From assembly GCA_004022145.1 (NCBI GenBank), contig RCNU01000003.1: 64,000 nucleotides of DNA. One strand, written 5' to 3'. Made by a program: the position numbers and the translations under genes. Each line of letters opens with the position of its first letter. Positions within the stretch are counted from its first letter, which is position 1. The notes beneath the pieces were generated by a model, which made no database searches, was not told the origin of the DNA, and saw only the letters and a list, made by a program, of their open reading frames with translations. Positions 1-64,000 of this stretch are shown piece after piece. The DNA is from Paecilomyces variotii. Taxonomy: Eukaryota.

Positions 1-809
1 GGTCGCTATGGCCTTTTAAGGTAAGTGCGGAAGAGCATACGATATCAGTTCTTGTGGCTAAGGAATCTGTTAATATAGATGCTCGTCATTGCGTTCCATG
101 AATTCGGACATGCCATCACAGCCTGCTGCACGGGCGGCAAAGTCGAATCGGTCTCTCTAGATCCTCACGAGGGAGGAGTAACGCACATGCGAGGCGGAAT
201 CAGCGCCATTACTCTCCCAGCTGGCTATCTTGGGTCCTCGTTGATCGGTGCTTTGCTGATATTCTGCGGCTTCGACATCGTCGCCAGCAAAATCGCCAGC
301 TTTGCCCTGGGTGTCTGTTTTCTCCTGACCCTCTGGTGGGCTCGAAGGGACTGGCTGACCATTATCACCATTACCCTGGCCATCGGATTGCTAGTGGCTT
401 TTTGGTTCATCGATCATGCTGAGCCCCTCAGATTCGTAGTGGTGAGTCTTGCTTGCAGTCATTGGCCACTGTACACAGACTAACAGAAATACTCTGCAGC
501 TCTTCATAGGCGTTATGTCAGCGCTTTACAGTGTCTGGGATATTGTAAGTCGCACTATAGCTGTCCCTTTCCATATAAGTACTAACGACGTGTTGCTAGT
601 GTGATGATCTCATCTTACGGTCTGTTCCTAGCTCTGACGCCAGTGTTTTCGCAAAGAGATACGGTGGCTCTTCTCAATGCTGGGGCATTATCTGGTCATT
701 CATAGCTCTCGCATTTATGGCTATTGCCATCGTTGCTGGGATCGCTGCATTCCCTGAATCCTTCAGCCAGCAAGAGTCCGACTCCGAACACTTTATCCCG
801 ACCCGTTGA
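1..809 (+). CDS. Peptidase M50B-like membrane protein (5' partial, spliced)
   Basis: HEFGH zinc motif in AFHEFGHAITA, LPAGYLGSS motif and several TM segments. GT-AG introns at ~21-78, ~442-499 and ~545-599. Last exon ends ...HFIPTR-TGA at 807-809. Confidence 0.85.
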
Positions 810-1481
810 CGCTTGCAAGGTTATCCCTGACGAATTTCTTTTATTCTGGAGCATGATCATGATACCCGAACTTGTTCTACCGTTCTTCTTTCTCATGGGC
901 TTCTTGGCGTACTCTTTTTATCATTTCCGACAATGGACTTCCTGCTTGTAGTTAAATAGGATGACGCAGTAGTCATGCTGGAGTATCAGTTGATCCACTT
1001 TGGCTTTTGGAATCTTACCTGTTCATTTCTCTACCAGCCATTATACTTACCAATCCACATCGATAGCATGTGCTCGAACATGATATCTCCCCACGGGTCG
1101 TCGTTCTTACTAGAGACTAGTTCATTTGTATTGCGCACTTAGGAGTGGGCTACTCTCCGCAAGGACCCTACCCTAATTAAGGTATACGGGAACGATGTCG
1201 CAAATGCTAGTAGTAATAGTGGGTCTGTTTAGCCCTAGAATGCTGCTTGAAGCTTTGTGATAGATACATCGGGAAGATACCGAAAACTCATAGAAAGAGC
1301 AGCTACCCACCGATAAAATGCGATCGATTCCGACCAGTACGTATTTTAGGCTATCGGACACTTAACCATCTCAGGATCTCGGGCGCGAATTAGCCTTGCT
1401 AGCGTCCAGGAACAAGGTTAAGCAAGCGCATCTTTCCGCCCGTTTTTTGACTCCGCTATTTGGAGAATATCAATGGCAGCT

Positions 1482-1490
1482 CCCACGTGG
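1482..1490. promoter_or_regulatory. Candidate Pho4/NUC-1/PalcA bHLH site (CCCACGTGG)
   Basis: CACGTG core at 1484-1489, reading CACGTGGG on the minus strand, ~330 bp upstream of an acid phosphatase ATG. Function is inferred. Confidence 0.4.
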
Positions 1491-1818
1491 TGTATGTGCG
1501 CTCTGGCTGTGGTAGTTGACATTCTTAGTGATATGCAGTTCTTGAAGAGAACTACAATGTGGCGCATAGTAGCTGGCTCCATGGAAGACTCTGCTAGGTG
1601 ATGATTCTTATAAGTAATTGATGTTCAACATGCGTACCACCGCAAGATTTGCTTGTTCTCAGGGTAGCGGCTTTGCGCCATTCAGGTTCGCCTCACTTAT
1701 TTCCTTTCTGTATTGTCTCTGGAGGGTCCTATAGGACAGAATATTCAGTAATATTTATTTATATTTGGAAAACCCTTGCCGTTTGCACATAGACTCGATT
1801 GAACGACAGTCTTACATC

Positions 1819-3729
1819 ATGAAAGCCTTCTGGATGCTGGGCCTCGGTTCAGCTGCGCCCACAGTAGCATTCGATGTGCTTCAACATCTCGGCGGAAATT
1901 CTCCCTGGTTTGCTAGTACGAACCGCTTCTATAGTCCTACCGCTTGTTCTAGCTGAATGTTGACCTCCCAGGTCCCAATGTCAATAACATATCCCCGCAG
2001 GTTCCAGATGGATGCACAGTCGATCAGGCTGTATACATCGTCCGTCATGGTAGTCGGTATCCTGATCCCAGTGCATATCAACAATGGCTCGCGCTATATG
2101 ATAAGGTATGGTATTGTTATCCCTCTAATTTCCCAACCTCAGTTCAGAAATTAGACTAAGCGTTTCCTGGTAGATCCAATCCTCCCAGTATAACGCATCA
2201 GGGGCCCTGGCCTTCTTACCTGATTGGACTCCTGTTCTAAGACATCCCGATCAAGAGCTCTCCCAGGTGTCCATTACAGGCTACAAGGAGTTGTATGTTC
2301 TATACATATCGACTGATTGAAAGTAGGTAGATTGGCTTTTGCCCGTTAACTTCGAGATAGATATAACTTGGGCGCCGACCTACGCTTCCGCTATCCCACA
2401 TTCTATACAGACAATACCCCTTACCTTCTCTGGGCTAATGATTACGAGAGAACCATTGATTCCGGCAGGTATAGACACATATCCCGCATCCATCTAGTTA
2501 GTTAGTCAGTTCCTAACCTCCCAAACCAAACCAGACTCTTCGCCCGCGGCTACCTCGGCCCCAACTCCAGCTACGGCGACATCTACGTCGTGAACGCAGA
2601 CACCGCTTCAGCCATAGGCAACTCCCTAGCTACATCGGACTTGTGTCCGAATTTCCAAGATTCAAGTGGCGGAGCATACGCCTCGACCTGGGATAGCATC
2701 TACCTACCGCCGATCACAAAAAGGCTCAATAATCTCTTAAATGGGAACCTGACTTTTTCAGATTCAGATGTTTCCAACTTTCCTTATTTATGCGGATTCG
2801 AAAGCCAAATCACAGGCTCGAAGAGTCCGTGGTGTGATGTTTTGGAAAATGAAGAGATTTTGCAATATGAATATCGTCAGGATTTGAGATATTATTATGG
2901 TACAGGTAAGATAGACCTTATAATTTGATTTACTATTGTCCGACATATGCATGGGTGTGTGTATGTGTTGTGTTTATATATATCAACATTGAAATTCACA
3001 ATCCCTTCCCATAGGTCCCGGCGCAGAAAAGAACATGACTGTCATGATGCCCGTTCTCCAAGGCGTGGTGGATTTATTACAGAAAGGCCTGAATGCCACA
3101 ACGGTGTCCGGCGATAATAGCACGATTACATTACCCCAGCTCATCGTGGCTTTCACACATGATAATCAAATCAATGAATTGGCGTCGATTCTGGGAGTTT
3201 TCGATCACCAGGTGCCGTTGTCTTGGACGGGGGTTGATTGGGATCGGGTACGTACCTAATTTATTAAAATGGGGTACGATTTGTTTCGAGCTGATTGAAA
3301 TGTGTATATGAATAGATATATAGGAGCAGTAATATAACTCCGATGCGAGGAACGATTGCCTTTGAGCGTTTGCAGTGCGCTGTGGCATCTACGGGTTCTT
3401 ATGAACAGACCGGGAAGCAGGTAACTCTTCGCATTCTACTGAATGATGCTGTGTATCGTAAGGACCACTTCATTTACCTTTCTCTGTTATGAATATTCAT
3501 TAGCTAACAAGACACTTATCAAGCGCTTCCATTCTGCCATTCCGGGCCCGGGTCCAGCTGTCCATTGGGAGATTACGTAGAGTATGTAACCAAGAAACGG
3601 AAGGAGTACGGGTCGTTTGCTTCCATTTGTGGGTTACCGGAGACGAGTGTCACGACTGCTCAGGTGGATGGGGCTGTTAGTTTCTTTACGGATCTAACAC
3701 TTCCGTTTTTGAGCGTTGTGAAGCCATAG
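1819..3729 (+). CDS. Secreted histidine acid phosphatase / 3-phytase family protein (~7 introns)
   Basis: Signal-peptide-like N-terminus MKAFWMLGLG, HLGGNSPWF, catalytic RHGSRYP in exon 2, and HD motif in AFTHDNQINE. Stop TAG at 3727-3729. Confidence 0.9.
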
Positions 3730-3867
3730 TAAGAGGCGATTGCGTCAAGGTATGGATGTGATTTTTGTTATATATAGACAGGATTCAATGACTGTTTGTT
3801 GGTGACAATGCTGCAGTGTAAATTTAAATCGAGATATAAATATAATCGCACTAGTCAGTCACAAGGC

Positions 3868-5924
3868 CTATTTCACTGCAACATGCTCTGGCTGAGTATT
3901 CCCATCATTAGATCCATTCGAGACCTCCTGATCACTCTCAGATTCAGACCCGACCGTCATCTTGGGACCTGTGAACCATTTCCGCGCGGAGAGAACATAA
4001 TACAATAGCGCACCTAGCCAAATTGCGCAGTTGATGACAACGGTATAGTTCATATCGTCCGCTGTATTGAGAGTTAGAATTAGCTGAAAATAGGGCATTA
4101 TAGGAAAGGAACACTTACGACTTGGATTAGGTCCCGTAGTGGGGAACATGCACAGAATAATTACAAAAAGCAGGTAAACGATAGCTGTGATAGCGATAGG
4201 CTTGCTCATCCAGCCAGTATAGAAGGCGCCGGGACGGAACTTCTCCTGACCCCAGAAGAGACGGCAGAAGATGGGCGTTCCCCATGCGACATCATTACCG
4301 GCAACAGCGAGCGAGAAGAGAGCATTAGAGGCGGCCTCGTCAATCAAGCAGAGAAGTCCAATGATGACGGCAGCTGCGACGACGCCCCAGATCATACGAA
4401 CGGGCTGGAAGCGGATGCGTTTGCTGACATGTCGGAAAAAGCTGGAGAATGGGAGTGCGCCGTCGCGGGAGAAAGCCCAACTTTGTCGAGAAGCAGCGAT
4501 GACCTGTGTTTGAAATTAGTATGAGATTCGGAGGGATCAGAACGAGGCAAATGTACATACCAAACTCAAGCCCATGAAAAACTGAACGATCGTCAGGACG
4601 GACATGAATCCAAGAGCGCCTTTCTTCCCGAGGGCATCATAATATATCTAGTTGGATATTATTAGATTATATTCTAATAGAAAGTAGTTGCTCATTAGCA
4701 ATCAAAGCTCACCTGCGCCATAGGCTGTCCAAAGCTAGTATTGAGGACAGCAGTCAAGTCCTTGTCGATAACGGCCGCAATGATGCAGAGACAGAGGAAT
4801 CCAAGAGCCCAGCACGATCCTATTGACCACAAAATACCGAGTGGCACAGCACGGGCAGCGTGTGTCGCCTCCTCGCTCATGTGCACGCAAGAATCAAAAG
4901 CGCCAATGGTCCAAATTGGCGACAGCCAAGCCAGCATGAATGCCCAGCCAGACGGCCAAGTGGTGAGGTTTTCGACATGACCGAAAACATAGCCACCAGA
5001 ATTTACCGGCCCATTGTTGTGAGCCTTCCCAATGGGAAGCGCAATGACTGTAGCCAACACAAGTCCGACATTGGCATAGATGCAAGCAGACTGGATCTTG
5101 GGCATAATGCGACCGAAGAACGTTGCGAGAAACCCGTGGCAGATCACACAAGCAACGTATGTGCCGTATACGACAGGGCGAGAAGCTGACCATTCACCAT
5201 CGCGGGTAATGGAGATGAGCGAAAGCAACATGAGAGCGAAACCATCTGCCCACAATTTAGTAACAGTATATGGCAGGCGGCTAACTCAATCACCACGTAC
5301 AATCGATCGAACAGATGCCTCCTATCAATCCGAGGGTATTACTGTAACCGACGAGGAAACTCAATGGCTTCTTGTATTTGTCTGCGGCAAAATAATGGGT
5401 CCACCAATATAGGCCTCCAGCCGTGGGCATTGCAGATGCGAGATCAGCCTAGAGGTACTCGCTCGTTAGAGCTGTCTCTGAGCAGAAAAATGCAGATATT
5501 CCAAGGCGACGTACCATTGCGAGACCGACTGTAAAGATGAAGAAGCTTGCGATAAACCATCCCTGTCGTACCTCCAATCAGCAACTCCATCTCACTGTAC
5601 ATGAACGCCTCATTAGACATACCCAGACCATTCCCACGGGACCCGCAGGGATCGAAAAGGATAGTGTCGACGCGATCGAGGGCAACAGTCCCATTATACT
5701 GAATGCGATGGCAAAGACCTGCACCGTCGAATAATGCCTCCGTAGTTCTTGTTTGTATCCCATCGCAGCTGCTCAAGTTAGCCAGTAATTCCATACCGTC
5801 ATTATTGAGTGCTCTCCATACCCAGTAGCTCTGCATCCGCCGGATCAGAGACGATCGTCCCCTCCTGAACGGCCGTGGCCGCAGATGGCCTGCGTTTGGG
5901 CTTGTCACTTAATTTCTCGTCCAT
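3868..5924 (-). CDS. APC-superfamily amino acid/GABA permease (Uga4/GabA-like), multi-exon
   Basis: MGYKQELRR, FAIAFSIMG, WTIGAFDSCVHMSEE, FSRDGALPFS and C-terminal MNYTVV...ARKWFTGP motifs. ATG at 5922-5924 (MDEKLSDK). Confidence 0.92.
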
Positions 5925-6099
5925 GGCGACGGGTGATTGACAGCAGTATAACGATTTGAAAAAGAGTCAGCAAGAAACAAAACCCACTGTCGACGCATGC
6001 CGAAATGGGCACAGGGCGGATTTGTACGCCCTACATAGCTGGCGATGGCCAACGAGCGAGCTTACCGGCCCACGCACCACTAAGATATTCGCAGTTGAC

Positions 6100-6408
6100 T
6101 GATAATACGAAAGAGGAGAAAGATAAGGCCATGACACGCTAGGGCTACATGATCCCCGCAAACTGTAGATACAAGCCGTGGAGGCAGCAGTTAGAGCGAA
6201 ACTAGAGATACCACCGCTAAAGCGCATTGGCCTCCCTTTCGCTTGAAGCCGGAATGCCTGGATGATCATGGTATTTCCAGTGGGTCATTTACTTATCAAC
6301 TCGTGGTTGTTGCAGCTTAGCTCATGGAAACGCAAGATAGTCATGCATCGCAATGGACTTGTCACGCTGTCTTGATATTCTGGAAGGGTCTTGATAAGAC
6401 ACGATAAG
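6100..6408. promoter_or_regulatory. Cluster of GATAA sites (candidate AreA/NIT2 nitrogen regulation)
   Basis: GATAA motifs at ~6101, ~6122, ~6293 (reverse), ~6393 and ~6403, within 500 bp upstream of the permease ATG. Confidence 0.4.
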
Positions 6409-7026
6409 AATAACAACCGCGTAACTGTTCATAGTTAGCTAGCTACTCCGTACTCAATTTAGTATTATTCACGCCACATCATTGTCCGCGTGTGGCGTCA
6501 AAGGGTCTCGCAATCCCGGCTGCAACTTGTTCGTGTTGGGCAACTTCACGCGTTAACTATCGAACCTATCTCAGCATGGGTGTCATTGCATAGGTTATCT
6601 AGGCTCTTTATCGAGGATGTCCACGACAAAATGGACTCCAATAGGGTCACGTACGTTTTAGTGCTACCGCTTCTGAAACAGCCTGCAAGTCTTCTCGATC
6701 GTCGCATTCTCCGATAGGTGCATGAGCGCTAAATACTACTTACGCTTGGGCCTCAGTATACAGTTATGACCCCTCTACTTCTTCCTTTCAGATCGAAATC
6801 AAGACGCTTGTATTTTCGTGGCTGTCTACTATGAACAGTTGTGAATTATAATCAGACAATTCTCCTACCGTCTGTGATATCCTTCCCTCATAGCTTACTC
6901 TCCTCTCGTCCACGGCATCAAAGCGACATTGCTATGCTGTTGCTGTCGCAATTAAGCTCTGATAGTATGGACCAAAGCCTGATCCATATCCACCCTCAGT
7001 GCACATAACTGTTTTCCTGCCGGATG

Positions 7027-8077
7027 CTAAACTACAGATCTTGATTGAGGGGAACCCGGCGGCAATTCATGCTCAGGAGTGACTGTATCATCCGATAGAC
7101 CTCTCGTATGTCCCTTCCTTCCTTGAGGGGATATCGCCCGGTCTAGGTTTCCTGACTGTAGCTGGGCCTCCAGTTCATTGTAATCCTGACCAGGGTTACA
7201 GGTCTGGTAGCGCAATTGCTTCAGCAGAGCGAAAAATCCGGATGCCAGCAGTGAGCCAAGCAGAGGACCAACCCAGTAGATCCAATGGTATCCGGGAAAC
7301 TGCCTGTTTATCACATCTGGTCCGAGAGACCTCGCAGGGTTGAGGGAACCACCAGTGTAGTAGATTCCTAATCCGTCAGAACAGCCCATGGCAGAGACAA
7401 GAAGACGTGAGACATACCAATCATCTCGGTGACGAAGAAGGTCAGGCCAATTCCTACTGGGGCCAGGAACGTGGACTTGTGCTTCACGGCAGCTAGCATA
7501 ATGATAACGAAGACAAGCTGCGCCGTCAAGAACACTTCGATAAACAAGCCTTGGGATATAGATGCACCTCCACCCAACCTGGTCCCGACATTGAGGGCGC
7601 CTGGAAAAAGTGCTGACACCACTCCAGCTGCCGCGATTCCACCCACAAGTTGGGAAGCAAAGACTAATACACTCCGGACAGCGGGAAGTCCTCCAACGAG
7701 GAAAAGAGCAAGCGTGACCTATCATTCGTTAGCTAGTTCTTCAATGCTACCAATGTCATCAATACCGAAGGATTGAACAGGCCTCCTGTGACCCTGTAAA
7801 ACGCCCACACATTGACTGTCAATGAGAATCCAAAACTGAGGGATGCATAGAGAAGGTTGGACGTATTCGGATTGGCGCCATCAGGGGGTTTTGGCGTATT
7901 AGAGATCTGCGTCCCAGCAAAGGAAAAGAACAAAAACAGAAAGGTTCCCACGAATTCCCCAATAACGGCGATGATGTTGTTCCGCGTACTGTCGGGGAGA
8001 TTCAGCATGGGGAGCTGACTTCTATGAGTGGAGAGTGACATGGTGCTCCCTGAGCGATTTTTCGAAAGGAATGTCAT
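7027..8077 (-). CDS. Aquaporin (MIP family), 2 introns
   Basis: GEFVGTFLFLFF, loop B TGGLFNPS|VTL, loop E TGGSLNPARSLGP and HWIYWVGP. Confidence 0.95.
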
Positions 8078-9044
8078 CTCGAAATTGCTCCAATGGAGAT
8101 ACTGCTAATGGGAACCGAAAACTGATATGAAGAAAAATGTCGCTTTCCTCTGCTTGACTCCAATGTCAGGTGAAGAAAACTCCTTCGAAGCACCTATATA
8201 GTCCGGCATATTGGTGGCTCTTCCAACGAGACAAAAATCTCAAGACGTCACGACCCTACAAGACTAGTTGAGGTCCAATGTACTGTACCTACAGGACAAG
8301 CAGAGATCATGCACGTAGCCCTGGTCAATCCCCCGCAAAATTGCTCTACTATGTCACTGGGATATTACTGAATGCTGGGTGTATGTCTCGGAACGTCCGT
8401 TTCTAGAGTTGACTCCAGATTCCATGTGCAAAGAAACAGAATTGATAGGTCGAGGGTTACCTTGGATATAAGTTAGGACCGTTCTCGACTCGAGTCGTTC
8501 AAACGCCACAGGCATGGGTTGGAGATATGTCGCATCCCCGATGATGTTCATGATGCCGTGTTGGCCCATGGTTCAAAGGCGTTTTTCTTCAGCCATAACC
8601 AGGAGCTCCTGCGGAGACATACTGGTATCTCTGCCTTATACTTCTTCCACTTCTATCGTGGTATGTAAAACTCTAACCGTCTAATCCTTACCAGTTCATG
8701 ATCCAACCTCGCAAGTGTGCCCGGAAGCGGTGATATATTCCTCTCTGAAGGTCGAAAGAATAAACCATATAGCTGGTACTCAGTAAGCCACAGACTGCGT
8801 CGATTAACCATTCGAGCAGTCTACCGAAGAAATATTGCCGGAATAGCACTGCGTTCCATGGATGATGACCATCCAGTGGCAGCATGGACGAGTCATGGTT
8901 AGCATTGCAGTCACCAGTCCAAAAAGAGTCCGTATGGTTCAAACACACGAAGATAACATATTCCTGCGACATTCAAAGGCAGTGACATATAAGACACAGG
9001 ACTATGGTGAGATGTTCTTCTTCTTAAGATGGATCAAAAGCGAT

Positions 9045-9142
9045 TGTGGTCTTTTCTTATGTCATCTAGCTTAGTCATTCTCTACTATATAGCCTTAGGC
9101 ACAGATATCTCTTAGTAATTAACTTTTTTCTTCTGAATAATA
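9045..9142 (+). repeat. 5' LTR of outer element (98 bp)
   Basis: Aligns gap-free with 25029-25126, with 11 differences, all transitions. Confidence 0.95.
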
Positions 9143-9599
9143 TCTAGTAGTATATCTAAATATCTAGATTAGGTAATAATAAGGGGATTATATAAGCCTA
9201 GAAGGCTATAGCCTAAATAGGCTAATATTATTATATTATAATATTAATAATTATAATAATTATTATATTACTATATATAAAAAAGCTTAAAATATAATAT
9301 TAAATATAAAAGATACTATTTATTTAATAATATAGCAGTTAGCTATAATAATAATAATATAATAATATATATAATATTAAGAAAACTTAAATTTAGATAA
9401 TAATAACTTAAACTTTATCTTATAACTTTTTATTTATACTAAATTAAGTAAATATAAAATATTTCTAAACCTAATCTTACTGCTATACTTAGGAAAAAAA
9501 AAACAAAGATAAAGAATTATATTAAAATTTAATTTATAATAATATATTAGCTATAAAGGGTAAATAATAGAATATAAATATACCTTTATTATAAAAAAA

Positions 9600-11117
9600 A
9601 CTAAGATAAATATTTAATAATTACTTTAATAATTAAAATCTTAAATAACTATAATAACTATAATAGAAGACTTAGTTAATTATATTAGCTATATAGACCT
9701 AAATAAAAATAACTAATTAATATTAGGTATTAAAATATTTAATTTAAGATAACCTCTTTTAACTTTAGAATAAGCTATAAATATTATAATACTAAACTTA
9801 TTATAACTAAATCTTAATTTATTAAGTCTCTTAGCTTAAATTACTAATAATATTATTAATATTATTTAGGTATAAATAATATAAATAATAGGCCTTAATA
9901 ATAGACTTAGATTTAAGCTTAAAACCCCTTTTTTATATAAGAGTAAATATAATATAGAACTTTTAAAAGTTTAAAAGTTTAAAATTTATAATTATATTTA
10001 ATAATATAATACTAAAGACTAGTTTAAGAATTAATAAGAAATTATATAATATTATATTAAATTTTTAAGAGGTAATATAAGATTAATATAAGAAACTTAA
10101 TCTAATAATATTAAGATAAGAAGAGCTATAGAGTTTAATATCTTAGATAATTAGTTATAGTAGATCTTAATATTATATAAAAATATTAATTAAAAAGTAT
10201 ATAACTATAATAAATATTATTAATTAATATAAATATATTTTATTATAAAATATACTATTAAATTACTTATATTATAATAATAATTTAACTCTCTTCTATT
10301 AAATTATAAACTTAAGGAATACTTTATTTAAAGATTAAAAACCTATATTTATAATTATATAGAAGAAAATCTAGACTATAATAACCTTAATTATATAGAT
10401 TATATTATAATAGCTAATAGATTTAATCAGTAATATATAGCTATATATATATATAATACCCGCTAATACTTAAAGTAATAATCTTAATAATTATATACTA
10501 TAAGCGGTAAATAAAAGTTATTAATAATTAAGCTAATACTAGATTAATTATAATAATAAGTATAGTTATAATACTTATCTTATTCTTTTAAAATAATATT
10601 ACTAAAAAATACTCTATAAAAGAATATTTTAGAATAGACTAACTATTATTAGAAGAATTACCTTTATTTCTAATATAATTATATAAGATATTAAACTTAT
10701 AATTATAATAAAAAAAGATATTTCTTTAATTAAAATTATTAACTAAGATAATAATTATCTTATATAATAAAGTTAATATTTTATTTTTTAAACCTATATT
10801 ATTATAGTTATAATAACTTAAAAAATAGTTAATATTAATCTTATAATTACTCTAATAGTAAGATTAAATTTCTTAGTCTAATACTGCCTCGCTATCGCGT
10901 TTTCTTTAATATACTAAATAAAAACCGCTAATATATTATAGCTATTTTATAACTATTTAAATAAGACTAATTTTATATAGAAAATTCTAGACAATATATT
11001 ATAATAATTAAAGCCTATAAAATTAATAAATAATAAAGCTATCTAGATAAATATCTCTACTTACTCTTAGGAAAAGTTATAAAAACTATAGGGGGTAAGT
11101 TTCTATTTAAAACTTAA
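9600..11117 (+). pseudogene. RIP-degenerate gag of outer element (approximate bounds, interrupted by inner element)
   Basis: Purine-rich sense strand, position between LTR and protease, and a gag-like de-RIP reading around 9900-10090. Confidence 0.55.
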
Positions 11118-11262
11118 TGTTATAGATATAGGCCTGCTCTAGCTATACCGCCCGCATAGCGAGGCAGTACTATATCGCCTTTAATATACTTAGTAGTAAT
11201 ATCTCCTAGTTAGAAGAATTAACCTTTTTATATCTTTATTTTACTATAGCTATACTATTATA
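11118..11262 (+). repeat. 5' LTR of inner element (145 bp)
   Basis: Aligns gap-free with 19385-19529, with ~24 differences, all transitions. Confidence 0.95.
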
Positions 11263-11284
11263 AATAGTAGTATATTTTAATTAA

Positions 11285-12120
11285 TTAGAGTATTCTTTAT
11301 TATCTTTATTTTAAGCTTTAAGACTTTAAGATTATTAGACTTTAATTAACTAAGCCTATTATCTCGCATAGAGTACTATATAAATAATAAAGACTACTCT
11401 AATATTACTATAGTACTATAAGTCTATATTTAATCTTACTCTCTCTATTTAATAATATTTACCTATAATTTTACTATAAGCTATCTCTATAGCCTTTTAG
11501 CTTATTATATTTTAATAGAATTAATCTAGTTTTAAAGACTAGTTTCTTTAATCTATTCTATTTCTTATTAATTTTATTATTTTATTTTATTTAGCTCTAT
11601 AGAGTCTAATCTTAACTGCTAATTATCTTAGTATTACTATAATTATATTAAGGGGCAGTATTACTCTATATATAAGATCTTTTACCTTCCCCGCTAACTA
11701 AATAATTAACTAAAGCACTTTAAACTAAGCTATAAGCAGCTTTTATAGAGTAATAAAGGCATTAGCTAATAACTCTATTTTCTTATTCTAATAATAGGAA
11801 TAAAAGGTATTCTTAAAAAAAGAAGTAATATAAAAATTAATTAATTTATTAAGCTATAGCTACTTTAAGATATTATTATTATATTTAATATAAGTAAGAG
11901 TCTCCTTTAACCTTTAAGGAAATACCTTAGCATTCTTAAACTAAGAATATTTTATACCTAAATATCTTATAAATATCTCTAATATTTTCTTAGACTTTTC
12001 TAAGATATAGTTAAGATTACTATATATAGGAATTAACTTTTACCCTTTAATTTTTAATATAGGTTAATTGCCTTTAAGTAATAAGACTAATCTAAGTAAT
12101 AATATTATAATTAATTAATA
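11285..12120 (-). pseudogene. Putative RIP-degenerate antisense accessory ORF between the 5' LTR and gag of the inner element
   Basis: The minus strand is purine-rich here. One minus frame has ~12 stops per 160 codons versus ~22 in an adjacent frame (hand count 11581-12060), and surviving G is biased to codon position 1. Confidence 0.5.
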
Positions 12121-12239
12121 ATAGGATAAAGAAATAAGTAGTATAAAAGATAAAAGACTTATATATAATATAATATTACTATTAGTTAAAGGTAGAGATA
12201 TAAATAATAATATTAAGGCTAGACTATTAATTAATATTA

Positions 12240-15200
12240 ACTTATCTAATATTAATACTAATATATTTATTATAGAAATAATAAGGGCGATAATTAAGTT
12301 TAATAAGATAATATAAAGACTCTTTTAGCAGCTTAATAAATAAAGAGAGCTATAATTAAATAAAAATTACGCTAACTTAAATAATAATATTATAAGTAAT
12401 ATTATAGCTATATTAATAAATATATATTTAAATAGCGTATTATTATAGAAGTAAGAGGAACTTAAGTTCTTTTAACTAAACCTTAAGAATTATAAATATA
12501 TTAGCTTAGGGCTAATTATTACTATAGATAGTTAAATATTTTATAAGAATATTTATCTATTTATAGAGTATATTTAAGATCTTATATTAATTAAGGGTAA
12601 AGAATAGATCTGGCTAAGGCTTTATATATTTTTTAAGGGATAAGCATTTTAATAATATATAGCGGAGCTCTTTAATTTTAAATAAAATAGCCTATAAGTA
12701 CGCCTTATAAAAGAGGTATAGATTTTACTATTAATAAAGTATTTTAAAATTAATACTAGTATAACTATATAGACTAGAAAGAATATTATACTTAATAATT
12801 AATATTAAGAATAGGGTTATATTATAGAGCTTTATATAAATAGTTATCTAGCTGCATAAAGTAATAAGCCTAAATATAATATATATATAGCTCTACTTAG
12901 CTTAGATAAAATTTTCTCTATATATATAAAAGGATCTTATTTACCCTAATAAGAATATATTACTAATACAGTTTATAGAATTAATAAATAAGGCCTATAT
13001 AATATAATAAGACTAGGCTAATTTAAAGAATTATTAATAACTAGCGCTATTATAGAATTAGTATAGTAATTATAGATATAGCAATTTAAGCTATTAGTAG
13101 TTATTACTATACTAGGCATATTAATATAGTAATTAAAGATAACCTAATAATCTAATACTATAACTATAGTAACCTTAAAACATAAGACTAATAGCTAATA
13201 TTCCCTAGAATTAAATAAAACAATTTATTAATAGAGGAGGTAGAAGAGGTAAATTCTCTATACTCTTTTAATTATTACTCGCACAGAATTATAACTAGTT
13301 TAACCTAGGGAATATTATCTAGTAAATACTCCTATAGAACTGTAATATAAATTTATAGCTATTTATGCTAAATTATAATTAAATAACCCTAAATAATATT
13401 ACTCTATAGCGAGCATATAATATATATATTAATAATAACTTAGAAGAATTAAGAGTAGAAGAGCTATAATTAATTATATAATCTGTATTTACCCTAATAA
13501 ATAATAAAAATAAGGGTTTTTTTACAGATAGATTTTACTAAGAGATCTATTATATAGAATATAGAGATATAAGAGTAAATAGCTATATTAGGTCAGATAA
13601 AGAAGTCTAATACTTTAAAGATTTAGGGGACTATATAAAGAATTATAGCGCTAACTACTTCGCCTATTATATTTAATTAAAGGTCCCTATCTATAAATAT
13701 TATATATATTCTTATAAATTTAAGTTAAATAATAATCTATACTAATACTTTTATAATATATAATTTAAGTATAATAATATAAAGGAGAAGCTAAAGATAC
13801 CCTTAGTATATAGAGAAGATATACTATAAATAGTATAGTTAATAGCACTAATATAACCCTAGATAAGTATAGGAAATTACTTTAGGGGATAGTATTATAT
13901 TAGAATAAAGGCTTATATAATAGACTTTTAAAAACATATTACTATCTGTTTAAATAATAATTATTCTATAACTATTATTAATAGATAATTTCTTTAATAA
14001 TAAGCTTTATATATACTATTATTAAATACCTTAAAGATTATTATCTAAGAGATTAGTAATATAGCCCTACTCTCTAGCTAGTTTACTTAACTTTTACTTA
14101 ACTTTTTAACTATCCTTAATAGCTAAAAGGTTAGGGCTAGAATTAATATAAAGGCGCACCTTATTAATAGCTTAAGAATAAATATTCTCTTAAATAATAA
14201 TATCCTTATACTTTAAGGGTTTATACTTAATATAGGTAATAGAACTGCTATTATTAATACCTGCTAAAGTATAATTATTCTGATAAAAATTATTATAAAA
14301 CTAGAGCATTATATACTTTAACCTATTTATTTAGCCTAGCAGATAATAATACTATTAAGATTTAATATATAACTACCTATTATAATAAAAAAAAAATTAG
14401 TTAATAATAGAGACTATCTTTTTAACTTATGCTATAATTATATCGCGCTCTTTATATATATAGTTAACGCTAATATAATATTTATTTAAGCCTCTAATTT
14501 TTTAGAGCAATTATAGGCTATCTTATAAAAGATATAATTAGAAATACTTAGTAAGTTAAATAATATAAATATTTTACTAATTAACTTTATAATAATATTA
14601 CTTATAAAATCTCTATAGAAAGGCTATAAAAAACTGACCTTAAAAATAGTATATAAGCTAAGCCTAAAATAAGTTATAGTAAAAGGTATTACTATTTATA
14701 AAAATAAAGATATTATTAATTAGCTATAGTAAATTATTAAATTATATAATATATAAGATAACTATAGCTTTACTAATATATTAAAAGATTAATAGATATA
14801 AATACTATTAAAGAAAGATTAAGAAACTTAGCTCTTATATTAATTTAAGGTTTACTTATTAAAACTAGTAGATTAAAAGGTTATAAATAATATTTTTAAT
14901 AAACTTTATAATTTAGGCTATATAAAATAGGCTAATAGCTATATACTTACTAAATATTTAATCTTTATTATTTAGAAAATAGTAAAAAAGAATAGCTAAT
15001 AGATATAAAAAGGGTATATAATAGTAGATATTTATGCATTAAACTAAGAAATAGAACCTAATATCTATTTTATTCTGCTATAAGATAAAATTCTAGTAAT
15101 AATAATAAGAAAGCCCTTTATTTCTATTTATAACACGATTTTATTCTTCTATTAATAAAGAGTATTCTTACTCTATTAGTTATAATTAGTAGTAGTAAAT

Positions 15201-17870
15201 TATTAAGGTTAAGAGGTTTTTAATATAGCTATAATAGGATTTTATAATATGCTTATTTATATTTAATAAATTATAGACTATTATTTATAGAAGTTTTAAA
15301 AGTTTATTTATATTTATATAAATAATCTAGTTATAGTATTAAAGATATTAAATAATTATAAGTAATACTTATATATACTCTTTTCTATAATATAGAAGCT
15401 TAATATTACTCTAAATCTTAAAAAGTTCTTTATTAAGTTTCTCTTAGTAACGCTGCTAAGTTATTAGGTTAATACCTTTAATATAGTTAACCTAGAGGAG
15501 AAGATAAAGGCTATAATAAACCTATCTTTCCCTACTATATTAAAAGACCTTAAATATTTTTTTACTCTTATAAAATAGTTCCGCTAATATATTTTAGAAT
15601 ATATAATTATTATAGATCTCTTATAAGACTATAAGATATTATTATTATACCTTAATCCTACTAAGAGAAAGCTATATTAGAAATTTATAACTAATACTTA
15701 AATAAACCTCTTAATTAAATAAGAGTTATAGTTATTTTAAAAAATTAAATAATATTTCTAGGATTTATTCTTTTTAGCCTACTTCTTACTAAAAAGACTA
15801 TTTTATATTAACCTTAATATAGCAGGTAGATTTAGGGTAAATATATTAAAATATAATCTTAGTATAATAGTATACTATTTATATAATAAAGTATTAGCAG
15901 ATAAATATTATCTTTTAGCAGCTAGCTTATTAGCTAAGGTAATATTAAGTAAATTAAAGGTGCAGCTAATTCTATTCCTGTTAAAATAATTAAACTTAAT
16001 AAAAATAAAATACTAGCTAATAAAGTTAGAGGTTATATATTTAATATAAATACTTAAGAAGATATACTATCTTATTAAAGCGTTAAGGTTAACTATTATA
16101 GTATTTATAGATTATAATATTACCCTAGCTATAGCTAAGTAGATTATACTAAAATCTAGTTTAATAAAGTAAATAAATTTATATCTAGTCTTTATAGCGC
16201 AATATATTTAATAATTTAACTTAAATCTTATTTATAAGCCCGGTAAAATTAATATAGTATTAAATATATTATCGCAGTTACTATTAGCTATAATAAAGCT
16301 ATATACCCCTTTACTAGAAGATATTAAAGATATAAATATCTTTATTACTAATATTAATAATAAGGCGAATATTTATTATATCTCCCTAGTTAAAATAAGC
16401 CTTAAGTTTAAAAAAAAATTAGTAAGAAGCTATTAAACAGACTCTAAGTAAAATAAAATCTTAAATAACCTATAAAATAAATTAAAGGTAATATTACTAT
16501 ATAAAATAGAAGATAGTCTTTTATACTTAGTTAATAGGTATAATAAATATTAATACCTATATATTCTATAATTAGTAATCTTAGAGATATTATAGCTTAC
16601 TTATAATTAGCTTAACTACCTTAAAATAAATAAGATATTAAATAGATTAAATAGCTTAGCTATTTATAAAATATTTAAGCTAATATAAGACTATATTATC
16701 TACTACCTTAAATATATAGTAAATTAAATATAATAATATTAGCCCTTTAGGTCTATATAGCTTATTATAATATTACTAATCTTATTTAATATATTAACTA
16801 TTAATTTTATTATAGGCTTACTTAAGACTAAGAATAGCTTTAATTAAGCTATATTAATAATATATAAGTTTACTAAGAGAATAATATTTATTCTAGGAAA
16901 AGCTACTTAAATAGCAGCTAATTAGGCAGTAGCCCTACTAAAATATCTATATATTAAGAACTAGGGTTTATTACAGAAAATTATCTCTAATAAAGACTTT
17001 AAATTTCTATTTAATTTATAGAAGGAACTTTTTAAATATCTAAATATTTAGCTATTATTTTCTATAATATTTTATCTATAAATAGATAGGTAATTAAAGC
17101 GAATAAACTAATAAGTAGAAATAACTCTTAAGTATTTTTTTAATATACTAAATATCTCTATAAATTAGCTTTTAGTATTATTATAGCTTTAGGAAGCTTT
17201 TAATAGTAATAAAAGTATATTTATAGGGCATATACTATATTAGCTAATATATAGTATTAAATTACTTATATTTATAGACCTTATATATAATATAAAATTA
17301 AAATAAAGCTTTATATATAGAATTAATATAAGAGAAGCTATAAAAATAGCAGTTATATCGGCTAAGTAATACTATAACTAGTAATATCTCTATATTACCT
17401 TTACGCCTAGTAACTAAGTCTATTTATACCTTTATAAAGGCTATTTAATACTGGTAATAAAGGTATTAGAAAGAAAGCTCTTATAATAATATATTAGACT
17501 ATTTAAGATAATTTAATATATAAGAAAACTAGTATATAAGCTAAAGCTACTACTATATTAAAGAGTATATAATATATTTTTAATAATATACTTAGAGCTA
17601 GCCCTGCTAGAGGATAACCCCTTTAATAAATAGTTATAACTACCGCTAGCACTATATATAGAAGAAGATAATATAAGAACTTATAAAATTAAGAAGTTTA
17701 TAAATAAGTATATTTAATATTATTACTAATATATTATAATAAAATACTTAATTTAATAAAAGAGCTAAGGATTAGAATATAATATATAGTATAATATTAA
17801 TAATCTCAGAGATATACTAGAGCTAATAAAAGAATATAAAGATAAAGTTATTAATAATTCTTTATATTTA
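12240..17870 (+). pseudogene. RIP-degenerate gag-pol of inner element (approximate bounds)
   Basis: Recognisable de-RIPed gag, PR, RT, IN and chromodomain motifs in gypsy order. Confidence 0.8.
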
Positions 17871-18316
17871 CTATTAGAAGAAGAGTTAGTATATTTAGCC
17901 TATATTAGCAATACTTTACTTATTTTATCCTTATATTATATCTATAGCTAACTCTAGTAAAATATTAGCTTAACTTCTCTTATTTAATATAAACTACTAC
18001 TTATTTTATATTATTATTAAATATTAATATATTAATAAATATCTTTATACCTAATAATAAAGATAAAGGCTATATTATTATTATATAATTAAGTATATAG
18101 TTAATAGAATAACTTACCCTATAAAAGAGATTAAAACTTTACTATAATATTTAAATAAAAGAAATATTATAAGACTATAAGGCTAAATAGAAATAATAGT
18201 TCTTAGACTTAATAAGATACTTAATATTAATATATTTAATATATGCTACTATAGTAATGCTAATATAGTTAAATAATATTCTAGAATTTTATTAGTAGAT
18301 TAAAGCATATTATTAA

Positions 18317-19320
18317 TATATCTTTAAAAAAGAATATTGCTATATTATAATAATAGAAGAACTTAATATTAATAAAAATCCTATAATTAAAGATTTAAAT
18401 TTAAGCTTTAATAATAGTATTAGTAAAAATCTTATAAATAAAGACTTAGATCTAAGCCCTAGCAATAGCCTTAATATTTACTCGCCTTAATTAATATAGC
18501 CCCTAACTATTAACTTAATATTAGAGAGTAATACTGATAATTTAATAGCAAAGAATAATATTAATAACTTAATAGATAATGCAAGCGCTAATAAAGAGAG
18601 AGAATAAATAAAAGGATAATATTTATAGAGATACTTAAATAAATAAAAATAGCCTAGTATAAATAATAAAAAATAATTTAGGAACTTATAACCCTAGAGG
18701 TAAGGTAACTTAATAGTTATTAAGGTAATATAGAATTGCTAAAATAATATAATCTATATAGGTAAATATTAGGTGTTTTTATAATTAAAATTATACTTTA
18801 TCTTTATAGCTATTATACTTATTTAGGAATTAAGCTCTAGGCGCCTAATTCTCTTAAAGCTAAAAAATCTGCTTATAGCTGCTATAAGAGTCTTAATAGA
18901 TATAATAAGAGAAAGGTTTTTAAGAAAAAGATAATAGCTTTACTAGAAAGAGCTATTAATCTTATTATATATAATAATTTTACTAGACTTACTATAGTAA
19001 TAAGAAAACTAATTTTATTATTTAATAGATAAGAATTATTAACTAGTTAAATATAATAATATTATTTTTTTCCCTTAGTATTATATATACAATAGCCTTA
19101 TTAACCTTATTAAATAGCTTTATTAAGGCTTCCTTAAAAGCTATTAGGCCCAGTTAAATATCTATTAATATAAATATTAACAATAAAAATAATAATAAAG
19201 AGTATAAGAATAGCTAGTTTTTTAGCAGAATAAATCTATAATTAGTATAATATAGCCTATTAAAACTATAAAAAAAGATATTATAAAGCTTTTAAATAAG
19301 GCCTTTTTAAATAAAGAGTA
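18317..19320 (+). pseudogene. Putative RIP-degenerate sense ORF3 downstream of inner pol, possibly with one intron (18700-18761)
   Basis: A 57-codon stop-free run at 18317-18487 (de-RIPs to D/E/S-rich sequence) and a ~63-codon stop-free run at 18841-19029 in another frame. A GTAAGG...GCTAA...TAG intron joins the two frames. Confidence 0.45.
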
Positions 19321-19384
19321 AGATAGCTATAATTATATCTAATTATAGTATAAATACTATTTCTTTTCTTAAAAAGAGAGTATC

Positions 19385-19529
19385 TATTATAAATATAGGC
19401 CTACTTTAGCTATATTACCTATATAGCGGGGTAATATTATATTACCTTTAGTATACTTAGTAGTAATATCTCTTAGTTAGAAGAATTAACTTTTTTATAT
19501 CCCTATTTTACTACAGCTACGCTATTATA
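19385..19529 (+). repeat. 3' LTR of inner element (145 bp)
   Basis: Direct repeat of 11118-11262, followed by the TSD CTTAA. Confidence 0.95.
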
Positions 19530-19534
19530 CTTAA

Positions 19535-22500
19535 TATCTTATATATTATTTAATTAACTTAGGTATTAATATAGTATATGCCTTAGTTAGATTTTATAAG
19601 ATAGCTAATATTCCTATTAATATAATTAAATAATTAAAGATATAACTTATAAATAGTTTAGCTATAATTATTTATAATACTGCAATAATACTCTTATAGT
19701 TAAATATATATTATATAGAATTATTTATATAAATAGTTAACCTTAATAATTTTAATATTATTTTAAATATAATATAGCTTTAGTCTATAAATTTAAAAAT
19801 TAATTAGGAAATAATATAAATTATAATTAATAATTATAATAGTTTAATATATTATTTAAGCTCTATCTTATAATATATAATAACTTATAATCTAGTTAAA
19901 AATATTAATAGTACCCTTATCTCTTATAATAAAGCTAAATATCTCTTTAAAAAAGATATTAAATTATAACTTTATATTATATAATAATTTAATAATATAA
20001 TAGATACTCTATCTATAATAAAATAAAAAGATATATTATTAGAAATTATAGCTATATTATAATAATTTAAATATTATTTTTAAGAAAAATTATTTAATAT
20101 AATTTTATTATTATAGCTAGGTAGTAATTATAAAATTAATATATAAGATGCTTAACTAATTAATATTAATATATATCTATTATTACCTTTATATAAGGAT
20201 AAAAAAGTATAATAAGTTAATAACCTTTATATTAAAAGAATTATTTATAAATTAGCCTTTAAAGTTTCTTAGCCTTATTTATAAAAAAACTAGATAAAAA
20301 ATAGAGAATATATATTAATTATTAAACTCTTAATATAGTTACTAAATATAATAAATATCTATTATTAAAAATCTAAGAATATTTTAATTAACTCTATAAT
20401 GCAGAAATTCTTAATAAATTAAATCTTATATAAGGTTACTATTAAATCTAGATTAAAGAAGAAGATATTCTAAAAATAGTATTTAATATATATTAAGAAA
20501 AATTTAAATTTATTATAATATTATTTAGATTAGCTAATATTCTAGCTATTTTTTAAGCCTTAATAAATAGGATTTTATATCTATATCTTAATAAATTTAT
20601 AATTATTTATTTTAATAATATTATAGTTTTCTCTCTAATATTAGAGGAGTATATTTATTACTTATCTATAGTTTTATAAGTCTTATCTAATAATTAATTA
20701 TTTATAAAGCTATTTAAATATATTTTTATAAAGCTATAATTAGAATTTTATAGATATAATATAGGCGGAGAGATAGTTTAGCTAATATAGTTAAAGATAA
20801 AGATTATTAAAGAATAGCTAATACCTATTAATATTTATAAGATTTACTAGTTCTTAAGATTAATATAATATTATTAATATTATATTAAGAATTTTATTAA
20901 TATTATTATACTCTTATTAGACCTTTTAAAAGAAAGCAATATATAATTATATAAATAGAAATATTATAGGATTAAATAGACAGTATAATATTAATATATA
21001 TTTAAATAATTAAAAAAAAGTATTATTAGTAAACCTATTCTCTAATTATTAAATATCTTTAAACTATTTATTTTTAAAATAAATACTAGCAATTAAGCAA
21101 TTAGTTATAATTTACTATAAAAAGATATAACTATAAAAGGCTTATATTTAATTACTTTTAAAGGTTATAAATTAATAATTTATAAAAAAAATTACTTAAT
21201 ATATAAAAAAGAATTGCTAGTAATTAAATATACTCTTATAATTTAATATATATATCTTAATAATAGATATAAGATTATAGTCCTTATTAATTATAAAAAT
21301 CTTAAATATATATAAATAATAAAAACTCTATTAAAACAATTAATATAATAATTAATAGATTTTTAAGATTATAATCTTAATATTAAATATTACCTAAGTA
21401 GTTAAACTATTATCCTAGATATAATATTATAATACCCTAACTTTATATTAGAAGAGAAAAAAGCAATATAATATATTATTAACTCTCTTATAATTAGATA
21501 AAATAAGGTAGAATAATATAATATAATAGTTACTATATTTAATAATAAAATAATATTGCTATAATACTTATAATCTATAATTAATAAGAAAAAGAATAAG
21601 TTTATATTTAATATAGAAGAATTCTTATAATATTATAATAGTAATAATAATATTCTCTATCTTTATTTATTCTTTTATAATAATTTCTTAGAAGAAATAT
21701 ATATAGATTATAGATACCTTAGATATTTAGCTTTATTTAAAGTTATATAACCTTATATATAGTAGCTAATAATATAGAAAGATATATAATACTTTATATA
21801 ATATTATCCTAAATATTAGGTAGTATAATAAATATAGCTAGGCCTTAAATATAAGATATTATAAACTTTTACTAGTTATAATATCTAATTATTTAATTAT
21901 TAGGTAATTAATCTTATTAGTATTTTATTAACTATATTAAACTATAATAAATAGATTATTACTATAATTAAATATATAATAAGATAGCTAGTTATAGAAG
22001 TATTATTAAATATAAAAAATAAAATAATTATAAAGTTTATCTATAATTATATCTTTATTAATTATAGAGCTTTATAGGAACTATTATTTAATAATAGCTC
22101 TAATTTCCTTTCTTAAATAATTATCTATTACTTAAAGATTATTAGTATATATTATTAGTATATTATATTATATTACTTAAAAACTAATAGTAAGATTAAG
22201 AATTATAATAATCTATTAGATAATATATTAATTAAAATACTTATTAATAAGCCTATCTATTTATAGGATAAATATCTTTTATAAGCAATCTTTATAATAT
22301 ATATTAGATTATACTAGACTATAAGGTATAGCTTCTTTTATCTCCTATATAAATATTATTTAATATTACTCTTTAATAATAATCTACTATATTTATTAGA
22401 GATTATAAATATAATTAAAGTATATAAAAAATAAATTGCTATATTATAATATACTTAGCTTATAGCTAATAGAAGATTATTAAAAAAAATAATATAAGTA

Positions 22501-23415
22501 TTATAAGTTTATTATAATAATATTATTAAGTCTTTTTTTAAATTTAATAAATAGGTACTTATTTATAATAAAGTATATTAAAAATTTAAAAGATATTAAT
22601 TTAAATTATATAAAATCCTTATAGCTTATTTTCTTAAAATATATTATTTAGCTAACTATAATAGCAATATTTTATAATATCTTATTAATAGAAATTAATT
22701 AATTCTAGTATATATATTTAATAATATAGTTTTATAATCTTAATTAACTCTAAAATAATAAATAGAATTATGCAAATTATATAATATTATTATAATCTTA
22801 CTAGAGGTAAATATTATTATTAATATAGAAGAATTACTATCTTTAATTTATAATAAACTTAATATAATAATATTAATAAAATGGCGGAGATTATATTAAG
22901 AAGCTATCTTATATTAAATATAAGAATAGCTATAAGAGAATTATCTTATATTATAATTATAACTAATTAATAAAACAGATAATAGTATTATATATAATAT
23001 AATAACTATTAAAAATTAAATATTAATAAAAGATTAAAATATTTTAAATAGACCTATTAATAAGCTAAATAAAGAACTTTTAATATCTATACTATTAATA
23101 TCTATAGTAAATATATTACTAAAGATTATTATTAGAATATTAATAATAAATAAATAGGATAATAGTAATAAAGAAATAGTAAATATATAGAAGCTAAAAA
23201 ATCTAATTATAGAGAATAATAACTATCTTAAGAATTTAAGATTAATAGATTTAATAATTATAACTAAGCTATTACTAATAGTGCTAATTAAATTTATTAA
23301 ATTATTATTATCTTATAATATTAATATCTATAACTTATAGTATAGGCTAAAATTAATTACTAACCCTTACTTTATTATATTTCCTCTTTAATAATATTAA
23401 AAGTAAAAGAATTAG
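19535..23415 (+). pseudogene. RIP-degenerate pol (PR-RT-RH-IN, long C-terminal tail, no obvious chromodomain) of outer element
   Basis: De-RIPed motifs LIDSG, WRMCVDY, YLDD, TDAS, IDLIG, YHPxTNG and WFGPY. The stop-poor frame continues to ~23410. Confidence 0.8.
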
Positions 23416-23649
23416 TTAAAAGTATAACTATTATAAAATTCTATTTAACTATAAATTCTATTAATAGTTAGGCTATTATATTATAATATTAATATTATCC
23501 CTAAAAACCTATAGAAACTACTATAAAGTATTATCTTAAAAAATATTTTAGTAAAATAAAAATAGAAATTTCTTAGAACTATAGATTTTTATTTATTATT
23601 AATATTAATAAATTATTACTCTTATTTTTATTACTCTTTAAACTCTCTA

Positions 23650-24750
23650 TATTATAATTATTAATATATAATAGAAATAAGCAGTTATTATATATTATCT
23701 TTATCTTTTATATTATTTTTTATAGTAAGACTATTATTATAATAATTAATATCTTTCTCTCTTTTAATAGTTATTATTATATTATTCTTATTCTCTTTAA
23801 ATATTATAATATTTTTATCCTATTTATAAATCTAATTAAAGATAAATTTTATTTTTTTCCTATTTTTCTCTAAAAATAAAATATATATAACTTCCTTATT
23901 TATCTAAGTCTAATATACTTTATTTAAAACGCGATTATCTAGAATAGTATATATATATCTAGTTATTATATTACAGAGAGTAATAATAATATTTAAAAGA
24001 TTAACTATTAATAATAATTTATTATAAGGCTTATATACTTATTTATAATCTAATATAATATATAAAAAATATAGATAATATTGCGCAGACTATAAAGAAA
24101 GAGAATAACTAAAAATAAGCTATATTTAGATAGATTATTATAATATTTCTATTATTAAAATAAATCTTTTAATTATATTTTTATAAGTATATTTATTTAT
24201 AGATATTATAATATTATTATAGAAATGTTTATATTTATTATTAATAGGTTTATCTTTATTAGATTTTATCTCTAATTTTTTAGAAGAAGAATTTTAAGCA
24301 ATTATATTATAAATAATATTAACTATATAATTAGTATAATTTAAGAAGGGGAAGGAATAATATAATAATTTACCTAAGAAATATTAGCCTTATTTTAAGA
24401 AATAAATATAATTTATATATATATTATTTATAACTCTAAGAACTAAAATATAATAATATAGCCTAAGGGCTATTTTTAGACTATAATATTTTACTTTATC
24501 TTTATTTTAATATATATTAATTATTTTTAAATTATTATATTAATTATAGGCTATAATTATTAATAATATCTGCGATATTATAATATATATTTATAAGGTT
24601 TATTAATAATATCCTTTATATATATAAGAATATTATTCTAGTATATTTCTTAAAAAATATTATTATATTATAAGACTATAATTTTATTATACTAATACTG
24701 CTTTAACTATTATATATTTTAAAAAGATAATAAACTTCTCTTAATTTAAG
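23650..24750 (-). pseudogene. Putative RIP-degenerate antisense, spliced accessory gene in the 3' region of the outer element
   Basis: One minus frame has ~11 stops per 220 codons from 24360 to 23700, with acidic tracts. A 51-nt intron-like segment at 24374-24424 has ATATAT (from GTATGT)...GCTAAT...TAG. Confidence 0.55.
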
Positions 24751-25028
24751 TAAATATAATATTAGCTAAGAGTATAAGATTTAGATCTAAAATAATAATA
24801 TCTCTATAATAAGATATTATAGAATTATAAAATTATAAAAATATATTTATATTTAAAACTACTATAAAGAAATAATAGAATAATTAATTTATTACCTATA
24901 AAAAGGAGTAATAAATATATAAAAAGAATTATATAGTGAAGTCTATAACCTTATATAACTTTATACCTTAAGCTAATGCGCTAGCCTAGTTATATTAAAC
25001 CTGATTAGCTCATTTAAAGAGGGGAGGA

Positions 25029-25126
25029 TATAGTCTTTTCTTATATTATTTAGCTTAGTTATTCTCTACTATATAGCCTTAGGCATAGATATCTCTTAGT
25101 AATCAACTTTCTTCTTCTGAACAACA
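25029..25126 (+). repeat. 3' LTR of outer element (98 bp)
   Basis: Direct repeat of 9045-9142, preceded by the PPT, ending in CA and followed by the TSD CGAT. Confidence 0.95.
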
Positions 25127-25400
25127 CGATGATGGCCCGTCCGCACGTGGTCGGCTGGGCCTGCCGACCGCAGAGCTTCACCTCGGCTCGCCCTTCCCCG
25201 TCGCCGACCCCGCCGACAAGCATAATATGAACGGAGATGCGCACCGCGACAGAATCCACGGTTAGTGAGTGAGCACTCCAGCGACTATTTTTCAGAGCTC
25301 GAATTCAAGTTTACTCGTTCGCAATGTCTATCCTCTATCAACAATCAAATCCTGTTGTCGCGCAACGCATTGAGAAATCTGGAAGTTGTGAGCCGTGACA

Positions 25401-26414
25401 ATGCCCGGCGAGGTCGAACGAGGTAGTCTTAATAATGGCTCCGGCAATGCTTCAGCTTACCCCAAAACTGCTTTGAACACAGTCCGTGTCTACAAGCAAA
25501 GAGGTAAGCAGATGAAAACAGCAGTTACTCAAGCTTAGGAGCTAACCCTCTATAAAGGCCACTACGATTACCGCACCGTGCACTCCATCCTCGCCTCGAC
25601 CTTCGTTTCGCACGTTTCCTTTATCATCAAAGATGAAGAGGGCGAACCGATACCGATGAACCTGCCACTGACGGCCGTTCTAGGTCGTTATGACCCAAAC
25701 AATCCATTACCAGAGGATGACGGGGACGAGGAACAATATATGCACCAGCAGGAATCAATGACCGATGGGCCGGCGGATCTCTATCTACACGGCAACGCAG
25801 CATCCTTATTGTGTAAAGCCATCAAGGAGAATGGCTCTGTACGCGTCTGCATCAGTTCCACCAAAGGTACTATCACCTATCCTTGACAACCAGCTTCCGG
25901 AGCAAACAGCTGACTCGACCGCCCAGTCGATGGAGTTGTTATGTTTTTCACTCCAAACGGACATTCATTAAACTATCGCTCAGTCGTCGTTCACGGCGAT
26001 GCGGAGCTTGTGTCGAGCCTCGAAGAACGCCGCTATGCTATGCATCTGCTCACCAATCACATGGTACGGCGACGCTGGTCAGGCACGAACCCCGTGTCCC
26101 CCTCGGCCGTTAAAAGCGTGCAAGTAATGCGCGTAAAGATTCGTAGTGCATCTGCCAAGGTTCGTGCATCGAACATAGGCAGCTTTGAACCAAGAGAAAT
26201 GGGTACTCGACAGGATGTCTGGACGGGTGTCGTGCCCTTGTATGAAGTCCTCGGGACACCAGTCAGCAGTGGCGGCTTTCCGGAGCGTGAAGTGCAAGAA
26301 CATCTGGAGGATTGGCGGTCAACAAGGAATGAAGCCGAGAAGAGTTATGCGGAGAGAGTGGCGATTCCGTCTGATGTGGAATTAAGCTCATGGCAGAAAG
26401 TCACGTCTGAATGA
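25401..26414 (+). CDS. Flavin-nucleotide-binding PNPOx-like protein (NimA/5-nitroimidazole-resistance-like), 2 introns
   Basis: YPKTALNTVRVYKQRG|HYDYRTVHSIL, LYLHGNAAS, HSLNYRSVVVHG, SASAKVR and VWTGVVP motifs. ATG at 25401. Confidence 0.85.
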
Positions 26415-26900
26415 AGCTTATGACCCACGAGTTGAAGAGTCAATTGTTGTTATGTTTTACGACTGTATTTCTACATCATCTGCAAGTGGTTTCTGTTAGC
26501 CGATACCAACTGCTGTAACGAAATTCATGCTGGCTGGGTCAATATTCCTACGTTTAAACGCAAATGCTAGTTTATGCCATATATTCGCAGTTGACATGGG
26601 TAATTCATTCGGTGTTGCCAACGACTAACCGAAAAAGAAGACAATCGTCGCTGGTGGAAAATGTAGTTATACTCTTGGAAGCGATATAGATGGATTCTAG
26701 ATGCTTTTTTATTGCTCTGAGCTTTCTAGTAAGTATACCATTAAATGTGGCACATATCGTGGCACAAGAAATGCCGGGGCAATACTGTACACACCATAAT
26801 ATTTATGTTCAAAGTAAGCTTCCTTAACTCTCTTTGTATAGACCCTCATGCATATGTGCTTCCTGTGAGGAAAATCTTTCCACTGTCACTCTAAACAGTC

Positions 26901-28819
26901 CTAATAGCCATTAGCCGGCAGCTTCGACCTATCTTGCAGGACCCCGTCCACACTGGCCATGACTGCGAGCAACTTCTCCTCTTGAAACCGCCTGCTCACA
27001 AGCTGCAATGATACTGGAGCGTCACAGTACTTTCGCGGTCCATCTGTTCCCTTGCCATACAGACTCTCATACCAAGCATCTATATCGCTTAGGGGCTTTT
27101 CGCTGACACGGGGGTATCTTTCCCACGTGTCTGTTTCCTTGACAGTACTAACAGGTAGCACTGCGGCACTGAAGTCCAAGGCGTTAAAAACAGAGCAATA
27201 ACCCCAGTACCGACTCTCATCATGTGCGGATGCGACGGATGGCCCGACGGGGCAGAGGATCGCATCGACCTGAGTCTGACGGAGCTGCTCAGAATAGAGA
27301 GTTCGGAGGCGATTACGTTCAGCATTTATCTGTCCTAGTCAGTTCTAATGCTTGTCCTTCCCGAAACAAATGCAAAAAGACCTACCAGCCACGACTCTTG
27401 AAGAGTGTACTCCTTCTTGGCCACGGTGTTTAGAATCCATTCTATTATAGGAACAGCAGGCTCTCCAGCTTCTTTCATCATCTCACGGTACTCCCTTCCA
27501 CCATCAAGGAAGTAAGCCTTGTTGATGCAGTCGATGAGTTCTGCATGATAATAAGGTTTCCATTCGATTATCGTGTGACCGGCTTGTCGTAACGCAACGA
27601 CCGCTTCCTGTAGTGCCCGGGAGACAGGGGGATGTGGCTGGACAATTCCATCATTCCACAGTACTCCAATAATCATCTTCTTCGGAGGCTCAAGATTTGC
27701 TTTCCATGGTATCTCAACAAGAGAAGGCTCGTGGTGCCAGGGCTCACTGTCTAGCACGACCTGACAGAACAGGTTTAAATCATCGATGCATGTTGCCATT
27801 GGGCCGCAGACACCGACGATATTCTCCATTCCATCATGAAGACCAGTGAGCCCACCGTGCGGGATTCTAGCTACGCTAGGCTTGATGCCGTAGATTCCAC
27901 AAAAGCCAGACGGCACTCGGATCGATCCTCCTAGAATTGTGTCAGCGGGAGTATTTCCTTCTGATCTCGTTATAATTAACATTTACCAATATCGGTTCCA
28001 ATCCCCAGAAGACTCCCACGCATTGCAATCAATGCTCCTTCTCCACCACTACTTCCGCCTGGCGTCAAAGCCGTGTTATGCGGGTTCACTGTTCGACCGA
28101 AGAGATTGCTGTCGGTCTCAATTGCCTGTATGGACTGGTTTTCAGTCCCCTCCCCCTGCAGAAAGTGTCGATAATATATGCATATTCACACTTACCATGA
28201 GAGTCTGCGGATTCGTCGTCTTGACATGAAACACCGCCCCTGCCTCTCGCAGGACTCTCACTAAGAGGGCATCCTCCGGGCTCATTTGGTCTGCCCACGC
28301 CATCAATCCCGACGTCGCTGGAGTACCAACAAGATAGACATGCTCCTTGACAGAAATAGGAAGACCATGTAGCGGGCCCTTGGGCTTTCCTTCAACACGC
28401 ATATACTCGTCCAGAGCAGCTGCAGCATCTAGCGCTTCTTTAAACATCACATATGCGAGACAATTGGTCTGCAAGTGTCGATAACTCAGTAAGACTTCTT
28501 ATCCTAGCCAGGGATCCTCAATTGATATGGAAGAAGTATTAGGTACACATCCCGCTTGGTGCGCGATTGCCGCTCTCTTGCAAAAGGCCTTTGTGACCTC
28601 CACGGCTGAATATGTTCCATCGTGGATCCGTCGCAGGAGTTCAACTGCCGTGTGTTCGGTGATACGAAGCTCTTGAGGAGTGAGAAGACCACATCGGTAA
28701 GGCAGGTCGATCAGTTTCTGTTGTGCCAGGAGGGTCGTGTCCACTAGGTATTCTGCAGGGATTCTGTCATAGATCTCTTTTCTACGATGCGCAGCGATAG
28801 TGCGCCAGTCTTCGGGCAT
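26901..28819 (-). CDS. Amidase-signature family enzyme (AmdS/acetamidase-like), 4 introns
   Basis: GPLHGLPISVK, KTTNPQTLM, PGGSSGGEG and GTDIGGSIRVP motifs. ATG at 28819 (MPEDWR). The first donor site is atypical (see findings). Confidence 0.9.
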
Positions 28820-29554
28820 TGCGAACCTTGGCGTTATAACGAAGTATGGGCTCAGTGATCTCCTATGATATTCAACGAGTGATAAAAGTGGCAAAGGGCG
28901 GAGAGCAAACTACATGAATGAATGGACTGATCAGACACAGGAGAATAAATTGTCAAGAATCGAGGTCCTCTAAGGATATTAAAACGTTCATGAAAAAAGT
29001 ACTGTACCACATCGCAGATGCATTCATGTCGTCCATGACCAAGCCTCAGTGTTCAGTAGGTACCAGCCGCTTTATGCGGACGCTCTATTCGCGAGCAATG
29101 GTCCATAATGTGGGCTGCTCCTTTTTGCCAAGTTACTCTCGGCTCATGTTAACGGGTCTATTCTAGAGCCCTATGAATCTGCTAGCTATCGACAGTTCAG
29201 TCGGTGGAGTAGGACGGCACAGAAATCGGCTTCTAGGGGCCAAATGTTATCAGATGGTGTTCTGGGAAAGGCGTGCCGAGGCCTCGTGTCGCCTTTCCCT
29301 AAACGATACACTGTCACGTGCTGCTCAATACAATGGCTTATGTGTTCTGTTTTTGGATTGGAATCAGTAGACCGAATATATATTCGCGATGTAGCATTAG
29401 AGAGACGACAGTGGTCCATTTGACGGATGGCAACCGGTCTACTTATGAAATATGTACCATATAGTGTCAGAGTGCAAGATCTAGGTTGACGCACAGCAAA
29501 TTACCGTTTTCGGGAAATTTCTGTGTACATTGACTGTGAATTCTGAGGCCAGCT

Positions 29555-31458
29555 CTAAATTAGAAATGCTCTCACTCCTAGGCATTCCATCGCGCGTCTC
29601 CAGTCCCAGGGGCCATTTCCGTCACCTTTAGGATGCGTCTGGCGCATCTCCCAGCATTTCTCCATGACCGAAAGTACAGTTGAAGTGTTCCCGAATTCGC
29701 GAGCGTCATCTCCCATATCAAGTATCAAATGCCGATATTCTTCTTGCAGGCCTGTCTCCAGGTCTACCATGCAGCCAGCCACGCAAAGTGGCAAAACTAC
29801 GCCTCTGATTGACTGGGGATCGTTGCTCACCTGTACCACATTGTACAATGCGGATAAGGTCTGCGACACAGAACTCTTTATCTCTGGCAGAGAGGGATAT
29901 GCCCCTGATACTGTTACATGCAGGTATACCAAGGCCCCACATGCGAAGGCGTAAGTAATCGCAGACTGAACAGCGCGCGTGGAGTTTCGCTGGTATTCTG
30001 TCACAGTTTCTGCCTCGAGTGCCCCGATTTCTGATTCTAGGCGTGATTGAATGGATTTCCCCTTCTCAACCAATTCCCAGATGCTGACGCCTCTGCCGTC
30101 AGTCACGAGCTCCTGCTTCCAGGCAGACAGGGCGGCTATCTGACCTATGGTCTCCATTGCCCAGGAGCGGCAGCCCATCACATTGGCAAGGTCAATACGT
30201 CCAGATCCGAGAAGAGAGGGGTGATGATGGAGAAGTCGAGGAGCGGTGCCTGTTGACACACAGGCAGCGATATCGAACCAAATAACTACAGCGCTGAGGA
30301 AATGAAGCGCTGCTTCCTCAGGAGATGGTGCAGAAAAGGGGTCTGCGGACGTATGAAGTTCTTCCCCATCCGGCGAGTGTTCCAGCTGTAACTGCCGGTG
30401 ATCTTCAATTGAGGAAATCAGTGCGGCAACGGCATTTACGTGCATCTGCCAATCACTAACACCCCCTTGGAACAACTACAGTCATCAGCGATGCCTATAT
30501 GGGGTGTCATCGGGAGTCATACTTGGAAGCTGATCAGTTGGACACCACAGGCAAGGATCTCGACCTGTCTGCCCAAGTCAGGGTGGTCAGTATCCATCTG
30601 ACTGGTTTGCAGACAAATCTGCAGTTCCTGTAGTGTCCGACCATGGTACTCATTGAGTTCATGCAACGTGGGACTGAGGCGGTTCCACGTCCCTGAAGAA
30701 TCTGCATTCTCTTTTCGGTGGAGGATCACATGTTGATGCAATGCGCTGAGACTCAGAGCAGCATGATAAAGAGGGCCTGTCCGGATGAGTAGCCAAAGCA
30801 GCCACCCTCTGCCACCTGTGCGAACGGACGGTGAATGGAACCGAAATTGCAGATGAAATACATGATCCAGGTAGTGCATCAAGAGCTCAGTTTCGCGGTG
30901 GTGCAGGATACGCAGTGGCGGAAGCACCGACTGCGGTAAATGGTGCTGTGATGGAGATCGAGCTGGAAGCGACAATTTAGCAGGGCAATTCGGCGTGTTG
31001 ACTTCAGGTATCAAACTCAGATATTCGCCATTGTAGTTACCGTCTGCATTATGCGAGGACAAATCCAGAGGGCTTTCTGGAGGATGTGAAACTGTCGGTG
31101 ACAAGTCCTCTCTTCTATCGGGCCCAGTCTTAGTAACTCGAGAAACGTTTCTATTATCATTTCCCTCCGTACTGTGCTGGTCAGATCCTGTTAATGGAGG
31201 TGTCTGGGGGCTAGCAGCAGAATGCAATTGCTGTGAGCGTAATCGTTTCTGGCGACGATTCTTCTTCACGCATTGCTTGATGCGCGCGAGTTCCGCACGC
31301 TCACGCTCGCCACCATCCATCCATTCCGGCCGTTGCCCATACCCATGGCATTGTATATTACGTGAGTCGCAGGAGAAGCAGACAGGAGTTGCCTCGTCGC
31401 ACTTCTTCCGCCGTAGACGACAGGTCCAGCAACCCTGTGCGCTTCGACCGCTCGTCAT
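29555..31458 (-). CDS. Zn(II)2Cys6 transcription factor with Fungal_trans_2-type C-terminal domain, 1 intron
   Basis: GCWTCRLRRKKCDEATPVCFSC...C binuclear cluster. C-terminal WFDI and MGC-W motifs. Confidence 0.93.
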
Positions 31459-32106
31459 GGACAATCGTCAACGGCTATGTATCGTACCCTTCGCGACCAT
31501 GAAGACCACAAAAGCGAGCAGATATCAGCCGTCTTGTGTCATGACATGATATTCGAGAATCACAATATTTGTTGGACGCTCAGGAGCTCCTGCTGGCTGG
31601 CTACTGGAGGTCACGTGACCTAGGTATTAATACAAGCAAGCTTCTCACCGCTTCCTGTATTTCATGCTGTTACTGGTCGGGTATGAATACTTGATAGCTA
31701 ATGTCGGGGTTGCTACTTATATATCCCTGGACCTGAATCCCAATGGCGAAGAAGAGTCGATGATCTCCGGATGTTTCTAGTCGCTTTGAAGCTCTATTCT
31801 GCTGATCACAATAAGCCAAATTTGCATTTACTCGTGTGTCGGCAGTTGAAGGCAATATTAATAGGCAACCCGGCATTTATTGCATCTGCTGAAGCCCCCC
31901 GTAAAGTTGACGACACTTTGGCGGGGAACATGCCCCGCGCGCTTGGTCAGCAAGTCGAAAACAATCGAAGTGATCAAGCTGTCCTGGCACGAATTTGCTG
32001 GCAATATGATATCCCTCTAACTGCTCCCCTTATAAGGCTTCCGTAGTTCCCATTGAATCCTGCAGACTTCATACTCACGCTCTATTCTGCTTAGACAGGG
32101 CTCGTC

Positions 32107-33125
32107 ATGACGAAGAAGATTGGTGTCTTTCCCGCTTCTGGCGGCCTCGGCGGTAGCATCGTCAAACATATTCTCGAGCTGGTTCCTGCATCCAACCTTG
32201 TCTTCATTGCTCGACACCCCGACAAGCTAGCAGAAGTCAGCGCTGCTGGAGCGACGGTCCGCAAAGCCGACTATGACGACCCTTCTTCTCTCCACCGTGC
32301 GTTCGACGGTATTGGAGTGCTGATGTTGATTTCGTACGCGTCATTCGAGTATGAGTACCGCGAAAAGGTGAGCAGCGATGCGACCAACAAATGAGACTTC
32401 TCGAGATGGTTTATTGATGTATACGAGAAATACAGGTACACAAGATCGCCATAGATTCTGCCCGCCGTAGTGGTGTCGAACACATTTTCTATTCGTCTTT
32501 GGGCTTCGGCAAGGGCCTTTCCAAGGAGACCGTCGCATACGTCATGAAGGCGCATATAGCAACAGAGGCCTATCTCGACGAGGTTGCTAAGGAGAACAAG
32601 AATAGATTCACATACACTGCCATTCGCGAAGGTATCTATTCAGAGTCGTTCCCTATCTACACCGCCTGGTTCGACCCTAAAAATCCGGCTGATGAAATCA
32701 CCATCCCACACGACGGTTCCGGTCCTGGAGTAGCCTGGGTAAAGAGGGATGAACTCGGCGAAGCGACAGCTAAGCTGATCGCGCAGTATGCGAAGAACCC
32801 GGAAGCGTTCCCATACTTGAACAAGACTATCCTCCTCTCTGGAGCACGTGTTCTCACGCTTGCTGAGACGGTGGAGATTCTTGGTCGCATTGTTGGAAAG
32901 CCTCTTCGCATTCGACAGATTTCTGTTGACGAGTACACCGCCCTGCCTCAGATTGGCGACCGTCACACCTACAAAGGCGTAAATCTCTCCAGGGAATGGA
33001 CGACAGCGTGGGAAGGTATCCGTCGGGGTGAGACAGCAGTTGTTGATCCGTTGCTGCAACAAATCTTGGGAAGGGAGCCTGAGGACTTTGAAACCACTGT
33101 GAGAAAGTTAATAGCTTCTAATTAA
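32107..33125 (+). CDS. NmrA-like / atypical SDR NAD(P)-binding protein, 1 intron
   Basis: ASGGLGG Rossmann motif, VRKADYDDP, HIATEAYL, IREGIYSES and RDELGEATA. Confidence 0.9.
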
Positions 33126-33974
33126 TGAAACCTCTGCCACTGTGCTCTGTATTTAGCGCGGCAGTTCCCTCCTGTATATAGAAAGTATAACGTCACCAAC
33201 AATCACCGTCCACTTTGCGCCAGTCGTGTTCTACTATATATCCTTCCTTCCAACTGCCAGTATGCAGATTATTCAGAGCAACGACCTAGACTTTGTGCTC
33301 ATTCAAGCTTCGTTAATGGCATAATATGACAGCGCTGTAAGCAATCCACCGGGCTTTGGCTCTTCGGTGACTGCCTTATCTCCGAGACCCTTAATGGGAC
33401 TATTACTTTGAAAAACAAACCAACAGTAATAATATACATTTGGAAATCTTGAAACAGCCCTAGACAGCATATTGGCTTCAATAATTCGTATTTTCCAGTT
33501 ACACGACAACTGTTTGAACTAGCCCCCATAAGATCCAACTAATTTCCAGTAATTAGTTAACTACTCTTTGACTTTTACATAATCCAGACGAGGTCAAATC
33601 GTTTGGTATCTCCAAAACAATGCTCAGTTGGCAAGGGCATGGCTTCCCCAAAATAAAACTCTGAAAACGCAATAGGTAATGCGAATAGATGATTTCAAAT
33701 CCTTCTCCTGAAAACTCCGCTCCGAACGGAACTATGTAACATAATGCACCGAACCCCCGAAGGACCGGTCTATGGAGCGAACCTACTGGCCGTTATTTTA
33801 TGCGGAGATCCTTGTGGGGTAGTAGGTATCCTAGGAATGGTGCTGCGTACACTTAAGACGTCCAGGTCTTTCCATCTCAACTCGATTGAAAGTCAGATAA
33901 AAGACGTTATTTTGAGGATATTACTACTAGCACATAATAAGAAAATTAGCAGAGACTTGGTTGGAAATTCCACG

Positions 33975-35749
33975 ATGGTATCCATTCCCACGATCCTTCT
34001 CAAGGGCGGCAACTTGCTGGCTCATGAGGGAACGAAAGTCCAAGTTTTGAAGGGATACGACCTACTTATCGAGGGTAAAGAGATTCGCAAAATCGCGAAG
34101 GGGATCACTGCCCCTGCGGGAGCGAGAGTGGTGGACTGCGCAAATAAAATTGTTTCGCCGGGCTTTATCGATACTCATCACCATCTGTGGCAGAGTCAGG
34201 TAAGGATAGGATCAAGTTGCTTCCTTCCTTTGTTATTTTCGACCTCTATAGCTCTACCCTTGGTCTGTCTTCGAATATGCATTGCCAACTTCAATACTAT
34301 AACTAGCATCTGACGAAACTCTTGTTGTAGCTGAAAGGACGCCATGCAGACCACAGCTTCATTGATTATATGGTCCATGGTACGACCTAGGAAAAGCCTC
34401 CTTGTGTCTTCATCGACATCATATGTTTATACGTGATACGTACTCACTTCTGCCTACCAGGTAACTTGCACTCCTACAACTATAAGCCAGATGATATCTA
34501 CTGGGGTCAGCTTGCAGGATCCCTAGAAAGTCTGGATGGCGGCGTGACGACAGTGGTTGATCATGCGCATATGATCTACTCTGCAGACCACGGTGAGCAT
34601 CATCGACTGCTTGTTCCGCTACTGGGCTATAGAGGATTGACACTTCTCAGCAACCGCTGCCATCAACGCATCAGCCTCATCAGGGCTGCGGACATTCTTC
34701 TGCTACAATGCGATCCCTCGTGTGAAAGAATGGTCTAGTTCAAAACTCGAGTACGAGGAAGAGTTGTTTCCTGAATGGTGGCACACGCAGCTTGACTCTC
34801 TGGCACGTTCACAGCCCTTCGGAGATGGGCGTGTCTATTTAGGATTAGCATTTGATTCGTGGACATTACCCAAGAAGGAGATAGTCGATTTGTGGACCAA
34901 ATGTCGAAAGTCGGGTATCAAGCTCTTCACGACGCACTACGTTGGCAATGCCACAGGGGGCAAGTTTCTGTTCGTCCAAGTTCCTAGTAGGTCTCTAACC
35001 GTGTTCCAGTCGATGTGAAATGGATGTCCGAGAGTGAACTACTGAAAAGCGATGTACTGCTATCTCATGTTACGCGCGCGCCTGACGAAGTCTATGAAAT
35101 CATTCGAGAGAACGGGGCCTTCGTCTCTTCTACCCCAGACACAGAACTTCAAATGGGGCTTGGATATCCCGTCGCGTTTCGCGACGACATCAAGTCCAAT
35201 GCGTCCCTGGGTATTGACTGTCACAGCAACAATTCTGCTGATATCTTGACCCAAATACGACTAGGCATGCAAAATGCTCGCGCAGTCGAGAATGAGAAGC
35301 GTGTCCGCAGTGGAGGCTATCCCGCTGTGGATATTAAAGTCGAAGAGGCTTTCAACCTGGGGACGATCCAAGGGGCGAAAGCTGTCGGACTGGAAAACCA
35401 GATTGGAAGCCTTAGTGAGGGAAAACTGGCGGATATTGTCATTTTTGAGACGAGAAGTCCAGCCATGGTCTGTGCCGCAGAGGAAAATCCCCTTGCTGCA
35501 CTGGTTCTACACGCAAGCGTCAGGGACATCGATATGGTTATTGTCGACGGCAAGATTCGCAAAGAAAACAAGAACCTCAATCCACTCGAGGTCCAAGGGG
35601 CACCAAAATTTGGGTCAGGGAAGCAAATCAGATGGGAGGATGTTGTCCAGGAAGTGCTCACGAGTCGTGAGGCCATCAAGAAACGCAGCGAATCTCAGAG
35701 TGCGGATGTTGCGAAAGAAGCGCTCTACAGGAGATTCTCTGGTATGTAG
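33975..35749 (+). CDS. Amidohydrolase family metallo-deaminase (MTA/SAH-, AtzA/TrzA-like), 4 introns
   Basis: SPGFIDTHHH metal motif, GVTTVVDHAH, STPDTELQMG, LGIDC and IGSLSEGKLADIVIF. ATG at 33975. Confidence 0.9.
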
Positions 35750-36788
35750 CCAAGCTTGAGAAACATTTTATTCTGGAGCTCGCAAGAAGCTGTTGGCGAG
35801 ACAGAAAATTCCCATCTAGCTAGGCTTAGAATCGAGCATACCGGACGAGCACTCGAAATAGTACCTTGAAAAGCTCGGCAGTCAAAAGAATATCCTGTAC
35901 TTTGCTCAAAGAATCGGGCGCAGACTGCTTTCATTCAAAAGTACATACATGCAGGCAGTGTAGCAGACGCAGATTATGTGTGCAAAGTTGAAAGAATGCC
36001 CTCAAAGAAGCTTTCTACCCCAAAGACAAGGATCCATCCTAGATGCATCACGACTCCTGACCCAAAAAGTGGCCAAATAGACTAGGATAAACTAGAATAT
36101 TTGGTCAAGGAACGCTTATCATGCCGATAGCGTCGCGTATTCGGACTCCGTCCGGGGCTTGATTGTGAGGGGAAACTTGGCAAGAATCCTCCATTATTAT
36201 TGCCAGGATCAACAGTCACCTTCCAGACATGGGTTAGACGGGTGGATCGTCTCTTGGATGTTGTGAGATCTGTTCCTGAATATCAGCCAAAGAACTCCTA
36301 CGGGCCGTGCCTTGGACTTGCTTATGGTGCCGCTTATCCTTCAAGCCAATGCGTTTCTGGCGCGCTATGTAACTGCGCAATCCTCCAGGCCGCGGCTGCT
36401 AGCAACGGCAGCAGTTCTAGCTCCCAGAAGAAGTCGCAACGTTCTCGAATTCTCCTTGTTCCAGATCCACTTTCTTTCTTGACCAGAATGCCTATTCGAC
36501 AACCTTGAGATTGGCTCTTCTAGATAACGGAAAGAGTGGCGGGCTTAGAGCCTGCGCGGGGATGGACTCCGTTGTATTGACAGGGACGGTGCCTCTATCG
36601 CGGGCCCCCAGGCATGGTTTACGGAGTATGTACGACGACAGCGAAAAGAGCTAAACATACGCTGCGGGTCCTGTTATCGCGTGCTCATTATCTCACATTC
36701 TTATAGGGAGCACACCCCCGTGGGTTCCTCTGTCAGGCACTGCGTCCATTGGAACCTGGCCAGCGCTGTCGTGATCGTGTAGCTCGCC

Positions 36789-38726
36789 ATGTTTACTCGA
36801 CTTGGTCGCGGCGCTCTGTCGCTGGCTGTTGTCTCCCTCCTCACCTCGTCAGTTGCCGGAGAGGTGTTGGAGAAGCTGCGCGCAGTTCCTGAAGGTGTGT
36901 TGTTCCTCCCTTGATCTTACTACTCTCTGGGAATAGCTATTGACCAAACTTGTCAGGGTGGAAATTCTCTCATGTCCCTGAAAATGACCAACCCATCCGG
37001 CTTCAAATTGCCCTGCAGCAGAAGGATGTCGACGCCTTCGAGCAGGCCGTCCTGCAGATGTCGACGCCAGACCACCCCAACTACGGCAAACACTTCCAGT
37101 CGCACGACGAGATGAAGAGCATGCTGCTTCCTAGCAGCGAGGCCGTTGATGCGGTCATGGATTGGCTGCATGCTGCCGGTGTTAGCGACATTGAAGAAGA
37201 TGCCGACTGGGTCAATTTCCGGACCACTGTCGGAGTGGCTAACGAGCTCTTGGACGCACACTTCCAATGGTACGTCAGCGACGTTCGTGATGTCCACAGA
37301 CTCCGTACCCTGGAGTATTCGGTCCCAGATGCCGTGGCCCAGCATATCAACATGATCCAGCCAACGACACGCTTCGGGCATATTCGTGTCGAAGGAGCAA
37401 CGTCCAGGGGGGAGCTCATTGGCCATGACGCGCAACTCAGAGCCTACGCTCTTGCCGCATCTAATGCAACCAATTGCAACGCGGTGATCACTCCTCAGTG
37501 TCTGAAAAGCCTGTATAATGTTGGTAATTACAAAGCGGACCCCGCTAGCGGCAGCAAGGTTTCTTTCTCCAGCTACCTCGAAGAATATGCCCGCTATTCA
37601 GACCTTGAGCTGTTTGAGAAGAACATTGCCCCTTACGCTATTGGCCAAAACTTTTCTGTTATCACCTACAATGGGGGTCTTAATGACCAGAACTCGGCTT
37701 CCGACAGTGGTGAGGCCAATCTGGATCTGCAGTATATCGTTGGATTGAGCTCCCCACTTCCTGTGACCGAGTACAGCACTGGTGGCCTAGGCTACCTCAT
37801 TCCCGATCTTGATGAGCCAACTCAGGCTGACAACCAGAACGAGCCGTATCTGGCCTTCCTCCAAAACGTCCTGAAGAGGGACCAGAAGGATCTGCCCCAG
37901 GTCCTTTCCACGTCGTATGGCGAGGATGAACAGGTGAGCGATCCGTTAGCAACAAACGTTGAAGAACTTTACTGACAGAGTGCAGAGCGTTCCTGAGAGA
38001 TACGCCCGCTCTGTCTGTAATCTGTATGCTCAGCTTGGCAGCCGCGGTGTGTCGGTTCTCTTCTCGTCTGGTGATAGCGGCGTCGGGTCTTCCTGCCTGA
38101 CCAATGATGGCAGGAATCTAACCAGGTTCATGCCCCAATTCCCAGCAAGCTGCCCATGGGTTACCTCCGTTGGTGCAACGCAACACGTTGCTCCTGAGGA
38201 AGCCACCTTCTTCTCTTCTGGCGGTTTCTCCGATCTGTGGCCCATGCCAGATTATCAGCGTGGTGCTGTCGCTGCGTATCTGGCACAGCTTGGAGATAAG
38301 TGGAAGGGTCTGTATAACCCAGGTGGCCGTGGCTTCCCTGATGTGGCTGCTCAGGGCGTAGGATATTCGGTCTATGACAAGGGTGTTCTCAAGGGCTATG
38401 AGGGCACGTCCTGCGCCTCGCCCACCTTTTCCGCATTGATCGCTTTATTGAATGATGCACGTCTCAAGGCCCATCTACCTCCGCTGGGCTTCTTGAACCC
38501 ATGGATCTACAGTGCCGGTCGTGGTGGTCTCAACGACATTGTCCATGGTGGCAGCACTGGCTGTGACGGCCACGCTCGCTTCAACGGTGCACCCAACGGC
38601 GGCCCTGTAGTCCCATATGCCAGCTGGAATGCCACCAAAGGCTGGGACCCCGTCACCGGTCTAGGCACCCCGGACTTCTCGAAACTACTGAAAATTGCGG
38701 TTCCAAGCCGAATCGGTGGTCGTTAA
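36789..38726 (+). CDS. Secreted tripeptidyl-peptidase (sedolisin, S53), 2 introns
   Basis: Signal peptide, pro-kumamolisin prodomain, EANLD catalytic E/D, SSGDSG oxyanion motif, GTSCASP catalytic Ser and [11 protein letters not shown]. Confidence 0.95.
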
Positions 38727-39897
38727 GACATAGTCGAGCGCTGCTACGGAAGGTATTGTAAATAAACATCGCACAACAGTATAGTTCTATACGATCTATT
38801 CTCCGGAACACTCACTGTGAAATCACACTACGCTACGGTTCAAGCGAACCAAATAATTGCCCTTAGTTGTTTCAGTCTAGAAGAGGCTGTGCCTCGCTGG
38901 TGTGTCATCGTATGCCCGCGTATTCATCGCCTTCTGCAAGACGAGACCAAACATTATGGTAATGGATCTGTTCGCTCCCACTCATGTCCGGCATATCTGG
39001 TTCCAGAGGAGCATCAAATCATCTTCATAAGGCAGACATGACCTTAACTTTGGACAACTCGCAAAGATACCGTGCAACCAAGACAGCAACGGGGTACCCT
39101 CATGGTGGACTGACTGCGCGTTCTGTCAATCTAGTTCCTACTCCAGTAATGGCTGTTGCAAGAAGAGGGGTGTCTTACTGGTATATCTGGCGATCAAGTT
39201 GAGACAGACGTTTCCATGCGTTCGATAGTACTTATGAGAGCCATAAGGTTCAAACCTGCTCCGTGCCATGTGCCATGCTCAGTCTAGACTATGCGGGCGG
39301 GCGAAGGAGGGCTGAACGATCCGTGCCAACAGCATCCCTCTGTATATGTATCTGCACGCCTTTTTCCCTCCTGAGCGTGAATGGCATGTCGTGTGCCTTC
39401 CCCTGCGGTTCGAGGAAACATTATCCGGATGTTTGGCGCATTTGCATGGAGCAACAGCACTGTCGATCTTCCTTGGTCTCTCGGGATCATCCTGTTTTAC
39501 AAGGATTCTCGAAGCAGTGAGGCCGGTTGAGCTATCCGCCCGAGTTGAATTGGCCAGTGCATCAGAATACCCATCCACCGGGACCCTGGAGCTGCATCGT
39601 ACTGGCTGAGGCGCCTCACAGCGCGACAAAACTCAGACGATATTCTGCAACTATGATGTCAAATACACCAATCGTCGCTTCTAGCTGGCGTAACAAGTGG
39701 CTTTCAGTTCCTAGTCACTGGAGTCTTACACCTGGAGGCGATTCCATGTCCTGAACGAAAGTAGATACCGAGACGCCTCGCACGCGGTTGATATCTCCTG
39801 CCCAATCCGATAATGCCTTAAACTCGTGGAGAAAAAACAAGGGGACGTATTACCTAGTGGGCCCCGAGATGATATATAATGTACACATAAACCAAGA

Positions 39898-41604
39898 ATG
39901 GCGACCGTTGACAGCCATGACCCGAGCGAACATTTTACGAAATTGGATGAATACCAAGTCACCATGGCTAGCATGCTGGTTGTGTTGATAGAGACAATGG
40001 GGAGGGAGGTCAGCAAGTATCCTACCCTTCAGGAAACGCTCCTAACGGTCTTCATGTAGCTGAAACCTAAGGAGCTCGCAAGTTTGGCACTGGTGAATCA
40101 CGAACTGCACCGCCTAGTCACTCCGAATCTATACCACACCTTGCGCTTTCACAGTTCAGGCCAGATAACAAGCAGAGACCGTCTCTTGCTGATGCTCGAT
40201 ATCATGTCGGATTCGTCCTTTGATAAGACGAAGTTCACCAGAATTGTCATGGTAACAGGGTCCTGGTACCAGACTTACGACGCTATCGATTCGGACCTCG
40301 GTCCCCAGGGTGTCCTCTCTCCTGCAGCAAGAATGTTGAGCGCACTTGTTGCATGCTGTGTGGATAAAATGCAGTACTTGAAAGAGTTCATGTACGTGCA
40401 CGCGTTATAGTCATCGGGACGTTCCATGCCCTTTGCATTGAGGCTGACACTGCGGTAGCTGGGACCTTCAAGTCTCCATCACCGAGCGGTTGGTTGCATC
40501 CGTGATAGCGCGACCTCACCTCGAGAGATTGCAATTACGACTGGGCACTAATTCTACGCCAAAGCCGTATTTCCACCCAGTGCTCGGCTTCGATAGGCAT
40601 ATCAATGTTCAGTCACTGAACCTTGTACAGATTGATAACCATGCCGTTTTAGAGTCCTTTGCTGACGCCCCTCTCTTTGCAAGTAAACTCAAAGAACTCA
40701 CACTCTGGGCAGATGCAGATAGTGAACTCTCGGTGGAACCACTTCTTTCCCGCTGGCGAGATCAAAGGCAAAGGTTTCCACTTACAGCTCTTGATTTCAG
40801 GGGCTTCTCAGACCTTGGGTGGAGTCCCGCTTCGGTATGGAATTGCATATGTTCCTCGACATTGAAGGATCTGACCTTTGAGATCGGCCCATCCTTTCAG
40901 GTGTCGGACTGCAACGAATTCTGGTCGTCAGCCATGGAGGCTGGGTTGCGACCGTCACGGCTCTCAACCAATCTTCTGGCATCTGGTCTGATAGAGTTCA
41001 TCAGTTCCTTCAGCGGCCTTGAAGCCCTCAGCATCATGACTTGCGACCCCAATCGTCCAGTGGAACCACTTGGCCCTCTATTGAATTTTCTGCAGCGACA
41101 GCATTCAAATACACTGAAGGTTCTCGGCATTTGCCCGCAGGAGCATGAAGACTATCTCCTAGACGCACAGATGGTCTCAGAGCATATATTAGCGTGTCAT
41201 AAAATTGAAGAACTCCGGTTTGGACCTCGACAGCCTGACATAGTAAGATCAGACCCTCTTCCCCTGTATCCCCATGAGGTTTATGAAGTTCTGACACAAT
41301 CTTTTCACTATAGGCACCTATACTCATGGTATTAGAGCATCTGAACAGATTGCCGAGTCTGCAGATAGTCGGCCAGATGGGCTTGGCGCAGAACCAGGAG
41401 TACGTGCAAAACGTGATATCCTATGCCTTGGAACATGGGATTGGCAATAACCTTATATACGTCGCCTTCGATGACGGCCCAGTCTACATGATTAACCGGA
41501 CGATGTCGATTGTGTGGTTAAAGGTAAAAAACACGGTCGGCTATATAGAGGACTCTGTCCTTCTTCATGAGAAGCTTTTCAGCTGGGTATCTCGTGGTAC
41601 TTAA
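39898..41604 (+). CDS. F-box-like / RNI-like hypothetical protein, 3 introns
   Basis: TATATAA ~25 nt upstream of ATG 39898. Spliced reading ...ETMGRE|LKPKELASLALVNHELHRLVTPNLY (F-box-like), followed by LxxLxL repeats. Exons join in frame at GT-AG sites. Confidence 0.6.
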
Positions 41605-42042
41605 GAGGAACGTTTCTGGCAGCTGGTCATACATTTGCACGTCCTTCCTTACCTGTGTTTGATCAGGGCATGCTGTCATGGCTGATAAGTGCTTCGAGAT
41701 ATCCCAGATATCTGATCGTCGATGTTTCCGAAAATTATCTGATCAACTATATGATACCCTACACCTTTAAATTGGTAGTATTAGGCGATTGATTATCACT
41801 AACTTGGGAAATTGGAGACTGGTCGGATTTCCCTCTCCATTCATTCATGAACTCCAACTGGGGACCGACAAAGTACAGTTAATTACCTTGTTCGATCTGT
41901 TCGCATTTTTCTGTCTTTTGTTCTGCAGACACTCGTGGAAATAAAAGTTTCTATCATGAACAGATAGCCAATGGAGATCGAGAAGTTCGAACTGTACACA
42001 CTTTCACGTCGTTCCCTCGCTGTTTTTGCACTATGAGAAGGG

Positions 42043-43896
42043 TCACAACCGAGAGGCTCCAACATCTGCGATCCTTAGGACCGCTCGTCCTCTCACTTGA
42101 TACTTCTCGAGCTTGAGCATGACATCGTTGATATCGTCAAAATCAAAGACCTCATAAGCCGACGAGACTTTCCCATCCGCAGCTAACTTGAGCAATTCCT
42201 GCATCTCATCTTCTGTACCAACGGCGCTGCCCACCACCTGATAGCCTGTCTTACTGTCAGTTTCTGTCAAGACCAGAGCCAGACAGGCAGGTCCGTCGCA
42301 GAGCAGCTCACCTTTGTTGACGCAGTCCAAAGGCGAGATCGGAATATGATAGTCCGGGTGCGGCAGTCCAACACAGACGAGCGTACCTAGAGGTCGTAGC
42401 AGCTTCGCACCCTGTTCGTATGCTTGCTCGAGGCCGACAACTACCACGACCGCATGAGCTCCGAGTCCATCTGAGATGTACTTGATCTTATCTTCGACCT
42501 ACAACCTACAATTAGCTCGAGACGGATAGTTGGGCGCAAGATAGAAAAAGTACTTGCGTTTTCTTTCAAGTCGACAAAGGCTGTTGCGCCTGAGTGCAAG
42601 CAGATGTCCTTTTTAGACTCACTAGTTCAGTGTCAGATGTGGTCTAAGTATGCTCACGATCGCGTTCCTGTAAACAAGGAAGAAGAAGACTTGCCTATCC
42701 ACAGCAATTACGCGATACCCCATCTCCTTTCCGATCTGAATTCCTCTGTGTTTTGCACGTCAGATTTAAACACGCCAGCGTCATCCTTCATAGGAGAGAT
42801 AATTCTTACAAGTGGCCCAAACCACCACCCGCACCCATAAGAACGACCCAGTCGCCTTTCTCACAGTACCTGTCTAGCTTCTTCAGAGCGCCATACATCG
42901 TGACTCCAGCTGTATTGAGTCCAGTCAGGACAGACTCCACTCTTGATAGGAAAAATTCACATACCGCAGAGAAGAGGAGCGACAGCCTCTGGTTTGAGAC
43001 CTTCTGGAATGACGGTCACGAAGTCTGCAGGGGAAACCATGTATTCTGTGCTTGGTTAGATGAATCACCAAGATGGAAGGCGTGTTTTCATTCATGGCCG
43101 TACCTTGAAAAGTTCCCGGGACATTCTATTCATGTCAGCAATTCGAGCCCATCGAGGGAGATGTACAGTACATATAGTTCTGCGTTCCCAACTCACCCTT
43201 CCGCAATTATTCTGATTCGGACAGTTTGTATACCTGATTTTGCAGGTGGGACACTTTTTACATGCACTATACAGCCATCTTTAACCGCCCAGTGAAAGTA
43301 GTGTCGAGAGTTAGCATAGATGCATCTCACATCGCTAATATCTTAACCTCGCGCATGATTGACAATTATGGGAAAGGAAAAAAAAAAAAACATATTGAGC
43401 AAGTACTCACTTAACACCGACTCTCTTGTCCATCAACTTGCTCGAAGTGCCAGGTCCAACTATTGCGTATTAAGTAAAAGTATATCATCAGTCCTCGGTT
43501 CTCTTCTCATCTCGAATAACACTTCCTTCTATCTCATAATAAGAAAGATAGATAATAAAAAAGACTAAACTCACGAGCAACAACTCTCCCAACGCCCTCA
43601 TGGCCAGCAATATGCGTCGTCATCGGCAAGTCGCCATAGATATTATGTAGGTCGGAATGACTAGTCAGATAGAATACAATCAATAAGTAAAGAAAAAATT
43701 CAGAAAATAAGCGCCCTAAATCTAACTGGTATTGTTTATTGGATATTGTAGCGACATACCAGAATCCGCTGCACTCCATCTTAATCAACACTTCTCCCTC
43801 AGCGGGTTTAGGGACCGGCACATCGCGTCTGAGGGTTAGTGTTGCATGCGGTTTAGGCACGTCCACCCAGGCGACTTTTTGAAGTTGAGGAATCAT
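42043..43896 (-). CDS. Zinc-dependent alcohol dehydrogenase (MDR), 10 introns
   Basis: Spliced reading gives GFCHSD, GHEGVG, CKKCPTC...C, APLLCAG, GAGGGLGH and GRAVL. Confidence 0.88.
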
Positions 43897-44695
43897 GATA
43901 TGTATATCCAGCTAAAGAAAGAACAAGTGAATAGACTTCGAATTCAAGATCAGAAATACTTTTCCGGTCACATTTAGATAAATACATTCCATCTAGGTCT
44001 AGTCAAGGCGTCACAATATATATATTCCCGAAATAGCCTCCGTTCCCACATTTCCCGGTCTAACCAGTATCTCCCCCCCTCTTCGTTCAACGATCGTCAG
44101 GCAAAAGTCTCCTCCAAGCAAGTGAATTACCCGAGAAAGTAACCCACGTCCCCATGGCTTTTGACCGAAGTTAGAATAGCACGGTTGATTGATTCTCTCT
44201 GGGCCGACTGTTGTGGTCTCCAGATCTCATGATTCATGTGGGGCTCGGGATGTGGATAGGAAACAAACAAAGATCGTGATGAAATGAGGTGGGGTGATGC
44301 GATGTTCTTGTCTGGATTTACCCTGATCTTGAATATGTATTTTGTTCGTTTTACTCTAGTTGAGTTTGAATTTTCTTGTTTCAGATCAAATCTACTCTAG
44401 TAATGAGATTGAACTAACTATATCCGACCGCTATTCGGTATAGATATGAGCCTGTCTGACAAGATGCATTGCCCGTGCGCATGTGGATATCTCAGTATGG
44501 CGCGCGAGAACTCGAAAGCAGTACAGACAAGATACTCCCTTGTAGACAGTACCATAAGCACGTAATATAAGAGCTTGCAGAGAAAGGTCAAATGGAAGTA
44601 CATACCACTTCTTTAGGTATCCAACCAACATCCCGGACTCGTGTCCACCATGTCGCTAGTTGGGCAAGCTCTCGACATTGACAAGATACTCTGCA

Positions 44696-45330
44696 TTACT
44701 GCAGTCCCTTCTCCCAGTCCAGATAATCCATCTCTCCCAGCTTTACCCATTGCGTATTCTTCCACGGCTTGTATCCCACAAGCAATAGAAAGGATACATA
44801 TCCTAGAATATAGTTGGCGACAAAGTTCTGCGCCCTCAATGGGTCGAGCAGAGCTGGATCTCCTTGAAAGGGGGTCAAAAGCAGCAATCTCAATGACAGA
44901 TAGCCCATATTTTAAATGTATGTAGCGACTAGACAGACGGTTAGTATCCAGGACACCTGCGAGGGGGAGTGGTAAAATCCTACCTCCAGACAAAGTGATA
45001 AGCTCTGAGTAAGGTGTGCCAGCACTAGAATATAGAGAAATAACGATATACAGGCGAAGATATTTGAAAACAATAATACCCACGCCACGGTCCTCTTCTC
45101 TTATTCGTACGCATCTAGGAAGTAGGGAGCCTTGTCATTCCGGCCCATGTTTGGCAGCGTCCTCGATACCACGTAAAGAGAGCTGTTACCAGCAGATATC
45201 ACAGACGAAATCATTAATCCATTAACCAGAGGCGCGGCAGGTGGTAGTATACCAGCATCCTCGAGCGGAATGGCAAGGGGCGAGCTAGAGCCTTGTCTCA
45301 CTAAATAGTCGGTGTTGTTGAAGTCACGAC
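44696..45330 (-). pseudogene. Frameshifted C-terminal remnant of a YAT-family amino acid permease
   Basis: SSPLAIPLEDAGIL...NGLMISSVISAGNSSLYVVSRTL and FQG...NFVANYI...GYKPWKNTQWVKLGEMD fragments in different frames. No N-terminal half is visible. Confidence 0.75.
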
Positions 45331-46217
45331 ATCTGCACGAGTGGGTCCTCTTCCAGACGATAAAACGATAATTAACGATCTCTCTTGAGCGCCTGATCGA
45401 AATATCAATCTCTGGCAACGGGGGGAGACTGCAGAAAGCTGAATTTACTAGATCTTGAGAGTCAGTTTAGCAATGCAGCAAGTGACGATAGAAGGTGGAT
45501 ATTGCTACTTCTCTTCGATCCCTTGATCCTTCATCTATCTCATATGAACCAGGGAGAATGCTTATAGGATATCGGTCGCTTACACGCGTGCCAGGCATCA
45601 ATCTCTTTGGCGAGGTTGCTTGGTTAAATCTGCTTCCGCACTCGCGATCCGAAGCAAGGATGGCGCGAGAGAGTGTCGCAAGAGACTGAGCAGAAGGAGT
45701 AAAGCAGCTGCGACTGTGCATGAAATAATTCTTGAAGTATTTTTGTGAGTAGACTTGTATTCTTTCTGGTAGAGTTACGATGCAGCCCTGCGAGATAGTA
45801 AGGGCCATGCCTAATAACCTTGTCTTGACGGCGAGTACTAGTATCTATATCGAACTTTATTAGATAGTACTCAACTGCATGCTAATACCAAGTGGAACGG
45901 TCAATTATACAGTAAATAGATACTATCATATGTTATTACAAGTGAAGGGTATACAAGAGAGGATCATCTATGTTTTTGAAAATGTGGTCTGGTTTTCTTG
46001 TACTGTCGCCCGCCGCCAGCTACACGGCCTTGAGTAAACAAACAAACATACAAAGAAGCAAAGCACATCATCCATCATGACCTCCCATCCTCATAACCAT
46101 TGCCAGTCCGTATCAATGCAGATTTGGTAATCAGTGTGTGTGTAGGGGTATATCAAGGAAGAGAAAAGATTGATGTGTGTAGGAGAAAAGGTATCATCTT
46201 TTAACAAGGCCTCAGAC

Positions 46218-46453
46218 CGTTCCTAGACATGGGGTGAACACCTTAGTCGACTCCGCAGAGGACCGAGTCACGAATCCCACCAGTACTCCGTTCATCATGT
46301 GGTGACCTGCAAAAAAAGGGATCCCTCTTCCTCTCCAGCCCCAGAGCGTTCCTAGACATGGGGCGGCACCTTAGTCGACTCCGCAGAGGACAGAGCCACG
46401 AATCTCCACCAGTACTCTGTTCGTCATCTGGTGGCCTTTGAAAGAAGAGGGAT
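46218..46453. repeat. Imperfect tandem direct repeat (~105-bp unit, 129-bp period)
   Basis: CGTTCCTAGACATGGGG...CACCTTAGTCGACTCCGCAGAGGAC...CACCAGTACTC...AGGGAT at 46218-46322 and 46347-46453. Confidence 0.9.
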
Positions 46454-47962
46454 GTTATGTCGAAGTCATGAAGGAAGACAGTGACTCTCGTGGCCAAACA
46501 CGAAACGTATGCAAGTGCGATAAGCTCCTCGAGGGACGTAGGTAAGGCCCGTAAGTGATGAAAACCCGCAATCCCTCGAACATAAACCCGTGAAAGATGT
46601 GAAATAGCCGACAAAGCCCACAAAACCCGCAAAGCCCACAGAAGGATAGGGAAGAAAAGGTATCTCCCGGAGGATCCCATGCGAAGTGGAGGAGGTGTGT
46701 GTGTGGAATGGGGTAGTGTAATGTGTGAAGGGAGTGTGCAGTCCGAGCCGTCAGATGTGTGTGAGTGATCCATCATCAACGCGTATTGCGTTTCAGATTA
46801 CGCTGATAGGAACTTGTCCTCATCATGCAGACTCGTGTATGAGTGGAATGAAATAAATCGCTTATAGCGAGGGAGGGGGCTTGGTAGGACGGTACGCAGA
46901 CCTGCCTCTCTTCCACCCCGACTCCCACCGAAGCGGTTGCCAGAGGGCCTCTCTCTGAGACAGGTGGCGTCCGTCGTACCATACGTACCTAGACGCGTCT
47001 TTGTGGATGACTCCAACGTTGTGTGATCGCGTCTTTGCAAACTCAGGGCTTGTAGCCAAGTCAAGATATCAATCGAAGTGTGAAGTGGGGTGGGTAGGCA
47101 AGGTAGGTAACTGACAAAGTGATGTGCAAGCTACATGTAGATGGAAGAAACTACTTTGAACTCGATCACCTCTGCTGAGGAGAAAGGAAGGAGAGAAGGA
47201 GAGAAGGAGAGAAGAAGAAGCCAGGTCGAGGGGGGGAAGGGGGTTATTTATACCCTGGGCAGAGAGCTCGCTTACGCTAGTGCCGTTCAGAATTCGAGTT
47301 CAGAGAGTCTGATTGGCTCAAAGGAAGCGAGAATGGCAGGGAAGGGCGATGTTAGAATCACAAAAGAAAAGTCGAGGGGTTGGTAGGAAGGGCTTGTGTT
47401 GTTGATGGGATCTCCCGTTGACGAGGCGGGTGATGTTTTGATATCAGGAACGCAGAACCACGAATATTGCGGGAGATATCCACCAAATACACGTTAGCGG
47501 CGGGAGATCCCGTTAAGAAAGGACCGGAGTGATTAGTCTTCTACTAAGTCCCCCAATATAAGATATATCTCGCCAAAGATAGGTACGATACCCCTGAATC
47601 TGATAGCAGACGCCAGGGGAAGTGGACATTGGCCGTTGGGACACAGTTTAGAGACCAACAACCTGTGGCATGCGCAGTTTTTGATGGCAATTATGTTAAT
47701 TTGATACACTCAATACTTGTGAAGGATATAGACGAAGATTCTTCTGATCATGAACAGGACACTTGACATCTAGAACTTGGAAAAGCACGCCGACGAAGCC
47801 TACATCGAGAATACAGCCAAGAAGACCTACATAGATAGTGGAATACAGGGCAGAGATAAGCATAGGAACAATACAATGGGTACGTTTTAAATGACATTCT
47901 CCCTACTCGCTAGACTATGGACAAAACAGAGCAAAACAGATCATCAATGTCCTCGACGCATA

Positions 47963-49630
47963 TTAAGCAGCGCAACCTGACAGAGTACCGACAAAGGTCT
48001 CTCCCCACCGACCGCTGCGATTCATTAGCATATATGTCAGTAGAATGGTGGACAAGATAAGACCAACCTAGTATTATACTCGATGAAATTCTTCAACTTC
48101 TCATAGTTGGCTTTGCGCTGATCTTCCGGCATGGTTAGGGCTTTATTCACTGCTTCTGATATATCCTTCGGATTAGCAGGATGGAATATAATGGCCCCAT
48201 CCTTCATAAATGCGGACGCTCCAGTGAACTGAGAAAGAGCCATCACCCCGTGTTTCTCTTGCTGGCATGCGACGTATTCAAAGGAGACAAGGTTCATTCC
48301 ATCACGAGTCGAGGAAAGAAGGCACACATCGGCAACGGAGTACAGAGCAGTAAGCTCTGGGAAAGGGACTGAACGGTGGAGGTATAATAGCGGAGTCGAA
48401 TCAGGAGTAGCTACTAAAGTCAGCCTAATGAATTCAACACGCTGAAGAGTGATCATCTTACCATATTTGCCATTGATCTTTCCCACAATGGTACTTATCT
48501 CAGTCTCCAATTCCTGATACTCTTTCACATCTTCTCTACTCGGCACGGCGACTTGAATGAGAAGGACCTTCCCTCTCCATTCCGGATGCTCATCTAAGAA
48601 GGTATCATATCCGATGAGCTTCTGGGTGAGACCCTTGATGTAATCCAGCCTATCCACCCCCAGAATGACTTTGATGTCCTTATAACGCTCATTCAACTGG
48701 CTGATACGGTTCTGGACATCAGGTTGTTGCTTCGTATCCACGAACTTCTGCGGGTCAATTCCGACGATGAATTTGTCCGTCAAGATGAGGCGGCCATTGT
48801 ATTGAATCTTATTCGGGATCGTTGTATCCGCGTTGCTGTGAAATAATTGTCAGTTCAAGCTAGTTAGAATGGAACGGATGATTGCGGCAAGACATACAGG
48901 ACCAGACCACAGCTGTTGATGAAGTTCTGCTTGTATTCATCCGTATGGAAGCCAACCAGGTTACTTGCTAGCAAGCCTTGCAACAACTCCGCTGATACGG
49001 GTAGCGAACGCCAGAAGTCCGCAGCTGGGAATGGCGTGTGCAAAGAGAACCCAATAGGGCATCTCTTTCCCTGCTTGGCTAACCGCTCGCGAAGAAGCTT
49101 CGGGAGAAGCATCAGATGGTAATCGTGCACCCAGATGAGATCTCCATCATTCGCTGCTTCTGCGACGCTGTCCGCAAATAATTCGTTTACTTTTCGGTAA
49201 GCTTCCCAGGGTCCATCCTTAAATAGCACGCCAGAGTGATAGTGGAGGCTAGGCCATAGGATTTGATCTTTTCAACGAAGAAACGGGACTATCAGTATCT
49301 CTTTTCATACACACGGCTTAGGATTTGCGACTCACTGGAAAATCCATTATAATGCTCGTGAGCAAGTTCATCAGACAAAAATATGGGGTACGCGTCGTGT
49401 TCCCCCAAACTCCTCTTAACCTCCTCGATCTCTGACGGTTCCTTGACTTCAAGTCCGGGCCATCCAAACCAGCGGAACTTCGTAGTCTTCGTCAGACCAG
49501 ACAGAGAGGTGACCAGCCCTCCGCTAGAAACATTCGACTGATACGAGCCATCAGGAGCACGCTTGACTGACAGCGGCAGACGGTTGGAGACGACGATTAA
49601 GTTCTTCTTGACGGATTCGCTGACAGACAT
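47963..49630 (-). CDS. Trehalose-6-phosphate synthase (GT20), short paralog type, 4 introns
   Basis: VVSNRLP, SSGGLV, WFGWPG, HYNGFS, WVHDYHL, LHTPFP, GVDRLDYIKG and RDGMNLV. Last exon ends GRWGETFV...CAA-TAA at 47963. Confidence 0.95.
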
Positions 49631-49823
49631 GACGACTGGCTGCCCACTGTACATGCGACTGGATCGTTGGCAATGCCTAACAGGCCAGAAAGAAGAAAAA
49701 AAGGCTGCGATTAAACTCTCTTGATGCTGGAAGCTGCTACAGTAGGTCTGGAACGATACGCGATCGACATACGGTAGGGATATAAAAGAACGACCACCGC
49801 GAGACGAGAAGATTCCGTGAAAG

Positions 49824-50158
49824 ATACGTCAGAGAAAGCCTCCAGCTAGGAACAGGAAAAGGAGCGCCCCTGGAAGGGGCAATCCATGCTCTCTAGTTTG
49901 GTCTACTATGATGAGGATACTACATGGCTAGAACTGCTGAGAGGGGCCAAGGATAAGCATTGTTACAATCCTCTGGACTGGAGATGGCTTCCGACCATCA
50001 ATAACTGCTTATCCCAAATATATGGAGCTCCCATTAGACAAGTCACATTTCTCCAAGGCAGAACATGGAGAGTATATCCAACCACAACTGTGCCAATTCG
50101 TCCACGTTCCCTGGTTGAATGCTACCCAATCCATCAGACGACGGTCCGTTTTACGTCA
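49824..50158. promoter_or_regulatory. STRE (AGGGG/CCCCT) and ATF/CRE-like (TGACGT) sites upstream of the TPS gene
   Basis: CCCCT at 49867-49871, AGGGG at 49875-49879 and 49942-49946. ACGTCA at ~49826 and TTACGTCA at ~50151. Confidence 0.4.
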
Positions 50159-51061
50159 ATATTGATTCAGCAACGGCAGTATAAGTTGGTAAGGCTGAGT
50201 CTTGGCTCCTTTGGCTGGATTCAGACGCTTTCATGATTGTCGTTGATCGGGCGAGAGAAGCGGGCATCTGGTGGCGTGGACGTCATCGATGGCGCTCGAA
50301 GACCAAGATCTTCCGATGCCAAGATATCCCGCTCTCTAGCCATTGATCGACTATGTAACTCCTCGATGCTATGAGCCGGAAATTCTTCCCGGTCCTGGTG
50401 TTTTTCATACATGTTGCTGGGTATCCAGATGGGCCATTTATTCTCTCTCGTGTGATAAAGTTTAAGTTAGCCTTTCGATAGGATATCCCATCAGATGGAC
50501 TCGGTGAATACCTAATCCAACATGAGATAGCAAACTGTACCCACGTGCGAAGAGGACGCGTATTCCCTAGACGCTCGTATGATACCCATATAACACGTCT
50601 TTATGTGATGCAAGAGCTGCATACTCTATCTCATCATCACTACAGAAGGGGATGAAAGCCATCTGACTCATGCCCTTGACAGTTGACCTGAAGGCGCCAT
50701 GATACTCGAGTACATACTCTGATCATTTCCAAATGTGCCATATATATATCATTCTGACCATATGCCTATCGTACAATGCAAATAACAAATTTCCTTGGGC
50801 CTCTGCAAAATAGAACGACGCTGGAGCGCCCCCAGGACACCAACTCGATGATCCACGATAACTAACGCCAAAACCGATATTTGTTGCCAGCCAGTAAAGA
50901 ATACAGAAAAGAAGCAAGATACTAGAAGGGATCAAAGCTCGCTACTAATAACCAAGACGGGAATTAAAAGAAGTTCCAGATCATGCTAAATGCAAACAGG
51001 GGGGTTCACGCGAAGAGGCAATCAAAGTATATGCAGCAAAGAGCTTGATGGGGGGGATTAA

Positions 51062-52557
51062 CTAGACAAAGGCCCTGCCTCTCTTTACGGGACTGGGGGT
51101 GCGCAAGTGATTCTCTCTCGAGCGGCTCCTTTCCGTCACGAATTTTGATGGACGCGAATCCTCGAGCAGTAGAGGCTGCTCCTCATTCTCCTCCAGACTC
51201 TGCTGCGGGCGAATCGGGCTGCTTTGCACTGGGACTTGAGCCTGACCGGGCTGACCGAAGTAGCCAAACCCGGGAGTGCCCGGATATTGAAGCTGTTGCG
51301 GATGCGCTGGGTGAGCGTGTTGACCGGCGGGTTGTCCATGTAGAGTGGGATGGGCTTGGGCGTAATCCTGCTGGTTGAGGCGGTTTCTAAATGACCTAAA
51401 GGACCAGTTGCTGACGACGGTAACGGTCGAGATGGTCGCTAAGAAACAGAGCTAGATCATCGTTAGTTCTTACGGTGTGAAGTACAACGAGTGGAGAGAG
51501 AGGTCGTACTATAGCCTTCCAGCTGATGGGATCGATGAAACTGTTGATGATGATGGCCATGGTATGGGCTGACACCTTCGCTCGTCCCACCTTGGCTGGG
51601 TCTCGGTTCATGCATCGCTCCCAGTTATCACACACAGTCTCGAGAGCTGGTAATCGATCACCTCCGGCGCATTTGTTATCAACGTAGTTCTTGGCGCACG
51701 TTGCCATCTCTGCTAGGATGCCATCTGACACTTCCTCCGCAGCTTGATCGAATTCGGCGCGAATGGCAGACACGAAAGCGAACACAACGTAGACTGCCAG
51801 GGAGAAAAGAGACAGGTTGACGACTAGTTGTGCCCACCATGAAAGGATACTTGGCACATTGGGGTGCGCCTCAAGCAGGGCGAAAAAGTCGCCAAAGGAG
51901 GAGAGTCGAGAGGGTTGTTTTTGCCCCTTCACGGTTTTCCCCTCACTACTGCTCGGCCTGTCGCTGTCATCATCCTCAACTTCCATCCTAAGCCGTCTAT
52001 CAAGGTCTCTATCTCTCCGTCGCCTCTTCTGTACACGTCTCGCGAGCGCATTCGAGTAGTGGTTCAGACGCGGGATCTCTCCTCGCCCTGGGCTGGGCGC
52101 AAACCGGCCATACAATCCAAACAACGAGTTGCGCTTATCCGACTTCGCAGGCTTCTCCGGAGTCTCATCATTGTCTGCATTTTCTGGTGACGACATCTCT
52201 GCGCCTGAGGAGAAATCCAGATCGAATTTGCGAGGAGTGGTGAAGGAGGGCTTGCCAAAGACGGCTTTCGGCGTGGAAGGAAGTTGCTGTGACGTCGGTT
52301 GGGAGAAGAGGAAGGGCTGTGAATTTGGCTCTCGTAGCGAAGGCATCGACCTTTTCGTGGGAGAATCAAATATGCTATGAGGCCCTAGCTTAGATATCAG
52401 TTTGGCGATCTGGAGTCCGCCAGGGTTCGGGGCATCACCCACTCTTCTTTTGATTATCGTGCTGCATGCTGAGCTGGTAGAACGGCGATGTCACGTCTCC
52501 GGGGGCTTTAGACTGCCATTCAAAGTCCATTGGACTCTCCGTCGTCCGTTTGTCCAT
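51062..52557 (-). CDS. BRL1: Nuclear envelope protein Brl1/Brr6 family, 2 introns
   Basis: MDKRTTESPMDFEWQ start. Brr6-like domain with Cys pattern MATCAKNYVDNKC...LETVCDNWERCMNRDP...NSFIDPISWK flanked by TM helices. Confidence 0.9.
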
Positions 52558-53507
52558 GGCTGTGATGATGGTGATTGGAGTAGTGTTGTGTTGATCGAAG
52601 CCAGGGAGTCCGCTGCGGGCAATTTTGTTTGGCCGTAAACAACAATTGTCGCCGCCCGGGCCGATCCAGACCCTGAACGGTTCTCCGCCAGCCCTATGGA
52701 GGCTCTTAATTCTTAAAGCTTCTCTCCCGCACCCCATATTATTTTGACACCATGAGTCCATTCTTGATCAGCGGTTGATTCTCTCTCATGAGTAGTATTG
52801 ACTTCCATTGTGGGCTAATTGGCGCCGCATTCTATCTTCTGAGCCATTTGATGCATGCTGCTGCGTCTTACACCGTGTGCCATCCGGTAGCAAGCCCGGT
52901 TACGGATTGTGTCTATACTACCATGTGTTTGCCAGCTGAAAGCAGATATGCAAGCATCGCTTTGACAGGTGACAGTTGAACTAGGAGAGCAGAAACTAGT
53001 TTTTGAGAGTTTCTCCTGTGTGGGAGAACTGCAGAAACTATTCGCAAATCCGCACGCTAGGCGGCGACTGCATGGCCGATCGGTTCCCGGGCACAAGTGA
53101 TCCACGTCAGTTTCAACCTCCACCCCAACGAGTTCTGGAAAAGGCTCTGGATTCAGATGTATTAATTCTCAGAAAGATAATGATATTCGGCTAATTACAA
53201 AGGGCATATGTCTGGTAACGTTGGTCATCAAAACGAACGTGAAAGCCGTCACCGAAACGGTCCCTGTCCAATCTAATCTTGTCCTACAGGCTCAAGTCCT
53301 CGAAGAGCGGCGTTCTTCTCGTGACGCCAGATAAACAAACCCTTCCCTGATCGAATAAAGCGAGCGAACCATGAAGCTCTAAAAGTGTCGCGGATAATGC
53401 AAAGACACCGAATCCAAACTCCTCCCGCGCTGCGGTGGTATCATCGTAATGGGTATGCAGACTTGAAGACGGAAAGAAATACAACGCAACGCAATCGTCA
53501 TGGGCGT

Positions 53508-54105
53508 TCAGATATCGACATGGTCGACAAGCTCGAAGTCGTCATCGTCGGCGGTGTAGCCAGCGCTAGACTCGCTCTCCCTCGACACGAATTCGTACTC
53601 CTTGACAAGTTTCTCCGTCTCCTTTGTCTCAAACTTCTCGACCGCTTTGGAGATGGCGTCGGAAAGGATGGTCTGACCAGAGGCTTCATAAGACACTAGA
53701 AGATCGTCCTCCTGTTCGTCCAGGCCGGTCTCAGCGGCGGTGGGCTCGTGGGTCTCCTCGTCGGTGGATGAGTCAGAGTGCCCCTGATCCAGGACCTCGT
53801 TGACATCGTAGCGGAAAGCGGTCTTCGCGCCACGGGCCAGCTGGTTGAGGTTATGCTGGTGGTCTCTCTTTTCGAGGCGGTGTGATCTGAACTCGTCAGC
53901 TTTGTTCTCTGCATGGGATGTTGGGATCTTACCTCATCCAGTGAGTTTCCGGAAGGGCAGGTCGAAGAGGGACAACTGCCTGAGTCTGGCTTCGAGGAAG
54001 ATTGGCGCGAGCCCCATATGCCCACTTGGCCTTGTGGTCATGATCACGCTTGACCTCTTTGCCCGCACGGCGCAGGTCACCGGCCGCAAACGTCTCGGTT
54101 GCCAT
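53508..54105 (-). CDS. Hypothetical fungal protein, 1 intron
   Basis: Exon 1 MATETFAAG...HWMR splices in frame (GTAAG...GCTGAC...CAG) to SHRLEKR...[31 protein letters not shown]...DDFELV. Coding-like codon bias. Confidence 0.7.
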
Positions 54106-56309
54106 GATGGATATGAACACAGAGATGATAGAAGGTTGTATGAATATCGTAGATGAGAAGAGTTATGGCAAGAGCCAGCGGAGGTGTAGACCCGACTTAA
54201 GGCGATACGGAACAATGGTTCTTGAGTTGCCAGTAGACAGAGGTTCTGGTACCTGGGAAGGTTGCTGCCGGGAGCAGCAGAAGGGACGACAAGGGAGCTA
54301 GAGAGCCGATAACAGGGGCTACGGCATCGATATCAATAGGGAAACAGTGAATGAGAAAAGAGTGTATTATGGGTTGATTAATAGCGCAACACCATTCCAG
54401 GGGGGGTGAATGAGCCTTGAATGAGCCCGGCGAGCGATATAAGTACCTCTCGGACAGTATGGAGTAATACAACAGGCGGGTAACCGGGGGCCACGCGGAA
54501 CAGAGATTGGAGCAACTCATCCGATCAAGCGTTAACAGCCAGACGCCATCCATGGTTCAACCACGATGGGGATCGTCTCTCCCCTAAGGGCTTATCTCGG
54601 CCTGCTCGCCTCCTCTTCTCTTGTCCTCCGAACATCGCGGACTGATTCGAGTTAGCATCGTTCGTCATCCCGAGGTCGAGACATCCAGGGCCCCGTGGGC
54701 AATCACAACATTCAGCCTCGAGGTTCCAACCGTGGTTTGCACCAAAATGAACCGCTTCCAACGGTTTCCCAGCTTCCCTCTGAATGAGCTCGCGCTCCTC
54801 GTGCTGGATGTCTGCGGATGACTGGGCAGATGGCATCATAGAGCTAAATGGCTCAGGATGGCTCAGGATGACTCAAGCGATGACCGTGGCCGCCGTACTC
54901 ATACTAACTTACTGTACTCTACTATGGTATTATCTATCGGGTCACTCACGGCATTCCTCAGGCTCCCCAGTTGCTCATTATTCATTCTAGTTCTATCTAT
55001 AGAGCTCTCTGCTCCAGGGAATTACCGTCTTCGGAGGTGGGCCAAGCTCGTCCACTCCTTCCGGTCTGTCAACCGCCGCTGGCGTCACAGTTTCAGGCAC
55101 GCGTATCGCTGCTTAGATAGCTGTTCCTCCAACCATGGCATTATGCCTCCAACAGGGCGATGCAAACAGTTAGTCTAGCAACCAGATAATATTCTTGGGG
55201 ATTCTACCATGCTCATACACTGCTGTGTTATTATATTGTCCGTGACATAACCTCCACGATCGCAGTCATTCCATCAAGCTCGGCCCTCGCCGATAAACAG
55301 AGCTCTGCTGATAGGAGGCGCTACGACCCCTCACGCCCGTTGCCTAGGTCCATTCCTCACAGCCATCCTCACCTTGTCTTCTGACCCTCCAGGACCAGTC
55401 ATCTGCGCATCTGCCTGCGCAACAACTTGCCTGTTGACCAGTCTCGCGCAGCTCGTCACGTCGAGCTTACATACCCTGTCGTGCAGCTGTGTGCTGAGAG
55501 TTCCAAAAGTCGCACGCCTTGAGCAACCAGTCCTATAGCTCACAATCATCACCTGCAGTGTACACCCTTCTCCGCACGGCTGTAGCTATGCTAGTTTGCT
55601 CCACTGTTTATCGTGGGGTCAGACCGAGATTGCGCTGTATCTGGACTCCCTGGAGAGATCCAAGACGCGATTCCAAGGCAGCTATCAGTCAGTTAGAATA
55701 CGAATCGAATGAGTAATATGCATGCTTCTGCTCGATAGTCCATTCTGGAATCCCCGTCATCTATCACTTGTGGGGTTAGGTTCGTTGGGGATAATAATGG
55801 GGCAGCTGTATCTACTAACTAGCCTGCTCCTTGAACCTTCCGACATGTAGATAGAGGTACTAATAGATATTACTAGCTGTCTGATTCAATAGTACTCATA
55901 GCTGGGGATCTTCGTCAACCTTGACTGATGCATTTACTCGGCTGGAAGCCATACACAAGAACTAGAAAGCTACCTACAAAGCAAACCTACCTGATACAGA
56001 GCGACACATATACTCCAACATCCATCCAATACAATTTCTAAAGCCAATCGAACACAATCACCACCATCTACAGCACAAAAAAACGTGCAAGTTGAAAACC
56101 GACATAGCAATCAGCCATCACTTACACCACTAATCATAATACAACTATATATCCACACAACAACAGAAAAAAAGAAAAGAAAAAACGATCTTTACAACTT
56201 ACCCAGCATATCCAAATAACGAAAAAGCAAACACCCTTCCTGGAAGAAACTAAAAACAAAAATGATATCTTCCATCTGAAAGACAGAGGAAGATACTTAT
56301 TTAGATAAG

Positions 56310-56381
56310 CGACCGACGCAGGGATCGAACCTGCGATCTCCCGCACCGGAAACGGATGCCTTACCACTAGGCCAGCCGGCC
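56310..56381 (-). tRNA. tRNA-Arg(CCG), intronless
   Basis: GGCCGGC TG GCCTAGTGGTAAGGC A TCCGT TT-CCG-GT GCGGG AGATC GCAGG TTCGATC CCTGC GTCGGTC G folds into a full 72-nt cloverleaf. Confidence 0.95.
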
Positions 56382-56466
56382 GAGCTGTATCATGAATAAG
56401 GGATTTGATGGGGAGTTTGAATATATAAACCTTTCCAGAATATCTTCATGGTAGATCAGGTAGGAA

Positions 56467-56498
56467 GTAGGTAGGTAGGTAGGTAGGTAGGTAGGTAG
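56467..56498. repeat. (GTAG)8 microsatellite
   Basis: Direct reading, between the tRNA and the ATL1 3' end. Confidence 0.9.
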
Positions 56499-56638
56499 AT
56501 ACTAGTTGTCAAGATCTTGTAGATGTTGGAAAGGATACTTGATTTCCATTAGACTCCCTCGATTAGACGGACTTATTCTTAAAATATAATATAATAGTTA
56601 AGAAGAACCAAGTATAAGAAATACAATTATAACCCCCC

Positions 56639-57432
56639 TCATCTACTTCCACTTCCACTTCCATTTACTCCCCCCTCTCCATCTTCACCACTTTCCCCAT
56701 CCTCACTGTCCTCCTCCTCAGTTAAACCCTCCTCACTAGGCAACCGATCCGGAAACCAGCCGTACCTCGCCAAATCCACATACATCTCACCCATAGCGTC
56801 CATATCGACATGAACACCTTCACGACGCAAAGCAGCAGCTTGCCGCGCCGCGCTGCCGGGGCCGCTTTTTCACTCTCAGTTAGCATGGCCATAACCAGAC
56901 CGGGTAAGATACATTCAGAGTAGAAGAGAATAGAAACCGTTTTGGATATAGATGTATCCGAGTGTTTATTATATGAAATAAAAGTAAAAGCAGAAACGCT
57001 TACCGATGAGAAATCATCCCCCTGGCATTCAAGACGCGTTGCCAGGGGACATTGTCTGAGTTATAATAATGTGATGTCTCTGAGTCGTTGTTTGATGGGA
57101 GATGTTTCAGACAGATGCCTACTTGACGGGGTCGTTGGGCTGTAGTATATTTAGAAATGAGAACAGAGTGAGGATGTTAGTCTATGATCTTGATGAATGT
57201 TCATTCGATGTTATTTCATCGGGTATGTTTGGGAATAGGTGTGTTTTGATACAAAAGGCTCGAGAGGAAGGGTATCTACTACTGAATAAATGGTGAGAAT
57301 ATAAGAAACAGACTTACGTTGACCCAGTAAACGCGCGATATGTCCATATGAAGTGACTTTTCCCCGCGGGATCTCCTGGACGGCTGCATACACGGCGTTG
57401 AACCACCACTCCGCCTCATCGGAGCGAGGCAT
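56639..57432 (-). CDS. ATL1: Alkyltransferase-like protein (MGMT DNA-binding family), 2 introns
   Basis: VQEIPRGKVTSYGHIA, PRQVG, active-site-equivalent PWQRV (Trp in place of the Cys of PCHR) and RQAAALRREGV. Confidence 0.9.
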
Positions 57433-57684
57433 CGCTAACTAACTCGACTGCCGAGCGCAATCGATTTGAGAGGTATTCAACAGATCATCTGGCTTAATAA
57501 CAAAAAAGTGGATAGATGAATTTGTGATTGCTTCGATCCCGCATAGTTATGGTATGTACTGCAGCTTCCAACTCCCGCAACAACATTAATCCGGATATCG
57601 ATTGATCGATTGATCCATATCGCGACTTATCAAAACCAAGCTCTCCTCCAGCTTGATCTCCCCCCCTCACACAACCACCCAAAA

Positions 57685-58707
57685 ATGCCATCCTCCTCCT
57701 CCCTCGCAGACTACCTCGCAAAAAACTACCTAACAGCGGACCCCGTCCCCGAACGCCCCAAAAAGAAACGCAAGAAGACAAAACAGCAACCGGACGACGG
57801 AGGACTCATCATTGCAGATGACGACCCGCCTGATCTCCGCACATCTGCAAACACCACTCGAAACGAAGACGAAGATAGTCCATACATCGTAAACTCCGGG
57901 TCAGCGGAGTTTCGACGCGCGAAGAAATCCAGCTGGAAGACCGTCGGCGGGCCGACGTCATCATCAACATCATCATCAGACCAAGCTGCCGCAGATGCGA
58001 TTCTTGCCTCTGCTGCGGCGGAGAGTGCTGCGAGACAGAATGCGAATGAGGATGAAGACGCGCCGACTATTGCGGACGAGGATTATGGTGGTGGGCCTCG
58101 GATGGAGTCTGGGGCGCGCGCGGGTCTACAAACTGCAGAGCAGACGGCTGCGATGATGAAAGCGTTGGAGAGACGGAAGAAGGCTGAGTCAGATGCATAT
58201 CTAAAAGAAGCTGGGAAGAATGCTGCGGGCATGCAGGAGACTATTTACCGTGATGCTTCTGGACGGATTATCAATGTGGCGATGAAACGAGCCGAGGCGC
58301 GGCGCGCAGAGGAAGAGAAGAAGGCCAAGGAAGAAGCTGCAAAAGAAGCATTACTGGGTGATGTGCAGAGACGGGAACGAGAGGCGCGCAAGGAGCAGAT
58401 ACGTGAAGCGCGGGCTATGCCTCTGGCGAGAACCATCGAAGACGAGGCTTTGAATGAGGAGCTCAAGGCGCGAGATCGATGGAACGATCCCGCAGCGCAG
58501 TTTTTGACGTCGAAAAAGGAGGGCGTTTCAGTGAGCGGGAAGCCGCTGTATAAGGGTGCCTTTCAGCCGAATCGGTATGGCATTCGACCGGGCCATCGGT
58601 GGGACGGGGTTGATCGAAGTAATGGCTTTGAGAAGGAGTGGTTCGCCGCGCGGAATCGTAAGGAGAGGATTAGTGCGCTCGAATACCAGTGGCAGATGGA
58701 CGAGTAG
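57685..58707 (+). CDS. BUD13: Pre-mRNA splicing factor Bud13/Cwc26 (RES complex)
   Basis: [12 protein letters not shown]-terminus, [42 protein letters not shown] and YQWQMDE. Confidence 0.95.
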
Positions 58708-60006
58708 TTATGATATCGAAAGGTCCTACAGCGGAAGGGTTTTAAGCTGCTGGTGTCCTGGTCTAAGATGGGAGAGCCTGCTGCCCTCTATATCGGCGAC
58801 GTCTGCGGTGATATGGATATGTACAATACTTTATATAATCATTATTTACGAAAAAGCCTCGAGATATACAAACTTTTGAAACGAATACTCGAATATCAAG
58901 ATGAAGTTATCCGAAGCTTTTTCAGACAGCTCAAGCACATATCGCGAATCACTCGACAATCCATACCTGCTGCTTATCACAGCAGATGGACTTATGACGT
59001 GAAAACGAGATAAAGAGCTGAATCCGCACATGGGACCGCAATAATACTCTGCCATGATCTAATCAAGGGACGCACTCAGAAAACGAGGGCCAGAGCTTCT
59101 CCCGACCCAGATCCCGTCCCGCGAAGCTACGGTTAATAGTCCCATGGCTCGCTTTATTTGTAACTAACAGTGGCACCAGCATACGCTTTGATTCTCGATT
59201 AGTCTAGACTCCCAAATTACGTTCTCTGTCTGTCCAGCTTACGCTCGGGAGCATCAAGTACAACTACGAGCTTCGTATCAAGCGATTTCTTTCATCATTG
59301 TATTTGCACACAAGCCAAGGCTATCATAGCCAGTGACTGAAAAGATTAGTGCTACCATACTCCCTCAATCGGTAAGAACCCTCTTCCCTGGTAGCAAAAA
59401 AGCCGTAAATGGGAACTCTGTCAGCGGATTGTAATGTAATCCGTATGTTGTTGTTATGATGATGATGACGTGAATGTGTGATGAAACGAATACATCTTTG
59501 AAAATGAGAAAAAAGAGACTCAGACTTCTACTCGTCCGCTACTCTTTCCCTGGGACAGCAAGAAACCGGTAGGGCTTCGGTGTCGGATACAGGTCTCATC
59601 GTAGCAACGGAAAAAAAAAAGACAAGTCATGACAGATGAGGTAGAATCAGAGCGCATGACGTCTGAAAGCTCTAAATGCGAGTGAAGAGAAGAAGCGTCA
59701 AGGTTAGACGGGCAAAGGGGGGTGAGAAAGAGAGACCAGTTGGGAAGAAGACGAGAAAGCAACACGAAAATGTCCGAGTCGGAAAGTATAACGAAAAGAC
59801 CGTCCGATCCAAACAACCATGTTCCAATATCAAGAGACCAACAACAAAAACCGACCGCAGAGAAGCCAGCTGACCGTCCATATCATTCGTAAAGATCGTC
59901 AGTTAACTCAAGTTCCTCCGACATGGCACCATTTGCGCCTTCAGTAAGCAACAACTCGGAACTCGGCACTTTCATCGTGCTTCCCATGGTTACTCTACGT
60001 TCCCAA

Positions 60007-62032
<2,026 letters not shown>

Positions 62033-62238
62033 CCTCCGCCCGTCTGAAAGGGCCAGAGAAGGGAGAGGAGGGGGGAAGGAGAGGTGGTTGAGAGTACCTG
62101 TTGGCGGCAGATGCTTCGCGCGGGTTGTGCGATAATAGTTCTGTTAGGGAGGAGGGGTTCCGTGCAAGTTCAGCCACCGCTTGGTTTCCCGCAGGGGTGG
62201 GCTTGTTTGTCTATCTGTCCGTTGGCGTTGCAGACAGA

Positions 62239-62264
62239 GAGAGGAGAGAGAGAGAGAGAGAGAG
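62239..62264. repeat. (GA)n / purine-rich simple repeat in the SRPK-phosphoesterase intergenic region
   Basis: GAGAGA run. Further GAAGAAAAG, GATT and CT tracts lie at ~62600-62670, ~62740-62755 and ~63210-63226. Confidence 0.8.
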
Positions 62265-63290
62265 GGCGCTTAGTCTGACAAGACAGAGCGACCGGAAAGA
62301 CAGAAAATAATAAGAAGGGGTGTGGTTTTAAAGAGGATGGGAAAAGGAAGCAAGTAAGTAAGTAAGTGAGCTTTTCGTCAAGAGAGGACGGAATCGAACG
62401 ATCACAAGTCAGATGGAGCGCCCAAGTCCGTTAGTTGATTAACGTTTAGTTTCCCAAGAGCGTCTGAGGTCGTGGGCGGGCCGTGATTGGAGATGGATCG
62501 ACCTGGAATGTCCGCGTCCAGAAGCGACCGATGCGGGCGGAAAGAGATGGGAGATGGCAGAGGAAGAGTGAGAAGGGAGGAGGCCGGATTCAAATTCAAG
62601 GAAGAAGGAAGAAAAGGAAGAAAAGGAAGAAAGAAAGAAAGAAGAAGAAGAAAAAAAAAAGAAAAAAGCTGGGATCACGGAAGGGCTGGAAAGGAGAGCC
62701 AGACAGGATAATACGTATGATGACGATAGAGAGAAAGATTGATTGATTGATTGATGGGGTGAATTCAGTATTTGGAGTCATTAAGTTACTACTGACTTGG
62801 ATATGGGATCATTCAATGTGTAATTATGTACTTGTGTAATTGATTGATTAATTAATTAATTGATTTAGTAGTTCCACTAATTTGATTTAATTCAATTTAA
62901 TTAGATTGTTGATGCTTCTGTGATATGCATATTATCCATCTGGCCATGTTATTCTCTATCTGCCTTTCTGTCTCCAAATCGACCCAACGTGATGCTGGAC
63001 CAGCAGAGGATTCGTCCAACCTCTTGCTCCTCTTCATCCACCATCGCGACTATCTATCTATCGACTCTGGCAATGCATTAGATAAATCGTTGATTTCCAT
63101 TCCACTTGAGACTGTCACTTTTCTTTTCTTTCTAGCTGACTATCTCCATTCCATCTCTCTCTCTCTTCCCCGCGGAACTTAGTCTCTCACATCCTCCAAC
63201 CGGTTGAAAGCTCTCTCTCTCTCTCTTTCTTTCCTCTCGGGATCGAGCATCGGGAAAATAAAATAAAATCATCATCCCAGCTCAACCATC

Positions 63291-64000
63291 ATGTCCTCCC
63301 CCTTCGATCCCCGCCCCCGGTTCGACTATCTACTGGCCTCCCCGCTCACGGCCATCCTCCACCCCGTCCACCAGCTCTTCCTCCGCCTCCGAGCACCCCC
63401 GCGGCTGCCTCCTCCCCATGCGCCGCCCATCCGCGTCGTCTGTCTGTCCGATACACACTCGCTCGAATGGGACGATGTGCCCGATGGGGATCTTTTAATC
63501 CATGCCGGCGACCTCTGCAACGACGGCAGCGTGCGCGAGATCCAAGCAGCGGTCGACTGGCTCAAGAAGCTGCCGCATCCGCAGAAGGTGGTCATCTGCG
63601 GCAACCATGATAGCTATTTTGACGTGCGGTCGCGCCGTGATGAGGACCGTGACAAGTCCCTGTCCTCCATCTCCTCGTCCTCAGCCTCGATCCGCTCCAT
63701 CGAGGACCCGGACAGCTCCCGCATCGACTGGGACGGCATTCACTATCTCCAACACTCCTCCGTCACCTTGACCTTCCCGGCATCCTCCTCCTCGTCCGCT
63801 CGATCTCCATCCCGATCCCGCTCCCTCACCGTCTACGGCGCGCCGCAGATCCCCGCCATCGTCCCCTTTGGCCCCGAACATGCCTTCACCTATCCGGCCA
63901 AGCATGACGCCTGGTCAGGCACAATACCCATTGAAACCGACATCCTCGTCACTCACACCCCGCCCGCCTTCCATCTGGACCTCTCCCCCGTCTTCTCGAC
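63291..64000 (+). CDS. Calcineurin-like metallophosphoesterase (MPPED-like), 3' partial
   Basis: ATG at 63291, open to the window end. VVCLSDTH, LIHAGDL, ICGNHD and DILVTHTPP motifs. Confidence 0.92.
   Translation, partial: MSSPFDPRPRFDYLLASPLTAILHPVHQLFLRLRAPPRLPPPHAPPIRVVCLSDTHSLEWDDVPDGDLLIHAGDLCNDGSVREIQAAVDWLKKLPHPQKVVICGNHDSYFDVRSRRDEDRDKSLSSISSSSASIRSIEDPDSSRIDWDGIHYLQHSSVTLTFPASSSSSARSPSRSRSLTVYGAPQIPAIVPFGPEHAFTYPAKHDAWSGTIPIETDILVTHTPPAFHLDLSPVFS

Follow-up and report, generated by a model that had tools for sequence, protein, structure and literature searches.

A probable antisense gene between pol and the 3' LTR of a RIP-mutated Ty3/gypsy retrotransposon in Paecilomyces variotii

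Introduction

The LTR retrotransposon Boty (BcGypsy1) of Botrytis cinerea contains an antisense gene, brtn (Zhao et al. 2011; PMC7264820, PMC8365987, PMC4227169), and the Boty antisense ORF is known from both B. cinerea and Sclerotinia (PMC7264820, PMC11963269, PMC8365987). In plants, antisense ORFs between pol and the 3' LTR, referred to as aORF-3R, are established in several Ty3/gypsy lineages (PMC7264820, PMC11963269). Their examples include gene23 of maize Grande, rice RIRE2, Silene Retand and the ORFs with TRP28 domains of the Retand lineage (PMC7264820, PMC11963269), and the Grande gene23 protein is reported to be nuclear (PMC7264820). Extra antisense genes of LTR retrotransposons are well documented in plants. 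Boty was the only fungal case of an antisense LTR-retrotransposon ORF in the literature that we searched. Retroviruses also have antisense genes near their 3' end, namely HBZ of HTLV-1, which is spliced and driven by the 3' LTR, and ASP of HIV-1. Retroviral antisense genes are likewise mentioned in two of the articles above (PMC7264820, PMC11963269).

Paecilomyces variotii CBS 144490 contains a 'Tf2-type' retrotransposon of 7,091 bp, Tn123 (Urquhart et al. 2018, PMC6300479). That genome paper gives Tn123 as the intact element from which RIPed AT-rich regions arose, and the word 'antisense' has 0 occurrences in it (PMC6300479). Here, we analyse a window of 64 kb from P. variotii (GenBank assembly GCA_004022145.1, contig RCNU01000003.1), in which the remains of an antisense ORF lie between pol and the 3' LTR of a heavily RIPed element. 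All coordinates refer to this window.

Results

The window contains a block with a G+C content of 13-22% from ~9000 to 25100, flanked by DNA of ~50% G+C. This block is an insertion. It is a 16.1-kb Ty3/gypsy LTR retrotransposon (9045-25126, plus strand) into which a second element has been nested. The outer element has 98-nt LTRs on the plus strand at 9045-9142 (5' LTR, beginning with TGTGG, its terminal CA now TA) and 25029-25126 (3' LTR, TATAG...AACAACA). All differences between the two copies are transitions, and their similarity ends exactly at both borders. A target-site duplication, CGAT, can be read from the sequence at 9041-9044 on the left and 25127-25130 on the right, and a polypurine tract (AAAGAGGGGAGGA, 25016-25028, plus strand) lies immediately 5' of the 3' LTR. 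The carrier therefore shows the hallmarks of an LTR retrotransposon, namely terminal direct repeats that start with TG and end with CA, a target duplication of a few bases, and a polypurine tract. The nested element of ~8.4 kb (11118-19560) has LTR-like direct repeats of ~175 nt at ~11118-11290 and ~19387-19560, of which 150 nt could be aligned at 83%. Its putative frames had no Pfam match, and its plus-strand orientation was taken from codon likelihood alone. Without the nested insert, the outer element measures ~7.6 kb.

The pol region of the outer element retains an RNase H-like domain (PF17919, RT_RNaseH_2) at 21001-21270 on the plus strand, matched by residues 501-590 of the translation from 19501 with an E-value of 1.8e-07 and 31.5 bits, against a cut-off of 29.8. 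As this domain lies in a plus frame, it anchors the strand and the frame (coordinate mod 3 = 1) of pol. It is the only Pfam match in the plus frames of 19500-25030. Stop-masked pol gave two weak protein matches (E 7.4e-7 over 25% of the query, and E 3.1e-6 over 34%), both to Ty3/gypsy polyproteins with RVT_1, RNase H and rve domains. The rest of the pol domain signal (RT, integrase) has been erased by RIP. Pol ends in a cluster of nine stops in its own frame (23389-23452, plus strand), preceded by a single stop at 23338. The first-pass annotation of this DNA had placed the end of pol near 23410 and the start of the 3' LTR at 25029; we recovered the former as the stop cluster and the latter at the same base.

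The mutation pattern of the block is that of RIP. The dinucleotides CpA and TpG are nearly absent (3.1 per kb each, versus 247 per kb for TpA), and transitions make up 553 of the 584 differences tallied in 20400-25600 among the contigs of one genome run that carries the same organism label. The stretch that follows pol is as RIPed as pol itself, with a G+C content of 11-17% in every 150-nt block of 23300-24949. This implies that the stretch was itself repeated.

An antisense coding frame had been proposed for this stretch from a frame with ~11 stops in ~220 codons. Our recount of the minus strand from 24360 to 23700 gave 41 stops in 220 codons, 11 in 220 and 28 in 219 for its three frames, and 16, 18 and 31 stops for the plus frames of 23700-24360. 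The segment 23761-23820 is indeed stop-free in the low-stop minus frame, with 5 and 4 stops in the other minus frames. When the depletion was compared with composition-matched sequence, 11 or fewer stops were seen in any of six frames in 10 of 3000 dinucleotide-preserving shuffles of 23700-24360, and a 220-codon window that poor in stops occurred in 22 of 1000 shuffles of the whole of 23400-25028. By itself, the stop depletion is only moderately significant. It is also ambiguous, because the minus frame shares its TA-dinucleotide phase with the pol frame. In addition, the phase of the low-stop minus frame is exactly complementary to that of a different plus frame, and similarly few stops (10-17) are seen opposite genuine pol.

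Two further measures, both proof against RIP, give a stronger signal of coding sequence. Period-3 power of purines and pyrimidines, a measure that is immune to RIP transitions, was 8.45 in 23690-24510 and 0.93±0.91 in shuffled sequences, none of which (0 of 1000) reached the observed value. In a RIP-aware codon likelihood, for which the host ORFs of the window were passed through a fitted RIP model, the minus frame scored 29.6 nats above the worst frame (shuffles 10.6±4.1, maximum 25.1; 0 of 2000) and 15.6 nats above the plus frame that is in phase with it. The strand discrimination of this likelihood was validated, weakly, on the outer pol alone (+11.8 nats over 962 codons, with a strand preference of about -3 to +9 nats per window); pol is its sole verified control, the frames of the nested element having no Pfam support.

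As the query for a phmmer search of 1.84 billion representative proteins, we used the 272-residue translation of 24506-23691 with its stops masked. The sole match at E <= 0.001 was P0001, a P. variotii hypothetical protein of 173 aa encoded on a 40.6-kb contig (E 3.3e-9, 53.4 bits), to which BLASTP aligned the remnant over 102 residues without a gap. A related protein of 143-152 aa (P0002-P0004) is annotated in several P. variotii strains, and P0001-P0004 are all gene predictions labelled 'hypothetical protein'. To compare these proteins with the window codon by codon, we scored a window codon as RIP-reachable if it can be derived from any codon of the aligned residue via C>T/G>A only. Along residues 23-124 of P0001, 84 of 102 codons were RIP-reachable, whereas residue shuffles gave 22.7±4.0 with a maximum of 38 (0 of 5000); along residues 31-118 of P0003 the count was 72 of 88, versus 18.4±3.7 (0 of 5000). 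All four window stops aligned to P0001 fall on Q, W, R and Q, as do seven of the eight aligned to P0003 on Q, R or W. When the full 64 kb was scanned on either strand with a core of 62 residues (~128,000 positions), the core reached 58 of 62 at one site (first base 24020, minus strand), with 24 as the next best score. The four core positions that RIP does not explain are all conservative (L/I, I/L, I/V and Q/K).

The phmmer match and the RIP-reachable codons together mean that the stretch is a RIP-mutated descendant of the coding sequence of a near-identical protein. The antisense coding frame after pol, as first proposed, is thereby borne out, and the acidic tracts that de-RIPing had suggested correspond to the N/D/G/S/E-rich tail of P0001 (residues ~90-148). 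Given the residues of the relatives, the ancestral sequence would have had 0, 0 and 3 unavoidable stops in the three plus frames; in the minus frame reconstructed from the same residues, none of the 151 codons is an unavoidable stop and one is a possible stop. A pol frame that reads on through the stretch was rejected on account of the stop cluster at 23389-23452 and the minus-strand homology.

The main part of the antisense ORF remnant lies at 23715-24269 on the minus strand (first base coordinate mod 3 = 2), where residues 23-124 of P0001 map to 24020-23715 and residues 31-118 of P0003 to 24167-23904. Residues 12-30 of P0003 map to 24218-24162, two codons off register from the remainder; in this shifted register the P0003 N-terminus scores 19/30 for residues 1-30 and 13/15 for residues 16-30. 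The first 11 residues of P0003 and ~15 of P0001 have no colinear mapping, and the position of the P0003 Met is occupied by AAA. The ATA at 24269 could once have been an ATG, with TAA in the same frame at 24296. The C-terminal part is found at 23534-23680 on the minus strand in another frame (first base coordinate mod 3 = 1). Here, 22 of 25 codons are RIP-reachable from P0001 residues 149-173 (23608-23534; background 4.4±2.1), and 31 of 49 from residues 125-173. The stop codon TAA (23531-23533, minus strand) follows directly after the position of the last P0001 residue, so that the stop position is conserved. The frame change relative to P0001 falls in a low-complexity tract (23650-23715, minus strand; N/D/G/S/K-like) that is ~34 nt longer in the window than in P0001 and in which 12-residue words of P0001 switch frame. 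Weak repeats of 3 nt and 34 nt occur near this tract.

In total, the remnant runs from ~24269 to 23531 and comprises ~245 codons with 12 in-frame stops (10 + 2) and one frameshift, the full 245-codon frame being pieced together from two partial relatives. Apart from the 2-codon indel and the frameshift, its mapped part (23534-24251) follows the proteins colinearly. The ORF is convergent with pol, tail to tail, and the two stops are ~140 nt apart. The gene is dead in the window copy and certainly non-functional.

From the N-terminus, the protein has a basic stretch (as in P0003) and a conserved core of ~65 residues, followed by a polar/acidic low-complexity tract rich in N, D, G, S and E and a conserved hydrophobic C-terminal motif. 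The core is predicted, with low confidence, to form a helix and a small sheet of three short strands. An AlphaFold2 model of P0001, built from a 4-sequence alignment, had a mean pLDDT of 38.3, which is too poor for a fold search. The best sequence match in the PDB had an E-value of 0.58, so no solved relative was found there, and the Atlas look-alikes all scored under 0.9. No Pfam family matched P0001, P0002 or the six frames of 23400-25030; this silence says little about the stretch, since the RT and integrase domains in pol escape detection as well. A 'longer' search with P0001 retrieved no further relatives, and scans of metagenomes retrieved none. The proteins form an orphan family, found so far only as hypothetical proteins of P. 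variotii. Their layout would be as expected of a small nuclear adaptor or regulator and is similar to reports on further antisense ORFs of LTR elements, such as the nuclear gene23 protein of Grande (PMC7264820), but any function is a guess, as there is no known domain, no solved relative and only a poor fold model.

P0001 lacks ~26 residues that are present in P0002-P0004. The remnant joins the N-terminal part, known from P0002-P0004, to the long C-terminal part and stop that are found in P0001 only. As it combines both parts, the window copy descends from the most complete form seen. Judged by their sequences, P0002-P0004 look like a truncated derivative of the element-borne form.

A 51-nt intron had been proposed for the minus strand at 24374-24424, upstream of the mapped coding part. 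Its description stood in so far as the strings ATATAT...GCTAAT...TAG and the in-frame stops at 24392 and 24386 were recovered, whereas its splice motifs did not exceed chance. In the 15.9-kb AT-rich block, combinations of a donor-like string, RCTRAY and YAG begin at 29 donor sites of the minus strand and at 32 of the plus strand; at ~2 per kb per strand, this is the chance frequency. The segment lies at least 105 nt upstream of the possible start and of the most upstream mapped residue (24218-24269). No residue of P0001-P0004 could be mapped to the segment or to sequence upstream of it: scans of 23900/24100-25028 for the P0001 and P0004 N-termini stayed at background level, with the best scans (12/24 and 10/22) in scattered places and frames. 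Codon likelihood of the minus frame is flat across 24390-24479 (-0.2 nats). As 51 is a multiple of 3, removal of the segment leaves the frame unchanged, so splicing is unnecessary for the frame. The two stops in the segment need no special cause, since the mapped part contains 12 further stops that RIP explains, and the colinearity of that part outside the 2-codon indel and the frameshift in the low-complexity tract means that no intron is needed there either.

An antisense intron would survive retrotransposition and reverse transcription, and a gene in which these 51 nt link an upstream exon to the mapped coding part could draw on several observations in addition to the motif strings and the two stops. 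Upstream of the segment, the minus frame continues for 28 codons without a stop (24425-24508), codon likelihood is faintly positive in 24480-24569 (+1.4 nats), and the ORF has no firmly assigned start. Moreover, with ~26 residues of P0002-P0004 missing from P0001, some gene model of the family may be spliced. Against the chance frequency of the motifs, the unchanged frame, the RIP origin of the other stops, the flat likelihood and the lack of any mapped residue, we nevertheless regard a spliced gene of this kind as highly improbable and do not retain the intron; the mapped coding part would be unspliced.

Discussion

We conclude that the outer Ty3/gypsy element probably carries one extra antisense gene of ~245 codons between pol and the polypurine tract, and put the probability of this reading at roughly three in four. 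The ORF remnant (24269-23531, minus strand) lies between the end of pol at ~23389 and the LTR at 25029, which is the position and orientation of an aORF-3R. Its frame is open in un-mutated relatives (173 aa in P0001, 143-152 aa in P0002-P0004). The window copy shows the order pol, ORF, polypurine tract and LTR, with the ORF inside the borders set by the LTRs and the target duplication. In a genome run with the same organism label, 23774-24420 is covered by a second, diverged contig that differs at 75 positions of 647 nt and has 2 gaps. One assembly of short contigs thus contains this region at least twice, with its copies, as far as seen, none of them physically joined to pol; one weak contig joint between the stretch and pol has a side of 21 nt. 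The summed contig depth in the same genome run is similar over pol and the stretch. Of four sequencing runs compared with the window, the two that are RNA, or were guessed to be RNA, have contigs only over the flanking gene from 25144 on; the AT-rich block has none, which is not to be equated with its silence.

The window copy is dead, with 12 in-frame stops that arose at Gln, Trp and Arg codons via C>T/G>A, and with the frameshift. In intact copies, transcription may start from a promoter of its own in the ~750 nt between the gene start and the 3' LTR, or from an LTR that reads inward. By analogy with what has been proposed for other antisense ORFs, the protein may be an accessory, probably nuclear, factor of the element.

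The origin of the ORF could be read differently. One sublineage of the element may have captured part of a host gene, namely of the single-copy locus that encodes P0002-P0004, and the ORF would then play no role in the element's life cycle. P0002 and P0003 are identical across several P. variotii strains, lie on contigs of up to 587,710 nt and have a normal amino-acid composition, which fits a single-copy locus that escapes RIP, and transduction is described as one source of extra ORFs (PMC7264820). Nevertheless, the element-borne form is the most complete, with P0002-P0004 looking like its truncated derivative, the stretch was repeated and fully RIPed, and protein and metagenome searches returned no relatives outside the P. 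variotii label, so that we consider host capture unlikely. The whole 1.6 kb might instead be an unrelated mobile element or fragment that entered the ancestor of this copy in reverse orientation, at a site after pol and before the LTR, as nesting has already occurred at the locus (the inner element at 11118-19560) and no contig joins the stretch to pol in another copy. Such an insertion is still less probable than capture: the stretch is not bordered by terminal repeats, a target duplication or further LTRs, its six frames contain no transposase or reverse-transcriptase signal, only ~140 nt separate the stops of the ORF and pol, and the polypurine tract and LTR are arranged as usual.

Whatever its origin, the frame might have been open in the ancestor and yet never translated, with P0001-P0004 as over-predictions on a non-coding 3' region or an antisense RNA. 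An alignment to the relatives would be equally good for a long non-coding open frame, and a plus-strand frame could have been open too. All four proteins are labelled 'hypothetical protein' and have no Pfam family, the AlphaFold2 model is poor (mean pLDDT 38.3), and recognition in the Atlas is low (2119). However, ~245 open codons are improbable by chance at normal composition, the period-3 signal and codon likelihood match the windows of pol in strength, and the four core positions that RIP leaves unexplained are exclusively conservative replacements. An untranslated frame is therefore about as unlikely as host capture, and an antisense gene of the element remains the best explanation.

How does this gene compare with those described? 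It shares position and orientation with the plant aORF-3R, as well as proteins without clear database relatives. For the plant ORFs, a promoter of their own and a regulatory, possibly nuclear role have been proposed, and we infer the same here. The plant regions measure 2.9-6.6 kb and often contain tandem arrays, whereas the region here measures 1.6 kb and has weak, short repeats. A tandem-repeat region like that of Retand was looked for in the stretch and rejected, as only low-scoring short arrays were found. Unlike the Retand-lineage ORFs, the ORF has neither TRP28 nor any other Pfam domain. Boty belongs to another fungal class and probably encodes another protein; no Botrytis proteins were among the database matches, which is weak evidence against homology to brtn. 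The copy studied here also differs from Boty in being RIP-dead and in having LTRs of just 98 nt. With the retroviral antisense genes it has the 3'-end position in common; this likeness is positional, and the splicing of the HTLV-1 gene has no supported counterpart in the window. Tn123 has the species label of the un-RIPed relatives and resembles our element in length (7,091 bp versus ~7.6 kb).

Conclusions

Antisense genes of this kind are already known from Boty/brtn and the plant antisense ORFs; what is new here is a further member with an orphan protein. A broader reading can be offered tentatively, and we hold it to be possible rather than probable: a Eurotiales Ty3/gypsy lineage whose 98-nt LTRs are unusually short may encode its own antisense accessory protein of an undescribed family, intact in some P. 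variotii strains (P0001) and fixed in the host genome as a truncated single-copy derivative (P0002-P0004), that would act in the nucleus on element expression or host silencing. If true, this would be the second fungal case after Boty/brtn, and it is experimentally testable.

The analysis also illustrates that coding remnants can be recovered at 13% G+C through C>T/G>A reachability from an intact relative, where Pfam is blind. For the annotation of P. variotii, it means that the 'hypothetical proteins' P0001-P0004 are probably transposon-derived. P. variotii is described as transformable and crossable (PMC6300479). As a species with transformation, crosses and active RIP, it may thus provide a tractable system in which to study the function of such genes.

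Borders of the outer element and the neighbouring gene

The outer element, a RIPed Ty3/gypsy LTR retrotransposon on the plus strand, is bounded by a pair of LTRs of 98 nt each (9045-9142 and 25029-25126). By the standard of Ty3/gypsy elements these LTRs are short. Alignment of the two LTRs revealed that RIP within them weakens going outward to the edges of the element, with G and C being retained in the first half of the 5' LTR and in the last half of the 3' LTR. As G and C are retained in the outer halves of both LTRs, mutation falls off where the repeated unit ends. To the right of the element, RNA contigs from two sequencing runs cover a gene over 25144-25600, with a 54-nt intron (25502-25555, GT..AG). 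This coverage begins at 25144, 18 nt past the end of the 3' LTR, which places the outer element in the 5' region of this gene.

Nested element and copies in another sample

A second element of ~8.4 kb (11118-19560) is nested within the first and has LTR-like repeats of ~175 nt at its ends (83% over 150 nt). Its plus strand shows coding-like codon signals, and a coding-like signal in another frame spans 1.2 kb (~18050-19270) directly left of the right repeat. No Pfam domain was detectable in 11118-19560.

Run X6 is large and carries another organism label; many of its short contigs match parts of the AT-rich element within 20400-25100 exactly or almost exactly (share of words 0.40). The X6 sample, too, contains the element or the organism.

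Relatives of the antisense ORF

P0001 is a 173-aa P. variotii hypothetical protein related to the antisense ORF remnant of the outer element. Comparison of its residues 1-22 showed that ~26 residues between the DNLxR-like motif and the conserved core are absent, whereas they are present in the window and in P0002-P0004, related proteins of 143-152 aa. The gap reflects a deletion, or else the gene predictor placed an intron there in that strain. The core residues of P0001 and P0003 (TRYIHAILDGRIPDKVYQTW and TRCVRAILDGRVPNEVYQTW, respectively) show six differences, and in five of these P0003 has G where P0001 has A. At a position where P0001 has Ile, a Val codon containing G is still present in the window. 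The source of P0001 may, from this substitution pattern, be a lightly RIPed copy.
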